Source of the DNA: Myxococcota bacterium
GTDB taxonomy: Bacteria; Myxococcota_A; SURF-8
NCBI GenBank assembly: GCA_965140415.1
Contig: OZ223209.1
Span: 1,952,001 to 2,016,000 of the forward strand
DNA: 64,000 nucleotides
Direction: 5' to 3'
Shown one piece after another: positions 1 to 64,000 of the stretch. A program made the position numbers and the translations under genes. The notes under the pieces are model-generated. The model was not told where the DNA came from. It saw nothing but the letters and a program-made list of their open reading frames with translations, and made no database searches. Positions within the stretch are counted from its first letter, which is position 1, and the number at the start of each line of letters is the position of its first letter.

Positions 1-615
1 GGACTATTTCAGCAGGTACTGGAAACCAGTGCAGCTCTTTTAGCTTCGGATAACGCGGATGCGAGTATGTTTCTTGCGATTGCCGAGGCGTTACGGCGTA
101 GCGGGCAGATGGAGGCCGTAGTTCAATTACTGGAAACGGCTCGCTTGATGTTTACTGACAACGAAGCGGTGCTGATCGGATTGGCTGGCGCGTATGCACA
201 GGCCCAGCATCCTTTATCCGCTGCGGAGCTGTTTGAGGTAGCGGCCATTGACAATAAAGCTTACCACCGGGAAGCGGCGGAGATGTTTCGAGAGGCGGGG
301 AAATTCAATCGCGCGTTGTATCACAACGCTAGAATTTCGGAACAACCCGTAAAAATGCGACAGCGATTGGGTCTGTTGTTACGAATGAGCCAATTCGAAC
401 AGGCTGCCGGGCTGGCCCCCCGCCTGTCACGTCTCGGCTTGTTGGAAGACGAAGATATCCGCTATGCCCTGGCTTATGCCTGTTTCAAGGTTGGTGACTA
501 CGATGCCGCTGAAGTTCATTTGAAAAAGCTGACGCGGTCAGACCTGTTCCGTAATGCGGCTGATCTGCGAGCGGCCATGCAAAGCTGTATTGGCGATCCC
601 TGGAGGTGTGAGTAA
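1..615 (+). CDS. TPR-repeat protein, 5'-truncated at window edge
   Basis: Frame is open from base 1 through the ATG at 67 to TAA 613-615. Helical TPR-like pattern (YALAYACFKVGDYDAAEVHL). Lies directly upstream of a TonB-dependent receptor. Confidence 0.8.
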   Translation, partial: GLFQQVLETSAALLASDNADASMFLAIAEALRRSGQMEAVVQLLETARLMFTDNEAVLIGLAGAYAQAQHPLSAAELFEVAAIDNKAYHREAAEMFREAGKFNRALYHNARISEQPVKMRQRLGLLLRMSQFEQAAGLAPRLSRLGLLEDEDIRYALAYACFKVGDYDAAEVHLKKLTRSDLFRNAADLRAAMQSCIGDPWRCE

Positions 616-616
616 C

Positions 617-3600
617 GTGCAGAAAGTCTTTACCGGTATTGGTCTGGTTGTTGCGTTGACGTTGCTATTGTCGGGAATGGCGAATTCCCAGCAGGGTGAG
701 GATGTAGGCGCGATTTCCTGCTACGTGTTCCAGGATGAAAATGGTGCGCCCGTTTCGGGAGCCGAGATATTTGTGGAAGGCGTCGATTCTTCCGTAACCA
801 ACGAAAAGGGAATGGTCAACTTTGTGACCTCTCCCGGTGCATATAATCTGCACATCGTGAAGGCGGGTTTGGCGGAGGCGGAACTTTCTTCCGTTCAGGT
901 AGTAACTGGGGAAGTTACCGAAGCTATCGTCACGATGTTCTCGGACGGACGCCCGGCGCTCGTTTCGTTGGAAGTCGCCGCGCATAAACTGCAAGGCAAG
1001 CAGCAGATTTTAGACGAGAATCAGCCGACCGGCGAATTACAAGGCGCAGTTGTAGATATTGAAAAGCGCAAGCCGGTGCAAGGCGCACGCATTTTCGTGC
1101 GTGGAGTGGATGTGGAAGTGAAAAGTGGAAAAAACGGAAAATTCACGTTGCGTCTACCGGCAGGCATACACGCGCTTTCCGTGGTGCATCCCGATTTCAG
1201 TATGCAGACTATCGACGATGTTCAGGTGACCGCCGATGAAAAACAGAGTGTCGATATTGAGCTGACTCCCTCGTCATTGGAGTTGGATGACTATACCGTG
1301 GTTGCCCCACAGATAGAGGGAGGCATTGCCGAATTGAACCGGGAGCGGCAGGGGTCTAGCGCCGTGGCGGAAGTGATCGGTGCAGAGCAGATTGCAAAAA
1401 GCGGCGACAGCAGCGCCGCCGGTGCCTTGAAACGTGTGACCGGTTTGACGCTGGTCGGCGGAAAGTATATTTACGTGCGCGGGATGGGCGAGCGCTATTC
1501 CAGCACCTTGATGAATGGTTCGACGTTGCCTAGCCCGGAGCCGGAACGGCGCGTGGTGCCGTTGGATATGTTTCCGGTAGACATACTGGAAAGCGTGCTG
1601 ATTCAGAAAACCTATTCAGCGGATCTACCCGGAGAATTCGGTGGTGGAACGATTCGCTTGAGAACCCGTGGTCGTCCAGAGGATTTAACGGCCAACGTAT
1701 CGATCTCGGCTGGGGGTAATACCAACACGACGTTCCAAAAAGGTTTGAAGTACAATGGCGGAGACTGGGACTGGTTGGGTATCGATGATGGAACCCGTTC
1801 ATTGCCTGGTGCAGTATCCAAAGCCAGTGACGGCCAGCCGCTATTGGAGACGGATCGATTTTCTTCCACAGGATATACGGCAAGTGAACTGGAAAACTAC
1901 GGCGAAATGATGTCCAATGTATGGACGCCGAATAAGAGTACGGTGATTCCCGATCTTGGATTATCGGCTACTGTGGGAGATTGCTATAAAATCGGTGCGA
2001 CGCCCATCGGATTTCTGCTTTCAGCCAGCTACGATCAGAGCTGGGATCTATCCAAGGTGAAACGAAACTATTACATCGTCGGCAACGAGGGCGAATTGGA
2101 ATTGCAGCATAGTTACGATTTCGAATCGTTGACGCGCAACGTTTCTTTGGGTGGTATTCTGGATCTGAGTACGGAAATTGCGGAACATCACAAACTTAAA
2201 AGCACCACCATTCTCATTCGCACCACCGATGATGAAGCGCGTATTTACGAAGGATTCAACCGGGATGTTTCTACAGATATCCGTGTCACTCGTTTGCGCT
2301 GGATCGAACGCATGTTGCTTTTTCAGCAGCTCTCCGGTCAGCATGAAATCGCACAGGCCCATAACCTGCTGCTAGATTGGCGCTATACTTTCTCCTTGGC
2401 CATGCGCGACGAACCGGACCGGCGCGAAGTCCGCTATGATTACGAATCGGGTACCGAACGCTGGATACTCTCGGACAGACCCGAGGGCAACCAGCGCGTG
2501 TTCAGTGAATTGGTCGATTATAACCACGATGTCGGTCTCGATATCACCGTGCCGTTTGCAATCTGGCTGGATCTGGAAGCAAAGGCAAAATTCGGATTCA
2601 ATTTCGTGCATCGGTCGCGAACGGTGGATACGCGCCGCTTCAAGTTTCAGCACAAAGGCGAGTTGAGTACCGACACGGATATTATATCCCAAACGCCGGA
2701 ACAGATATTCGTACCTGAGAATATCGGAAACGATGGTTTTCAGTTCGAGGAAATCACCCGCGAGACGGACAACTACTCGGCCTCGCAGCGCATCATTGCC
2801 GGGTACCTTATGTTCGAACTGCCCATACTCCAGTCGCTGAATCTGTCTGCCGGGGCGCGTGTGGAACAGTCGGTGCAGTCCGTTCGTACCTTCGAATTGT
2901 TCAACCCGGACAAAGAACCGGTAAAGGCTGATCTGAACGACGTCGATGTGCTACCCGCCGCAACGCTGACATGGATCTTTTACAAAGACATGCAGTTGCG
3001 GTTAGGTTACGGAATGACGCTTTCCCGGCCCGATTTTCGTGAATTGTCGCAGGCGACATTTAACGACGTCACTGGTGGTCGGCAGATCTTCGGCAATCCG
3101 GATCTGAAACGAGCGACGATCCACAACGTGGATTTCCGTATGGAGTGGTACCCCAGCGAAATGGAAAGCGTGTCTGTCGGCTTCTTTTACAAGAAATTCA
3201 CCGACCCGATCGAAACGGTGGTTATCCCCAGCGCACAGTTGTCGATTACCTACGAAAACGCAAAGGGCGCGCAAAATATGGGTGGCGAAGTGGAGTTTCG
3301 TAAAAACTTCGATTTCGCGCATCCAAAATTAGCGGACTTGTATTTGGCGGGAAACTTCACCTACATCTGGTCGCGTGTCGAACTTGGAGAAGACAGCGGC
3401 ATTCAAACCAGCAACAAACGTCCTTTGCAGGGGCAGTCGCCTTACGTTGCCAACCTGCAAATCGGATATGACAACGCCGATTGGGGTACCAACCTGGCCG
3501 TTGTGTACAACGTATTCGGCAAACGCATCGTCGAAGTCGGCGCACAAGGAGCACCCGATGTTCTGGAGCGACCCTACCATCAGTTGGATTTCGTGGCCGG

Positions 3601-3745
3601 ACAGAATCTGGGCAAAGGATTCAAGTTGTCGTTCAAAGCCAAAAACCTGATCAATCACCTGGTGAAATTCACCCAGGGCGATGAAACCACCGAAGCCTTC
3701 CATCGCGGGCGTGAGTTCAGTATCAGCGCAAGCTGGTCTTACTGA
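617..3745 (+). CDS. TonB-dependent outer-membrane receptor with two N-terminal carboxypeptidase-regulatory-like domains
   Basis: Signal peptide, plug motifs (YIYVRGMGERYSSTLMNG, VPLDMFP), C-terminal NL...SWSY barrel end. Start moved from 554 to GTG 617, downstream of GGAGGT at 602-607. Confidence 0.92.
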   Translation: MQKVFTGIGLVVALTLLLSGMANSQQGEDVGAISCYVFQDENGAPVSGAEIFVEGVDSSVTNEKGMVNFVTSPGAYNLHIVKAGLAEAELSSVQVVTGEVTEAIVTMFSDGRPALVSLEVAAHKLQGKQQILDENQPTGELQGAVVDIEKRKPVQGARIFVRGVDVEVKSGKNGKFTLRLPAGIHALSVVHPDFSMQTIDDVQVTADEKQSVDIELTPSSLELDDYTVVAPQIEGGIAELNRERQGSSAVAEVIGAEQIAKSGDSSAAGALKRVTGLTLVGGKYIYVRGMGERYSSTLMNGSTLPSPEPERRVVPLDMFPVDILESVLIQKTYSADLPGEFGGGTIRLRTRGRPEDLTANVSISAGGNTNTTFQKGLKYNGGDWDWLGIDDGTRSLPGAVSKASDGQPLLETDRFSSTGYTASELENYGEMMSNVWTPNKSTVIPDLGLSATVGDCYKIGATPIGFLLSASYDQSWDLSKVKRNYYIVGNEGELELQHSYDFESLTRNVSLGGILDLSTEIAEHHKLKSTTILIRTTDDEARIYEGFNRDVSTDIRVTRLRWIERMLLFQQLSGQHEIAQAHNLLLDWRYTFSLAMRDEPDRREVRYDYESGTERWILSDRPEGNQRVFSELVDYNHDVGLDITVPFAIWLDLEAKAKFGFNFVHRSRTVDTRRFKFQHKGELSTDTDIISQTPEQIFVPENIGNDGFQFEEITRETDNYSASQRIIAGYLMFELPILQSLNLSAGARVEQSVQSVRTFELFNPDKEPVKADLNDVDVLPAATLTWIFYKDMQLRLGYGMTLSRPDFRELSQATFNDVTGGRQIFGNPDLKRATIHNVDFRMEWYPSEMESVSVGFFYKKFTDPIETVVIPSAQLSITYENAKGAQNMGGEVEFRKNFDFAHPKLADLYLAGNFTYIWSRVELGEDSGIQTSNKRPLQGQSPYVANLQIGYDNADWGTNLAVVYNVFGKRIVEVGAQGAPDVLERPYHQLDFVAGQNLGKGFKLSFKAKNLINHLVKFTQGDETTEAFHRGREFSISASWSY

Positions 3746-3883
3746 TAACAACATATCGGTCAGAAAAAAATTCCTTCCTTTTCCTTTCTTTCGAAATCTG
3801 AATAAGTGCGGTATAGTGCCCACTCATCGCGGATCTGGCACCATTCGAACCATGTTGTTGGATGAGACGAAGCGGAGGTTGCA

Positions 3884-4729
3884 ATGGGTATAAGGCAGGA
3901 CGCACAAGGGAAAAATGTATATATCAGCGGGGGTTCCAGTGGAATCGGTCTGGCTGCGGGGGAAGTGTTTTCCGCACTGGGAGCCAACGTGCTGGTGTTT
4001 TCCATCGATTCCAAAGAACAGCAAAAGGTGGCGTTGGAGTCCCTTCGAAAACGAGCGACAAGTGAGCAGCAACGATTCGAGGCGCTGACCTTGAACGTGA
4101 CAGACCGCGACGAAGTGCTGCGCGTGTTGGGCGAGGCTTGTCAGCGTTTTGGTGCGCCCTGGGCACTGATAAACAGTGCCGGTATGGGTGGTGCGGTTTT
4201 GTTCGAGCAGGAACCCATTGAGCGTTTCGACAAGGCAATGCAGCTAAACGTCTATGGTCTGCGTCACGCCGTCGAAGCCTGCCTGGAAACGATGAAGCCT
4301 CATGGGGGATACATCGTGAACGTGGCTTCCATGGCCGGATTGATCGGAAACTTCGGTTACACGACCTACTCCGCTTCCAAGTTCGCTGCGGTGGGATTCT
4401 CCCAGGCCTTGCGCGCAGAGTTGAAGCCGCTTGGAATTCAGGTATCGGTGCTGTGTCCCACTCAGGTGGACACGCCGATGCTGGCTCATACGGATCAGTT
4501 CAAGCCGCCAGAAAGCAAAGCCATTAACGACAAAGCCGGTTTGATGACTGCCGAGGCGGTTGTAGAAGGCATGCTGGATGGAATGGACAAAAACAAGGGA
4601 ATCATCATTCCCGGTTTCAAGGGCAGCTTCGTCTATCTGCTCAGTCGTGTACTACCCGGTCTGCGGGAGAGCATGACGGATCGTATTATCGCCAAGGTGC
4701 GCAGGCAGCGCCAGCATACGGATGCATAG
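3884..4729 (+). CDS. SDR-family oxidoreductase (3-ketodihydrosphingosine-reductase-like subgroup)
   Basis: ISGGSSGIG Rossmann motif, NSAG, catalytic YSASK. GGAGG RBS upstream. Confidence 0.88.
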   Translation: MGIRQDAQGKNVYISGGSSGIGLAAGEVFSALGANVLVFSIDSKEQQKVALESLRKRATSEQQRFEALTLNVTDRDEVLRVLGEACQRFGAPWALINSAGMGGAVLFEQEPIERFDKAMQLNVYGLRHAVEACLETMKPHGGYIVNVASMAGLIGNFGYTTYSASKFAAVGFSQALRAELKPLGIQVSVLCPTQVDTPMLAHTDQFKPPESKAINDKAGLMTAEAVVEGMLDGMDKNKGIIIPGFKGSFVYLLSRVLPGLRESMTDRIIAKVRRQRQHTDA

Positions 4730-4744
4730 CGAACAAGGAAGTGA

Positions 4745-6235
4745 ATGATGGATCGCAGGCAGTTTTTACAGTTGACGGCGGCCACGGTAGCCGCCGGGGC
4801 CTTGTCCGGTTGTGCGACCGGCTCTTCTTCTTCCCGTTACACTGCTGCACAGTCGCCGGTATTGGCCCATGAGCGATTGCTGTTGACCAATGCACGGCTG
4901 ATCGATGTCAATACCGGACAACTCCGATCTGAGAGCCGCCTGGTGTTGCAGAACGGAAAAATCGCGGCGATTCCGCAAAACGATGAAAAGGTGGATGCCG
5001 ATCGCAGCCTGGATCTGGAAGGCGCTTATGTCTCTCCGGGGCTGATCAACGCGCATTGCCACATGACCTTGCCCTGCGGGATGACGTTAACCCCTGGGAT
5101 TCTCTTCGCATTTGAGCGGCAGATCGAGCGCAACGCAGAAGAATGCGTAAAAAATGGCGTAACCTGCGTGCGCGATATGCTGGCCATGACGAAGATCATG
5201 GTCAAGCTGAAGGAAAAAATAGCAGGTGGGGAAATCGTCGGACCGCGCATCATCAATAATTGTGTGTTGAGAGTCGAACACGGTTACGGCAAAAAAATGG
5301 TCTTCTGGGGCGACGATCCTATGGTGCTGCAAGCGCAAACGCCGCAGCAGGCCAAAGAAGCGGTGCGGATGGCCTTCGATCGCGGCGCGGATTTCATCAA
5401 GATTTTCCAGCAGCCGGTGTCCTTATATTTACCCAGCAATGCCATGCCGGTAATGGATACCCCGACCGTGGCGGCCATTTGCGAGCAGGCCGCAAAAGAT
5501 GGAAAGCAGGTCGCCCTGCACCAGACCGAGCATAATGGTTTTCATCGCGGTTTGCAGGGGGGCGTAAGCACCTTCGAACACGTGGTTCGTGACCGACCGC
5601 TTACTGACGCGGAAGTCAGGCAGATGCAGGATTCGCATGCCTGGTCGGTGCCGACCTTATCGGCGGCGTTCGGTCTGGCCAATAAGAAAGAAGGCGATCC
5701 TTTCTGGGGTAAGGGGATTCTTCCCTGGATGCAGAAACTGCGTCAGGTTGTCATGCCGAAACTGGCAAAGCAATATCTGGAGCCGGAATTTGCAGCAGGG
5801 ACGCTGGGCTTCCTGCACCGTTTCAGTGACCCCAGGCAGAACGAGAGCAAACACCTGATCCCCTGGCCGGATCCCAGGCATTTCACCTCGGCTGTCGTTC
5901 AGGGGGGTGAAAACGCAATGGCCCTGTATCGAGCCGGAATTCCATTCGGTTGCGGCAACGATGGCGGCATTCCTTTTGTCTTCCCCGGAGCGATGGATCT
6001 GGAACTGCGCATTTTAAGCAAGATCGGCATCCCTCCCGCAGCGGGGTTGAAGATGGCGACCATCAATAATGCAACCCTGCTTGGTCTGGAGCGGGAAATC
6101 GGCTCCATCGAAGTGGGAAAAACCGCAGATCTGGCGGTGTACGTGAACAACCCGCTCGAATCGGCGCGGAATCTGGCGCAGCCGCAACGGGTCTTCCAAG
6201 CAGGCCGTCTGGTAGTTGATCGGGTCGAAGGTTAG
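4745..6235 (+). CDS. Metal-dependent amidohydrolase with Tat/lipoprotein signal
   Basis: DRRQFL twin-arginine motif and LSGC lipobox. PGLINAHCH metal motif. GSIEVGKTADL C-terminal motif. Confidence 0.88.
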   Translation: MMDRRQFLQLTAATVAAGALSGCATGSSSSRYTAAQSPVLAHERLLLTNARLIDVNTGQLRSESRLVLQNGKIAAIPQNDEKVDADRSLDLEGAYVSPGLINAHCHMTLPCGMTLTPGILFAFERQIERNAEECVKNGVTCVRDMLAMTKIMVKLKEKIAGGEIVGPRIINNCVLRVEHGYGKKMVFWGDDPMVLQAQTPQQAKEAVRMAFDRGADFIKIFQQPVSLYLPSNAMPVMDTPTVAAICEQAAKDGKQVALHQTEHNGFHRGLQGGVSTFEHVVRDRPLTDAEVRQMQDSHAWSVPTLSAAFGLANKKEGDPFWGKGILPWMQKLRQVVMPKLAKQYLEPEFAAGTLGFLHRFSDPRQNESKHLIPWPDPRHFTSAVVQGGENAMALYRAGIPFGCGNDGGIPFVFPGAMDLELRILSKIGIPPAAGLKMATINNATLLGLEREIGSIEVGKTADLAVYVNNPLESARNLAQPQRVFQAGRLVVDRVEG

Positions 6236-6443
6236 AGCATCTTTTTATTAAGAAACGATTTCTCGAAATTGTAAAAAGTTACAAAGGAAAAACATTCCGA
6301 TTGGACTGCTGTGTCATTTTTCTGAAAGAAGCATTTGTAAAAACAGGAAATTCGTATTAGCTTGACCGTACACAATCTGGTGTCTTCAAAACGATAAAAA
6401 CTGAAGGTACAAAATCTCCTTGTTTGCTGGAAAGGATGTTGCC

Positions 6444-7982
6444 TTGATCCAACTTCGAAGGTATGTCGCGGTTTTCTTGTTTGCTCTATTATGGCTTGTC
6501 AGTGTAGGTGATCTTGCCCAGGCCGGTCCATTGCGCTTTTACGGATACGATGTTACCGCAATGGGTTCCGGCAACAGCCAGAGCGCCTATGGCGAGTCCA
6601 TGGCCTCACTTTACAGTAACCCGGCGATTCTGCCGGATGTAAAACGGGAACTGGATATCGGTTTTATCTTCGCCTATACCGATTTTTCCACATCGTTGAT
6701 GCAGCGGCCATCCGGCGTGGATGTGCCGCTTTCCTATTACAATTCGGATGTAGGAGTGGAAAGTTCGGAGGGTATGACAGACCGTCCCCTGCCTACCGTT
6801 GAACTCCCCATCAAGCGTCATGACAACCACATCGACACGCACAACGAATACCTCACGCTCTCTTTCGGGTACAACTTCAACCGCGACGATCTGATGGCCG
6901 GATTGCATGTGGCTCTGCCGGTTTCCGGCATGGCCAGCATTCATACGCATCACGACAATGAAATGGGGCAGTACAATACCAACACGGTGCATTTCACTCG
7001 TTTCGGCGAATGGGACAAGGTCTTCTCCCTGTTGCTCGGTTTGGGCTATCGGCCAGTCGAATGGATTTCCTTGGGGGCCTCCTTGCAACTGGCGGCCCAA
7101 ACCGTGGTGGACATGCGCACCTATGTGCCGGACAGCACCGTCAGCAATTCCGTGGTGGCGGATACCAAAATGAAGATCAAGTCTGCCGTGCGGCCTATTG
7201 TGGGTGTGAATTTTAGACCCTTGGACTGGTTCAGCTTCGGTGTGGCCTGGCGCTACAAGTTGATGATCAAGAGTAACGCAAAAACAAAGATGGTGCTGTG
7301 GAACTTCCATGACAGCGAGAATCCGGACGAAAACGGTCTGGAGCGTTTGAAGATCAGTGAAACGTCGGTGCCCATGGTGTTCAACTACGAGCCGATGGAA
7401 CTATCCGGGTCGATCGGTTTCCAGCATTCCGGTTTTACCGGGCAGGCACAGGTTACCTGGAATCGCTGGGTCGATTTCCGCGATCATCACGATTTGAGCC
7501 CGCAGGACGCGGCTTATTTCGAAGTGGTCAATGAAGGCGATATCGAAATCGACAAAGGGAAGTATGGTTTCAAAGACACCGTTTCTGCCAACTTCGGTCT
7601 GTCCTACACTTATTACGAGGACTGGGAAGTCCGTATCGGTGGTGCGGTATATCCGTCTCCCGTACCCGAGCAGACCGGTAGAACCAATTTCGCCGACAAT
7701 ACCGTATTCATGCTGTCACTGGGTAAGCGATTCAGTTGGCAGGTGTGGGAAGATCACATCGAATTGGAACTGGCGCTGCAATTCTGGGACATGCTGAAAA
7801 AGACCGTGCATAAAGATGCGTCACAGATTCGAGACGAATTCCCGGACGGTGCAAAAACCATTCTGGAAATGCAGGAGATGCCGGAATCCACCGGACTGCA
7901 AACCAACAACCCCGGTTTTCCCGGCTACAGCCTGAAGGGCTGGGAGGTTGTGGCGGCGGTGTCGTTGGGTTACAGGTTCTAA
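6444..7982 (+). CDS. FadL/OmpP1-family outer-membrane beta-barrel transporter
   Basis: Signal peptide, FadL-like hatch (AMGSG...LYSNPA), terminal aromatic YRF. TTG 6444 follows AAGGA; the ORF is open from 6420. Confidence 0.75.
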   Translation: MIQLRRYVAVFLFALLWLVSVGDLAQAGPLRFYGYDVTAMGSGNSQSAYGESMASLYSNPAILPDVKRELDIGFIFAYTDFSTSLMQRPSGVDVPLSYYNSDVGVESSEGMTDRPLPTVELPIKRHDNHIDTHNEYLTLSFGYNFNRDDLMAGLHVALPVSGMASIHTHHDNEMGQYNTNTVHFTRFGEWDKVFSLLLGLGYRPVEWISLGASLQLAAQTVVDMRTYVPDSTVSNSVVADTKMKIKSAVRPIVGVNFRPLDWFSFGVAWRYKLMIKSNAKTKMVLWNFHDSENPDENGLERLKISETSVPMVFNYEPMELSGSIGFQHSGFTGQAQVTWNRWVDFRDHHDLSPQDAAYFEVVNEGDIEIDKGKYGFKDTVSANFGLSYTYYEDWEVRIGGAVYPSPVPEQTGRTNFADNTVFMLSLGKRFSWQVWEDHIELELALQFWDMLKKTVHKDASQIRDEFPDGAKTILEMQEMPESTGLQTNNPGFPGYSLKGWEVVAAVSLGYRF

Positions 7983-7993
7983 GGGGATTACAG

Positions 7994-9700
7994 ATGATGA
8001 GGAAGATTATGAAGTCGGAAAAACTGCTTCAATTTATAATAGCAGCTGCGTTGTTGGCGGTGTTTTGCATGGGCTGCGAAAGTACCGAGGGAGAGCCTCT
8101 CGATTCGCAGGAACTGGGCCTGTCCAGTTGTGAATTGGATGAGGATTGCGGCGTTGGGCGTTATTGCACGGAAGGGCATTGTCAGGTGGATTGCCTGGAG
8201 CATCCGGACTGTTCCTATTTGGGAAGCGATCTGGCCTGCAACGCGCATGGGCGCTGTTTACCCGATCCATGCGAGATTTCCTGTAGCGAACATGTTGACT
8301 GCGGGGAAGGTGGATATTGCAACAAGGGCTTGGGCCTGTGTGCGCCGTTCTGTCGCGATCAGGGCGATTGCGTAGAGGCGATTCAGAAACATGCCAACTT
8401 CGCCGACTATTGCGGGGATAAAGAACTGGATGAATGCATGGTTTGCTCCGCTTTCGGTGTGTGCATTGCCGAAGATGGCAACGACAGTTGCACCTCGCAT
8501 GACGATTGCGGCCCGGATCGTTTCTGTAATGTCAATGTAGGTTTGTGTGCACCATTCTGCAACGGTCGTGCGGACTGCTTCGATTACTGTGCAGCGACCG
8601 GAGAGTGTAGGAGTGATTGCGAGGCGCTGGCGGCTTGTGAAGCCATCAACATGGATGAAGAGCAGGAACTGTGCTGCGACGATCCTGGCGAGCAACTGGA
8701 ATGTACGGAGTTTCGTCAATGTGTGGAAAAGGCTGTGCTGCAACTGCCGGAAGACGATCCGAACTACATCGATCAAAGCGACCTGGGGAAATTGCTTTGC
8801 CCCAGCTTCGACAGCGTATGCGCCTCCAAAGGTTTTGGTTTCAGTTGCAGCCCCAGCAAAGTTTGCGAGGGTAATGCGGACGAAGTGGATTTCGGGGAAG
8901 TGGATGAGAACTATGCTGCGAGTAACTACGTTGGTATCTGGGGAATTCTGACGGTCACGGCCACCATCTCGGCAGAGGTGCCGATCTACGGCGTGCAGCG
9001 GGTCTATTCGTATCGACTGGAACTGGCGCGCATTACCCACGATAAAGACGATTTGAAGTGGGAGCGGAAAATCTGTTCGCTGGATGTCGCGAATTTCAGT
9101 GAAGATGGCAGCCCGGTGCAATCGCCATCGCGCATCTTGAGTCCACCCAATTATATCCGGGCCTTGGGAATCGTGCCAAATACCATTAGCGATGTCAAAG
9201 CCATTACGGCAGGAACCGTGATCCGCTCTGAGCCTATTTTCGAGGTACGTGGCTGGACGCTGGAAAATCCAAGTTCCTCCGACTACGACAACATGCCCAA
9301 CAAGGATACCTACCTCGCTGGTGATTCGCGGATCTACGACCAGGATCTGGATGGGCGTCCCGGCATGACCAACATTATGGACGGTCTGATTCGTGGCGAG
9401 ATTTACAATGTCTCGATGATGCGCTACCAGTATGATGGAAAAGTGGTGGACGAGGATCATATTGCCGGGTACATTCTACAATTCAAGAATGTGATCAATA
9501 ACTTCGATGCGTCCAAGGAGATTCTGATCCAGAACGTGGCGACCAGTCAGCATCCGGACCAGGAGCGTACCTACTTTCGCATGATGCGCATCCCGGATTC
9601 TTCGTCGTGCAGCGATGTTATCGAGATGGCCAGTATTTCCGGGCACTGGCTATCCAAAACGTATTACCTGGATGATGTGGATGTTTCAGGGACAAAGTAA
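7994..9700 (+). CDS. Cys-rich lipoprotein (CxxxxDC repeats) with a C-terminal globular domain
   Basis: CMGC lipobox-like signal, repeated CxxxxDCxxxxxC units, DQDLDG Ca-binding-like motif in the C-terminal domain. Confidence 0.75.
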   Translation: MMRKIMKSEKLLQFIIAAALLAVFCMGCESTEGEPLDSQELGLSSCELDEDCGVGRYCTEGHCQVDCLEHPDCSYLGSDLACNAHGRCLPDPCEISCSEHVDCGEGGYCNKGLGLCAPFCRDQGDCVEAIQKHANFADYCGDKELDECMVCSAFGVCIAEDGNDSCTSHDDCGPDRFCNVNVGLCAPFCNGRADCFDYCAATGECRSDCEALAACEAINMDEEQELCCDDPGEQLECTEFRQCVEKAVLQLPEDDPNYIDQSDLGKLLCPSFDSVCASKGFGFSCSPSKVCEGNADEVDFGEVDENYAASNYVGIWGILTVTATISAEVPIYGVQRVYSYRLELARITHDKDDLKWERKICSLDVANFSEDGSPVQSPSRILSPPNYIRALGIVPNTISDVKAITAGTVIRSEPIFEVRGWTLENPSSSDYDNMPNKDTYLAGDSRIYDQDLDGRPGMTNIMDGLIRGEIYNVSMMRYQYDGKVVDEDHIAGYILQFKNVINNFDASKEILIQNVATSQHPDQERTYFRMMRIPDSSSCSDVIEMASISGHWLSKTYYLDDVDVSGTK

Positions 9701-9706
9701 AGGAAG

Positions 9707-10678
9707 ATGCAGAGCATGAACCACACGGATCGGCAAACCTACGCGGACACGACCTTAGCTGCATTGATGGAACGCATCCCAGCTATTGCCGAACTCACCG
9801 GAAACCGGGCGCGGATCGATGAACTCTATGCCGCCGTGAAACCGACTCCGTTGGCGTTTCGGGATGGCCGGGTCAATCTGGATGTGTACGAGTCGCAACC
9901 AAATGACCCGGTGCTGATCTTTCATACCGGCATCTGCAACTATTCACGCTTCTACTTCGTCTTTCTTGCGCTTTTAGCAGAGCAAGGATTCAACGTCATC
10001 GCCGTAGATAGGCCCGGCCATGGTTTTTCCGATGGCCTGCGTGGCGATTGCGCGGTGGAAGATGTCAAGGAGTTGATGCCGGCGGTTATCGATTATGCGC
10101 ACAAAACCTACAACGATAAAATCGGGTTATTCGGAACGAGCCTGGGTGGCATCACCACCTTTTATCTGCTGCCGGATATTGAGGGCGTGAAAAGCGCGCT
10201 TTGTCACAACTGGATTTATCCTGGCGAACTGGCGGATCCCAAGAAATGGCTGCTGAACGCGGTTTTGCGACAGCTTAACAAAATCAAGCCCCGCATGGCG
10301 ATCCCGGTTCGAAAGCTGGTCGATCCGAAAAAAGTGCAGGATCTTTCCGCCCAGCAACCGCTGGTGCGCTATTTCGAAAGCATTCACAACGATCCGATTT
10401 ATTGCCAGTCGCTTACCCTGCGCTCGGTGGCCTCATATTTCGGTGGCTATCAACCGCTAAACGAATATGGCAGCGTTGACTTACCCGTACTGGGACTGAT
10501 TTCCGAATATGAAAAAGTGCTGCCGTTACAAACCAGCCGGCAATGGTGGGCGCGTGCAGCTATCCCGAATAGCGAAATCAAAATTATCGAAAAAAGCAAG
10601 CACATGATCTTCCACGACGCAATCCCGGCGGTTCTACCGATCGTTGCAGACTGGTTCAAGAAAACCCTGAATGCATAG
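9707..10678 (+). CDS. Alpha/beta hydrolase (lysophospholipase/monoacylglycerol lipase-like)
   Basis: DRPGHGFS, nucleophile elbow GTSLGG, C-terminal catalytic His (KHMIFH). Confidence 0.85.
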   Translation: MQSMNHTDRQTYADTTLAALMERIPAIAELTGNRARIDELYAAVKPTPLAFRDGRVNLDVYESQPNDPVLIFHTGICNYSRFYFVFLALLAEQGFNVIAVDRPGHGFSDGLRGDCAVEDVKELMPAVIDYAHKTYNDKIGLFGTSLGGITTFYLLPDIEGVKSALCHNWIYPGELADPKKWLLNAVLRQLNKIKPRMAIPVRKLVDPKKVQDLSAQQPLVRYFESIHNDPIYCQSLTLRSVASYFGGYQPLNEYGSVDLPVLGLISEYEKVLPLQTSRQWWARAAIPNSEIKIIEKSKHMIFHDAIPAVLPIVADWFKKTLNA

Positions 10679-11729
10679 GAGCGTTTTCGCGATGCAAAAA
10701 AACGAATTGAAACCCGCACCGGAAAAACTGGTATCTTCCAATGGACTAGCTCCCTTTGGAACTTACGCCGGTCCTCTGCCGGTGATCAATGCGCAGGATT
10801 TCGATTACAGCAAGTTAAAGGCGCTTCCTTTCCCGCTAGGCATCGGGGGAAAGAGCACGCGTTTCAAGCGCTGGCAGTTTTATGGTGTGATCGACGAAAA
10901 CCTGGTGTTGGGTGCGGCCATCGCACACGTACAGTACCTGGCGACCGGCTTTGCATACGTCTACGATCGCAATAGCAGAGAGATCGTGGAATGCAATATC
11001 AAAAAACCCCTTGCCAAGGGTACGATCTTTTCTCAATCGGCCAATGATGGTATCAGCGAAATCGTAAAAGGAAAAACGAGCATTCGCAGTGACAACAGCG
11101 ATGCATACGACGACCGCCATTTGTGGGTCGATTTCGGTCCGACCTTATCGGCGGATGTCGTTTTCTCCGAACCAGGCACCGGCGTTTCGGCGCTTTGCCC
11201 GCAGGATACAAACGGATTTCACTATACCTACAAATCCGCCGGGCAGTTGGCTAAGGGTGTCGTTAACGTAAACGACAAAGAATATCGCTTGTCCGAAAAT
11301 GCGCTGGCTTTGTTCGATTGGACGGCGTCCACCGCACCGCGCGCGACAACCTGGAACTGGGCCTGCGCCGTTGGCCACGATGCGCAAGGACGTCCAATCG
11401 GCATCAATTGTTCCAAGGGTTTGGTTGGCGGTCCATATAGCCAGAATACGATCTGGCTGGACGGCGAGCCTTGCGTCCTTAGCGGCGTCTCCTTCGATTA
11501 CAATTCAGAAAAGATTTTAACAGAGCCTTGGCGCGTGCACACCGACGACGGTAATCTGGATTTAGCTTTCGAGCCGGGTACCGAGCGCTACGAAAAAATA
11601 AATATTGGTTTGGTCGCAAGTAGCCTGCATCAACCTTTTGGAACATTCAAAGGCACTCTGGTGCATCACGGAAACGCCTTCGAGGCCGAATTATTCGGTT
11701 TCTGCGAAGAACATTACGCCAAGTGGTAA
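10671..11729 (+). CDS. DUF2804-like protein
   Basis: FKRWQF, WNWA, QPFGTFKG and terminal EEHYAKW motifs recalled for this family. Confidence 0.7.
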   Translation: MHRSVFAMQKNELKPAPEKLVSSNGLAPFGTYAGPLPVINAQDFDYSKLKALPFPLGIGGKSTRFKRWQFYGVIDENLVLGAAIAHVQYLATGFAYVYDRNSREIVECNIKKPLAKGTIFSQSANDGISEIVKGKTSIRSDNSDAYDDRHLWVDFGPTLSADVVFSEPGTGVSALCPQDTNGFHYTYKSAGQLAKGVVNVNDKEYRLSENALALFDWTASTAPRATTWNWACAVGHDAQGRPIGINCSKGLVGGPYSQNTIWLDGEPCVLSGVSFDYNSEKILTEPWRVHTDDGNLDLAFEPGTERYEKINIGLVASSLHQPFGTFKGTLVHHGNAFEAELFGFCEEHYAKW

Positions 11730-11730
11730 C

Positions 11731-13029
11731 ATGAATATCGAACTGAATTATGGAAAATCCGGCTACACGTTGTGTTTACCGGAGGATTTGGATGTTACGG
11801 TGATTCGAAAGCGTCCGATGCGGTCGTTAACCGACCCGGAGCTAACGCTTTCTAAGGTCTTGAATGCACCTCTTGCTGCCGCAGAGTTAGACAAGGTTAT
11901 CACTAAAGACACCAACGTCTGCATCGTAATCTGCGATGATACCCGTCCTGTGCCTAACGGCCTGATTCTTCCAATTCTGCTGAAGAAAATCGTTGCGGCA
12001 GGTGGGCGCTTGGAAAATATTAGCATTCTTGTCGCTACCGGTCTGCATGAACCGCTAAAAGAGGAAGCATTAAGGCGAACTGTCGGGAACGATGAGGTCT
12101 TCAGGCAGGTTCGGGTAGTCAATCACGATGCCAAAGATAAACACACGCACGAAATGCTCGGAAGCACCAGCAGCGGGATACCTACCTGTCTGGATAAGCG
12201 TTTTACCGGCGCGGATGTGCGTGTGATCGTTGGTTTGGTGGAGCCGCATTTTATGGCGGGTTACTCGGGCGGGCGCAAATTGATCGCTCCCGGTATCGCC
12301 TCGGCGGAAACGATTTCTTACCTTCACGCCTACAGCATTCTCAGCCAGCCGAAAGCGACGAATTGCATTCTGGATGGAAATCCGCTGCACGCCGCACAAT
12401 TGGAAATCGCCGCTAAATTTGAAAATTGCTACGCGGTGAATGTGGTTTTGGACGAGCAGCGAAACGTCTGTTTTCTGAATTTCGGGGATCTCGTACAAAG
12501 CCATGCCGAGGCGGTGAAATATTTCAGGGAATACGGAGAAATCGAGTTGGAGCGGCAATATCGTACCGTAATTACTACGGCTGCCGGGCAACCGCTCGAT
12601 AATACCTATTATCAAACGATTAAAGGCATGGTCGGCGCGAAGCAGGCGTTAATGAAAAACGGGCGCATGTTCGTTGCCTCTCGTTGTGAAAAGGGTTTTG
12701 GCTCAATGATGTTTCGTGATGCGCAACGGCGTCTCGTGAAGCTTGGAGCTGCCGCATTTTTAAGCGAGCTACAGAAGAAAATCAAGGCGGATATCGACGA
12801 ATGGCAAACGCAGTTGCTTGCCGATGTGATGCTGCGCGGGTCGTTCGGATTGTATAGCGAAGGCTTGAGCGAAGAGGATCGAAAGCTGACCGGAGGGGAG
12901 GATCTACCTAATCTGGAATCGGCTATTTTAAGCTGGGTTAAAGAATGCGGCGATAAGCGAGTGGCCGTGATTCCGGAAGGCCCCTACGTGATTCCGCTCT
13001 ATCACTCACATGAATCGAATTCGAAATAA
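11731..13029 (+). CDS. larA: Nickel-pincer-dependent lactate racemase family (LarA homolog)
   Basis: DDTRP, ATGLH, NHD, EPHFMAGYSGGRK and YQTIKG motifs. ATG 11731 follows the upstream stop closely. Confidence 0.85.
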   Translation: MNIELNYGKSGYTLCLPEDLDVTVIRKRPMRSLTDPELTLSKVLNAPLAAAELDKVITKDTNVCIVICDDTRPVPNGLILPILLKKIVAAGGRLENISILVATGLHEPLKEEALRRTVGNDEVFRQVRVVNHDAKDKHTHEMLGSTSSGIPTCLDKRFTGADVRVIVGLVEPHFMAGYSGGRKLIAPGIASAETISYLHAYSILSQPKATNCILDGNPLHAAQLEIAAKFENCYAVNVVLDEQRNVCFLNFGDLVQSHAEAVKYFREYGEIELERQYRTVITTAAGQPLDNTYYQTIKGMVGAKQALMKNGRMFVASRCEKGFGSMMFRDAQRRLVKLGAAAFLSELQKKIKADIDEWQTQLLADVMLRGSFGLYSEGLSEEDRKLTGGEDLPNLESAILSWVKECGDKRVAVIPEGPYVIPLYHSHESNSK

Positions 13030-14363
13030 TGACCGATTATCGCACGATACTGCAAGGCATCTTTTCTCATGCGCTGGATGCCGTCAAAACGGATCGAGCC
13101 GTACAGCGGCATTTGTTGCGTGATGGCGAAACGCTGAGAATCGGTGCGGACGAGTACGATCTGCGCAAATATAAAAGCGTGCAGGTTGTGGGCGGTGGTA
13201 AAGGTGCAGCCCCGATGGCGGCGGCGCTGGAAGAATTGCTGGGCGATAAAATCACCGGCGGCGATGTCGTTGTCAAAGACGCCCACACGCTGCCATTGAA
13301 AACGATTACTCTTTGGGAAGCGGCGCATCCGGTACCGGATCAACGAGGAGTTGATGCGGCGCAAGTCATTTTGCGTCGATTGCACCAATGCTCGAAAGAC
13401 GATCTGGTAATCAATTGTATTACCGGTGGAAGCAGTGCGCTATTGATTTCTCCAGCCGGAAAACTGACTCTGGTGCACAAGCAGCGGCTTTCCGAAGTGT
13501 TGTTGCAGTGCGGGGCGACGATCCACGAAATCAACACGATTCGCAAGCATGTATCGGCAATAAAGGGTGGATGGCTGGCGCAAGCCGCAAATCCCGCTAA
13601 GGTGCTGTCGTTGATCGTTTCAGACGTCATCGGCGACGATCTTTCCGTCATCGGTTCCGGGCCTGGCGTTCCCGATCCATCCCGATTCGAAGATTGCCTG
13701 CGAATGATCGATTCCTATGGAATTTCCGAAGAGTTGCCTGTTGAGATCATGGATCATCTAAAACGGGGCAGGGCAGGCGAGATTGCGGAAACGCCTAAAG
13801 GCAAAGACGGACGGTTTGTGAATGCGAGCAATCATTTGATCGCAACCAACGAATTGGCCCTGGCGGCGATGCACAAAGCTGCACAAGAAGCGGGCGCGGA
13901 AGTCGAAATCATCAGTTCCAGGATGGAGGGCGAGGCGCGGGAAGTTGCTGTTAAACTTGCCGAGATCGCAAAAAACAGAGCGACGAGTCGCGCAAGAGCG
14001 AAACGCCCCTTGTGGCTTTTGGCTGGAGGAGAAACCACAGTCACGCTTAACGGTAACGGCAAAGGCGGTCGCAATCAGGAAATGGCGCTGGCTATGGCTA
14101 TCGAACTGGAAGGAACGCGAGGTATTCACGCTCTGTGCGCGGGCACGGACGGCAGCGACGGTCCCACCGATGCTGCCGGAGCGTTTGCACATGGCGACAC
14201 GCTTTCTATTGCAGATCGAAAAGGTCTATCCGCCCGTGAGTATCTTGCCAATAACGATTCCTATTCGTTTTTCGAGCAAATCGATGACCTGTTCATCACC
14301 GGTCCCACGCTGACCAACGTGATGGATCTGATTATTGTGTCGATCCAACCTGAAAGCACATAA
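13029..14363 (+). CDS. Glycerate 2-kinase, MOFRL family
   Basis: GGGKGA, AAHPVPD, TGGSSAL, GGETTV, GGRNQE, GTDGSDGPT, TGPTLTNVMD. Overlaps the larA stop (TAATG). Confidence 0.92.
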   Translation: MTDYRTILQGIFSHALDAVKTDRAVQRHLLRDGETLRIGADEYDLRKYKSVQVVGGGKGAAPMAAALEELLGDKITGGDVVVKDAHTLPLKTITLWEAAHPVPDQRGVDAAQVILRRLHQCSKDDLVINCITGGSSALLISPAGKLTLVHKQRLSEVLLQCGATIHEINTIRKHVSAIKGGWLAQAANPAKVLSLIVSDVIGDDLSVIGSGPGVPDPSRFEDCLRMIDSYGISEELPVEIMDHLKRGRAGEIAETPKGKDGRFVNASNHLIATNELALAAMHKAAQEAGAEVEIISSRMEGEAREVAVKLAEIAKNRATSRARAKRPLWLLAGGETTVTLNGNGKGGRNQEMALAMAIELEGTRGIHALCAGTDGSDGPTDAAGAFAHGDTLSIADRKGLSAREYLANNDSYSFFEQIDDLFITGPTLTNVMDLIIVSIQPEST

Positions 14364-14422
14364 CGGCTATCGTTGCATCATTCCGTTATACGTTATCGTT
14401 TCCCTCCGGTTCGCCTGAAAGC

Positions 14423-17400
14423 CTACTTCGTACCCGGTAAGGTATAGTGATGGAATCGTCCGCCGTTGACAGCCGGATCATTGTCGTATCCCATCTTTTC
14501 GAAGTCCGAACGCTTCCGTTTCGCCTTGCTCGCAGGGTAGTGTGGACCGATCAGGCTGTCGCTGTCGAAACCGGGCTGTTCGCCATGGCAGCGAGCACAG
14601 GTTACTGCCGGTTTCGAGTGACAGTCTGCACAGCCAAGCGCCTGACTGGCTGGAACCACTTCATGGTTGATCGCCCAGAACATATCCGCTTTGCCGAAGC
14701 CGACTTCGCCCGAGAATGGTTCACCGTATAGTTCCATACCGGCGGTCAGGCTCTTTTTCCAGTCGAAGTCTTTCCAGAAACCCATCCACAAATTCGGGAC
14801 GGCGAAAACCTTACGCTTGGCATCCATGGGAATGACCGCCGAATAGCATTTGAAGGGATACAACTTCGCGTTTGGATCGTCGATCAAACCGACCGGTGCA
14901 TTCAGCAGGGTCGGTTTGTTCGGATCTTCAACTTTATCTCCCAGCAAATAGCGAGTGTGAGTTCCATCGTACCAACTCACGCAGGGATCGACGAACATCC
15001 CCCATTTGAAAGTACCTTTCTTGTTGTTGTAGTTCGGCATGCCGTATTCATCTTTTTCCACCGGCAGATTCTTACCCGCCGACGACCAGTCCCAGAACAT
15101 TTTCGTCGGTGTTTTCTTGGCGAACTGCGGAATGTGGCAGGTCTGACAGGCAACGCTACGCCCATGTTTATCAAGGTGATAGCCGATTTCAAGGTTCATG
15201 CTGTGTGGAGTGTCGCCGTGGCACTGTTCGCAGTTCACCCGACCTTCGCTTGTCGGTATCGCCAGGCACTGTCCGGCAATACGATGCTCCTTGGTTCGGT
15301 GGCAATCCTGACAATCCATTCCGGCGCGCCCCATATGAACATCGAAGTCATCCGGCGGATCGATCAGCGTCGGCTCTAGATCGCCATGTTTGACGTTTGC
15401 ACCGCCTCCACCATTGAAATGGCAACGTCCACAGGTCTGACGGGATGTTTTGCCTACGTGCTGCGCAACTTGAACCGTATTGACTTCCGCTTTCGGCATG
15501 CCGCCATTGGGAGCGTCTTTGCCATAGGTGCCGGTAGTGTCGTGGCAGACCAGGCAATCGATGTTTGCCGGGTTATTGAAATCGAAGCTGTCATCCTTCC
15601 AACCATAGCCGATGTGACACTGAGAACAACGCGCTTCGTTCGAGCGCACATGGATGCAGTAATTGTTGATCACGTTTTTCTTGCCCAGGTCCGTTCGATG
15701 TTCGTAGCCTTTGGTATTGGGAGAGGCTCCCTGCCAGTTCCAGTGTGCGGAAGAGAGAATCTCTTGTCCCACATTCTCGTGACATTCCAAACATCGCGCG
15801 GTGATCTCCTGCGGTTCGGGCTTACCGGAAAACTGGACGAATTCCTCATGATTGGGTGTGCGCTTGGCATGACACCCGGTGCAGTCGGTCGGCGCATTCT
15901 CCGATGCCGATTCCATATGACAGTTCACGCACTGCTCGTGATACGCCCCCTTCAAGCCCGGACGCATCGGTGCATCTGTTTCGTTTGGATATTGATGACA
16001 GGCCGCACAGGAAGCGGGTTTGCGGTTGTCCATATCGGAGAATGCAAGCTCCTCCCCAATACGGTCATTGTCGTCTTTTTGAACACGATGATGACAGACG
16101 CTACAGTTTCCATCCAGGCGAGATGCATGCGCTTTATGCATGAAACGCACGGGGTCGTAATCGTTGATTTTCTCGTTTGTCTGGTGACGATCGATCAATA
16201 GAGTCGCCGGCATCGTTTCTGCCGAGAAGGAAAGTATTTCTGCAATGGCGATTGGATCCTGGTGCGTTTCCTCTTTCTGGGCTGCCTTGGTAAAGACGGT
16301 CCTGTTCGGTCCGGCAACAGACGACTTGATTCCGCTCTGATGTACTACGGCATAAAGAGCCACGAAAGATAGCATCACAAGCACAGCCAGTCCGCGTGCA
16401 AACCATGCGAGTTTCGGAGCTTTGCGCTGCCGCACTTCGCATTCCTTTTCGCGTAGGTTGAAATCTTTCTGATCGAGAACGGGAAAATAATAGGCGAAAA
16501 AGCGGTACAGGAAAACGATGGTTGCGATCAGACCCAACGTAACCGAAATCTCTCCGATTGCCGGGAAGTAGCCACCCTCACCGAATGGAGGATGAAAGCC
16601 GACGATAAACACGTTGATGCGGTTGAGCAACACACCCATAATGATCGACGTTACCGCGAGGAATAACCAGCCTGTTGAACGTCGCACGGATTTTTGTAGC
16701 AGCATGACGAAGGGAATTACGATGCCGATTCCAAGTTCCACGAACAATGCCGCCGTATCCGTTGGCCGGGCATAGAAATCGAGCTGGTCCCAGCGCAGGA
16801 ACAGATCGCCGAATTTGACCAATGCATACAGACCGAGAAACCATGGAATCAGGCGCGACAATGGTGTGAGAACGTCCATTTCTACTTTGCGGTTAAACGA
16901 TCTGGCGGCAAGAATGGATTCGAAAATCACCATCGGGAACCCGACCATGATGGCAGAGAGCAAAAACAGGATAGGCAGAATCGGCGTCCACCAAAGAGCA
17001 CTCAGTTTCGTCGGCGCAATCAGCATAAGCGATCCGAGCGAGGACTGGTGCATGAAGGACAACACGACCCCGGCGATAATGAAGATCGGCAATACGCGGC
17101 AAATCATCAGGTGCAGGCTGTTCAGAGGTTTTTGCATCCTCGAAGCGAATCGACCGAGAAGGCTGGTTTCGCCGACCCTGTGAAGAATTCCCTCAAGAAT
17201 CGCAGGCGAGAACTCCATGGTCAGCACCGTCAGATAAAACATCACGCACATACCGACTTCGAACAGTACCGAATTTCCCTGCCAGTAAATCGCTGGATGC
17301 CAGATGTTGTAATAGCGACCCAGGTCGAACATCAACCCGGCGCCGACAAAGCTATATCCAAGCCAGGCTGTTAGAAGCGCGGGGCGTTCCAGTACGTGAT

Positions 17401-17647
17401 ACTTTTTACGACCGAAAATATTCACCAGTGCAGCGGTGGTGAATCCCCCGGCTGCCAATGCGACCCCTGAAGCGACATCAACCCCGATCCAGATTCCCCA
17501 GGGGTACTGATCGGTCAAATTGGTGACGGGACCAAGGCCGGTTATGAATCGAGCCAATCCAAACAGATAACCCAGAGCCATAACGGCGAGCAGGACATAA
17601 GCACCCGGCGTCCAGAATCGAATCGGTTTTTTATTTTCCATTGTCAT
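14423..17647 (-). CDS. NrfD/HybB(HmcC)-type membrane subunit fused to a cytochrome c3-like tetraheme domain and an octaheme tetrathionate-reductase-like domain
   Basis: N-terminal PWGIWIGVDV...DLGR...SVLFEV...HQSSLG NrfD motifs, an extra TM helix, then 13 CxxCH motifs and OTR-like HWNW/INNYC segments. Confidence 0.85.
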   Translation of the reverse strand: MTMENKKPIRFWTPGAYVLLAVMALGYLFGLARFITGLGPVTNLTDQYPWGIWIGVDVASGVALAAGGFTTAALVNIFGRKKYHVLERPALLTAWLGYSFVGAGLMFDLGRYYNIWHPAIYWQGNSVLFEVGMCVMFYLTVLTMEFSPAILEGILHRVGETSLLGRFASRMQKPLNSLHLMICRVLPIFIIAGVVLSFMHQSSLGSLMLIAPTKLSALWWTPILPILFLLSAIMVGFPMVIFESILAARSFNRKVEMDVLTPLSRLIPWFLGLYALVKFGDLFLRWDQLDFYARPTDTAALFVELGIGIVIPFVMLLQKSVRRSTGWLFLAVTSIIMGVLLNRINVFIVGFHPPFGEGGYFPAIGEISVTLGLIATIVFLYRFFAYYFPVLDQKDFNLREKECEVRQRKAPKLAWFARGLAVLVMLSFVALYAVVHQSGIKSSVAGPNRTVFTKAAQKEETHQDPIAIAEILSFSAETMPATLLIDRHQTNEKINDYDPVRFMHKAHASRLDGNCSVCHHRVQKDDNDRIGEELAFSDMDNRKPASCAACHQYPNETDAPMRPGLKGAYHEQCVNCHMESASENAPTDCTGCHAKRTPNHEEFVQFSGKPEPQEITARCLECHENVGQEILSSAHWNWQGASPNTKGYEHRTDLGKKNVINNYCIHVRSNEARCSQCHIGYGWKDDSFDFNNPANIDCLVCHDTTGTYGKDAPNGGMPKAEVNTVQVAQHVGKTSRQTCGRCHFNGGGGANVKHGDLEPTLIDPPDDFDVHMGRAGMDCQDCHRTKEHRIAGQCLAIPTSEGRVNCEQCHGDTPHSMNLEIGYHLDKHGRSVACQTCHIPQFAKKTPTKMFWDWSSAGKNLPVEKDEYGMPNYNNKKGTFKWGMFVDPCVSWYDGTHTRYLLGDKVEDPNKPTLLNAPVGLIDDPNAKLYPFKCYSAVIPMDAKRKVFAVPNLWMGFWKDFDWKKSLTAGMELYGEPFSGEVGFGKADMFWAINHEVVPASQALGCADCHSKPAVTCARCHGEQPGFDSDSLIGPHYPASKAKRKRSDFEKMGYDNDPAVNGGRFHHYTLPGTK

Positions 17648-17683
17648 TTGCTCTTCGCTTGTGCGTGAAAAAATGGTTTTCGT

Positions 17684-18601
17684 TTACTTGTCGTCCGGAT
17701 CGGAACCTGCGTTACGCTTCTTCCGGTTGCTCAGCCACATCACTCCCGCCAGGCTCCCGTAAAAAGCCAGCGGAATGGCGCCATAGTTGAAGATGCCGTG
17801 CTGGATGGATTCAGACAGCCTCGGTGGGGCGGTTTCTGGCAGCTTGGGAAGATCCAATTCTTGTGGATTGCGACCCGTAAGGTACAACCAACTCGTACCG
17901 CCGACTTCTTTTTCTCCGTAGATATGATCGACATACCGATCGGGTTGCGTTTTTATTCTGCTACGCCCCAGTTCAAGCAACTCTGAACGTTTGCCGAATA
18001 CAATGGCTTCCATCGGACAGGCTGCCGCGCAGGCAGGGGAAGCACCTGTTTTCTTTTGTTCGTCCACGCAAAACGTGCACTTCATCACTTTGGGTGTAAT
18101 GGGGTCGCTGTATTGATAAGCGGGAATTTCAAAGGGGCAGGCCACCATGCAGTATCTACAGCCGATGCATTTATCGGCATCATAGGAAACGGGACCGCTT
18201 TCGGACTTGGTCAACGCTCCCACGATACAGGCGGATACGCAGGCCGGATCGAGGCAGTGCATGCATTGAACCTTGATGTTCGTCTGCTCCCGATCTTTCT
18301 GCACCGGAGATGGATTGCCGGGATAGCTGTTGATCACCGTAAACCGGGTGGCATCCGGGCGGCGACGCTCGCGCAGAACCCACAGATCGTCGAACGGTTT
18401 TTCCGGCAGCGGCAGACTATTGGACCGGTTACAGGCTTCTTCACATTTCCGGCAACCGATGCATTTCGTGGTGTCCACCAGACACCCAACTTGATCGTCA
18501 TTTTGCGGCAAGGCTTCTTTCGCCCTAGCCTGCTTTTGAGGCACACATGACGCTGCGGTAATGGCGGCCACTTTCAAAAAGGTTCTTCTGTTCACGCCCA
18601 T
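17684..18601 (-). CDS. Tat-exported 4Fe-4S protein, HybA/HmcB/NrfC family, with C-terminal membrane anchor
   Basis: NRRTFLK. CIGCRKCEEAC, CMHCLDPACVSAC, CIGCRYCMVACP, CTFC...PACAAACP. YGEKEVGGT. Confidence 0.9.
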   Translation of the reverse strand: MGVNRRTFLKVAAITAASCVPQKQARAKEALPQNDDQVGCLVDTTKCIGCRKCEEACNRSNSLPLPEKPFDDLWVLRERRRPDATRFTVINSYPGNPSPVQKDREQTNIKVQCMHCLDPACVSACIVGALTKSESGPVSYDADKCIGCRYCMVACPFEIPAYQYSDPITPKVMKCTFCVDEQKKTGASPACAAACPMEAIVFGKRSELLELGRSRIKTQPDRYVDHIYGEKEVGGTSWLYLTGRNPQELDLPKLPETAPPRLSESIQHGIFNYGAIPLAFYGSLAGVMWLSNRKKRNAGSDPDDK

Positions 18602-18639
18602 GACAATTTCTCCGTGTGTTTCCCGCTTTGTGTTGCTAA

Positions 18640-18993
18640 TCAGTCGGACAGAACCTGACTCTTGCTTACAAGCTGTTCTAATAATCCTTCTCGAATTTTC
18701 AGGCAGCCATGGATGAATTTGTCGTTTGCAATTCGGTAATAAATGGCCTTTCCCTCGCGACGGTATGTCACTGCGCCACGGTCGTACATCATCCGAAGGT
18801 GCTGAGAGGCATTCGACAACGTCAACCCCAGTTCCTCTGCAAGTTCGCTAACCGAGCGTTCTCCGTTTTGAAGAACCCACATGATGCGGAGTCGTTTCGG
18901 TTCACTGAAAACCTTACAGAATTCGGCATGCAAATCGAAGATATCTCGAGCAATTGGCTTTTGCTGTGTTTTACGACCACTCATGCTAATCAT
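18640..18993 (-). CDS. ArsR/SmtB-family transcriptional repressor
   Basis: PKRLRIM...SVSELAEELGLTLSNASQHL winged HTH. Confidence 0.9.
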   Translation of the reverse strand: MISMSGRKTQQKPIARDIFDLHAEFCKVFSEPKRLRIMWVLQNGERSVSELAEELGLTLSNASQHLRMMYDRGAVTYRREGKAIYYRIANDKFIHGCLKIREGLLEQLVSKSQVLSD

Positions 18994-19030
18994 CCTTTCC
19001 CTGGGGAATAGTCAGCAATAACAATCAAAC

Positions 19031-19057
19031 AATCGCACAATCATGCGAATGTGTCAA
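19031..19057 (-). promoter_or_regulatory. Putative ArsR operator overlapping the promoter of the heme/Fe-S operon
   Basis: Imperfect palindrome AATCGCACAATCATGCGAAT (19031-19050) just downstream of a minus-strand TTGACA (19052-19057). Confidence 0.55.
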
Positions 19058-19165
19058 TGAGAATTTTAGGTTCCTGCAAGGGATTATAAAACATGTAGAA
19101 TATTCATGAGATACGTCGAGGAGTTCTGGAGCCGATCCGGATCAAAAAGAATCTTTTGCTGCCGG

Positions 19166-19229
19166 GTAGGTCGATTGATCTCACCCGACGTTGCATTGAA
19201 TTGTCGGGTCAGATGTCCCGACCTGCTAC
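19166..19229. repeat. REP/REPIN-like inverted doublet (GTAG family)
   Basis: GTAGGTCG...CCCGAC followed by GTCGGG...CCCGACCTGCTAC. Shares GAATTGTCGGGT and CCCGACCTG with the copy at 51398. Confidence 0.55.
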
Positions 19230-19718
19230 TACCGGCCACAACAAACCACAACTATCTACAACCGCCCACAAGCAACCGGTGACACACAGTAAAAAACCGG
19301 AATTTTCCAGGCAAATGCGCAAACGGGACTGTCGGCCAGTCTTGAGCCGTGTTTTTACGGGCGATACTACAATCCAAGTGGTCGTCTACGGTCAGGTAGT
19401 GTTGTTTTGGTGCGCTTTGTGCCACTTAGTGTAACAGTTTCTGGATTTGTCACCTTGTGGCACCCCGGTTTTACACGACGTGGCGGCACTTTTCAAAATT
19501 GCCAGTCGGACAGACGACAAAGAAAGTCCGAAAGAAAATGTAAGATGATTTCCAGCATTTACGGCCTAGGGTCTGATCATTGCTCGGATTTGTAAGAAAA
19601 AATTATTTTTCTTGAATATTTGTGCGAATGAATGATCAAATGGGATGCGAACAGAGCTGGTGGCTCTGACATACAAGGTATAAAGTCCAATTTTACGATA
19701 AGGGAGGGAAGGTTCAAA

Positions 19719-22700
19719 ATGAGAAAGCAACAACATACCCCGTTTGTATGGATACTCTTTCTGGCAGCGGCATTACTGGTGGCCGCCTGTGGCGGTTCTT
19801 CCGATACGGTGAGTACGGATGGAGATCTGAGCGGAGACGAGGATAGTCCCGGTGAGAATCCGGTCGATGGCGATCTGGATGGGGATTGGCCCAGCGATGG
19901 TGACGAGGACGGCCCCATACCGATTGATGGCGATATGCCGGTGGATGGCGATGTCGATGGGGATACGGATGGAGATACGCCGGCGGATGGCGATACCCCG
20001 GATTGCCAGGAAAACGACGTGCGCACACTGGAAAACGTGTGTGGCTTGAATGGTCGCGGCGATCAGGATCAGGTCTGTACGGGTGGAGCCTGGATCGATG
20101 ATGGCGATTGCGACGACCCGGATGAATGCGTAGACGATGCGACCCAGGCTAGTCAAACGGCTTGCGGCGTGTTTGACACGGGATTCATTTCCCTGCTTTG
20201 CGTTACCGGACAATGGCAGGATAACGGATGCGATGATCCGGCGAGTTTCACGATGGTTAAGGATATCGTAACGGGGTCGATCGATGTGGAACATAATCCG
20301 CAGAGCTTCGTTGCTGTCGGTACAACCGTATTTTACGCAGGACATGGTGTGAAAAACGGATCGGAATTGTGGAAAACGGATGGCACGGATGAAGGAACGG
20401 TGCTGGTAAAAGATATCAACGCAGGACCGGATTCTTCCTATCCTGCCTATTTAGTGGCATATGGTGATCTATTAGCCTTTGTGGCTATGGATAATACCAC
20501 TGGAAACGAGTTGTGGATTTCCGATGGAACAGCACAAGGCACGTTGCGTATGACCGATATCAGTCCCGGAAACTACAGCTCGGAATTCCGCTTTAATGAA
20601 ACGACGATTTATAACGACTACCTGTACTTCCTGGTTCGAAAGATCGATGAGGCTCCCAGCAAAACGACGCTTGAAGCGACAGTCGAGCTATGGCGCACCG
20701 ATGGAACCGTGGAAGGTACGGAAAAGGTGGTGGATATCGGCACCAAGATCGATGATGTTGCCGTCTACGACATGAAACGCATGGGTGACACGTTTTATAT
20801 CCTCGTAGGATTGAGCGGCGATAGCGAACTGTGGAAGTCGGACGGCACCAACCCTGGCACGGAAATGGTGATGGATTTCGGCCAGATCTATATCTATCAA
20901 CGCGAGTTGGCGATCGCCGGTAACAAGCTTTACTTTTCCGCCGGCGCTCCGAATGTGGGTCAGGAATTGTGGGTGTCGGATGGCACCTCCGTAGGAACCG
21001 ATGTCGTCAAGGATATCAATCCGGGTTCTGCTTCCTCCGGTCCGCGCTACTTCACGGTTTTCGGAGATTATCTCATCTTTTCCGCCTTGGGTCCGAATGG
21101 TACGGAATTGTATTTCAGCAACGGCACCGCTGTCGGAACCTATCTGATCAAGGATATCAACCCAAGCGGCAGTTCGAACCCTACTAATTTGATGAGAATG
21201 GGAGGGAATATCTATTTCCGTGCGGTCGGTGAAGCCGGTGATTACGAGTTATGGAAAACGAACGGCAATGAAGCTGGAACGAGCTTGGTGAAAGACATTG
21301 AAGTTGGTTCCGGTTCCGGCAATCCAAGCGGTCTGGTCAACGTCAATGGTACACTGTATTTCTCCGCCCATACAAGTGAATATGGTGAGGAATTGTGGAA
21401 GAGCGATGGCACCTCCAGCGGAACGGTGCGTTTGACCGATCTGGTGCAAGGCACGGGTAGTGGGTCGCCTTACAGCTTGAGAGATTGCGGAGGGACGCTC
21501 TTTTTCTCGGGTTTCAAAGGGAACAACCGCCGGGTGTATCTTAGTGACGGCACTGCCGCCGGGACGCGTGCGCTGGAACCTTCTTTCGGTGGCATCCAAA
21601 ATGGGGAATCCAATCCCATATTGGATGCGGTTTCGGGCGACAAGCTGTTTTTCCGCGCACAGACACCGGAAACCGGGCGCGAATTGTGGGTCAGCGATGG
21701 TACGTCGGACGGTACACAGCTAACCAAGGAAATTCGCGCAGGCAACATAAGTGCGGATATCAAATACATTACGCCTTTCGCCGGTGGCGTGATTTTCCAG
21801 GCAACCACGGAAAGCGAAGGTGCTGAACCCTGGTTTAGTGATGGAACTGAGAACGGAACCGTTCTTCTGGGGGATCTCAAGCCGGGCAGCGAAAACAGTT
21901 CCCCAGCATACTATTTTGTTATGGGAGATACCTGCTATTTCAGTGCCGATGATGGTGTGCATGGTCGTGAAATGTGGATGACCGATGGCACTCCCGCCGG
22001 AACGCAACTGTTTGGTGATTTATATCCTGGTTCCAATGGTTCAGGACCATCTGACATGCAGGAATTCGACGGGAAGCTCTTCTTCTCTGCCAGCGATTCG
22101 GTGAACGGGAATGAATTGTGGGCAAGTGCAGGAACCGTTGCCACTACAGGATTGTTCAAGGATGTCGATGCTTCCGGCAGTTCCTACCCAGGAGTGAAGG
22201 TTGTTGCAGGCGATGTGATGTATTTTTCCGCCACCGTGTCTACCGTAGGCACCGAGTTGTTCAAAACCGACGGTACTCCTGCCGGAACGGTCATTGTGAA
22301 GGACATCAACCCCACAAGCTCGGGTGATCCCAGTTCGCTTACCGCCTTTGGCGATCTGGTGCTTTTCTCCGCTACCGATGGCGAGCATGGGCATGAAATC
22401 TGGGTCAGCGACGGCACCGGGCTGGGAACGGTGATGCTGGCGGATATCAACGAAGGGGATTACAGCAGCTATCCCACGATGTGGGGTGAATACAATGGTG
22501 AATTTTATTTTTCCGCCACCAGTAATGTCTATGGGCGTGAATTGTGGAAGACCGACGGCACACCGAGTGGAACCGTGCGCGTAACGGACATGTGGCCCGG
22601 TGTGGGCAGCGGGCGTGTGTATTCGGTCGCGGTTTATGAGGGCTGGTTGTTGTTTACCGCCAATGCGCCGGAGTATGGGCAGGAATTGTGGGCCACCGAT

Positions 22701-22853
22701 GGAACGGCGGATGGCATCTGGCTGGTGGCGGATATTGCCGCCGGAGCGGGTTCATCAGATCCGTGGTATCTGCTTCCCTTTGATGACGGGCTGTTCTTCA
22801 ACGCCAACGACGGTATTCATGGCATGGAGTTGTGGCGGGTGGATGCTCGGTAA
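19719..22853 (+). CDS. ELWxxDGT-repeat beta-propeller lipoprotein with an acidic DGD linker
   Basis: VAAC lipobox, DGD repeats, short Cys-rich segment, about 18 ELWxxDGT-like repeats. ATG 19719 lies downstream of GGAGG. Confidence 0.88.
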   Translation: MRKQQHTPFVWILFLAAALLVAACGGSSDTVSTDGDLSGDEDSPGENPVDGDLDGDWPSDGDEDGPIPIDGDMPVDGDVDGDTDGDTPADGDTPDCQENDVRTLENVCGLNGRGDQDQVCTGGAWIDDGDCDDPDECVDDATQASQTACGVFDTGFISLLCVTGQWQDNGCDDPASFTMVKDIVTGSIDVEHNPQSFVAVGTTVFYAGHGVKNGSELWKTDGTDEGTVLVKDINAGPDSSYPAYLVAYGDLLAFVAMDNTTGNELWISDGTAQGTLRMTDISPGNYSSEFRFNETTIYNDYLYFLVRKIDEAPSKTTLEATVELWRTDGTVEGTEKVVDIGTKIDDVAVYDMKRMGDTFYILVGLSGDSELWKSDGTNPGTEMVMDFGQIYIYQRELAIAGNKLYFSAGAPNVGQELWVSDGTSVGTDVVKDINPGSASSGPRYFTVFGDYLIFSALGPNGTELYFSNGTAVGTYLIKDINPSGSSNPTNLMRMGGNIYFRAVGEAGDYELWKTNGNEAGTSLVKDIEVGSGSGNPSGLVNVNGTLYFSAHTSEYGEELWKSDGTSSGTVRLTDLVQGTGSGSPYSLRDCGGTLFFSGFKGNNRRVYLSDGTAAGTRALEPSFGGIQNGESNPILDAVSGDKLFFRAQTPETGRELWVSDGTSDGTQLTKEIRAGNISADIKYITPFAGGVIFQATTESEGAEPWFSDGTENGTVLLGDLKPGSENSSPAYYFVMGDTCYFSADDGVHGREMWMTDGTPAGTQLFGDLYPGSNGSGPSDMQEFDGKLFFSASDSVNGNELWASAGTVATTGLFKDVDASGSSYPGVKVVAGDVMYFSATVSTVGTELFKTDGTPAGTVIVKDINPTSSGDPSSLTAFGDLVLFSATDGEHGHEIWVSDGTGLGTVMLADINEGDYSSYPTMWGEYNGEFYFSATSNVYGRELWKTDGTPSGTVRVTDMWPGVGSGRVYSVAVYEGWLLFTANAPEYGQELWATDGTADGIWLVADIAAGAGSSDPWYLLPFDDGLFFNANDGIHGMELWRVDAR

Positions 22854-23134
22854 TCACTAGAACTTCCGTGCTTTTCCGGGGCAGGATTCTTTTCTGCCCC
22901 ATTGATCTACGATCCATTCTGGTCGTGAGTATCCGAGTTTGGATATTCACGGCCTTTTCATTTCCCAGGGAATCATGTCTTCTGGTGTTTCTCTGGTTAT
23001 TGAATTTTGCGTGGCTGATATCATTGCCTGCAAAGGCAGGTTGTCAAAATGGTTTAACGAATTCGATTGATTATCTTCCTGTGAGGGAAATGATATCGCG
23101 ATTGGTATAGATAACATCAATTAAAAAACTGCTA

Positions 23135-26047
23135 CTATACATCCGCCTCGTTTGAATCAGGTGAATCCAGCACTTCGCGCACTGTTTGAAGCAGAATTTC
23201 AGCAGTGAAGGGTTTGGGGATGAAATGCGTTCCCTTTTCCAGCACTTCGCGCAGGGATGAAACGTTTTCCGTATAACCGGACATGAAGATGACTTTTAGA
23301 TCGGGTAGTATCGGCTCGATGCTTTCGTACATGGCCAGACCGCTCTTGCCCGGTAAGACGACATCGGATAACAGCAAATCGATTTCCCCTTGGTGCGCAT
23401 GGCAGAGCTTCAGTGCTTCATCGCAGTTTTCCGCCTGCAACACCTGGTAGCCGTAGGAATTCAGCACTTTCTTTGTCAGGTTGCGTACGATTTCTTCATC
23501 TTCAACCAGCAAAATGGTTTCGTTTCCCTTGGGCAACTCCGATTGTTTTGCCACAGGGCGAACTTGTTCGGGGCTATCTTCCACCATTGGGAAGTAGGCT
23601 TTAAAGGTTGTTCCCTTTCCAAGAGTGGAATCGACTGTAATAAAGCCCTGGTTCTGCTTCATGATGCCGTAGACGGTGGAGAGTCCCAGGCCGGTGCCGC
23701 TGCCTTTGGGTTTGGTGGTGAAGAACGGCTCGAACAGATGTTCCAGAATATCGCTGTCGATGCCGCTGCCGGTATCGGTTACGGAGAGAAGAATGTAGTC
23801 TCCCTCATAGGCGTCGCTGCTGTCTTGCAGGTCTTTCTCGGTGATTTCCACCGCCTTGGTTTTAATGATCAGTTTTCCGCCTTGCGGCATGGCATCTCTG
23901 GCATTGACGGCAAGATTCAACAGTACCTGCTCGATCTGGCCGGGATCGATTCTTACTCGGCCAAGGGATTGGCCGGGCACGAACATGTAGGTAATGTCTT
24001 CACCGATCAGGCGCATCAGCATGGAGCTGGATTCATAAATCAGGTTGTTGATATCGACGACTTTGGGATTGATGATCTGCTTTCGTGAGAATGCAAGCAG
24101 TTGCGAGGTCAGCGCCGCTGCGCGCTCGGCGGCTTTTCTGATTTCAAGGGTATCTTCATAATCGGGACTCTCTTCTGGGAGTGAGGAAAGCAGCATTTCC
24201 GAATAACCGATGATGCCCGTTAGAATATTGTTGAAATCGTGCGCAACGCCACCGGCAAGCCTGCCAATGGCTTCGAGACGTTGCGAGTGCTGCAATTGAT
24301 CGACCAGCTTGATACGCTCTTCCTCGGTTTGCTTGTATTCCGTGATGTCTTCGGAAATCGAGAGCAGGTATTGAGGCTTTCCCTCGTTATCAAGTATCGG
24401 AAGCTTCTTGGTATGGAGAATACGCTCCCCTTTGTTGTCGGATTGGATTTGTTCTTCCTGAATATCGACCAATTCGTTGTTGGTTAAAATCAGGGTTTCT
24501 TGTTGGCTCAAGCGATTCGCCACATCTTCCGGGTAGATGTCGTAGTCGCTTTTTCCGATCAGATCTTCTCGCGACGTTCCAAGAAGCTGCTCTCCTGCTT
24601 TGTTGAAGCGGACATAGTGCAGGCTCTTGGCGTCTTTTACGACGATCATATTCGGAATGTTTTCGATGATGTCATTCAGGAATTTCTCGCTTTTGTGGAG
24701 ACCTTCCATCGTTTCTCGAAGTCTTTCCGTCATGATGTTGAAGGAGGTGGCCAAACTGCCGATTTCGTCTTTTGAATCGATCTCTACGGTTTGATCCAGG
24801 TTCCCTTCGATAATGGTTTCCACGAACTCCTGCATTTCGTGGACGGGTTTTGCGATGCTTCTTGCGATCAGGACGCCGATAAACCCCATGAACAAGATGA
24901 TGACGACACCGGCCAGCATCATGACGTTCATCATGCGATGCCGACCATTGGTAAGAACGGCGCGGAAGGTTTGAATTTCGTCTTCATAGACACTGGCGGC
25001 AATGACCCAATCCCAGGGTTCGAAATAGGCAAAGCGTGCGACCTTTTTACGAGATTCCTTTTCCCCCTTGTTGCGCCAACGATAATGAGCGGTAGCCATT
25101 TCACCGGATTTGAGCGATGTGGCAAGGTCGATGATTTTTCGAATGCTGTCGCTCATATCTTTGTCGGGAAGCTCAAACAGATTTTCCCCGTCTCGTTCTC
25201 CGTTTTTGGAGATGATGTAATGTCCTTTTCTGGCTCCCTTTCCGGCAAGGATGTACACATAGCCGGTTTTACCGATTTCCGTTTGTAGAATGGCCGGTCG
25301 GATGCGCGCTTCCACGATTTGCTGTTTAACTCCGACATAGAGCATACCAACCAGTTTTCCGGTATGGTCTCTGAGTGGTTCGTAGGCGGTTAAATACCAG
25401 GCATTCACGACATAGGCGCGGCCATGGTAGGTTTCGTTTCTGAGAATCGTGGAAACCACGGGATTCGGTGTTCCATCCGGATTGATTGCCGGAATGAAGG
25501 TTCCGATTGCGCGTTTGCCATCGACGCTTTGAACATTGGTGGCGATGCGCAACATGTCGCCTTGCTCGTTGATCCGCTGAAATATGGTTGCGGTTTCACC
25601 AACCAGAGACGTGATGTCGTCGATAATATCCGTTTTTACGCTTAAATCCGTATTCTGTCCCAACCAGCGATTTCCAAACAACATTTTGGGAAGCCGAATC
25701 GGTTTCGATTGTTTGGTGTACTGATTGACGGCGTTCCACATTACCGTTTCTTTGGAGAGATGAACTTTTCCGGCGTTCTGTTGCAGATGATGGGCGACTT
25801 TCAGGTTGTAATCGACCTGCTGCTGAACGACTTCGTTTTCCACCTCTACAAGGTGGTAAACGCCGTTGGTGATGTGGTCCAGATCGGAGCTGACCAGTTC
25901 TTCCACTTCATGTTGTGCAAGTCGATTGTATAATCCGCTCTGCCAGGTGGCCAGCACCAGCAAAGCCGTGGCTGTAATCAACACGCTGATTGCGCCTAGC
26001 AGGGATACCTTGATGCTTAATCTGAGATTTTTGATAAATGTAATCAT
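23135..26047 (-). CDS. Hybrid sensor histidine kinase (Cache-HAMP-PAS-HisKA-HATPase-REC)
   Basis: Two TM helices flanking a Cache region, [10 protein letters not shown]-box, NARDAM, FFTTK/GTGLGL boxes, C-terminal receiver (LLVEDE, DVVLP, KPF). Confidence 0.93.
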
Positions 26048-26559
26048 GCCGCCCCTGAGCCTGAACTGGCGAACGGAACCGGACCGATTCCCAAGTGTCG
26101 CTTATGCAGAGCAGAACCTCTGGTTACAACAAACGATAGAAAAACTCCCCAATGTCACTACACCTTCCCTCCCTCCAATAATACAACGATTTTCTCTTTT
26201 CGTACATGGAATTAAGGGATTTCCTGACATTAATTAAACTGATGATCGTGTTGGGGCTCAATTATTCAAAAATCATAAATATCCATTATGTAGGAGAATT
26301 ACACGTAATCAAGTCGTCGGGCAAAGTCTTTTAACGCAGTGTTCGGATGCGTGCACAGCAATTTAAATGAGTATGGAAAGTGTGTTAAATATAAGATATT
26401 ACTAAAGAAGCATATTGTGTGGTATCCTGTTTTGGGAAATCCAAGGAAATCTCTTTCCTAATATTAAAACCTGACATATGATGGATATATATTCATATAC
26501 GGGGTGGAGGGGATGGGAGTACGTTGCATCCTCTTTTTTTGCCCGATGGGGACGAAACA

Positions 26560-29500
26560 ATGCGTAAGATTAAGCACGAACGCTATGAAGAAATTAAGGA
26601 AAATCCTGGCCGGGGGGGGTGCGGTATTCTGGCTGTGGCGGAATTGCATGATCCGGCGTCACATGAGTTGCTGCAAACCGCATTAACCGGTTTGGAAAGG
26701 ATGGAACATCGCGGAGGAACCCTGGAAGACACCGGTGATGGGGCCGGGTTACTGATTCGCGTGGAGCGGTCGTACTTCGAGCGTTTCCTGGCGGCGGGCA
26801 AGAGCCTGGCGAATCCTAAAGAGCCGTTGATGGTAGGAACCGTTTTTTTCCTGCATGGTGAACGCAACATTCCCGATTACAAGCACGAACTCGATGCCAT
26901 TCTGCGTAACGAGGGCCTGGCTCCCTTGGGTTGGCGAAAAGTACCGACCGAGCCGCAGGCACTTGGGATCCGGTCACAGAGCGACGTTCCCCAGATCTAC
27001 CAGTTATTGCTGGCCAAGGGTTACCGGCGCGAATCGCAGCTTTTCGAAGTGTTGCACCAGGCGAAAGTGACCATCGACGAGCAGTTCTCGGGAATGGTCA
27101 ATGTGGTTTCTTTAGAAGCGTACACGACGATTTACAAAGCGCTCTCGACTTCTTCTCAATTGGCTGCCTTCTATCCCGACTTGCGTGACCCCGCGCTTGC
27201 CACACGCCTTGCCATCGGTCACAGGCGCTACTCGACGAATACCTATTCGAACTGGAACCTGGTCCAGCCCTTCCGACATCTGGCCCATAATGGAGAGATC
27301 AACACCATTACCGCCAACTGTCGTGCGGTGCGCGATGCCGAGCGTTCGATCAATCTGCGCAACATTTTAATGAACCATGGCTCCGACTCCGCCCAGATGG
27401 ATCGTGTCGCTGAAATGATGGCGGCCTACGGTGTCAGCGGCGTTCCCGAAGCACTGCGACGCATGATGCCTCCTGCCTGGGAAGAGGAAGTCCTGGACGA
27501 GCGCCAGCGTCGCTTTTTCGAAGCCAATCGGCGTGCTTTAGGGACGTTGGGAGCCTGGGAGGGACCTATCGCGCTGGTTGCGACAGATGGTCGCTTTATG
27601 GTGGCCGCGCTCGATCGCATGGGCTTGCGCCCTTTGCGTTACATGCAGAGCAAGCAGGGCAGGTTGGTGGTGGCCAGCGAAATCGGTGCGGTGGATATGG
27701 CCGGGCAGGATATCGCCATGGACGGGCAACTGGAACCCGGTGGAATGATTGTCGTCGATCTGGAAAAGGGCACGTTCATCGATCAGAACCGATCCACCGA
27801 CTGGATGCTGGATAGAACGGGATTGAACTACGAACGGCTTTCCTCGGTCGATCTGCAACCGTTATACGATGATACTGTGGCGACTCCGCTTTCCATTCGG
27901 ACCTTGAACGCTTTCGGTTGGACCAAGGAACGTGTGCGCCTGCTAAAGGACATGGCCAAGGGAGCCAAGGAGCCGATTTACAGCATGGGTAACGATCAAC
28001 CCCTGGCGATCTTCAGCGAAAACCATTCTCGGCTGTATAGCTTCCTGCATCAGATCGTGGCGGTGGTCAGCAATCCCCCTATCGATCCCATTCGAGAAGG
28101 CGGAGCCATCGACACCACGGTCTATCTCGGACCGTCGCCGCGCCTGACGCGCGACAGCACCTATCACAGCAGTCCGCAATACAAACTCACCCATCCCGTT
28201 TTAACGAACGATGAGGTTGAGCGTCTGTTGTTGCAACCTGCGTCGGAAACCGCAGCTCGGCGGCTGGATGCAACGTTCATCGATACCGGCAAAGCGCGTG
28301 AAATGGTTCGGCGCATTCACGATCTGACGGAAGAAGCTCTTGGAATCGTTCAGCGACGCGAAGCGACGATTTTAGTGCTTTCCGATCTTGCCGCAGCCAC
28401 CGGTGAGCGTCTGCCTTTGCCAATGCTGCTAGCTACCTGCGCCATTCACCGCGCCCTGGCCGAGAGAGGCAATCGGCGCAGGGTGTCGATTGTCGTACAG
28501 ACCGGCGAGGTGCATGAAGGCCACGATTTTGCCACGCTGCTGGCTTTCGGTGCAACGGCGGTCAATCCTTATGCGATGTTCCATATCGCGCGGGATGTGA
28601 ACTCGCTCGATGATAGCGAGGCCGAAGCCAATATCGTCAAGGCGCTGGTCGATTCGCTACGGCGGGTGATGTCTAAAATGGGAATCACCATGATCGCCGG
28701 ATATCGCGGTTCGGCTTTGTTCGAGGCGGTCGGTATTTCCGCCGGGGTCGTCGATTTCTTCCTGCCCGACACCATCTGCCGCCTGGGCGGTATTCGCATG
28801 GAGGAAATTTATGAAGGCATTGTGGAACGCGCAGGGAGCAGCGAGGAGAAACTGGAGCGCAATCGCAATGTAGCTGTGTATCGGAAAGAAGTTACGGATT
28901 GTCTTCAACTGGTGGCGCGTAACGGTAACGAGCAGGGCGACTACGACCGTTTCGTCACGTTGTTGCAGGATGCGCCGCCAGTGTATTTGCGCGATCTGCT
29001 GGATCTGAGATCGAGAAATCGTCCGCTGCCGGTGGAGGAAGTCGCCGAGGTCGAGGAGATCGTTGCAACTACGATACGTGGTGCGGCCATGAGCCACGGG
29101 GCGCTCAACTCCACCGCCCATCGCGCTATCGCTGCGGCTTTCAATCGTTTCGGATCACGTTCCAGTTCCGGCGAAGGGGGCGAAGACGGTCGCCGGAATC
29201 CGGGCGGTCCATGGGAAAGCGCGCAAAGTCGTATCCGCCAGATCGCCTCCGGGCGTTTCGGTGTCGATGCCCGTTACCTGGTGTGTTCCAATGAAATCGA
29301 AATCAAGATCGGACAGGGCGCCAAGCCCGGCGAAGGCGGTCACTTGCCGGGGCATAAAGTCACCGAGCAGATAGCCCGTATCCGAAAAACGAAACCCGGT
29401 ATCGATCTTATCAGTCCGCCTCCGCATCACGATATTTACAGTATCGAAGATCTGGCGCAACTCGTAACCAACCTGCGAGAACTGCATCCCACGGCCCAGG

Positions 29501-30966
29501 TTTCCATCAAGGTGCCCAGTATCAGCAATCTGGGCACCATCGGGGTGGGGATCGCCAAAACCGGGGCGGACATTATCGTCGTGAGCGGTTTCGAAGGCGG
29601 CACGGGGGCGGCCACGTCCAGCAGCATTACCCATGCGGGTCTGCCGCTGGAGCGCGGTGTCAGCGAAGTGCATCAGTATCTCGTGGTCAACGGTATCCGC
29701 GAGAAGCTGCGCATCCGGGCCGACGGCGGTATCAAGCACGGACTGGAAGCGGCGAAGATCTTGGCGCTTGGGGCCGATGAAGTCTCGATCGGCACCCCGC
29801 TACTGGTTGCGGAATGCTGCATTTTCTGTCGGGGCTGCAACAAGGGAAACTGTCCCGTCGGCATTGCCACGCAGGATGAATCGAAGCAGTCGCAGCGTTT
29901 CATGCGTAACCGCCTGGAACAACGGGATATGGAAAGCGTGCCGGAGGATGAGCGTTACGAAGAAGCCACGAACGGAGTGACGCGCTATCTGCAATGCATG
30001 GGAAATCATTTGCGCCGTATTCTGGCGCGGCTGGGCTTGCGGCATCCAAGTGAACTCGTCGGGCGGGTGGATCTGTTGCAGCAAATCGGCACGGACAATC
30101 CACGCTGGGATTTGCTCGACCTGTCCGAGTTGCTGCTGGATTTCCGGGAAGACGATCGTTCGCTCCAGAGAACGAAGGGTGTGGCAAAATACGCAGTTTC
30201 AGCGATCAATAAACGGATCGTGGAGGAGGCTACAGAGGTTTTGAGCGGCCAGGCCGAGCGTGTATCGATTCCGCTTGTGCTGGAGAACCGGAACCATGCC
30301 GTCGGGGCGACTTTGGCCGGACGCATAGCTGGGGTGAATGGCTTGCGAAAAGGGAAGCGAATCGAGATTCTGGCACGTGGCTATGCGGGGCAGGCATTCG
30401 GTTTCGCGGCCACCAGTGGCATGTACCTGCGACTGGAAGGCTACGCGAACGACACGGTGGGCGAGATCATCAGTGGTGATGCCCGGATCGTGGTGTTGCC
30501 GCCTGAAGAAAGCTTGCGGGATGTCCGATCCAATCTTGTTGGAAATGCCGTGGCCTATGGGGCGACCGGAGGTTGTTTGTACGTTGCCGGGTGTGCGGGA
30601 CAGCGTTTCGGCGTTCGAAATTCGGGGGCGGTGCTGGTTTGCGAGGGCGTCGGCAAATATGCGTTCGAATACATGACCGGTGGAGTCGGTGTGGTGCTGG
30701 GGTCTTGCGGGCCTTGCGTTGGATCGGGCATGACCGGTGGGGAACTGTTCCTGTACGACGCTGAAAAGCAGGTAAGCAATCAGTTGCATCGGGACGTTTC
30801 CCTGTGCGGAGATTCTTTACAGCCAGCGGATACCGCAAGGTTGAAAACGATTTTGGAAGATTTCGTAGCAGAGACACAAAGCCGGGTGGCCTTGGGTATT
30901 CTGCAAAACTGGGAGCAATCGCTACTCGATTTCCGCCGGGTGTTGGCGGCGAAAGGGTTGAACTGA
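26560..30966 (+). CDS. gltB: Glutamate synthase large subunit
   Basis: Propeptide then catalytic Cys (GGCG), HRRYSTNT, HNGEINT, GEGGED, IKIGQGAKPGEGGHLPG, SPPPHHDIYSIEDL, CPVGIATQ, GXGXG C-terminal domain. Confidence 0.93.
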   Translation: MRKIKHERYEEIKENPGRGGCGILAVAELHDPASHELLQTALTGLERMEHRGGTLEDTGDGAGLLIRVERSYFERFLAAGKSLANPKEPLMVGTVFFLHGERNIPDYKHELDAILRNEGLAPLGWRKVPTEPQALGIRSQSDVPQIYQLLLAKGYRRESQLFEVLHQAKVTIDEQFSGMVNVVSLEAYTTIYKALSTSSQLAAFYPDLRDPALATRLAIGHRRYSTNTYSNWNLVQPFRHLAHNGEINTITANCRAVRDAERSINLRNILMNHGSDSAQMDRVAEMMAAYGVSGVPEALRRMMPPAWEEEVLDERQRRFFEANRRALGTLGAWEGPIALVATDGRFMVAALDRMGLRPLRYMQSKQGRLVVASEIGAVDMAGQDIAMDGQLEPGGMIVVDLEKGTFIDQNRSTDWMLDRTGLNYERLSSVDLQPLYDDTVATPLSIRTLNAFGWTKERVRLLKDMAKGAKEPIYSMGNDQPLAIFSENHSRLYSFLHQIVAVVSNPPIDPIREGGAIDTTVYLGPSPRLTRDSTYHSSPQYKLTHPVLTNDEVERLLLQPASETAARRLDATFIDTGKAREMVRRIHDLTEEALGIVQRREATILVLSDLAAATGERLPLPMLLATCAIHRALAERGNRRRVSIVVQTGEVHEGHDFATLLAFGATAVNPYAMFHIARDVNSLDDSEAEANIVKALVDSLRRVMSKMGITMIAGYRGSALFEAVGISAGVVDFFLPDTICRLGGIRMEEIYEGIVERAGSSEEKLERNRNVAVYRKEVTDCLQLVARNGNEQGDYDRFVTLLQDAPPVYLRDLLDLRSRNRPLPVEEVAEVEEIVATTIRGAAMSHGALNSTAHRAIAAAFNRFGSRSSSGEGGEDGRRNPGGPWESAQSRIRQIASGRFGVDARYLVCSNEIEIKIGQGAKPGEGGHLPGHKVTEQIARIRKTKPGIDLISPPPHHDIYSIEDLAQLVTNLRELHPTAQVSIKVPSISNLGTIGVGIAKTGADIIVVSGFEGGTGAATSSSITHAGLPLERGVSEVHQYLVVNGIREKLRIRADGGIKHGLEAAKILALGADEVSIGTPLLVAECCIFCRGCNKGNCPVGIATQDESKQSQRFMRNRLEQRDMESVPEDERYEEATNGVTRYLQCMGNHLRRILARLGLRHPSELVGRVDLLQQIGTDNPRWDLLDLSELLLDFREDDRSLQRTKGVAKYAVSAINKRIVEEATEVLSGQAERVSIPLVLENRNHAVGATLAGRIAGVNGLRKGKRIEILARGYAGQAFGFAATSGMYLRLEGYANDTVGEIISGDARIVVLPPEESLRDVRSNLVGNAVAYGATGGCLYVAGCAGQRFGVRNSGAVLVCEGVGKYAFEYMTGGVGVVLGSCGPCVGSGMTGGELFLYDAEKQVSNQLHRDVSLCGDSLQPADTARLKTILEDFVAETQSRVALGILQNWEQSLLDFRRVLAAKGLN

Positions 30967-30973
30967 AAACGCG

Positions 30974-31513
30974 TTACTCGTTTCGGTCGTCGTCCGGTTT
31001 CACTTCGCGCGCCTGCACGATGATATCCGGTTTGACGGAACCGCTTGGGCGCGTCGCTTGTTCCGGGGGAACATCCGGTCCCGGTTGCGATTCGAAAGGA
31101 TTCTCGGTGCCGAATCCGAAGCCTTGAGGGGGCGTGCCGAAAGTCTGTACCACCACCTGCTGTTTGAAGCGCTTTTTCAACGTTTCTCGAACCAGGGCGC
31201 GAATCGGCGGAATCAACAGCGAAAAGCCAAAGGCATCCGTTAGAAATCCGGGAGTGAGCAACAAACCACCCGCGAATAAAATCATCAAGCCTTCCACCAT
31301 CGCATCGGTCGGCATTTGCCCGGTATTGAGCGAGGCTTGGGCTTTTTGCAGCGTGCGTAATCCCTCTTGACGAGCCAGCGCTGCTCCCAGAACTCCCGTG
31401 AACACGATAACGGCGATGGTTGTCAGCACGCCGATCTTGGCCCCGATGGTGATCAGCAGATACAGTTCCAATGCCGGAACCAGCGTAAAGAGCAGCAGCA
31501 GTTTTCCAAACAT
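30974..31513 (-). CDS. fxsA: FxsA-family membrane protein
   Basis: LLLLFTLVPALELYLL...GLLLTPGFLTDAFG signature. Confidence 0.88.
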   Translation of the reverse strand: MFGKLLLLFTLVPALELYLLITIGAKIGVLTTIAVIVFTGVLGAALARQEGLRTLQKAQASLNTGQMPTDAMVEGLMILFAGGLLLTPGFLTDAFGFSLLIPPIRALVRETLKKRFKQQVVVQTFGTPPQGFGFGTENPFESQPGPDVPPEQATRPSGSVKPDIIVQAREVKPDDDRNE

Positions 31514-31525
31514 GTCATCCGCCTG

Positions 31526-32254
31526 TTACAAGCGCTCCTCGGTCCAGTCCGGACCCGGCGCGGTAAAGATAAAGTGGCCAGCCGGAAACGTCTGGTTGGT
31601 TTCCGGATTAGAGAAGATCAGGTGATTCAGGTTGCCGATGGTGTCCACCAGTAACGTTTCTTCGATGCGGTGACTTGCCGGATCGAGCACCAGATAAAGC
31701 GTATCGAATTGATTCTTGTCGTGTTTGGGAACGAGTTCCAATACCAGTCGCTTGTTCACCGGCAACACACCTTCCAGGTTTTCTACCTGCAACCGGGTAA
31801 TGGCATAGTCCGCCAGCAGGTCACCTCCACCCCATAAAAACGCCAGGCTCGATTCCAGCGCGCTGCTTTGCAGATCTTCTCGTATCGTCACACGCTTCTG
31901 TTCCCATTCCACCACCCACAGGCTTTTTCCATTGGTGATGAACGACTTCTTTTCCGGTTCGGTATAAGCCCAGTGCATATTCGTCGGGCGCGCGAAATCG
32001 ACTTGTCCCTTACTGCTTTTTTGTCTCTTGGTGAGTTTGGAGTGATAATTCTGAGTAAACGTTGCCCGAAAGTTTTCCGCTTTCTTGTAATAATCGCGCA
32101 ATCCTTCCACAGCCTGAAGCACTTCTGCGGGTGCTTTGGGGTCTGCTTTGGGTGGTGTTAGCTTTACGGTGGATTGCTGCGCCCATGAGGCATTCAACTC
32201 GCACAACGAAAGGGCGATCATCAGGCAAAGCAGTTGCATAGAAATCCGCGTCAT
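31526..32254 (-). CDS. lolA: Outer-membrane lipoprotein carrier LolA family
   Basis: Signal peptide, FRATFTQ, G-x-V-x-F-x-RP-x-x-x-x-W-x-Y, terminal FIFTAP. ATG 32254 follows AGGAGG. ftsK neighbourhood. Confidence 0.85.
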   Translation of the reverse strand: MTRISMQLLCLMIALSLCELNASWAQQSTVKLTPPKADPKAPAEVLQAVEGLRDYYKKAENFRATFTQNYHSKLTKRQKSSKGQVDFARPTNMHWAYTEPEKKSFITNGKSLWVVEWEQKRVTIREDLQSSALESSLAFLWGGGDLLADYAITRLQVENLEGVLPVNKRLVLELVPKHDKNQFDTLYLVLDPASHRIEETLLVDTIGNLNHLIFSNPETNQTFPAGHFIFTAPGPDWTEERL

Positions 32255-32331
32255 CCTACCTCCTATTATTTTTAACTCCGAAATGCGGAGAATTATTCCC
32301 TGGCGTCGTTTCGTGTTTATCCGTCGTTCTA

Positions 32332-33639
32332 TTAAAAGGTACTTTGCTTTTTCCATTGCTGCCACAAAAACATGAATAAAATAGGCAATAACGCATTACG
32401 AGCGAAAAGCCAACCGATTCCGACCGGTTTCATCTGCACCAGATCGAGATAATGATTGGGATAAACCTGATGAGTAAAAGCAAGCAACGCTCCCATGCAT
32501 AGCACGGTCCAAACAATTGAATGACGGTTATACGGCAACACGAGAACGAGTGGCGTCAGCCAGCTAAGGAACTGGGCGGAAAAGATTTTGGAGCCGATGA
32601 TCAGAATCAACAGCAGCAGCGTTGCGCCAATCAGCGCCATTCCGAACCCATTTTCTTTGTGCCACAACATTTCCCGTTTTTGCCACAATAGCCATAAAAA
32701 CGAAAGCGAAGCCGTTATCAGTAGCACAGTCCATAGTTGCGCGAGTATTGCGGAGCCGGGAAAAGAAACCGAAACCGCCAGCGCTTCTTCGTAGAGTTTC
32801 AATGTGCCGCCTAGAAGATATTGCAAAATGCCCAGGGATGCCGGAATGGATTCAAGCTGCAGCCCGCGCTGAGTCTGGTAGGCGATGAAGCTGAAAGCAT
32901 CCTGTCCCGCTGCGATCCAGAAGGGAAGGAATCCGGCCAGAATTCCCATTAATCCGGCGATGGCTGCTCGCATTCGATACGGATGGCCTTTGGCATCGGT
33001 TTGCGTCCAAACCCAGATGAGCAGGGGGGGAGCAAGTACGATGGGCGATAGCTTCAACGCCGCTGCCAGACCGAGAATGAAAGCGGCAGGGATGAATGCG
33101 CGTCTGGCGGCTAAAGCTAGCGCTGCAATGGTGGTCGCTGCAACGGCAAGATCCAGCTTATTGTATAGAATATAGGGACATAACAGCGGTAAAACGATGT
33201 AGAACGCTTGTCGCCAGGCGAGTTGGGCGGTACTGATGGTTGGTACGACGACCCGTATAACAAGAGGTAACAGTAAAAAAACGAACAGATCCAGAAGCAT
33301 CATTTGAAGGTGGAAGAATAGGTTGTACGTTTCGAACAGATCGGAACCGGCAAGAGATGCAATCATTCCCGGCGTTAACACGAAGGCGAGCATAAGCGGA
33401 GGATATTCGAACGAATTCTCACTGAAAAAGCTTTTCCCTTGTTCTCCGGCTAGTTGAAACTGTTGGTAATAGTGGTGATACAGAGGGACGTCGCTTAGTG
33501 ACAAGGGACCTTGAAGCGTCGGAGCAGTGATACTGAAATATACATAAACGGCCCGGCTGATCAGAAATAATGCAACCATTCCTAAAAGCAGGGCGCGCGT
33601 ATTCGAATTGGATTGTTGTTGTTTCGAAATCGTACTCAT
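32332..33639 (-). CDS. GT87/DUF2029-like polytopic membrane glycosyltransferase
   Basis: Many TM helices. SDVPLY, FEYPPL, RGLQLES and KIFSAQFLSWL motifs of GT-C-type enzymes. Confidence 0.72.
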   Translation of the reverse strand: MSTISKQQQSNSNTRALLLGMVALFLISRAVYVYFSITAPTLQGPLSLSDVPLYHHYYQQFQLAGEQGKSFFSENSFEYPPLMLAFVLTPGMIASLAGSDLFETYNLFFHLQMMLLDLFVFLLLPLVIRVVVPTISTAQLAWRQAFYIVLPLLCPYILYNKLDLAVAATTIAALALAARRAFIPAAFILGLAAALKLSPIVLAPPLLIWVWTQTDAKGHPYRMRAAIAGLMGILAGFLPFWIAAGQDAFSFIAYQTQRGLQLESIPASLGILQYLLGGTLKLYEEALAVSVSFPGSAILAQLWTVLLITASLSFLWLLWQKREMLWHKENGFGMALIGATLLLLILIIGSKIFSAQFLSWLTPLVLVLPYNRHSIVWTVLCMGALLAFTHQVYPNHYLDLVQMKPVGIGWLFARNALLPILFMFLWQQWKKQSTF

Positions 33640-33642
33640 CCC

Positions 33643-36426
33643 TCAATCCATCGAAATCGGGCGACCGTACACCGGGCGTCCTTTTACCCCGTCGGAGGGG
33701 CCGACAATTCCCTCTTCCTCCATCTTTTCCACAATGCGCGCCGCGCGATTGTAGCCGATGCGCAACTTGCGTTGCAGCATGGAGATCGATGCCTTGCCGC
33801 TATCGCAGACGATGGCCACCGCTGCATCGTATTCGGAGTCGTATTCTTCCGATTCGATCTTGGCTTCCTCTGCTTTTTGTTCGATACGGTCAAGAATATC
33901 CGATTGATAGGTCGCCTGGCGTTGGTGGCGCACAAAATCGACGATCGAAGCGGTTTCCTGCTCCGAAACGAAGGCTCCGTGGATGCGCTGCAAGTCTCCC
34001 GAACCGGTGCGATAGAGCATATCACCCATACCCAATAGCGATTCCGCGCCGTTCATATCCAGAATGGTGCGGCTGTCCACCTTCTGCGACACGCGGAAGG
34101 AGATGCGCGCCGGGAAGTTGTTCTTGATCAAGCCGGTGAGCACGTCAGTTGAAGGTCGCTGGGTGGCGACGATCAGGTGAATACCGCTGGCTCGCGCCAA
34201 CTGTGCCAAGCGCGCAATGGAGATTTCCACTTCTTTACCGGCCACCATCATCAAATCGGCCAGTTCGTCGATCACCACCACGATGTAAGGAATGCGTTTG
34301 GGTGGCGGGCTGCTTTTCAGCTTGCGTCCCAGGGTGCGCAGATCGCCGCCTTCGCTGGCGGAGAATTCCTCGATTACGCGCTCGATATCGCCGCCTTTCT
34401 GATCATAGGCGTCTTCCAGGTGCTTAACGAGGCGATTGTAGCTGTCGATGTTTTTCGTGCCCCACTCCGAGAGCAGCTTGTAGCGCTGGTCCATTTCGTG
34501 CACCGTCCAGGCCAGAGCCAGTGCTGCCTGCTTGGGATCGGTGACGACCGGTAGCAGCAGGTGCGGGATGCCTTCGTAGAAGTTGAACTCCAGCCGTTTG
34601 GGATCGATCAGGATGAATTTGACGTCGTCGGGCGTGGCGCGGTAGAGGATCGACAGGATCATGCCGTTGACCCCGACCGATTTACCCGCGCCGGTTGCAC
34701 CGGCGATGAGCAAGTGGGGCATCTTTTGCAGATTCGCCACCACAGGATAGCCGAAGATGTCCTTGCCCAGCGCTACCGTCAATTTGCCTTTGGATTTCGC
34801 GAATTTGCGATGCGCGATGATTTCCTTTAAGTATACTGTTTCACGGTTGGCGCTTGGGACTTCGATACCTACCACGCTTTTGCCCGGAATCGGAGCCACG
34901 ATACGTACTTTCAAGGCTGCCAAAGCCATGGCCAGATCGTCTTCCAGGTTGGAAATACGGGAGATTTTGGTACCGCGCGCCGGGGCAAACTCGTACATGG
35001 TAATGACCGGCCCGGGATGAATTTCCTGTACCTTGCCTTCGATTTTGTAATCCATCAAGGTCTGTTCGAGCAGACGCGCGTTGCTGTATAACTGCTCACG
35101 ATCCAGCTCGTTGATTCCTTCGTTGGTGTAGGACAACAGCGAAAGCGGCGGTAGTTCGTAGGGTTCCTCCTGCTCTTCGCTTTCAAAGGATAGATCCGGC
35201 AGTTCTTCCGCGCTGGGGCGCTTCGGGCGTTGATCCACGATCTGCGGTTCTTCTTCGTCGCGCTTTTTGCGTCGTCGGTTGGTGGAAGAGGGTGGGGTGG
35301 TGGCTTCTACAGATTCCAGAGCTTCCTGATCTGGGGAGGCGTTCTCTTCTTCTTGGATTTCTTCCTCTATTTCCTCGATGATTTCCGCATTCTCAACAGG
35401 TCGTTCCGTTTCTGAAACCGGACGCCGCACCTGGATCGCCACTTCGCGTTCGCCGTGATCCAGTAATTTAACCCGTTCTACTTCTGCATCACTGGATTCG
35501 GGATTTACGGGACTGTCTTGCCCATTGGCTTGGATGATCTGAGGTTTTGCGTTTTCCTGAACGCTGGAAGTGGCTGGAACTTCCTGCTTATTCGGAATTT
35601 CATTTTCCAGTTCCGCACGTGCTGCTGCGGCTAACGCTCGTTTTTCACGCCAGCTTTGCAGGCTGTTTCGCAGCCCGTTCCATAATTTTTGCAACAGCTT
35701 GGCAAAAAGGACCGCAACCCGCACGATAGCGTGCCAGAATCCAAGCGCTACGCGGCGCAGCGTTTGCCAGAAAAACAGCAATAGATGACCGGCAGTGCGC
35801 ATGGGAGGTACGCTGGTGGCCAGCACTACCGCCAGAATCAACACCAGACCGCTGACGATCCCCAGGCCCCAGTCTCCCAATAATGGCTGTAATAGCCTTG
35901 CAAACAGACCGCCTACCAGCCCACCGGGCGCGTACGGCATGTTCTTTGCGGAAAGCAGCAGTTCCAACAGCACCGAGCAGCAGATCACGATCAGGAAAAT
36001 TCCAAGGCTTTCCCGCAGTTTCAGTGCTACCGTGCGCCGCATACCCAGCACGATGCCCAACGCACCGATGCAGAAGGTCGCCAGATAAGCGCTGTAGCCG
36101 AAGCCTTGTAAGGCCGCCAATGCGATATACGCCCCTGCGCGACCGATCAGATTGCGGGCCGCGCCGTTTTCCGTGACGATGCCCGGATCTGCCGGCGTAT
36201 AGGTGATCAGCGAAAGCAGCATGACAACCGCCAGCGCCAGCAGCAGTAAGCCCCAGATTTCCAAACGCAGACCGCTATCGCCGCCTGGCTGTTTTGCAGC
36301 GGAAGTGTTGGCTTTTGCTTTCTTTTCTGCCGGTTTGCTCGCTGCCTGGCGTTTGGTCGCCACGCGACGTACCTCTTTTGTGCTATTTTTCTTCGGTGTT
36401 TTCGCTTTAGTAGATTTTGCTGCCAT
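33643..36426 (-). CDS. ftsK: DNA translocase FtsK
   Basis: 4TM N-terminus, linker, PHLLIAGATGAGKS Walker A, VIDELADLM Walker B, ATQRPS, gamma domain LQRKLRIGYNRAARI. Confidence 0.96.
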   Translation of the reverse strand: MAAKSTKAKTPKKNSTKEVRRVATKRQAASKPAEKKAKANTSAAKQPGGDSGLRLEIWGLLLLALAVVMLLSLITYTPADPGIVTENGAARNLIGRAGAYIALAALQGFGYSAYLATFCIGALGIVLGMRRTVALKLRESLGIFLIVICCSVLLELLLSAKNMPYAPGGLVGGLFARLLQPLLGDWGLGIVSGLVLILAVVLATSVPPMRTAGHLLLFFWQTLRRVALGFWHAIVRVAVLFAKLLQKLWNGLRNSLQSWREKRALAAAARAELENEIPNKQEVPATSSVQENAKPQIIQANGQDSPVNPESSDAEVERVKLLDHGEREVAIQVRRPVSETERPVENAEIIEEIEEEIQEEENASPDQEALESVEATTPPSSTNRRRKKRDEEEPQIVDQRPKRPSAEELPDLSFESEEQEEPYELPPLSLLSYTNEGINELDREQLYSNARLLEQTLMDYKIEGKVQEIHPGPVITMYEFAPARGTKISRISNLEDDLAMALAALKVRIVAPIPGKSVVGIEVPSANRETVYLKEIIAHRKFAKSKGKLTVALGKDIFGYPVVANLQKMPHLLIAGATGAGKSVGVNGMILSILYRATPDDVKFILIDPKRLEFNFYEGIPHLLLPVVTDPKQAALALAWTVHEMDQRYKLLSEWGTKNIDSYNRLVKHLEDAYDQKGGDIERVIEEFSASEGGDLRTLGRKLKSSPPPKRIPYIVVVIDELADLMMVAGKEVEISIARLAQLARASGIHLIVATQRPSTDVLTGLIKNNFPARISFRVSQKVDSRTILDMNGAESLLGMGDMLYRTGSGDLQRIHGAFVSEQETASIVDFVRHQRQATYQSDILDRIEQKAEEAKIESEEYDSEYDAAVAIVCDSGKASISMLQRKLRIGYNRAARIVEKMEEEGIVGPSDGVKGRPVYGRPISMD

Positions 36427-36503
36427 GATCGTTCTTATCCATCATCCGTCGTCGGGACGGTGCGTGTTCGCCCCCAAATCGCAACGCCGTTGTTACTACA
36501 GGG

Positions 36504-38234
36504 CTATTTCGGCGCCGGGACTTCGTGAATTCCTTCCGGGCGGGGAAGGAATCCCTTGCGTTTCGATTGTTTCGAAGTTTTTCGGTGCTTGCGTTTATTC
36601 TTTGCCACTTTACGTTCCGGCTGCGTGGCGTCCTGATATCCGGGTGGCAGCGCCGGTCCGTAAAACTGGGGCAGTTCGATGGCTTCCAGCTTTCCTTGAA
36701 GCAAAGCCCGCGCCTCGGCCCAGCGGTCGTGGTATTTCTTTGCCAGCGGTTTGCCCGGCTCGTACTTGACTTTCAACGGGTTGATGTATTTGCCATACTT
36801 CTTCAGACCGAAATGCAGGTGCGGCCCGGTGCTTCGTCCCGTGGTGCCCACGCGGCCAACCAGTTGTTTCTGGCGGATTTTCTGCCCGGCGTTCATGGCG
36901 ATGGAACTCAGGTGGCAGTAAATCGACTCGTAACCGTTGGCGTGTTTGAGCACCACGCCCTTGCCGCAGGCGCCCATCCATCCGGCTTTCTTCACACGTC
37001 CGCTGGCGATGGCCCAGATCGGCGTACCGACCGGCGCGCCATAATCGACGCCGTTGTGCTGTTTGCGTTTGCCTAGCGTGGGGTGCATGCGGAAACCGAA
37101 ACGCGACGTCACGCGGGTGGTGTCCAGCGGGGCGCGCAAAAAGCTTTTTTGCAGCGCGTTGCCTTCGCTGTCGAAGTATTCCGCGCGAGATTGATCCGGG
37201 GTTTCGAAATAGTAGGCATGCAGGTCTCCCACCAGATCGCCGTGGAAGCTGGCGGCCAGAATCTGTCCGTATTTCACGAACTTGCCCTTGTAATAGTGCT
37301 TCTCCACCAGTACGCGCCAGCTATCGCCTTTGCGGATATCGGAATAGAAATCGATGTCCCAGGCGAAGATCGAGGAGATCAGGTAGGTCAGCGCATCGCT
37401 TTCGCCCAGTTTCCAGACGGAGGTGCTTAGCGACTGCTCGATGGTGCCTGCCAAGGGGACGACGTACATCTCGGTTTCGCCATCCATGCGATAGCCGACC
37501 AGCGCGTCGTTTTCGCGTCGCGCGTAATAGTCTTCGAGCAGACGATAGTGGAAGTTGAAGGATTCGATCTGGCCGGTCGGATCGGTCTTGACTTCCCAGG
37601 TGTTTCCCGCGTGGATGCTGCGGAAATTGAAGACGTCTTTAAATGCGGCGATCACTTCCATGGCGGCGGCATATTCCAGCCCGGCGCGCATGAACGAGGT
37701 GCTTAAGGTGTCGTTCTTTTCAATCGTGCCTTTGACCGTGCGCGCCAGCGAGGTTTCCTCTACGACCTCGGTTTCATCCGTGGCGGGCTGGGTGGCATCT
37801 TGCGTGGTGTCATTTGGCAGGACGGTATCCGGCGCGGCGGCGGCTTCTTTCATTGGCTCCAACTCGTCCGGGTCGATTTCCATGCCCATGGGCTGCTCGG
37901 ATTCCGCGTTGGCCTGCGGTTTTTCCTTTGTGTTTTCAGCAGGTTCCGTATTTGTTGGAGCTTCCGCTTTAACGGCTTGCGGTTCGGCTGCTGCGTTTGT
38001 GTTATCTACAAAATCCTTAGCGATATCGGCAGGTTGACTGTCCACCGTGGCGGGTTGCTCCGGGGCGGGCTCGTTTTGCTTGCCGGTGGCGTCGTCTTCC
38101 GGCCACAAGCCCCATAGCAGCGAGGCGCAGGCAAATCCCAATAGGAAGACGAAGACCGGGGAAGACCACAGGGAAACACGCCGGGAGCGGTGTGGTGACG
38201 ACGATTGACTGGATGGGCTGTATATTTTCTGCAC
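36504..38234 (-). CDS. M23-family peptidoglycan DD-endopeptidase (MepM/Csd3-like)
   Basis: N-terminal TM, HNGVD and GPHLHF zinc motifs, YCHLS. Confidence 0.92.
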   Translation of the reverse strand: MQKIYSPSSQSSSPHRSRRVSLWSSPVFVFLLGFACASLLWGLWPEDDATGKQNEPAPEQPATVDSQPADIAKDFVDNTNAAAEPQAVKAEAPTNTEPAENTKEKPQANAESEQPMGMEIDPDELEPMKEAAAAPDTVLPNDTTQDATQPATDETEVVEETSLARTVKGTIEKNDTLSTSFMRAGLEYAAAMEVIAAFKDVFNFRSIHAGNTWEVKTDPTGQIESFNFHYRLLEDYYARRENDALVGYRMDGETEMYVVPLAGTIEQSLSTSVWKLGESDALTYLISSIFAWDIDFYSDIRKGDSWRVLVEKHYYKGKFVKYGQILAASFHGDLVGDLHAYYFETPDQSRAEYFDSEGNALQKSFLRAPLDTTRVTSRFGFRMHPTLGKRKQHNGVDYGAPVGTPIWAIASGRVKKAGWMGACGKGVVLKHANGYESIYCHLSSIAMNAGQKIRQKQLVGRVGTTGRSTGPHLHFGLKKYGKYINPLKVKYEPGKPLAKKYHDRWAEARALLQGKLEAIELPQFYGPALPPGYQDATQPERKVAKNKRKHRKTSKQSKRKGFLPRPEGIHEVPAPK

Positions 38235-38663
38235 GAAACCTCTTGATCGGGAGCCTGGCTGTCCGATTGATTCAAAGTGTTACGACATCGCGACGCTGCC
38301 GGTCGCGTACAACTCGGACATTCGCCGGATTCTGTAGCGATGCCCCAAGATACTTAATATCATTTTATCATACTTTATAGAAAGGTTTCAACGGCAATCG
38401 TTGGCTTAAAGCGGGAAAATCTGTGGAAATCGCGAGAAATCGCTCCGCCTGGCGCAGCATCGGCAAGGCAAGCCGAAACCTGCGTGCCGATTACTGCCAT
38501 TTCGACGGTGGACGTCTGGCAGTCCGGGGGAGCAATCCCCCTGTTCCGGCCAAAAGATGACAAACAAAGTCGGTGTGGAAAAAGGTTTGTACTATTTTTC
38601 ATGACCGTGCTATTTTTACCGCACATCAACTTAGTCGAGATCCATTCATGCTGGGGAGTTCAG

Positions 38664-41600
38664 ATGCCGGAAGCGACCGTTTCGATACAGGACTTTATTT
38701 CGCGTTGGAAAACCAGTGGGGCCTCCGAACGCTCCAACTACCAGCTCTTTTTATCGGAGTTGTGCAAGATCATCGGTGTGATGGGACCGGAGCCCAGCCA
38801 GCCCGATAACGAAAAGAACACCTACGTTTTCGAGAAGGCCGTCAGTCAGCACCATGCCGACGGTTCCACCTCGCAGCGTTTCATCGATCTTTACAAGCGT
38901 GGTTGCTTTGTGCTGGAAGCCAAGCAGGGCGCGGAAAAACGCGAGCATGATGAACTTGCCCTGAAATCAAAAAAGCTTAAAACCGGCCACGGTACGCGCG
39001 GCTCGCATGGCTGGGATGTCACCATGACCGCCGCCCGGCATCAGGCGGAAGGGTACGCCAAGGCGCTGCCAGTAGAGGAAGGCTGGCCGCCGTTAATTAT
39101 GGTGGCGGATGTGGGCCACGTGATCGAGGTCTTCGCGGATTTCAGCGGCACCGGTAAGGTCTACCAGCAGTTCCCGGATGCGCAGAACTTTCGCATCTAT
39201 CTGGACGATCTCCAGAAAGATGACGTTCGCGAGCGCCTGAAACTTATCTGGAGCGATCCGCATTCATTAGACCCCGCTAAGCGTAGCGCCGCCGTTACGC
39301 GCGAAGTGGCCGACCGACTGGCGAAGCTGGCGAAAAGCCTGGAAGGCAGCGAGCACGAACCCAAAGTCGTGTCCGAATTTCTCATGCGCTGCCTCTTTAC
39401 CATGTTTGCAGAGGACGTGGGTCTTTTGCCCAAGGACGCTTTTACCCGGCTTCTAGCCGAGTTGAAGGCCGAGCCGAGAAAGTTCCAGCCCATGCTTCAA
39501 TCGATGTGGGCGGATATGGATAAAGGTGGATTCTGCGGCGTGTTGCGCGATACCGTTTTGCGTTTCAATGGCGGCCTCTTTGCCGATCGCACGGCGCTGC
39601 CTTTGACCGGAGAGCAGATCGAACTTTTGGAGCACGCCGCCAAGGCGGATTGGAAAGACGTGGAGCCGCGTATCTTCGGCACCTTGCTGGAGCGCGCCTT
39701 AGATCCTAAAGAACGCCATAAACTGGGGGCGCACTTCACGCCGCGTGCCTATGTGGAGCGGCTGATCGAGCCGACACTTCTGGAGCCCTTGCGCGAGCAG
39801 TGGGAAAACGCCAAAGCCGCCGCGCTGATGGACGCCGACAAGGGCGATTTGAAATCCGCTACCGAGCGCGTCAAGACTTTCCACCGCCTGTTGTGCGACA
39901 CGAAGGTGCTGGACCCGGCCTGCGGCTCCGGCGACTTTTTGTACGTCGCGCTGGAGCACATGAAGCGGCTGGAGGGCGAGGTGCTGACCCTGATGGAGGA
40001 TTTCGGCGTGGAGTCGCGCGGGCTGGAGTTGACCGGCCTGACCGTCGATCCGCATCAGTTCCTCGGCATCGAGATCAACCCCCGCGCTACGGCGATTGCC
40101 GAGATGGTGCTGTGGATCGGTTATCTGCAATGGCATTTTCGCACCAAGGGCAATGTGAACCCGCCCGAACCGGTTTTGCGCGATTTCAAAAATATCGAGT
40201 GCCGCGACGCGCTTTTGGTGTGGGATCGCTGCGAAATCGCCACGGATAAAGACGGCAAGCCCCTTAGCCGCTGGGATGGCGAGACGATGAAGACGCACCC
40301 GGCCACCGGCGAACTGGTGCCGGATGAGACGGCCCGCGTCCCGCAACTGCAATACCTCAATCCCCGCAAGGCCGAATGGCCCCAGGCCGATTATGTCATC
40401 GGCAATCCGCCGTTTCTGGGAAAGGGCGAATTGATACGCGAGGCATTGGGGGACGGCTATGTGGAAGCACTTTGGAAAAATTATCCAGAAATGCCCCGTT
40501 CAGCGGATTTTGTACTGTACTGGTGGAATAAAGCAGCCCATTTGCTGAGAGATGGTAAGCTCAAGCGATTTGGTTTCATCACCACCAACTCAATTCACCA
40601 GACCTTTAACCGGAAAGTCCTTGATAGGCATATGACGGCGAAAGATCCGCTATCCATTCATTTCGCCATTCCCGATCATCCCTGGGTGGATAACACAGAT
40701 GGCGCTGACGTTCGAATTGCTATCACTGTAGCACGAGCTGGGGAATATTCAGGAAACGTAGCAAATATCGAGCGAGAAGTAAAAAGCGACCAAGATACCC
40801 GGATGGTACTGCTTGCAGAAAGCAAAGGAGTAATTCACAGCAATCTGCGTATTGGCGCTGATGTAGGTTCTGCTGTCGCGTTAATGGCTAACCAAAATCT
40901 CAGTTGGAATGGCATTATGACTGCGGGTCGCGGTTTCCTTGTCACGCATGAACAAGCAGAAAAGCTAGGGTTTGGAAAATCGGAGACTCTGAGCAAACGT
41001 ATTCGCCCCTTCATGAATGGACGAGATATCAATCAAACTCCAAGAGGAATGTATGTGATCGATCTTTTTGGATTAGAAATCAAAGAAGTCCAGATGCAGT
41101 GTCCTGATTTGTATCAATGGGTCTACGAAAATGTTAAGCCGGATAGAGATGTAAAAAGGGACAAGAAATTTAGAGAACGTTGGTGGGATTTTGGACGACC
41201 AAGACCTGACTTCAGGAAAGCTACAGAAACCCTTGAAAGATTCATTGCGACGGTTGAAACTTCAAAACACCGAATGTTCGTTTTCCTTTCTTCTGAAATA
41301 TTGCCAGAGCATAAACTGGTGAATATTGCTCTTGATGATGCGTTTTTTCTAGGCGTTCTATCGAGTCGAGCGCATGTATGCTGGGCGTTAGCCTCCGGTG
41401 GTCGTTTGGGGGTTGGTAACGATCCTGTTTATGTGAAATCCAGATGTCTAGACACCTTCCCCTTCCCGGATGCCACGGACGAGCAGAAGGCCCACATCCG
41501 CGACCTGGCCGAGCGCCTGGACGCCCACCGCAAGCAGCGCCAGGCCGAACACGAAAACCTGACCATGACCGGCATGTACAACGTGCTGGAAAAGCTGCGC

Positions 41601-42113
41601 AGCGGCGAGGCGTTGACCAAGAAGGAGCAGCATATTCACGAATGGGCGGCCACAACCGTGTTGAAGGAGTTGCACGACGAGTTGGACGCCGCCGTTTTCG
41701 ACGCCTACGGCTGGCCCGCCGACCTGGACGACGAGGACATCCTGGAGCGGTTGGTGGCGCTCAACCATGAACGCGCCGACGAGGAAAAGCGGGGGGTGAT
41801 CCGCTGGCTCAGGCCCGACTACCAGAACCCGGACGGCCACAGCGCCGCCACGCAGACCGAAGCCGAACTTGCCGAACGCACCCCGGCCAAGGCCAAAGCC
41901 GCCGCCATGAAAAAACGCCCCTGGCCCAAAGCCCTGCCCGAGCAGGTGCAGGCCGTGCGCGAGGTGCTGGCCGAACTCCCGGAAGCGGCCGACGAGGCGA
42001 CCATCGCCAAAGCCTTTAAAGGCGCACGCAAGGACAAGCTTTCCGAAATCCTGGCGACATTGGAAGTTATGGGTGGGGCCAAGCGGACGGATGAGGGTTT
42101 GTGGAGTTGCTGA
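38664..42113 (+). CDS. MmeI-like type IIG/IIL restriction-modification fusion (nuclease + adenine MTase + TRD)
   Basis: N-terminal IDLYKRGCFVLEAK (PD-(D/E)xK), GAHFTP, LDPACGSG motif I, GNPPF motif IV, LHDELDAAVFDAYGW C-terminal motif. ATG 38664 follows GGGGAG. Confidence 0.88.
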   Translation: MPEATVSIQDFISRWKTSGASERSNYQLFLSELCKIIGVMGPEPSQPDNEKNTYVFEKAVSQHHADGSTSQRFIDLYKRGCFVLEAKQGAEKREHDELALKSKKLKTGHGTRGSHGWDVTMTAARHQAEGYAKALPVEEGWPPLIMVADVGHVIEVFADFSGTGKVYQQFPDAQNFRIYLDDLQKDDVRERLKLIWSDPHSLDPAKRSAAVTREVADRLAKLAKSLEGSEHEPKVVSEFLMRCLFTMFAEDVGLLPKDAFTRLLAELKAEPRKFQPMLQSMWADMDKGGFCGVLRDTVLRFNGGLFADRTALPLTGEQIELLEHAAKADWKDVEPRIFGTLLERALDPKERHKLGAHFTPRAYVERLIEPTLLEPLREQWENAKAAALMDADKGDLKSATERVKTFHRLLCDTKVLDPACGSGDFLYVALEHMKRLEGEVLTLMEDFGVESRGLELTGLTVDPHQFLGIEINPRATAIAEMVLWIGYLQWHFRTKGNVNPPEPVLRDFKNIECRDALLVWDRCEIATDKDGKPLSRWDGETMKTHPATGELVPDETARVPQLQYLNPRKAEWPQADYVIGNPPFLGKGELIREALGDGYVEALWKNYPEMPRSADFVLYWWNKAAHLLRDGKLKRFGFITTNSIHQTFNRKVLDRHMTAKDPLSIHFAIPDHPWVDNTDGADVRIAITVARAGEYSGNVANIEREVKSDQDTRMVLLAESKGVIHSNLRIGADVGSAVALMANQNLSWNGIMTAGRGFLVTHEQAEKLGFGKSETLSKRIRPFMNGRDINQTPRGMYVIDLFGLEIKEVQMQCPDLYQWVYENVKPDRDVKRDKKFRERWWDFGRPRPDFRKATETLERFIATVETSKHRMFVFLSSEILPEHKLVNIALDDAFFLGVLSSRAHVCWALASGGRLGVGNDPVYVKSRCLDTFPFPDATDEQKAHIRDLAERLDAHRKQRQAEHENLTMTGMYNVLEKLRSGEALTKKEQHIHEWAATTVLKELHDELDAAVFDAYGWPADLDDEDILERLVALNHERADEEKRGVIRWLRPDYQNPDGHSAATQTEAELAERTPAKAKAAAMKKRPWPKALPEQVQAVREVLAELPEAADEATIAKAFKGARKDKLSEILATLEVMGGAKRTDEGLWSC

Positions 42114-42245
42114 AGATAGGGAAACAGCACCATAACCGAATTGCGCATATTTTTTCCCCCGCCCTGACGTCTTCGCTTTACAAAATGGTGAAACGGGGTA
42201 AGGTCGGCAGGGTGAGTTCAACCCCTTGTTTCAAAGGAAGCCGCC

Positions 42246-42434
42246 ATGCCTGAATTGACCGATACCCAGGTGCTGATTCTCTTCGTTGCCGCCTGGTTCA
42301 TCTTGCAGCGTTTCATTCTGCCCCGCCTGGGCGTGTCCACCTGAATGGCCGAATCCTGTCGCGTGCCGACGGAAAACAAATCCTCCCAAACGGAACCGCA
42401 AGCTTCCGACACAGACGAAGACGAAACGAAGTAG
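42246..42434 (+). CDS. Candidate small membrane selenoprotein, 62 aa, UGA at codon 33 (U-M-A-E-S-C)
   Basis: AAGGAAG RBS, ATG 42246, one TM helix, in-frame TGA 42342-42344, frame continues to TAG 42432-42434. SECIS-like hairpin directly 3' of the TGA. Confidence 0.62.
42354..42373 (+). promoter_or_regulatory. Putative bacterial SECIS element
   Basis: Stem UCC-(bulged U)-GUCG / CGAC-GGA with apical loop CGUGC starting 17 nt after the UGA. Confidence 0.55.
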
Positions 42435-42637
42435 CGCAGGGCAACTTGCTGCATTGCAAGGTTTTAGGGGGGAATCCATTTCCGGGAGGCCGTGTGTAAC
42501 TTAATGAAAACACACAGCCTTCCACGATCTAGGATCGCGTAAGACTATGGCACAAAATCAAGGAATCAGTGGCTATAAATGACGGATACCCAGTTTAGTC
42601 GTTCAGATTGTGCGTGAGCGAAAACCGTTGGGCGAGT

Positions 42638-43225
42638 TTATTTCTCTTTCCCTTTGCGTTGGGCGGCTTGCTGCTTGGCCTTTTCCGGGCCGGTGGGTTC
42701 CAGTCGCGCCAGCATGACGTGCGACTCCATGAAAAAGCCCGCCTGCCGGTAGAGATTCATGGCGTTGTCGTTTTTCTGCAACACATTCAAGCGCAGAAAG
42801 CGCGCGCCCGCCTTTTGCGAACGGCGCTTGAATTCGTTCATTAGCCGTTTGCCGATGCCCATCTGGCGGTAATCCGGGGCCACCACCAGTGAATACAAAA
42901 AGCCGATGGTCTCCGGGAAAAAGAGATCCTCGTCCACGCCGTACCAGGCCACACCCACGATGCTGCCCTCGATCACCGCTACAAGCACCTTGTGCTTTTC
43001 CTGGCGGTACCACTGCGCCAGCAGTTTGCGATGCTCGCGAATCAGTTCCGCCTCGCGCAGAGGACGCCCGGAGAGCGGGTGGATGTCCCAGTTTTCCCGG
43101 AGGTTGTCGCGATCCACCGCCCAGACCTGTCTCATTTCCTCCGGTTTGGCATAGCGAATCGAAACCCGCCCCTTACGCGAAGACGCCGCCGCTTTGGCTT
43201 TCGTGGCTGTCCCCTGCTTCTCCAC
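42638..43225 (-). CDS. GNAT-family N-acetyltransferase
   Basis: LVVAPDYRQMGIGKRL acetyl-CoA motif, N...A..LY...GF. GTG 43225 follows GAGGT. Confidence 0.88.
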   Translation of the reverse strand: MEKQGTATKAKAAASSRKGRVSIRYAKPEEMRQVWAVDRDNLRENWDIHPLSGRPLREAELIREHRKLLAQWYRQEKHKVLVAVIEGSIVGVAWYGVDEDLFFPETIGFLYSLVVAPDYRQMGIGKRLMNEFKRRSQKAGARFLRLNVLQKNDNAMNLYRQAGFFMESHVMLARLEPTGPEKAKQQAAQRKGKEK

Positions 43226-43230
43226 GATAC

Positions 43231-43626
43231 TTACCTCTTTTTCCGTTGTTGGGATTTCTCCGGCGCCGGGTAGCGCAGTTCCTGCAATTGTTCGCGCTCC
43301 ATGCCGATCCAGAAGTCGTCCGGGTTGCCCGGTGGATGAAAGAGCCATTCCTCGACATTCTGCTTGAATTCGTTCGGCTCGGCCTTGCGCAGAAAGACGA
43401 AGGGCACGCCGTCGTCGCGTAAAAGTTCATCGCCCGGCTGTAACGCATCGGCATCGACCGGACGGCCATTCATCCAGCTTTCCGGCGGACCGGAAGGCGC
43501 GTCTTTGGCGTTCAACTCCGACATTTTACCGGAGAAAAAGCGCACGATCACGCCGAAAAACGCAAAGAATAGAATCACTTTGAGAATCTGCCACCACAGG
43601 GGATTGTCGGCTAACGTCCCTTCCAC
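43231..43626 (-). CDS. Hypothetical single-TM membrane protein
   Basis: Fills the gap between two minus-strand genes with tight spacing; N-terminal hydrophobic helix. Confidence 0.6.
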   Translation of the reverse strand: MEGTLADNPLWWQILKVILFFAFFGVIVRFFSGKMSELNAKDAPSGPPESWMNGRPVDADALQPGDELLRDDGVPFVFLRKAEPNEFKQNVEEWLFHPPGNPDDFWIGMEREQLQELRYPAPEKSQQRKKR

Positions 43627-44387
43627 TCCGGTTTCCTTTTCTGTAAGAACGAGAGCACCCCCTCGCGGGCGTCTTCGGTCTGCATGTTCAGCGCGTGTTG
43701 CGCCAGTAAATACTGCATGGATTCCGCATAGCTCATCCGGTCGATGGCCTGGAAGGCTTCCCGTCCCAACCGAATGGCCGCCGGGGAGAAATCCGCAATC
43801 TTTCCAAGTAGATCATCCACCTTCGCATCCAGTTCTTCCCTGGCTACGACCGCATTGAGCATCCCCAGTTTTTCAGCCTGGGCGGCGGTTACTTGCTGGG
43901 CGGTCAATACCAGTTCCTGCGCCTTTTTGGGACCGACGTGCCGCTGCAACAGCGCCAGAATCAACATGGGAAACAGACCCACTTTCAATTCCGGGCAGCC
44001 CAGACGAACGTCCGGGCAGGCCAGCGCCAGATCACAGGCCAGCAGAATCGCCAGTCCGATTCCCAGGGCGTGACCGTTCACGCGCGCCAGAATCGGCTTT
44101 TGCAACTGGTTGATATCAATCAACAAGTCCACGATATCACGGTTTGCGTCGTAGCGGGAAATGACTCCGGCGTCGTTCTGATCGCGCCCCAGATCGCCTC
44201 CCGCACAGAATACGGTATCGCCAGCGCCTGTCAGCACGATGGCGCGCACGTCGTGATCGTGATTGGCGCGGCTCAAGTTCGCACGCAGAACATTGACGAC
44301 GGCGGACGTGATGCTGTTTCGTCGTTGTGGACGATTGATGGTGATCCAGGCGATCAATCCCCGTTTTTCGTAGAGAACCTCATCCAT
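43611..44387 (-). CDS. Enoyl-CoA hydratase/isomerase family protein
   Basis: ITINRPQRRN, FCAGGDL, KPILARVNGHALG, PELKVGLFP, EDAREGVLSFLQKRKP. Confidence 0.92.
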   Translation of the reverse strand: MDEVLYEKRGLIAWITINRPQRRNSITSAVVNVLRANLSRANHDHDVRAIVLTGAGDTVFCAGGDLGRDQNDAGVISRYDANRDIVDLLIDINQLQKPILARVNGHALGIGLAILLACDLALACPDVRLGCPELKVGLFPMLILALLQRHVGPKKAQELVLTAQQVTAAQAEKLGMLNAVVAREELDAKVDDLLGKIADFSPAAIRLGREAFQAIDRMSYAESMQYLLAQHALNMQTEDAREGVLSFLQKRKPEWKGR

Positions 44388-44524
44388 GACCCACTCTCCC
44401 GCAGCCAATCAATCAACAAAGCCTAGCAGAGCCAGGCAGTGAAGTAAAGGAAATGCGTATTGGCATGAACGCCTGAATATCGGACACGAAATGGATGTTT
44501 ATGCAAGTAGGATAGGGGGTTACC

Positions 44525-44845
44525 TTAGCCGGGGAGAACGACTTTCGGTTCTTCGGGATGCGGCGCGTACAGCATGATCACATGCCCGATTTTCTGAACG
44601 CAGGTGGCCGACGTTTCCGCCTCGATCTGGGCGATGATCAGTTTGGGGTCCAATGCGCAGCCCTTACCGATGCGAACTTTGATGATTTCGTGGTCCAGCA
44701 GCGCCAGCCGAATGGCCTCCAGTTGCGGCAGATCCACTCCGTTTTTTCCAAGGATGACCACGGCGTCCAGATGATGCCCCAACGAGCGAAGATAGCGTTT
44801 TTGTTTTCCGGTCAGTTTCACGTTGCGTCCTTTCGATCCAAACAT
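44525..44845 (-). CDS. yhbY: YhbY/CRM-domain RNA-binding protein
   Basis: LTGKQKRYLRSLGHHL...ILGKNG...HEIIKV...VQKIGH. True start may be the internal GTG. Confidence 0.9.
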   Translation of the reverse strand: MFGSKGRNVKLTGKQKRYLRSLGHHLDAVVILGKNGVDLPQLEAIRLALLDHEIIKVRIGKGCALDPKLIIAQIEAETSATCVQKIGHVIMLYAPHPEEPKVVLPG

Positions 44846-44992
44846 GGATGCACGCCTATATCATGGGTTTATCAAAGATGCAACTGGAGATTTTCAAATG
44901 CTCCAGAATGATTAATAATATTAGGAATTACGGAACGCTACAAGAAGTTACGGAACGCAACAAAATTAATGAATTTCGGTTCATGTTAAACC

Positions 44993-45020
44993 TTGACATG
45001 AAATCTAACAGGAATATAAT
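44993..45020 (+). promoter_or_regulatory. Consensus sigma70 promoter for the Cys-rich lipoprotein gene
   Basis: Perfect TTGACA (44993-44998), 16-nt spacer, TATAAT (45015-45020). Confidence 0.75.
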
Positions 45021-45139
45021 CAAGTATCGGATCTTTTGTAGGTTCGCCACGGGCCTGCCGAAGTAAATCATGTGGAGATCATTACGAAAAGCCCTCGTGT
45101 GTCTCTGGTTTTTTATGTTGAGGGACGGAAGGAAGAGTT

Positions 45140-46234
45140 GTGATGCGAATGGCGAATTACGGATGGTGCAAGTATGGCATGATGCTGGCCTTGTTGCTCG
45201 TTGCCTCTCTGGCGATGCTGCAATGTGATGATTCCGGATCCACGGGTGTTGATGGCGACGACACCACTTCTCAATGTGTTTCGCATCAGGATTGCCCCAT
45301 CGGTTTCTCCTGTAATATAACCAGTGGCGTTTGCGGTCAGGATCCTTACGCGGTGCTGTGCACCTCGGATGTCGATTGCAACGTCGATTATACCTGCTAC
45401 ATTTCAGCGGATTCGCTGGATGGCACCGGCAAATGCGTTCCGATTACCGTTGTTGACGGCGATCCGAATATCGGCGATGGCGATACCAGCACGGGATGCA
45501 CGACGGATGACCAGTGCGAAGCCACCGAGTTCTGCTATCAGGGAACCTGCCAGGACAAGAACCCCACCTGCACCGGCAATGCCGATTGCTGGCCGGGTCA
45601 GTATTGTGATCCCACCGATGGCATCTGCAAGGGTGAGATTGTGATTGATGGTGACAAAGACACGGTCGATGGCGATCCGGATGCGGTGATCGATGGCGAT
45701 GATGACAACGTCGTAGACGGCGATCCTGACACGGTTGACGGTGATGAGGATGAACCGGTCGATGGTGACATTCCGGTCGGTCAGCCCTGCGATCGCACCA
45801 GCGACTGCCCCGTTGGCTCTGTCTGCGGCCCCTCGGGTGTCTGCATCGAGCATTGTCAGACTTCCGGTTGCACGGCTCCGGCCCACTGCAACCCCAACAA
45901 TGGCTACTGCGAATACTGTGATCAGACCTGCGCTGCCAGCCAGTGCTGCAACTACAACGTGGACTTCTGGTACTGCGGCGGCTGCTGTGTACCTCCCTGC
46001 TCCGCGGGTAACGCCTGCCAGGCGGGAACCTGCATTCCGTTGCAGTGCCCCACCTGCTCGCCGGGTGAATACTGCGATGGCGCCAACACCGGTTACATCT
46101 GCGTGGACGATCCCACTCAGGACACCGGCGAAGGCGAGCGCGGCAACGTAAGCTGCCTGCCGGCCAACTCCGCCTGCATCGAAGGCGTGGACATCTGTTG
46201 CAGTGGCACCTGCCTGATGGGCACCTGCCTGTAA
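45140..46234 (+). CDS. Cys-rich probable lipoprotein A with DGD linker and C-terminal C-C-CC-C-C tail
   Basis: Signal ending MLQC (atypical lipobox), CxxxxDC units, VDGD repeats, one 22-Cys module, tail CLPANSACIEGVDICCSGTCLMGTCL. Confidence 0.8.
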   Translation: MMRMANYGWCKYGMMLALLLVASLAMLQCDDSGSTGVDGDDTTSQCVSHQDCPIGFSCNITSGVCGQDPYAVLCTSDVDCNVDYTCYISADSLDGTGKCVPITVVDGDPNIGDGDTSTGCTTDDQCEATEFCYQGTCQDKNPTCTGNADCWPGQYCDPTDGICKGEIVIDGDKDTVDGDPDAVIDGDDDNVVDGDPDTVDGDEDEPVDGDIPVGQPCDRTSDCPVGSVCGPSGVCIEHCQTSGCTAPAHCNPNNGYCEYCDQTCAASQCCNYNVDFWYCGGCCVPPCSAGNACQAGTCIPLQCPTCSPGEYCDGANTGYICVDDPTQDTGEGERGNVSCLPANSACIEGVDICCSGTCLMGTCL

Positions 46235-46257
46235 TCGCACACAGCGCATAAACATGC

Positions 46258-46294
46258 AAAACCGGCGAGTCTTTTCGGCTCGTCGGTTTTTTTT
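46258..46294 (+). terminator. Rho-independent terminator
   Basis: AAAACCGGCGAGTC-loop-GGCTCGTCGG followed by T8. Confidence 0.85.
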
Positions 46295-46401
46295 GTTGAA
46301 CCGATTGTATGTAAGCTGTTACACTTCTTTCATCTGCAACAAGTACAACACATTCGCATCGATATCGAATCCTTGGTAGCGCTGTAGGAAAGGAGCGAAA
46401 G

Positions 46402-47751
46402 ATGGGCCATTTCAAAGGTATTGCATGGCGTTTGGCCGCTTTGCTGATTTCTGGAATTGTCGTAATCGGCTGTTACGATCAGACCTCTTTGACCTTTGGA
46501 GCAGGTGATGAGGATACGGCACCGGGCGGCTGCCGGACCGATCTCGATTGCCCGGAAGGATACTCCTGCGATGCCGATGGGCAATGCGTGCAAGATCCTT
46601 ATGCCAACGGATGCAGCGAAGACAGTGATTGTGTGAGTGGATACGAATGTGTTATCGATCCGAAAACAGGGGAGGGTATCTGTCGCCTGCTGGTTGATGG
46701 CGATGTGGAACCGGAATGCGTGAAAGACGAAGATTGCAGTACGGGGATGATTTGCGTACAGGGAGAATGCCGGATCAAGCGAGATTGCGAGCGCGATGCA
46801 GACTGTCCCCCCAATTTCCGATGTAACCAGCAGACTTGGCAGTGCGAAGAGGTTATTGGTCCTGTCGATGGGGATTTCGATGCGGACCTGGAGCTGGAAC
46901 TGGAACAGGAAGAAGATGCGTTCCCACTGACCTGTCAAGGCACGGCTAATTGTCCGGTTGGATATGTGTGCAGCTTGGATGGAATCTGCATTCCAAGCTG
47001 CGAGCAGACCGGTTGCTTGTATGGCATCTGCAATGTCGAAAGCGGTTTGTGTGAATACTGCGATCCGCCTTGCCCGGATACCCAGTGTTGTAATTACGCA
47101 TTCGACTTTTGGTACTGTGGAACATGTTGCCGACCGCCCTGTCCTCCAAATCAAGTTTGTCAAGCGGGTGACTGTATCAGTGTCGAATGCCCACCTTGTC
47201 CGCCGGGGCAAATATGCGGAGCTGAAACCGGCTTTATCTGCATGGATATCATCCAACCGGATGGCGACGTCGAACAGGATGCGGACCCGGACCTTATACC
47301 ATCGTTCTGCCGGTCTACTGAGGATTGTCCACGCGGGTATGTTTGCAACGAGCAGGGCAAGTGCGAACCTTCTTGCATCCTGACCGGCTGTGAATTCGGC
47401 ACCTGTAATACGAACACCGGAGAATGCGAATTCTGCGATCCGCCTTGTCCGGATGGAAGGTGCTGTAATTACAACATGGATTTCTGGTATTGTGGAAGCT
47501 GTTGCAATCCTCCCTGCGAAGACGGCATGGCTTGTCAGGGAGGAGCCTGCATTCCCCTGCAATGTCCGCGTTGTCCGCCCTGGCAGCAGTGTGGACCGGA
47601 AACCGGGTATGTTTGCGAGGATATCTGGACCGATGGCGATGTGATCTGGGGAAAACAAGGCAAAACAACGTGTTTGCCGGCAAATTCCTCCTGCATCGAA
47701 GGCGTGGATTTTTGTTGCAGCGGCACCTGTCTGATGGGCACCTGCCTGTAA
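46402..47751 (+). CDS. Cys-rich lipoprotein B, paralog of A with two 22-Cys modules and the same tail
   Basis: VIGC lipobox, AGGAG RBS, two CCNYxxDFWYCG modules, tail CLPANSSCIEGVDFCCSGTCLMGTCL. Confidence 0.82.
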   Translation: MGHFKGIAWRLAALLISGIVVIGCYDQTSLTFGAGDEDTAPGGCRTDLDCPEGYSCDADGQCVQDPYANGCSEDSDCVSGYECVIDPKTGEGICRLLVDGDVEPECVKDEDCSTGMICVQGECRIKRDCERDADCPPNFRCNQQTWQCEEVIGPVDGDFDADLELELEQEEDAFPLTCQGTANCPVGYVCSLDGICIPSCEQTGCLYGICNVESGLCEYCDPPCPDTQCCNYAFDFWYCGTCCRPPCPPNQVCQAGDCISVECPPCPPGQICGAETGFICMDIIQPDGDVEQDADPDLIPSFCRSTEDCPRGYVCNEQGKCEPSCILTGCEFGTCNTNTGECEFCDPPCPDGRCCNYNMDFWYCGSCCNPPCEDGMACQGGACIPLQCPRCPPWQQCGPETGYVCEDIWTDGDVIWGKQGKTTCLPANSSCIEGVDFCCSGTCLMGTCL

Positions 47752-47833
47752 ACGTCGAATAGTGTAACGAGTTGACTTTCCTTTGTGAAAACGGGTTTAT
47801 ATGGGCGAATGGTCGGCGAAACGTCCGGTTTCG

Positions 47834-48002
47834 TCCGGTTCTCGCTTACAATGATGGGGTGCATCACAAGAAGTTGCAAATCTGTATGATTATAGGGTGG
47901 CGCGGGCTAAGCCGCAGGCTTGCCCGTGTTCGAGGGACACATGGGCAAGCTCCGTTTCTCTTCGCTTGGCCAATGCCACCCATCCGGTTCTCGCTTACAA
48001 TG
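47834..48002. repeat. REP-like inverted doublet bracketed by an exact 20-bp direct repeat
   Basis: TCCGGTTCTCGCTTACAATG at 47834-47853 and 47983-48002. GGGTGGC (47895) ... GCCACCC (47981) with internal hairpins. Confidence 0.65.
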
Positions 48003-48099
48003 CGGAATACATCGGAAAATTGGTTTACACGGCGGCGGATTCGAGCTAGCATACAAGATGGTTTTTGGAACGCCTAACTGTAAGTGATAGGAAGAAGAT

Positions 48100-49911
48100 A
48101 TGTTCAAATCGAGGTGGATAACTGCTGGTTGTATTTTCATATTGTTGTTCATAGCGGGTTGCAATGGCAACGACACGAACATGATTTTCACCGATGGCGA
48201 CGAGCAGATTCCCGCAGACGGCGACGGGGATTTGGATGTGCCGGAAAACGAAATCGACCAGGAAGTCATTCCTTGTGAAGAAGGCGAGCTACTCTGCGAA
48301 GATGACAGCACCCTGCTGGTATGCAATGCCGAGGGAATCTGGGTATTGAAGAAGGTTTGTGAGAACGGCGAAAGCTGCATCGATGGTAGTTGCCAATCTC
48401 CGCTACCCGACGGCGACAATCTCCTGCCGGATGGCGATGACCCACAGCCCGATGGCGATGACCCACAGCCCGATGGCGATGACCCTCAGCCCGACGGCGA
48501 CGATCCTCAGCCCGACGGCGACGATCCACTGCCGGATGGCGATCAGGTCGTTCATTGTGTGGAACATACGGACTGTGCCTATGGTATGGCTTGCAATCCT
48601 ACCGGTGCCGGTGATGGCTGCGAAATGCGCATGGCGTGCAACGAAGATGCCGATTGCGAGAATCCGCGCCTGATGTGTGCTGAAATGGAAAACTGGAAGG
48701 AATGTGCACCCACACCGGATGAATGCATGGAAGATGACGAATGCGAGTTCGGCTTTGCCTGTCAAGAGGGAGAAGACGGCTATAACGATTGCGTAGACAC
48801 CAACGAGTGCGCATTGTCTACCGACTGTGACGAGAATATGGTGTGCGTCCAAACGGATACGCGCTGGGTGTGTCAACCGGATGGCCAGGCTTGTACCGAG
48901 CATAGCGACTGTGAATTCGGCTACGAATGTCACACCGAGTTCGAGCAGCCGATCTGTTTGTATGCCAGCGAGTGTACCGTCGATGCGGATTGCCCTTCCT
49001 ATCAGCGTTGCCAGGTGGAAGAAAACTGGAAAGCCTGCAAGATCGATTTCAATGCGTTCTGTCAAAGCGATGCCGATTGCGAGTTCGGCGAAACCTGCGA
49101 CATTCTATTTTCCAATTACGGTTCCTGCAAATCCATGAACATCTGTACTTCCGATCGCGAATGTCCGACCGGTTTCGAATGCGAAAGTAACGGAACCTAC
49201 ATGGATTGCGTTGAAGTTGCCCCCTGCGTAACCGATGCCGATTGCGGTTTCGGATTCCGTTGCGTAGCTCAGCAGCCGAAAAACCTTTGTGAATACGCCA
49301 ACCAGTGCAGTTCCGATGCCGATTGCGGCTATATGCAGGAATGCGCCGTCAGCGGCAATTGGACGAGTTGTACCACGCATTTCCCGGATGTGTGCACCGG
49401 CGATGATAGTTGCGCCGAGGATGAATACTGCGACACGCTACTGGGACCACTGGGCGAGTGCCGCTCGAAGAGCCAGTGCTTCGTCGATGAGGATTGTGGC
49501 GAAGGGATGGCTTGCGAGAGCAACGGTACCTTCAATGAGTGCGTGGCTGCCGACCCGGATGCCTGCTGGTTTGATTTCCAGTGCCAGGAAGACTGGCTCT
49601 GCCTGGACAATACCTGCAAGCCTCAATATGAAGGAATGTGTACGGATATCGAGGGCTTGTGGACGGTCTGGATTTCCGACTGCACCTTGATCATGACCGG
49701 CCAGACCTATGAATTCGTTCCGAAAGACGGATGCAACGGGGACATTCGCCTGGGTGATACGCAAGTTCCGGCTGGTTCTTTCGATGAAACGTCTACCAGT
49801 CATTACGATCTGACGATTGCTCTTGTGTTGCAATGTACTTCCGAAGTGACGCTGAACACCGTGATGTCGGTTGATTGCGGTAGTTGCACTGTGCAGTTAG
49901 GTCGGCTGTAA
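48100..49911 (+). CDS. Cys-rich lipoprotein C with PDGDDPQ tandem repeat
   Basis: IAGC lipobox, a dozen or more CxxDxDC units, 7-aa tandem repeat. Confidence 0.8.
   Translation: MFKSRWITAGCIFILLFIAGCNGNDTNMIFTDGDEQIPADGDGDLDVPENEIDQEVIPCEEGELLCEDDSTLLVCNAEGIWVLKKVCENGESCIDGSCQSPLPDGDNLLPDGDDPQPDGDDPQPDGDDPQPDGDDPQPDGDDPLPDGDQVVHCVEHTDCAYGMACNPTGAGDGCEMRMACNEDADCENPRLMCAEMENWKECAPTPDECMEDDECEFGFACQEGEDGYNDCVDTNECALSTDCDENMVCVQTDTRWVCQPDGQACTEHSDCEFGYECHTEFEQPICLYASECTVDADCPSYQRCQVEENWKACKIDFNAFCQSDADCEFGETCDILFSNYGSCKSMNICTSDRECPTGFECESNGTYMDCVEVAPCVTDADCGFGFRCVAQQPKNLCEYANQCSSDADCGYMQECAVSGNWTSCTTHFPDVCTGDDSCAEDEYCDTLLGPLGECRSKSQCFVDEDCGEGMACESNGTFNECVAADPDACWFDFQCQEDWLCLDNTCKPQYEGMCTDIEGLWTVWISDCTLIMTGQTYEFVPKDGCNGDIRLGDTQVPAGSFDETSTSHYDLTIALVLQCTSEVTLNTVMSVDCGSCTVQLGRL
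48406..48543 (+). repeat. 21-bp coding tandem repeat (about 6.5 copies) encoding PDGDDPQ
   Basis: Units such as CCCGATGGCGATGACCCACAG, directly visible. Confidence 0.92.
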
Positions 49912-50080
49912 CAGCTAGAATTTGTTACGAAAATTGTTTTTTGCGCGGCTTGTCTCTTCATGAGACGGCAAAGGTGTTTTCGGTTACGATGTCAGCGGCG
50001 TCCCCTTGACTTTTTTTGTCGACGGGGCTAGTGTGGCTTCGTAGCCTGAAGATAGAAATCGGTATTGCGAGGTAACGAGG

Positions 50081-51331
50081 ATGACACGGAAATTCCAGAA
50101 CTGGATAGGTCTTTTGCTGGCTATGTTGCTGATCGTCACCGGGGTTGTGTTGGCCTGCTCCAGCCTCGATTCGGGTGCATCGTCGGTTACGATTGGGCAT
50201 AGTTGTACCAATCTTGCAGATTGTTCCTACGGAGAGGAATGCGTAACCTATGGTGTTCGTTGCGACGATGCCGGGGAAAATTGCGAAGGCGCCTCGCTTT
50301 GCGTACCTCAATTCTGTGTAACCCATGCCGATTGCATCAATACCGACGAAATGAAATGCTGCAAGGGCCAGTGTGCCGACCGTGAAGCCTTTTGCGATGG
50401 TCCCTGCCAGGATAACAGCGATTGCGAAGAAGGGCTCTGTGTGGCGGGCGTTTGTACGAACATTCCGGGCGTTACCGGCGGCAGTTGTACAACCATCGAC
50501 GATTGCCCGGAAAATACGGTCTGCGTGGCCGGGCTGTGCATTGCCAATCCCGGTATCGATGGCGGCCAGTGCGACGATGATTCGGATTGCGAATCGGGAA
50601 ACTGCACGATGGGTTTCTGTACGCAGAGTGAAGGCCAGGATGGTCGTTGCGAAACGGCTGCGGATTGTACGGAAGAGGGTGCGGTCTGCGTGTTGGGACT
50701 GTGCATCGGTGGGAATTCTTCCATCGAATGTCAGAGCGATGAAGATTGTTTGCCGGGACAGAGTTGTGAAAATGGAACCTGCGAAGGCGATGTCGTGCTG
50801 ACCTGTGAAGTAAATGACGACTGCCCCAGTGGTTTTTACTGCGCCAGCGGCTTGTGTCGCCCGGAAATCACCGATTCTTGCATCCTGGATGAAGATTGCC
50901 AGGAAGGTCTGGTCTGCACGGAAGGGCAGTGTTTGCCTGAAGGTGTGGAGCTATGTGAAGATGATAGCGATTGCAGTAACGGTGCAACCTGCATTGCCGG
51001 TTTCTGCTTGGGCGGCGACAATCCCAGCGACGGTCGCTGCGAAGACGATTACGACTGTCCCGAGGGTGAAAGCTGTCTGATGACCTTCTGCGTGGAAGAC
51101 GGTCAGACTCCCGATACCTGCGAAGACGACTGGGATTGCCTGGGCGGAGAGCGCTGCATTCTTGGCGTTTGCATCGGCACGCCCCAGCCGGGTGGTCCCT
51201 GCCAGACCAACGATGACTGCTACAACGGCATCTGCCTGTTCGGTCAATGTTGGGGTTCCGGTCCGCAAACCTGTGAATCCGACTACGATTGTCCCACTGG
51301 ACAGGAATGCATTCTGCAAACCTGTATCTAG
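50081..51331 (+). CDS. Cys-rich lipoprotein D made almost wholly of CxxxxDCxxGxxCxxGxC repeats
   Basis: VLAC lipobox, more than ten 4-Cys repeats, ends CILQTCI. Confidence 0.8.
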   Translation: MTRKFQNWIGLLLAMLLIVTGVVLACSSLDSGASSVTIGHSCTNLADCSYGEECVTYGVRCDDAGENCEGASLCVPQFCVTHADCINTDEMKCCKGQCADREAFCDGPCQDNSDCEEGLCVAGVCTNIPGVTGGSCTTIDDCPENTVCVAGLCIANPGIDGGQCDDDSDCESGNCTMGFCTQSEGQDGRCETAADCTEEGAVCVLGLCIGGNSSIECQSDEDCLPGQSCENGTCEGDVVLTCEVNDDCPSGFYCASGLCRPEITDSCILDEDCQEGLVCTEGQCLPEGVELCEDDSDCSNGATCIAGFCLGGDNPSDGRCEDDYDCPEGESCLMTFCVEDGQTPDTCEDDWDCLGGERCILGVCIGTPQPGGPCQTNDDCYNGICLFGQCWGSGPQTCESDYDCPTGQECILQTCI

Positions 51332-51397
51332 GTGAAGTAAATTAAACTTCTTGTTCTTGCATGACCTCCCGGTAGTCTCATTTCGTGAGCTTCATTG

Positions 51398-51460
51398 GTA
51401 GGGCAAATGTCCTGCCCGACACCAATCGGAATTGTCGGGTGAAATCACCCGACCTGTAAC
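51398..51460. repeat. REP/REPIN-like doublet
   Basis: GTAGGGCA...TGCCCGAC, spacer, then palindrome GTCGGGTGA-AA-TCACCCGAC. A 19-bp core is identical to 53619-53637. Confidence 0.65.
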
Positions 51461-51540
51461 TGGCTTTGTGCCGACAAAGGTAGATCGAGCAAACAGATCG
51501 TCAATAGGATTGCAATCATCACGGTTACAGGCATCCGCAT
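51445..51540 (-). pseudogene. Probable 5' remnant (signal peptide only) of a secreted-protein gene, ending inside the REP
   Basis: GAGGTG RBS, MRMPVTVMIAILLTICLLDLPLSAQSQLQVG, with the stop supplied by the REP palindrome. Confidence 0.4.
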
Positions 51541-51735
51541 CTTTCACCTCATTCCATAATCGAAGGTGGTCCATTTTAAATAACAGCATGGTTACAAGAA
51601 TTTGTTACAAGAATTCGAATTGTGTTTTAATCGGTATTGATCTTAAATTTAAAAGATTATGATTTGCTTCAAGCATATAATCCTCTCTGTTTCATCGGAT
51701 AATATCCAATAAATAGTTCAAGAAAATTCACATTG

Positions 51736-53325
51736 TCAGGGAAACCGGATGCAGATTGTTTTTCGATCAAACGCTAACCAGACACTTCGATCTCCTCGCC
51801 ACACCCGGGCCTTCGTAATATAATTTACCGACACTTTATATTCCCATCCTTCATCGCAACCTAAGCCTACCCAACTATTAAATATAAAAGACTCTGTTTC
51901 CATATTCGCTGAGCTAAGGGATTCCAGAAAATAAAACCTCATATGGAGTAAACACATTTCTGGCCACCAAAGGCTCTCTATTACAATATCAATTGTCATC
52001 AATGGCCAGCCGCCCATACCGAAAGTCGTAACCAATCTGTCATCGTTTTCGGATTCAGGCACTGGCAGCAAATCGTGATAGGACGTGGTTTCTCCACTAA
52101 TCGGGTTATAGTGGATTTGATCTTTCAGCGCCCGATAATCGAGGCCGCTGTCATCCGGAAAATGCCTGGAGATCCACAGACCGTTTTCATCGACGCCGAT
52201 CAGGCGCGAAAGATCTTCTCCGAAATCGGTTCCAAAGTCGCGAATCGAGGTGCAATCGGTAGCTTCGGGTGTCAAAGCATAGAGCCGGTTGCCACCCATT
52301 AGGTAATAGGTTTCTCCGAACCAGTAACCAACTTCGTTGAACTGCGCCAGCATGTCCTCGCAGGGCGGGACGCGGTTCCAAGCTTGTGTAGTGGTGAAAA
52401 AGAAATGAGTGGAATCGTATTCCCGACCAGTTTCATAGACGCCAGTATTGGAAGCGTAAGCAACGTTCAGGGCAACGACCGCGCCTTGCACCTTCAGGCT
52501 GTAGGGATGTTTCACTTCTTCAACGCCTTCTGAATCGATGGCTGTTTCGTTCTGCACGAGATCAGCGGGTAGATCGAAAAAGCTCCATTCGCCTTGAACC
52601 AGGCGTCCGAGCCGGGTCGCCGTCGCGATCCAGATTTCCACCTGGCCTTCCAGCAAGCGACCATCCAAAGAAAAGACTTCCTCATTCACCCGTTCGTCGC
52701 AGCGCAGTTCGTTACTGGCTTCATCGTATTCCCAGAAACGATTGCCTGCAAACCAGGTTTTACCTGCATCATTTGACCAGACATCCAGAGCGTTGAAAGC
52801 TCCGCCACCCTCACAGCGAACGACGGTGGTATCTTCAAAAGGAAAGGTGTCCATACTCAGGTTCAGGGCTTCGATATCCGGTTCCTGGTCCATCTCGGAG
52901 GCACTATCCGATTCGGTTTCCACATCCGGTTCGAGCTCGATATTGTCCACATTGTCCGGGTCGGCGTCGAGTTCCAAGGTGTCTCCGTCCGTTTCCGGTG
53001 TTTCGTTATCGAGATCATGATCGCCATCCGCATCGGAATCGCCATCTGTATCTGTATCGCCGTCCGAATCCGGATCGGCGTCCCGGTCTCCATCCACCGG
53101 TGTTTCATCCAGATCGGCGGGGGGAGGATCACTATCGGGAAGGTCGGCGTCCAAATCTCCATCGGAAGAATTCTCACGATCAACGAGTTCCGTATCCTGG
53201 TCGGCGGGCGGCAGGTCGCCATCCGTCGAGGAACCGTCGTCCGAGCAGGCAGGCAACAGCAGTAAGCAGACAAGCAGGAACCACACAATCCCAACGCACT
53301 GCTTCTTGTGGAGAATGGGTGACAT
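51736..53325 (-). CDS. Lipoprotein with a long Asp-rich DGD linker and probable beta-rich C-terminal domain
   Basis: LPAC lipobox, AGGAGG RBS, DGD/DxD tract, lower-GC 3' end. Confidence 0.78.
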   Translation of the reverse strand: MSPILHKKQCVGIVWFLLVCLLLLPACSDDGSSTDGDLPPADQDTELVDRENSSDGDLDADLPDSDPPPADLDETPVDGDRDADPDSDGDTDTDGDSDADGDHDLDNETPETDGDTLELDADPDNVDNIELEPDVETESDSASEMDQEPDIEALNLSMDTFPFEDTTVVRCEGGGAFNALDVWSNDAGKTWFAGNRFWEYDEASNELRCDERVNEEVFSLDGRLLEGQVEIWIATATRLGRLVQGEWSFFDLPADLVQNETAIDSEGVEEVKHPYSLKVQGAVVALNVAYASNTGVYETGREYDSTHFFFTTTQAWNRVPPCEDMLAQFNEVGYWFGETYYLMGGNRLYALTPEATDCTSIRDFGTDFGEDLSRLIGVDENGLWISRHFPDDSGLDYRALKDQIHYNPISGETTSYHDLLPVPESENDDRLVTTFGMGGWPLMTIDIVIESLWWPEMCLLHMRFYFLESLSSANMETESFIFNSWVGLGCDEGWEYKVSVNYITKARVWRGDRSVWLAFDRKTICIRFP

Positions 53326-53597
53326 GAGAACCTCCTGATCGTCGATACTTAATAACGCTCGGAATATTATGCTGTATAGTTATAGTTACTTCATAATTCT
53401 TATCAATGCAAGCGGATTCATGGTAGCCCAGAGAGTGTTGCCAGCGGAAGATTTAGAAAATTGTAACTGCCGCCGGTGAATAAGATCCTACCATCCTGCA
53501 ATCGTGTGACGCGTGTGGGGAAACCTTCGTGAGCTGTAGTTAAAAAGCGTGGATTGGATATAGAACCGTGCGAAAGGATATCCCAACCTGCGGGATT

Positions 53598-53666
53598 TCG
53601 TGGGTTGGGCAAGTGCCTTGCCCGACACCAATCGGAAATGTAGGATACACTTTACCCGATCCACGA
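53598..53666. repeat. REP/REPIN-like doublet
   Basis: TCGTGGGTTGGG...CCCGATCCACGA inverted ends. Core TGCCCGACACCAATCGGAA identical to 51413-51431. Confidence 0.65.
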
Positions 53667-53703
53667 CTCCCTGCAACTTTGTCAATATCTGTCAATTTGA
53701 ACG

Positions 53704-53736
53704 AAAAAAGGACTTGGCCAAAATGGCTAAGTCCTT
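53704..53736 (-). terminator. Rho-independent terminator of the tRNA pair
   Basis: AAGGACTTGGCCA-AAA-TGGCTAAGTCCTT hairpin with an A-tract on the + strand (U-tract on -). Confidence 0.8.
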
Positions 53737-53744
53737 GAAATCTA

Positions 53745-53819
53745 TGGTGGGCGATGGCAGGTTTGAACTGCCGACTTCTACCGTGTGAAGGTAGCACTCT
53801 ACCGCTGAGTTAATCGCCC
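53745..53819 (-). tRNA. tRNA-Val(CAC)
   Basis: GGGCGAT acceptor stem, anticodon arm CTACC-TTCACAC-GGTAG, GTTCAAA T-loop, encoded CCA; 75 nt. Confidence 0.96.
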
Positions 53820-53854
53820 ATTCGATTTGTAAAAGTTCGTGAACTTGATTGCTC

Positions 53855-53931
<77 letters not shown>

Positions 53932-53943
53932 AATGGGACAGGA

Positions 53944-53972
53944 TATATACCACCGGAGATAAAGTCGGTCAA
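53944..53972 (-). promoter_or_regulatory. Putative sigma70 promoter of the tRNA pair
   Basis: TTGACC, 17-nt spacer, TATATA with an upstream TG, just 5' of tRNA-Arg. Confidence 0.5.
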
Positions 53973-54090
53973 GGCTTTTTTCAAGCAGTATTGGAACAAA
54001 GCAAGCCGATGCGAAGTGCCGGTGCGCGCAAGGGATACAATCGGTTCTCGATAAGTCGATTGCAACCCGCATAATAATGGCATCTCGCCA

Positions 54091-54483
54091 TTAACTGCCA
54101 CAAGAGCTCGTTTCCCCTCCAGGTTGAACTGGTTTATGATAGCCGTGGGGTTGGGGAACGATACAGATCATACGAAGGCGAGTTTTCCCGACATTCCGAA
54201 AATAGTGCTCCTCGTTCGGCTCGATAAATACCGCGTCGTAGACTTGGACCGGTACAAAGGTTCCATTCCGGAAGACCTCTGCTTCTCCTTCCAAAATGAA
54301 GGTTTCATGCTCGTATGGATGTGTATGATGAGGAGTCTGGCCACCCGGCTCGATGTCGAACACACGAAAATTGAAGTTCGGGGCACCATCCGCTTCACTG
54401 AACAACACGCGCATACCAACTCCCTTTGCACCGTCCAGTTCCACCTGCTCTGCCTTGATCTCTTCAACCGATTTTTTGATCAT
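54091..54483 (-). CDS. Cupin-domain protein
   Basis: PGGQTPHHTHPYEHETFILEG and FIEPNEEHYFRN cupin motifs. Confidence 0.9.
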   Translation of the reverse strand: MIKKSVEEIKAEQVELDGAKGVGMRVLFSEADGAPNFNFRVFDIEPGGQTPHHTHPYEHETFILEGEAEVFRNGTFVPVQVYDAVFIEPNEEHYFRNVGKTRLRMICIVPQPHGYHKPVQPGGETSSCGS

Positions 54484-54590
54484 TGCACGATTCTCCTGTT
54501 TTCACTCTCTGTTAAAAGACAGAAAAAAGAAGGGTTTTCATCCCATGATGAAAGGAATTTGCCGATTAACCACGGCTTGCTCGATTATTC

Positions 54591-55613
54591 TCAGTCTTCT
54601 TCATTCATGTCTTTAAACAGTTGATCCTGGCGTTCGGAATAGGAAGGCAAAATGCCGAAGCCGTCGGCGCTACGCACGGCATCTTCAATGGCGCGGGCCA
54701 CGCAACGACTGGCCAAGGTGCCTACACGATCGACATCCGCTTCAACATACCCGGTGGCTGCGCAGAAAATCACATCCCCATCGAAAGGAGCCAGCGCCGG
54801 GCGCATGACAAGGCGCAGGCCATCCTCGGCTCGATTGGCTACCTGCACACACAGAGGTTTATCCAGCCTGGCGTTTGTCAACACTGCCATCAACACTGTA
54901 TTTTCATTTTTAGGCGGTACAAAGCCAAGCGGTTTGGTGGTCCCTTCGCGCACGGCACGTTGACTGCCCATCAGATCCATCGAATCCGGTGCCATCCGCG
55001 CACCTGCCAGAATCTCTTCGCTGTCCGGATCGTGGACATCACCGAAACCATTGCAGGCTGCAATGACCTGTACCGACAAATCCCCCTCAACCATCGAGCT
55101 TGTTCCGATTCCGCCTTTCATCGCGCATTCAATGCCGGAAAATTTTCCGACTGTGGCTCCGCAACCTGCACCAACCGAACCTACCGCCATGCGATTGGGC
55201 TCGGCGACTTCACAGGCTTCCATGGCCATCTGGGCGGTCGGTCGCACGTTAAAGGAACCAAATCCCAGATCGAACAGCGCCGCCGTAGGGCAGATCGGTA
55301 CCGGTCCATAGCGCGTTGGTAATCCTCGTCCATTGTTTTCCAGAAACTGCAAAACACCACCGGTCGCACATAAGCCATACGCACTTCCTCCGGTAAAGAC
55401 AAAAGCATCCACCCTGTCTACTAAATGGGAGATCCGCAGTGAATCAGCCTGGCGCGTACTGGTTGAATGGCCGCAGAAATGTCCACCCGCCGGTGTGGCC
55501 TGATCGAACAACACGACTGTCACCCCCGTCTTTCCGTCGATATCTTGCACCTGGCCAACCCGAACGCCTGGAACGCGAATATCTCGATAGGTAATGCCGA
55601 CAGGCCCCCTCAT
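54591..55613 (-). CDS. P1/S58 (DmpA-like) aminopeptidase
   Basis: TGVTV, TGGSAYGL, GSVGAGCGA, KGGIG, NT autoproteolysis site, FDGD. Confidence 0.88.
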   Translation of the reverse strand: MRGPVGITYRDIRVPGVRVGQVQDIDGKTGVTVVLFDQATPAGGHFCGHSTSTRQADSLRISHLVDRVDAFVFTGGSAYGLCATGGVLQFLENNGRGLPTRYGPVPICPTAALFDLGFGSFNVRPTAQMAMEACEVAEPNRMAVGSVGAGCGATVGKFSGIECAMKGGIGTSSMVEGDLSVQVIAACNGFGDVHDPDSEEILAGARMAPDSMDLMGSQRAVREGTTKPLGFVPPKNENTVLMAVLTNARLDKPLCVQVANRAEDGLRLVMRPALAPFDGDVIFCAATGYVEADVDRVGTLASRCVARAIEDAVRSADGFGILPSYSERQDQLFKDMNEED

Positions 55614-55655
55614 GCCGCTCTCCTTTCATTTATCAGATGCATTGCTGTGGGATCT

Positions 55656-55688
55656 AAAAAAAATGCCCCCGCCATAATAGCGGAGGCA
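55656..55688 (-). terminator. Rho-independent terminator after the vWA lipoprotein gene
   Basis: Minus strand TGCCTCCGCTA-TTA-TGGCGGGGGCA followed by T8. Confidence 0.82.
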
Positions 55689-55739
55689 CTTATTTACCGA
55701 AGTAATCGTTTGCTTTTCATTCCACCTGCCAAGAGTTCA

Positions 55740-58700
55740 TTAGGGCAGACAGAGTGTATCGTAATCCACATCAATCGTGCTTCCACCTGGCGGTTCCTGA
55801 CCTTCCGGGTAAATGATGCTGTTGCTGTCTTCATCATACTCCCAGGTGTTGTCGATCACACCGTCGACCTTGACCACGATGGTATCGGGATCGGCCTGGC
55901 GGGTTAGGAAGAACTGGTTGAAGAGCACGAACAGGTTTTCGGCCATGGTGTTGAAAACATCATCGAAGGAATCTTCGCAGATCGACTCGAAATGCTCGTT
56001 GTCGTGGCGGTTGCAGGCGTCGGAGACTTCGATATAGCGCGGTCCTGCAGAGGCGTCGCCGGTATTCTCGTTCTGGCAACCACCGGGATCGTCACCGACG
56101 ATGGCGTAGGTTTCGATCATCGAAGTGTTACGCATACCTTTGATGCTACGCAGAAAATCGATGAAGAAGGGCACTTCCGAAGAGGAATTGTCCGGTTCAT
56201 CACTGACGAAAATGATCGACAGTTTGGCTTCATCGCGCAGGAATCCGGCATTCTCGTTGCTGATCAAAGGTTCAGACAAAGCCAAGTGTGCGGCTTCCAG
56301 ACCGGCTTCCGTATTGCCGTCGCAACTGGTACCCAGTTTTACGCAGTCTTTGAATTCGCTCTTGATTTGAGCGTCCGTGAGTGCATCGGGACCGGAGTTG
56401 GACAATACTGCCGGAGAACATTGCAGTTTACCGGAATGATCCGGGTCCACGATGTCCATGGAGGTGACTCCGATGTGCAGATCGACCGCACCTTCACCCC
56501 ACTGAAGGGCGTCGTTGATGAAGTTATCGAAGTTGTCTGCCAGATTGTCCTGCTCTTCCTGCATCGATCCGGAACAGTCGACCACCCACAGAATGTCCAC
56601 CATGGGGTATTGGTTCTGGGTGAAGTGATCGGTCGCATGACTGAGCAGCGTACCTTCGCCCTGTAGCGGTACAACCAACTGTGCGTTGTTTGCATCGTCG
56701 CTTATAATTTCCACACGTCCTACATGTGGTCCTTCATGGCTTGGACAGAACTTGACTTCAAAAGAGAAGCTCTGTGGATGCCCACCACCCAAGGTAATCG
56801 GGAAGTCTCCCTGTCCAGGACCGCTAACGATTTCAAAACGCTCGTCACTACCGGCACCAATTTGCATATCGGTGATGGTCAATTCAAGGTTACCTACGTT
56901 CCAGACCTTAACTTCTTCCGCCCGCGAGCAGCACTCCAGAGTTACCAATCCGAAGTCCAATTTGGATGGAATAACTTCGATTCCGCGCCGTGCACCAACA
57001 CCTTCGATTCCGACGACGGTCGGCACCGTCGGGTCCGGCACGAAATTCGGATCCAGCCACATCAGTTTTTCAGCATTGGTGAAGAACTGGAAGCCTGCGG
57101 TATAGCGGGAATTCTCCGTGGGAGGTGTGAAGGTGATGTTGACGTAAATCGTTTCGCCACGTTGCAGGGTATAGTCATGGAAACTGCCGTAATCTTCGTA
57201 GAAAGGCCGCGGTTCGATCATTGCAGGTGGGAAGTCGTACAGCGCGTTCCAAGCCAGACCGGTCACGCTTAAAGGAAGGTCACCGCAATTGCTGAAGGAT
57301 ACCTGCCGCGTGTTGGGAACATTCATTTGCGAATAACCGAAGTCGATACCGGGACCGGGAACATCGCCAAAGCCCCAAATACCTGAAGAGCCGTCCAGCG
57401 GTTGCACGTCAAGGCAAGCCGGCTGACGCTCGGTGACACAACCCACCAGGTCCACCTGGATCTTCTTTTCCGCCTGATCTTTGTCAAGCCACACGACTTC
57501 CATAAAGCCAACCTGCTGGCTGTCGTAGGGATGTACGTTTTCAATCGGTTTGTAGTTTACCGTGATGGCTTGTGCGCCACTTGCGTCCAGGGAAAACGGG
57601 GGTTGGTTTTCCGGGGTCCATTCGATGGTGTATGCGCCGTTGGAATCGTCGAGCATATTGACAGCTACAACCTGAGCCGTGGCGCAACCGGTATTTTTGA
57701 CCAGCACGTATTTGCGGTTGTCGAAGCCAGGGGCCTGGCAGCCGTAGCTGATCGCAGCCCGTTCCACTACTATCTGGGGAACACACTTGGCTTCCGAAGA
57801 CAGTCGAAGGCGCGTAATCGGTTGGCTGGGATCATCGGTCAGTAAAACCAACATGCCTTGCTGCGGCTCATCTCCTTCTGGAGCGAATTCCACAATCAGG
57901 TCTTCATCCAAGCCGGAAGCAATCGATTTGCCATCGGGCCAATCATCGGGATTGGCTAAAGAGAACTCGGTACTTGTTTCAGGTGTAAAGAACAACCCTT
58001 CGATATTCAGTGCCCCGTCTCCGTTATTGGACACGCTGACTTCCTGGTATTTGATTTCACCCGCAGACACGGCACCGAAACGGAACTCGGTAGGACGTAC
58101 ATCGATGCGTCCTGTACCTGCCGCTTGTTTGGGGGTCAGCGTAATGGTGCAGTTGTCATTGCAATTCAGTACAACAGTGTCGTTGCCGCTATTGAAGTTG
58201 CCCGTACAGGTTTTTCCGTTATCGGTTTCGATGGATGAACCGGTTACTTCACCTTCAATGCTCTCGCCTCCGTAGTAGAAGACCACGTCGCAAGTTGTGT
58301 AATCGACGACGACATAGGTGTCGTGATTTTCAACCGAACCGCAGGCGAATTCACCATCGTACAGACCCGTGAAATCTTCACAACCTTCAGTTTGATCTCC
58401 ATCAGGGGTCGTATCTCCATCAGGATCATCGGTACCGTCACCATCTACCGCGTTATCCTGATCGCCATCCGGGCCGATGCTTAACACACAGATGCCGGTA
58501 CCGGCGCAATAGGGCTTGGATGTTCCATACCAGCTTGCGCATTCCGTGTCGGTCTGGCAGTTTCCATGTTCCACGCAAACCTGACTGATCAGATCACAAG
58601 TGGGATTGGTACCGATGCAGTCGGCATTGGATGTACAACCCGTATTCGACGAGTTGTCTCCATCTGGTATTTGGTCGTCACCGCTACTGTCGGAACAGGC

Positions 58701-58766
58701 GGTAAAGAAAAACAAGACCAAAACGACAGACGCCAACCATAAGGTCAGGGTTTGTGTACGGCTCAT
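55740..58766 (-). CDS. Large lipoprotein with Cys-rich/DGD N-terminus, Ig-like (choice-of-anchor D/ASH-like) domains and a C-terminal vWA domain
   Basis: FTAC lipobox, repeated F-G...N-x-G...L-x-I Ig-like motifs, MIDAS motif DILWVVDCSGSM, VSDE. Confidence 0.82.
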   Translation of the reverse strand: MSRTQTLTLWLASVVLVLFFFTACSDSSGDDQIPDGDNSSNTGCTSNADCIGTNPTCDLISQVCVEHGNCQTDTECASWYGTSKPYCAGTGICVLSIGPDGDQDNAVDGDGTDDPDGDTTPDGDQTEGCEDFTGLYDGEFACGSVENHDTYVVVDYTTCDVVFYYGGESIEGEVTGSSIETDNGKTCTGNFNSGNDTVVLNCNDNCTITLTPKQAAGTGRIDVRPTEFRFGAVSAGEIKYQEVSVSNNGDGALNIEGLFFTPETSTEFSLANPDDWPDGKSIASGLDEDLIVEFAPEGDEPQQGMLVLLTDDPSQPITRLRLSSEAKCVPQIVVERAAISYGCQAPGFDNRKYVLVKNTGCATAQVVAVNMLDDSNGAYTIEWTPENQPPFSLDASGAQAITVNYKPIENVHPYDSQQVGFMEVVWLDKDQAEKKIQVDLVGCVTERQPACLDVQPLDGSSGIWGFGDVPGPGIDFGYSQMNVPNTRQVSFSNCGDLPLSVTGLAWNALYDFPPAMIEPRPFYEDYGSFHDYTLQRGETIYVNITFTPPTENSRYTAGFQFFTNAEKLMWLDPNFVPDPTVPTVVGIEGVGARRGIEVIPSKLDFGLVTLECCSRAEEVKVWNVGNLELTITDMQIGAGSDERFEIVSGPGQGDFPITLGGGHPQSFSFEVKFCPSHEGPHVGRVEIISDDANNAQLVVPLQGEGTLLSHATDHFTQNQYPMVDILWVVDCSGSMQEEQDNLADNFDNFINDALQWGEGAVDLHIGVTSMDIVDPDHSGKLQCSPAVLSNSGPDALTDAQIKSEFKDCVKLGTSCDGNTEAGLEAAHLALSEPLISNENAGFLRDEAKLSIIFVSDEPDNSSSEVPFFIDFLRSIKGMRNTSMIETYAIVGDDPGGCQNENTGDASAGPRYIEVSDACNRHDNEHFESICEDSFDDVFNTMAENLFVLFNQFFLTRQADPDTIVVKVDGVIDNTWEYDEDSNSIIYPEGQEPPGGSTIDVDYDTLCLP

Positions 58767-58926
58767 GAAACAACTCCTTTAGCAGTAAACTTATGCATTT
58801 GGTATGGGCGAAACCCGTGGCGACGAACTAGATAGTAAAACTCGACTGCGTAAAGCTAGAATACGCTGTCAGTTTCTTTACTTATTATCAATTAATGTGG
58901 TCCCTTGTCAAGCGTTACAGTACTAT

Positions 58927-58956
58927 ATAGTGTATCGCGTAATAGTGTATCGCGTA
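58927..58956. repeat. Perfect 15-bp tandem duplication ATAGTGTATCGCGTA
   Basis: Two adjacent exact copies in the intergenic region upstream of the vWA gene. Confidence 0.85.
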
Positions 58957-58961
58957 AACCA

Positions 58962-58993
58962 TAGATCACCCTGTTTATCATACAGGTGATCTA
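58962..58993. terminator. Hairpin, possible terminator of the beta-barrel gene
   Basis: TAGATCAC-C-CTGT...ACAG-GTGATCTA. The U-tract is weak. Confidence 0.45.
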
Positions 58994-59024
58994 AAGGGGG
59001 TATGTCTTACAGATACTGTCGGAC

Positions 59025-60503
59025 TTAGAATAAGAATTGGTATCCCGCCAACAGACTCAATCCGCCATGCTCGGCGTTTGTCAATTTGAACTCTCGATTT
59101 TGAGCCGCGCCGCCAAGGTTAGGAATTTCCTTGGAATAATCCGTTTGGGAAATCATGTAGCGCGCTTTGATAAATGGTCCACCCTGCCACACGTTGAACT
59201 GAACGCCTGCCCAGAATGCAGCCGCATAGGTCCATTTTCGAATTTCGACATCGGTGATATCCAGGTTCTTGTCCACCGGTACGCTACGGGAATCGACGGA
59301 AACGTAGTTGCCGCCCACACCCAACCCGACAAAGGGCTGAACCAGTCCTTTGGTGAGGATAAACACATTCAATTCCGCCATAATGGGGATGGACATGAGA
59401 GTCAGATCCATATCGCTTTCTTCGGAAGTACCACCGCTTAGGATTTCCGAGTAGCTATACCGGGAATAGTCTACCGATATTCCCAACCGCAGGCGTTCCG
59501 ACCAGACGGGCAAAATGTAATCCGCGCTCAATCCTGCTGCAAACATGGGGCGTACGTTGGTGCTGGTGTTGTAGGCTTTTTCGATTGGATCGTAAGTTTT
59601 TAGGCTTTGAATGGCCAGATTTGCTCCCAGGCGCACTTCGATCATAACATTATTGCGACCACCTTCATCTGTCTTCGGCGCTGCGGTTTCGGTTTGGGCT
59701 GCTTCTTGCGGCAGAGGCTCCTCGACAGGCGTCATCGGAATTTCATCCACCGGTGGAGGGATGGCTTCTTCGGATTCCTCGGTCGGTTTCGGTTGGGGTT
59801 CTGCGACCGGTGCAGGAGCAGGCTCTTCCTTTTTAACCGGTTCTGGTTCTGCGACCGGCTGAGGAGCAGGTTCTTCTGTGACTGGCGCAGGTTCGGGTTG
59901 GGCTTCAACCGGGGCTGGAGCGGCAGCCGGCTCCTCCGCCGGAGTCAAAGGCACTAGCGGCACCAACGGCACAAGAGGAATCAGTTCCGGTTCCGGTTCG
60001 GCTGCGGGTGCTTCGAAAGAAAGCTGTACCCCACCTCCCAGCATCGCGTCGGGAGCAATCAGAATTCCCATACGCCAGGTTTCTTCAGGTACGTCTATGG
60101 TCCACGTTTGTGGAGGACCGGGAAGATAGTCGCTTACTCCCTCATAGCTCAACTTTCCACCTGCTTTGGCGGCAGCGGAAATTGTGGTCAGGGGGGCATT
60201 GTTTTTATAGATGGAGAACGTAACCGGTTTTGCAGCATTGGCACGATCATTGGGGGCGTAGTGTTTGATCATACCGACAATCAGTTTGCCCGGACCTGTT
60301 ACTTCGAATTGAATGGGAGCGAATGCGGAAATCAGATAGACGTCTGAAGCGGCCGCCCCATCGAGAAGACGCACCTGCTGATTGGCACTCAAAACCCTGA
60401 TTGGTTCTGCCTGAGCGTGAGCTGAGAAATTTGTGCCGAATAGCCAGAGCGTACCCGCCAACAGCAGGATCAGGGCTCTTTTAGTCTGCAAGTTCGTCTT
60501 CAT
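59025..60503 (-). CDS. Secreted protein with N-terminal beta domain, Pro/Glu-rich linker and C-terminal outer-membrane beta-barrel
   Basis: AHA signal peptide, LVPLVPLVP/PEP linker, QPFVGLGVG and terminal GYQFLF barrel signature. Confidence 0.75.
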   Translation of the reverse strand: MKTNLQTKRALILLLAGTLWLFGTNFSAHAQAEPIRVLSANQQVRLLDGAAASDVYLISAFAPIQFEVTGPGKLIVGMIKHYAPNDRANAAKPVTFSIYKNNAPLTTISAAAKAGGKLSYEGVSDYLPGPPQTWTIDVPEETWRMGILIAPDAMLGGGVQLSFEAPAAEPEPELIPLVPLVPLVPLTPAEEPAAAPAPVEAQPEPAPVTEEPAPQPVAEPEPVKKEEPAPAPVAEPQPKPTEESEEAIPPPVDEIPMTPVEEPLPQEAAQTETAAPKTDEGGRNNVMIEVRLGANLAIQSLKTYDPIEKAYNTSTNVRPMFAAGLSADYILPVWSERLRLGISVDYSRYSYSEILSGGTSEESDMDLTLMSIPIMAELNVFILTKGLVQPFVGLGVGGNYVSVDSRSVPVDKNLDITDVEIRKWTYAAAFWAGVQFNVWQGGPFIKARYMISQTDYSKEIPNLGGAAQNREFKLTNAEHGGLSLLAGYQFLF

Positions 60504-61081
60504 TCTCGTTTTACTCCCGAACAACCCAAAATTAATAATCACACACAAGAAGTGTTTCAGGGATGTGTGTATTTATGCGAAATCGCAGCAGGATCTTAAC
60601 GTAGGTCTCAAAGGGGCGTCAAGAAAAAACTCCGTAGGGAAATCAAGGCCTTTTAATGAAATCAGCATGATTTTAGCTTCTTCTGCTTTTCTTCTCCATG
60701 AATGAGAGACTACAGTGAATTTTATTTGGTGTTTTCTGTTTGTGCGAATAAAAGAATTTTCAACAAAGAAACAGGAGGGCAGAAGGTCGTTCGCAGCTTT
60801 TTTAGCATTGTCGCCTTCATTCTGTTTGAGTGAGCTTCACTCCTCATTCGGTGAGAATGGTTGGATACGGAGTCTGCTCTGCTTCACGAGTAAGGCGTTG
60901 CCATCGGCGATTCTTGTCATGGCCGATTTAGAAGTAATAGAATTGGGTGATCAAGGATGGTAAATATTGTACTTCGTGTCAATTTCTGAAAATTGGTTGC
61001 GGAAATCGGCGTCAGTTGGTATGATTCCCTGCAAATATGCGGCAGTATTCCCAAATGTTTTTATTCCCTTAGAGGTGATGA

Positions 61082-64000
61082 ATGAAGGTCACGTGCCAAA
61101 AGTGCTCTGCGCGCTTCAAAATCGATGACGCGAAAATCCCCGAGCAAGGACTGTCGATGAAATGCCCGAAATGCGCGGCTCCGATGGTCGTTCGTCTCGG
61201 AAACCCCGTCGAAACGCCAGTTGAAAGTGATCCGGTAATGCCGGATACTCCTGATGCGATAGAAGACACTGCAACGGCTCCCGCAGACGACTTGACTTCT
61301 CAAGAGGAACAAGTCTTGCCTCCGGAACCACCCGACTCACCTGAATTGGGATTTGGTGAACTGGATCTGGACACGTTGGGACAAACGCAGGCGGCACCGG
61401 ATGAACCGGATTTCGGTTTGTTGGATAATGCTCCGGATGAAAACTCCAATGTTCCAGACGAGACCGCTTTCGATTCGCCTCCCGCCATGTCTCCTCCCCC
61501 GGAAGAGGATGAGTTCTCCTTGGATATGGGCTTGGATGATATGGATGATGCATTGAGCATGGACGATCAGGAGTCTTTGCCGCCCAAGCCGGAAGAATTC
61601 GAATTGCCGGAACTCTCCACGACGACCGAGAACACGTTCGACGAAGCGATCGGTTCCTCGACGGTGGATTCATTGCAAGATGTGCTTCACGGAACGGAAC
61701 AGGCCGTTCCTTCCGCTCAAGAAGATGATTTTTCATTGGATATGCCTTCTTTATTGGAAAATGCTGCGGCGGAGTTGGAGCGCGAAATTTCCGGAGAGTT
61801 GAGTAGCGCGGAAGAATTACCGCAGCCGGAAGAAGCTTTCCCGGACGACGGGTTTAGTTTCGACGATATGTTGGGACAATCCGATTTGGTGAGTCCTGCT
61901 CAAGAGACAGGGGTGGGCGAAGCTTCAGAGGAGATTTTGCGGGAAACCGTAATCGAGCAGCCTTCATCTGAATTCGCCGAAACCATCAGCGGAATGGATG
62001 AGGACATCGCGTCCGATGGTCCCCCACTGGCTCAACCGTCCGATTTCCTTTCGGAACTGGGAGACTTCGAACAAAGCGAACAGGTCACGCTATATCAGAT
62101 CCGTCGTGATAGCGGTAAAGTATTCGGCCCGTTCCCATCCAGTACTGTGGAACAAATGATCCAGGATGGGAAATTGACTGGTTCGGAAGAAATCAGCGTT
62201 TCTGGTGGTGAATGGCAGGCGATTGAAACCATCGCCGAGTTCAGTTCCCTGCTTCCCGATCAAGCGAAGAAAGCGGGTGACAAGAAGACACGACCGGAAG
62301 AAACCAGCGCTATCGAACGTGAGAAGCAGAAGGTGCTGGAACAGCAGAGGCAGCGTCGTCGCGCGGGCTCACTGGATGTTGTCACCCCAATGAAGCAGAA
62401 TCGTTTCCGCTTGACGCCCAAGGTGATTATTCCCTTGGTTGTCGTGTTGTTGCTGTTGGTTGTAAGCGCCTACATGGAATTTGTTCAGGAAGTCAGCATT
62501 GTAGACGTATTGACTGGGCACGACGTTTCCGATTTGCCATTGGTTGAACAACTGCGCTCCAAACAGCGCAAAGTCTACGATAGTGCTGTCGAAGAGCTGG
62601 AAAAAGATAGCTATCAGGGCTTTATGAAGGCTCGCGAAATTACACAAAGTCTCTTAGCCAATCCGGATTTCAGAGGTGTTGAAGCAGTATGGGCTTTGTC
62701 TGCACGTATTGACTACGAAATCTTGATGCGTTTTTCAATTACAGCGGATCTCGTGGCCGATGCGAAAAAGGCAATGACGAATGTTGAACAGGTCAAACGT
62801 CAGGATCCTGAAATCACTTTCGCAAAAGCCGCTCAGCTTATGTACGAAAAGCAATATCCCAAAGCACGTGACCTGCTTAAAAAAGTGCTCATCGGTGACG
62901 ACACCAATCTTACCGCCCTGCATATGATTTCCGAATGTTATCTGCATCTTCCTGAAAAAGCGGAAGCGGAGAAATACCTGGCCAAAGCGGTTGCCAGCAA
63001 GCACGCCACCGTTCGCACCTATTACCTACAGGGTAGTTTGGCTATGGCGCTGAACGATTTTACGAAAGCACGTGCGGCATTCGAACAAGCCAGCAAACTT
63101 TCTCCGGAACACCTGGATACTCAGATCGAAATAGCCGGATTGAGTATGAAGGAACCGGGTGGGTTGAATAAAGCCGAGCGAGAACTGCAATCGATCCGAA
63201 GCACCTTTACTGATCGTATGAGTAAAAAGCAATTGGCTCGTTTGCATTACTATGCCGCACAGATCTACAAACAACGTAATGAACCGTACAAGGTCGTAAA
63301 AGAACTGTCTGCTGCCATCGAGAATGAGCAAGACAATTATCTGTACAATCTGATGCTCGGCGAATTCTATATGGATAAGCATGAGTATGGAAAAAGCCAG
63401 GAACAATATGGTCTCTGTTTGAAGAACAATCCTGTCGAGATCCGCTGCCACATCAAACTGGGCGAAAACCTGCTGATTCTGGAACGGGCTGATCAAGCGT
63501 TGTTCAAGTTGGAAGAAGCCGCCAAAATCGAGCCAAACAACGCACGAATTTATTTCCTGATCGGCAAAGCGCTCGAAAAGCTGTTCAAACCGGGAAAAGC
63601 GCTTGAGATGTTTGAAAAGGCAATCAAGCTGGACCCCAACGGTGTGGAGTACTACACCAGTGCGGCGATGTCTTATCTCAAGCAGGACAATCTGACTAAA
63701 GCCGGAGAGTATATCCAGAAGGCGAAACTGGTCGATGCGAACTCTCCATTGGTGCACAACTTCCTGGGGCAGATGCATCTGCATCAGAACGATGTGGACA
63801 AGGCCATCGAGGAATTCAAGCGGGCGATCGCTGTGGATCGCAACTTCATCGTTGCTCACCATCATCTGGCAGACACCTACCGAAAAATCGGTAAATATGA
63901 AGATTCCCTCAAGGAATACGAAACGGTGTTGAATCTGGATGATAAAAGCGACAAAGCCTACTATGGCAAAGGGCGCACTTATTTCCTGATGGGTGAAGTA
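61082..64000 (+). CDS. Zinc-ribbon (MJ0042-type)/acidic linker/GYF-like/TM/TPR protein, 3'-truncated; absent from the ORF track
   Basis: AGAGG RBS, MKVTCQKCSARFKIDDAKIP...KCPKC, YQIRRDSGKVFGPF...EW GYF_2-like domain, TM helix, TPRs. Same frame at the start, at ~62.1 kb and at the window end. Confidence 0.88.
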   Translation, partial: MKVTCQKCSARFKIDDAKIPEQGLSMKCPKCAAPMVVRLGNPVETPVESDPVMPDTPDAIEDTATAPADDLTSQEEQVLPPEPPDSPELGFGELDLDTLGQTQAAPDEPDFGLLDNAPDENSNVPDETAFDSPPAMSPPPEEDEFSLDMGLDDMDDALSMDDQESLPPKPEEFELPELSTTTENTFDEAIGSSTVDSLQDVLHGTEQAVPSAQEDDFSLDMPSLLENAAAELEREISGELSSAEELPQPEEAFPDDGFSFDDMLGQSDLVSPAQETGVGEASEEILRETVIEQPSSEFAETISGMDEDIASDGPPLAQPSDFLSELGDFEQSEQVTLYQIRRDSGKVFGPFPSSTVEQMIQDGKLTGSEEISVSGGEWQAIETIAEFSSLLPDQAKKAGDKKTRPEETSAIEREKQKVLEQQRQRRRAGSLDVVTPMKQNRFRLTPKVIIPLVVVLLLLVVSAYMEFVQEVSIVDVLTGHDVSDLPLVEQLRSKQRKVYDSAVEELEKDSYQGFMKAREITQSLLANPDFRGVEAVWALSARIDYEILMRFSITADLVADAKKAMTNVEQVKRQDPEITFAKAAQLMYEKQYPKARDLLKKVLIGDDTNLTALHMISECYLHLPEKAEAEKYLAKAVASKHATVRTYYLQGSLAMALNDFTKARAAFEQASKLSPEHLDTQIEIAGLSMKEPGGLNKAERELQSIRSTFTDRMSKKQLARLHYYAAQIYKQRNEPYKVVKELSAAIENEQDNYLYNLMLGEFYMDKHEYGKSQEQYGLCLKNNPVEIRCHIKLGENLLILERADQALFKLEEAAKIEPNNARIYFLIGKALEKLFKPGKALEMFEKAIKLDPNGVEYYTSAAMSYLKQDNLTKAGEYIQKAKLVDANSPLVHNFLGQMHLHQNDVDKAIEEFKRAIAVDRNFIVAHHHLADTYRKIGKYEDSLKEYETVLNLDDKSDKAYYGKGRTYFLMGEV

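Follow-up and report, generated by a model that had tools for sequence, protein, structure and literature searches.

The textbook case of a SelB-binding selenocysteine insertion sequence (SECIS) is that of fdhF. Among eukaryotic selenoproteins, SELENOK and SELENOS are very small single-pass membrane proteins in which an N-terminal helix is followed by a disordered cytosolic tail, with selenocysteine (Sec) placed near the C-terminus. The MerT-like mercuric transport protein, the SaoP permease, YeeE/YedE, and the SO_0444 efflux transporter are larger proteins, multi-helix transporters. All four appear as bacterial membrane selenoproteins in Table 1 of a 2026 review, which lists 119 selenoprotein families (PMC13188914). 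A further system that bears on the present locus is the YgaP-like transmembrane domain (PF11127, formerly DUF2892); YgaP has a rhodanese domain (PMC4730233). The gene described here resembles each of these systems in part. Sequence comparison gives good support to regarding it as representing a candidate new family of bacterial selenoproteins, an addition to a known kind and not a new principle.

The gene lies in a window of 64,000 nucleotides, the whole stretch of DNA that was analyzed, from a Myxococcota bacterium whose genome is a single contig (C1) of 5.98 Mb; the window occupies C1:1952001–2016000. Positions 42246–42434 of the forward strand very probably constitute one gene for a 62-residue selenoprotein that genuinely decodes Sec. 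A Shine-Dalgarno-like AAGGAA (42234–42239) can be read off the sequence 6 nt upstream of an ATG at 42246. The first 32 codons (42246–42341), MPELTDTQVLILFVAAWFILQRFILPRLGVST, hold a hydrophobic stretch predicted to form a transmembrane helix (residues 6–28, 42261–42329) and the conserved motif LPRLGVxT, and they lead to an in-frame TGA at 42342–42344, the proposed Sec33. Another 29 in-frame codons (codons 34–62, 42345–42431), MAESCRVPTENKSSQTEPQASDTDEDETK, then run to a TAG at 42432–42434, the true stop. Within this second part, Cys38 (42357–42359) completes a U-x4-C motif, and an acidic tail that is predicted to be disordered follows. The original prediction had described just this arrangement, a ribosome-binding site followed by an open frame, a TGA, a second open frame, and a TAG, and every element of it is in place. 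It was also right about why the gene was absent from a list of open reading frames of 60 aa or more: each half is shorter than 60 aa, so the gene escapes such a list.

The UGA at codon 33 would be read as Sec by the genome's own selC, selA, selB, and selD, with SelB recruited by a hairpin downstream of the UGA. The genome holds all of these components: a tRNA-Sec gene scoring 69.5 bits, selB (315 bits) about 1.4 kb from the tRNA-Sec, selA (E = 1.4e-135), and two copies of selD (E = 1.3e-117 and 2.6e-106). It also contains a formate-dehydrogenase-like frame with one in-frame TGA, which indicates that the Sec trait is in use there. Like other bacterial SECIS genes, the locus thus combines an in-frame UGA with a G+C-rich hairpin whose loop starts 17 nt past the UGA and carries G within its first two bases, it has Cys homologues aligned at the Sec position, and selA, selB, selC, and selD are present in its genome. 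It departs from them in lacking a bulged U, in the shortness and weakness of its stem, and in encoding a protein that matches no listed family.

The hairpin, CUGUCG-CGUGC-CGACGG (42356–42372), pairs C42356–G42361 with C42367–G42372 in 6 bp, one of them U-G. It starts 11 nt past the UGA, and its loop, CGUGC (42362–42366), starts 17 nt past the UGA, with G in second place. The loop distance and the G had both been predicted correctly; the bulged U that had been predicted along with them is not part of the best pairing. The geometry is that of the general bacterial SECIS model, which these hairpins match (PMC13188914, section 5), and the label "fdhF-type" that had been given to the element derives from that geometry only. 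The folding energy of 42336–42400 is −10 kcal/mol (z = +0.83), a value equalled or bettered by 159 of 200 shuffles. The bare hairpin reaches a weak −5.5 kcal/mol. No Rfam family matched; the two chance-level matches obtained (E = 3.6 and 4.5) were neither of them SECIS elements. Taken alone, the window hairpin is no more than chance. Since a single-sequence hairpin of this kind is not significant, the case depends on comparison with other genomes.

With the read-through protein as query, relatives having exactly one in-frame TGA were found in five other genomes (E ≤ 4.4e-6), together with two relatives without a stop; the translated relatives carry either TGA or Cys at the same codon. Of 401 genomes from the phylum, 43 were then matched by a nine-row profile covering the first 38 positions (profile A2). 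One partial match (G209, E = 0.003) was left out, which gives 42 loci for the counts below, in genomes that span 34 genera. The aligned codon is TGA in 35 of these loci and TGT or TGC in the other seven. TAA and TAG were not seen there, in keeping with the expectation that homologues would have TGA or Cys at codon 33. All seven Cys-form loci belong to one family, f12. Three further TGA forms occur in public MAG records titled Myxococcota, Geobacter, and Desulfobacterales, and the gene itself is present, identical to the window copy, in two metagenome contig sets. Ahead of the codon in question, L20, P26, G29, V30, and T32 are invariant in nine homologues, and the invariant core across homologues reads L-P-x-x-G-V-x-T-[U/C].

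The TGA forms of the phylum sample fall into two types that differ in what follows the TGA. Type A, with 19 members including the gene at 42246–42434, continues U-M-[SA]-x-[SA]-C, so that M-[AS]-x-[SA]-C is conserved after the TGA; the downstream Cys that had been expected to be conserved is found as U-x4-C in 16 of the 19 and as U-x5-C in the remaining three. Type B, with 16 members, continues U-[AT]-V-P-x-P-R-R-S-A-R. Its stand-alone members also have a Cys in the tail in 11 of 13 cases, and in nine of those 11 this Cys lies within the last 7 residues.

Each type has its own hairpin, and in each the pairing is maintained by paired changes. Across nine type-A sequences the same 6 pairs are kept, two of them with double changes. 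One pair joins the third base of the Cys codon to the first base of a Thr or Ala codon, and it is U-A in six sequences and C-G in three. Thus, a silent change in the Cys codon is matched by a Thr/Ala change opposite, as pairing is kept. Across 13 type-B sequences there is a different G+C-rich stem of 5 bp with a GGUC loop, in which 3 pairs show double changes. A search for SECIS elements had been suggested together with the original prediction, and we carried it out with a bSECIS-like scan of our own, which requires 4 bp or more of perfect stem and a loop of 3–14 nt that starts 16–37 nt past the codon and has G in its first two bases. The threshold applied, −7.5 kcal/mol, is reportedly that of the bSECISearch literature. 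Hairpins at this threshold or better were found in 25 of the 35 TGA forms (mean −9.2 kcal/mol), as against 16% of 1750 dinucleotide shuffles (mean −3.95 kcal/mol) and 0 of the 7 Cys forms (mean −1.2 kcal/mol), a control that is not independent because all seven Cys-form loci come from one family. The loop starts recovered by the scan cluster at 17–24 nt. There is a lesson of method here: a weak single-sequence signal turned strong only by cross-genome comparison.

The family is also a large one. A HMMER search with profile A2 against 1.84 billion representative proteins returned 1868 representatives at the cut-off of E ≤ 0.001, 20 of them at E ≤ 1e-10, so that the family comprises at least 1868 clusters at 50% identity. 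Among the best 150, the residue aligned with codon 33 is Cys in 93 (90 assigned by motif pattern and three by eye). In 83 of the 90 assigned by pattern, it forms part of a C-x4-C motif, mostly T-C-M-S-G-A-C. These comparisons show a widespread family whose commoner form, as judged from the aligned sequences, has Cys at the codon-33 position, and by the same alignment the T-U-M-A-E-S-C of the window gene is the Sec counterpart of the common C-x4-C motif. Another 43 of the best 150 end exactly before the aligned position. Most of these are 29-aa calls, and the names seen are all "hypothetical protein," which agrees with the earlier guess that the gene would be annotated as a short protein ending at the TGA. 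The remaining representatives have W (nine), S (two), R (two), or G (one) at the position. In a single 90% cluster, a 52-aa "W" call stands together with truncated 29-aa versions of that gene; thus, W here is a TGA translated with a different code. Gene callers end the protein at the TGA, and a family model would repair many hypothetical or truncated records. One library member is fused to thioredoxin. A word-index protein search with the read-through sequence found nothing in the range of 34–109 aa, and a search of the ESM Atlas with a Cys homologue (P0024) gave one unnamed cluster at 0.83, which we take as a lead only.

It is useful to weigh these observations against the view that the TGA is a real stop. 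The product would then be a 32-residue membrane peptide, the hairpin would be a regulatory or terminating element, and the open frame would be a by-product of high G+C content. Stops are indeed uncommon in genomes this rich in G+C: of the 70 other frames past the TGA, 51 also stay open for at least 19 codons. The hairpin itself accounts for some of the residue conservation downstream of the TGA (CRVPT in one type, PRRSAR in the other), and the hairpin of the window gene has, as stated, no significance of its own. A real stop nevertheless leaves much unaccounted for. The coding frame past the TGA remains open over that length in every one of the 35 TGA forms (median 29 codons). The Cys homologues read through the position and retain the second Cys in the proportion given above, and in the type-A TGA forms this Cys is found at +5 or +6 in 19 of 19, even where the hairpin sequence differs. 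The hairpin has no U tail, and a consensus scan for promoters and terminators found neither, which argues against a terminating role. Its complete absence from the Cys forms is as expected of a SECIS element and not of a terminator. We therefore consider a real stop very unlikely. The main result against the selenoprotein reading comes from G001, a near-complete genome of three contigs from the same family that keeps the TGA form and in which searches found neither selA nor a SelB wing domain, nor any tRNA-Sec scoring above the cut-off. This genome retains the gene with an intact hairpin as well as selD, and it has a second TGA-interrupted gene, an FdhA-like frame with an in-frame TGA. The Sec trait may have been lost recently, or a region may be missing from the assembly; either would fit this combination. 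For a second TGA-form genome, G002, the selA search drew a blank; a SelB wing domain lies at a contig start and a tRNA-Sec scores 50.5 bits, and the missing selA is probably an assembly gap. Overall, 33 of the 35 genomes with the TGA form and all 7 with the Cys form have selA, compared with 247 of all 401, an association that is not an independent statistic because the genomes are related.

Two other explanations keep the TGA as a stop or as an accident. The first sees a pair of coupled cistrons, in which a 32-residue peptide is followed by a 29-residue Cys peptide that restarts at the AUG overlapping none of the UGA but directly adjoining it (UGAAUG). ATG is indeed the next codon in the window gene, as it is in 16 of the 19 type-A members. 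Yet the Cys forms, which have no interruption and require no restart, conserve the Met just as well (T-C-M-S-G-A-C). In the Myxococcota MAG the codon following the TGA is CTC, and among the 16 type-B members two have ATG at this place, the other 14 having GCG, GCC, GCA, ACG, GGG, GGC, or AGC, none of them a usual start. On these grounds we dismiss a restart at the adjacent AUG. The fused relatives, which continue into a DUF302 domain as one frame, speak against two cistrons as well, and we regard the whole arrangement as highly improbable. An inconsequential Cys-to-stop mutation in a small, decaying hypothetical protein would suit a gene that is small, unannotated, and without conserved neighbors among its close relatives. 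Such decay would have to be confined to a single recent clade of TGA forms, and it is contradicted by the finding of TGA at this one codon in 35 of the phylum genomes and in three MAGs of other lineages. The TGA forms are, moreover, followed by a suitably placed hairpin (25 of 35 at threshold) and by an open frame, and the gene is unchanged in the two metagenome contig sets. Decay is thus barely credible. Decoding of the UGA as Sec is the reading on which the remainder of our discussion is based.

The protein would consist of a single N-terminal membrane helix, followed by LPRLGVST-U-MAES-C at the membrane surface and then by a disordered acidic tail of about 24 residues. AlphaFold2, run with an alignment of 34 rows, predicts one helix, residues 6–28, at pLDDT 83–93, with the remainder as coil and a mean pLDDT of 70.5. 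The tail is predicted as coil at pLDDT 53–64; it varies in length and contains many Pro, Ser, Asp, Glu, and Arg residues. Averaged over 42 homologues, the net charge of the flank is −0.83 on the N-terminal side of the helix and +1.21 on the C-terminal side. Under the positive-inside rule, such a pattern suggests an N-out, C-in topology that puts Sec33 and Cys38 at the cytoplasmic surface and the tail in the cytoplasm. We also considered a lipoprotein in which the Cys or Sec is lipidated. A lipobox has the pattern [LVI][ASTVI][GAS]-C and immediately follows a hydrophobic core that carries no charge. Here, U/C is preceded by Thr (by Pro in one of the 42 loci), and two Arg or Lys residues lie within the preceding 12 residues, and this candidate was rejected.

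Comparison with the described systems shows how far the likenesses go. To SELENOK and SELENOS, the likeness is one of design, taken from their description. In the present protein Sec comes 5 residues past the helix, and the SECIS type and the machinery differ. With the MerT-like protein, SaoP, YeeE/YedE, and SO_0444, it shares a Sec beside or inside a membrane segment and a suspected sulfur or soft-metal chemistry; it differs from them in having a single helix, about 60 residues, and the U-x4-C motif, and none of their models matched. The YgaP-like transmembrane domain has a helix that ends in ...LG[IV]xTC at the membrane surface and a second conserved Cys nearby, as does the present family, and rhodanese genes adjoin type-B members of the family just as a rhodanese domain is part of YgaP. 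The source genome has a YgaP-like member of its own, which ends in FCPLYPVCGVNTC / CPLYPVCGVNTC; ten members were aligned. Comparison by hhalign with the YgaP-like domain gave E-values of 2.5e-4 and 5e-4, with probabilities of 42.8% over 31 columns and 31.7% over 9 columns. PF11127 was not among the Pfam matches at E ≤ 10, and a search of the whole genome with it at E ≤ 1 found four other places, the locus not included. One helix is predicted here as against two there, and the Cys of the CP that precedes the YgaP-like motif is Leu or Ile here, the partner Cys being placed after the Sec instead. Given the low hhalign probability, the missing second helix, and the missing CP Cys, this is a resemblance in design and not a demonstrated membership.

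Searches of family collections place the protein outside the models they contain. NCBIfam gave no family at E ≤ 10, either for the read-through protein or for its first 32 residues, and none for nine Cys homologues. Pfam gave sub-threshold chance matches only, for the window protein and for the nine Cys homologues, and a sequence-profile search of the PDB stayed at chance level (E ≥ 0.22). Table 1 of the 2026 review (PMC13188914) has no family with this motif or single-helix design; supplementary candidate lists of selenoproteome papers may already include the family. The families that the table gives as hypothetical proteins (DG, DW, DF, GOS_B, and GOS_C), as well as TsoA, all have NCBIfam identifiers, and none of those models matched. 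Literature searches found no paper that pairs a selenoprotein with DUF2892 and none of relevance on UxxxxC. The family would add to the 119 that the table listed in 2026. It would provide a very small bacterial selenoprotein with Sec right at the membrane surface and a lead into DUF302 and DUF2892.

What the protein may do has to be approached through its relatives. In a synteny comparison with the closest of them, no common neighbors were found within 1.5 kb on either side. Any functional inference is thus borrowed from the sister subtype, and none is drawn from an operon for the window copy. Around type-B and Cys-fused members, a recurring neighborhood comprises an ECF sigma factor with a zf-HC2 anti-sigma domain, thioredoxin, the small family protein itself, DUF302, and rhodanese. 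In at least four Cys forms (L046, L060, L063, and L064) the module is fused in frame to an extra domain; another, L044, reads like L046 up to the point where its contig ends. The same extra domain forms a separate ORF after type-B genes (L048, L053, and L061), and Pfam identified DUF302 in the three ORFs scanned. The function of DUF302 is not known, and in the portion of the literature consulted here a link to sulfur oxidation is only speculated (PMC5037610). Together, the DUF302, rhodanese, thioredoxin, and ECF sigma neighbors point to a thiol or sulfur chemistry, and this neighborhood is possibly a regulon for thiol or sulfur stress.

In the mechanism that we propose, Sec33 and Cys38 would form a selenenylsulfide or selenol-thiol pair at the inner membrane face, and this pair could serve as a thiol-redox element, as a sulfur/selenium relay, or as a soft-metal ligand. 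We put the chances that its chemistry is thiol/selenol redox or a sulfur/selenium relay at about even, and we think metal binding unlikely. A wider proposal can be advanced tentatively, and it may well not hold: the gene could be among the founders of a large family, as yet without a model, of single-helix membrane proteins of about 60 residues, in which an interfacial [U/C]-x4-C, or a [U/C] together with a C-terminal Cys, acts as a selenol/thiol relay with DUF302, rhodanese, and thioredoxin under the control of an ECF sigma factor, and which may be an evolutionary half of the YgaP transmembrane domain. If true, this would offer the first mechanistic handle on DUF302 and DUF2892 and a bacterial design counterpart of the SELENOK and SELENOS micro-selenoproteins. 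The coexistence of Sec and Cys forms, and of stand-alone and DUF302-fused forms, also constitutes a natural experiment on the choice of Sec over Cys.

Several observations were made beside the main argument. In one type-B variant, all three members (L075 in G266, L076 in G281, and L077 in G361) have a post-TGA frame that continues uninterrupted into a zinc-ribbon protein (MPIYEYRCxxC) that we take to be FmdB-like. This continuation is either a Sec-linked fusion or an in-frame neighbor. FmdB family proteins are listed as selenoproteins (PMC13188914). In the window, the ORF directly upstream of the gene (38484–42113, forward strand) encodes 1209 aa that resemble a large restriction-modification DNA methyltransferase and is absent from the loci of the relatives; the ORF downstream, on the other strand, reads as a putative acetyltransferase. 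Starting 45 nt past the TAG, positions 42480–42597 hold a dispersed repeat of about 103–118 nt that looks like a MITE- or REP-like intergenic element. At least 40 matches to it are listed in its own genome (its own copy and 39 others at 83%–92% identity, with 40 of 90 candidates scored), one of them just past a DUF2892-like gene (C1:318923–319014), and it occurs at very high depth in two metagenome contig sets. Farther downstream, at 45140–46234 on the forward strand, lies a gene for a Cys-rich and Asp/Gly-rich protein of 364 aa, which has an N-terminal signal-like segment and repeated C-x-x-x-x-D-C-like units.
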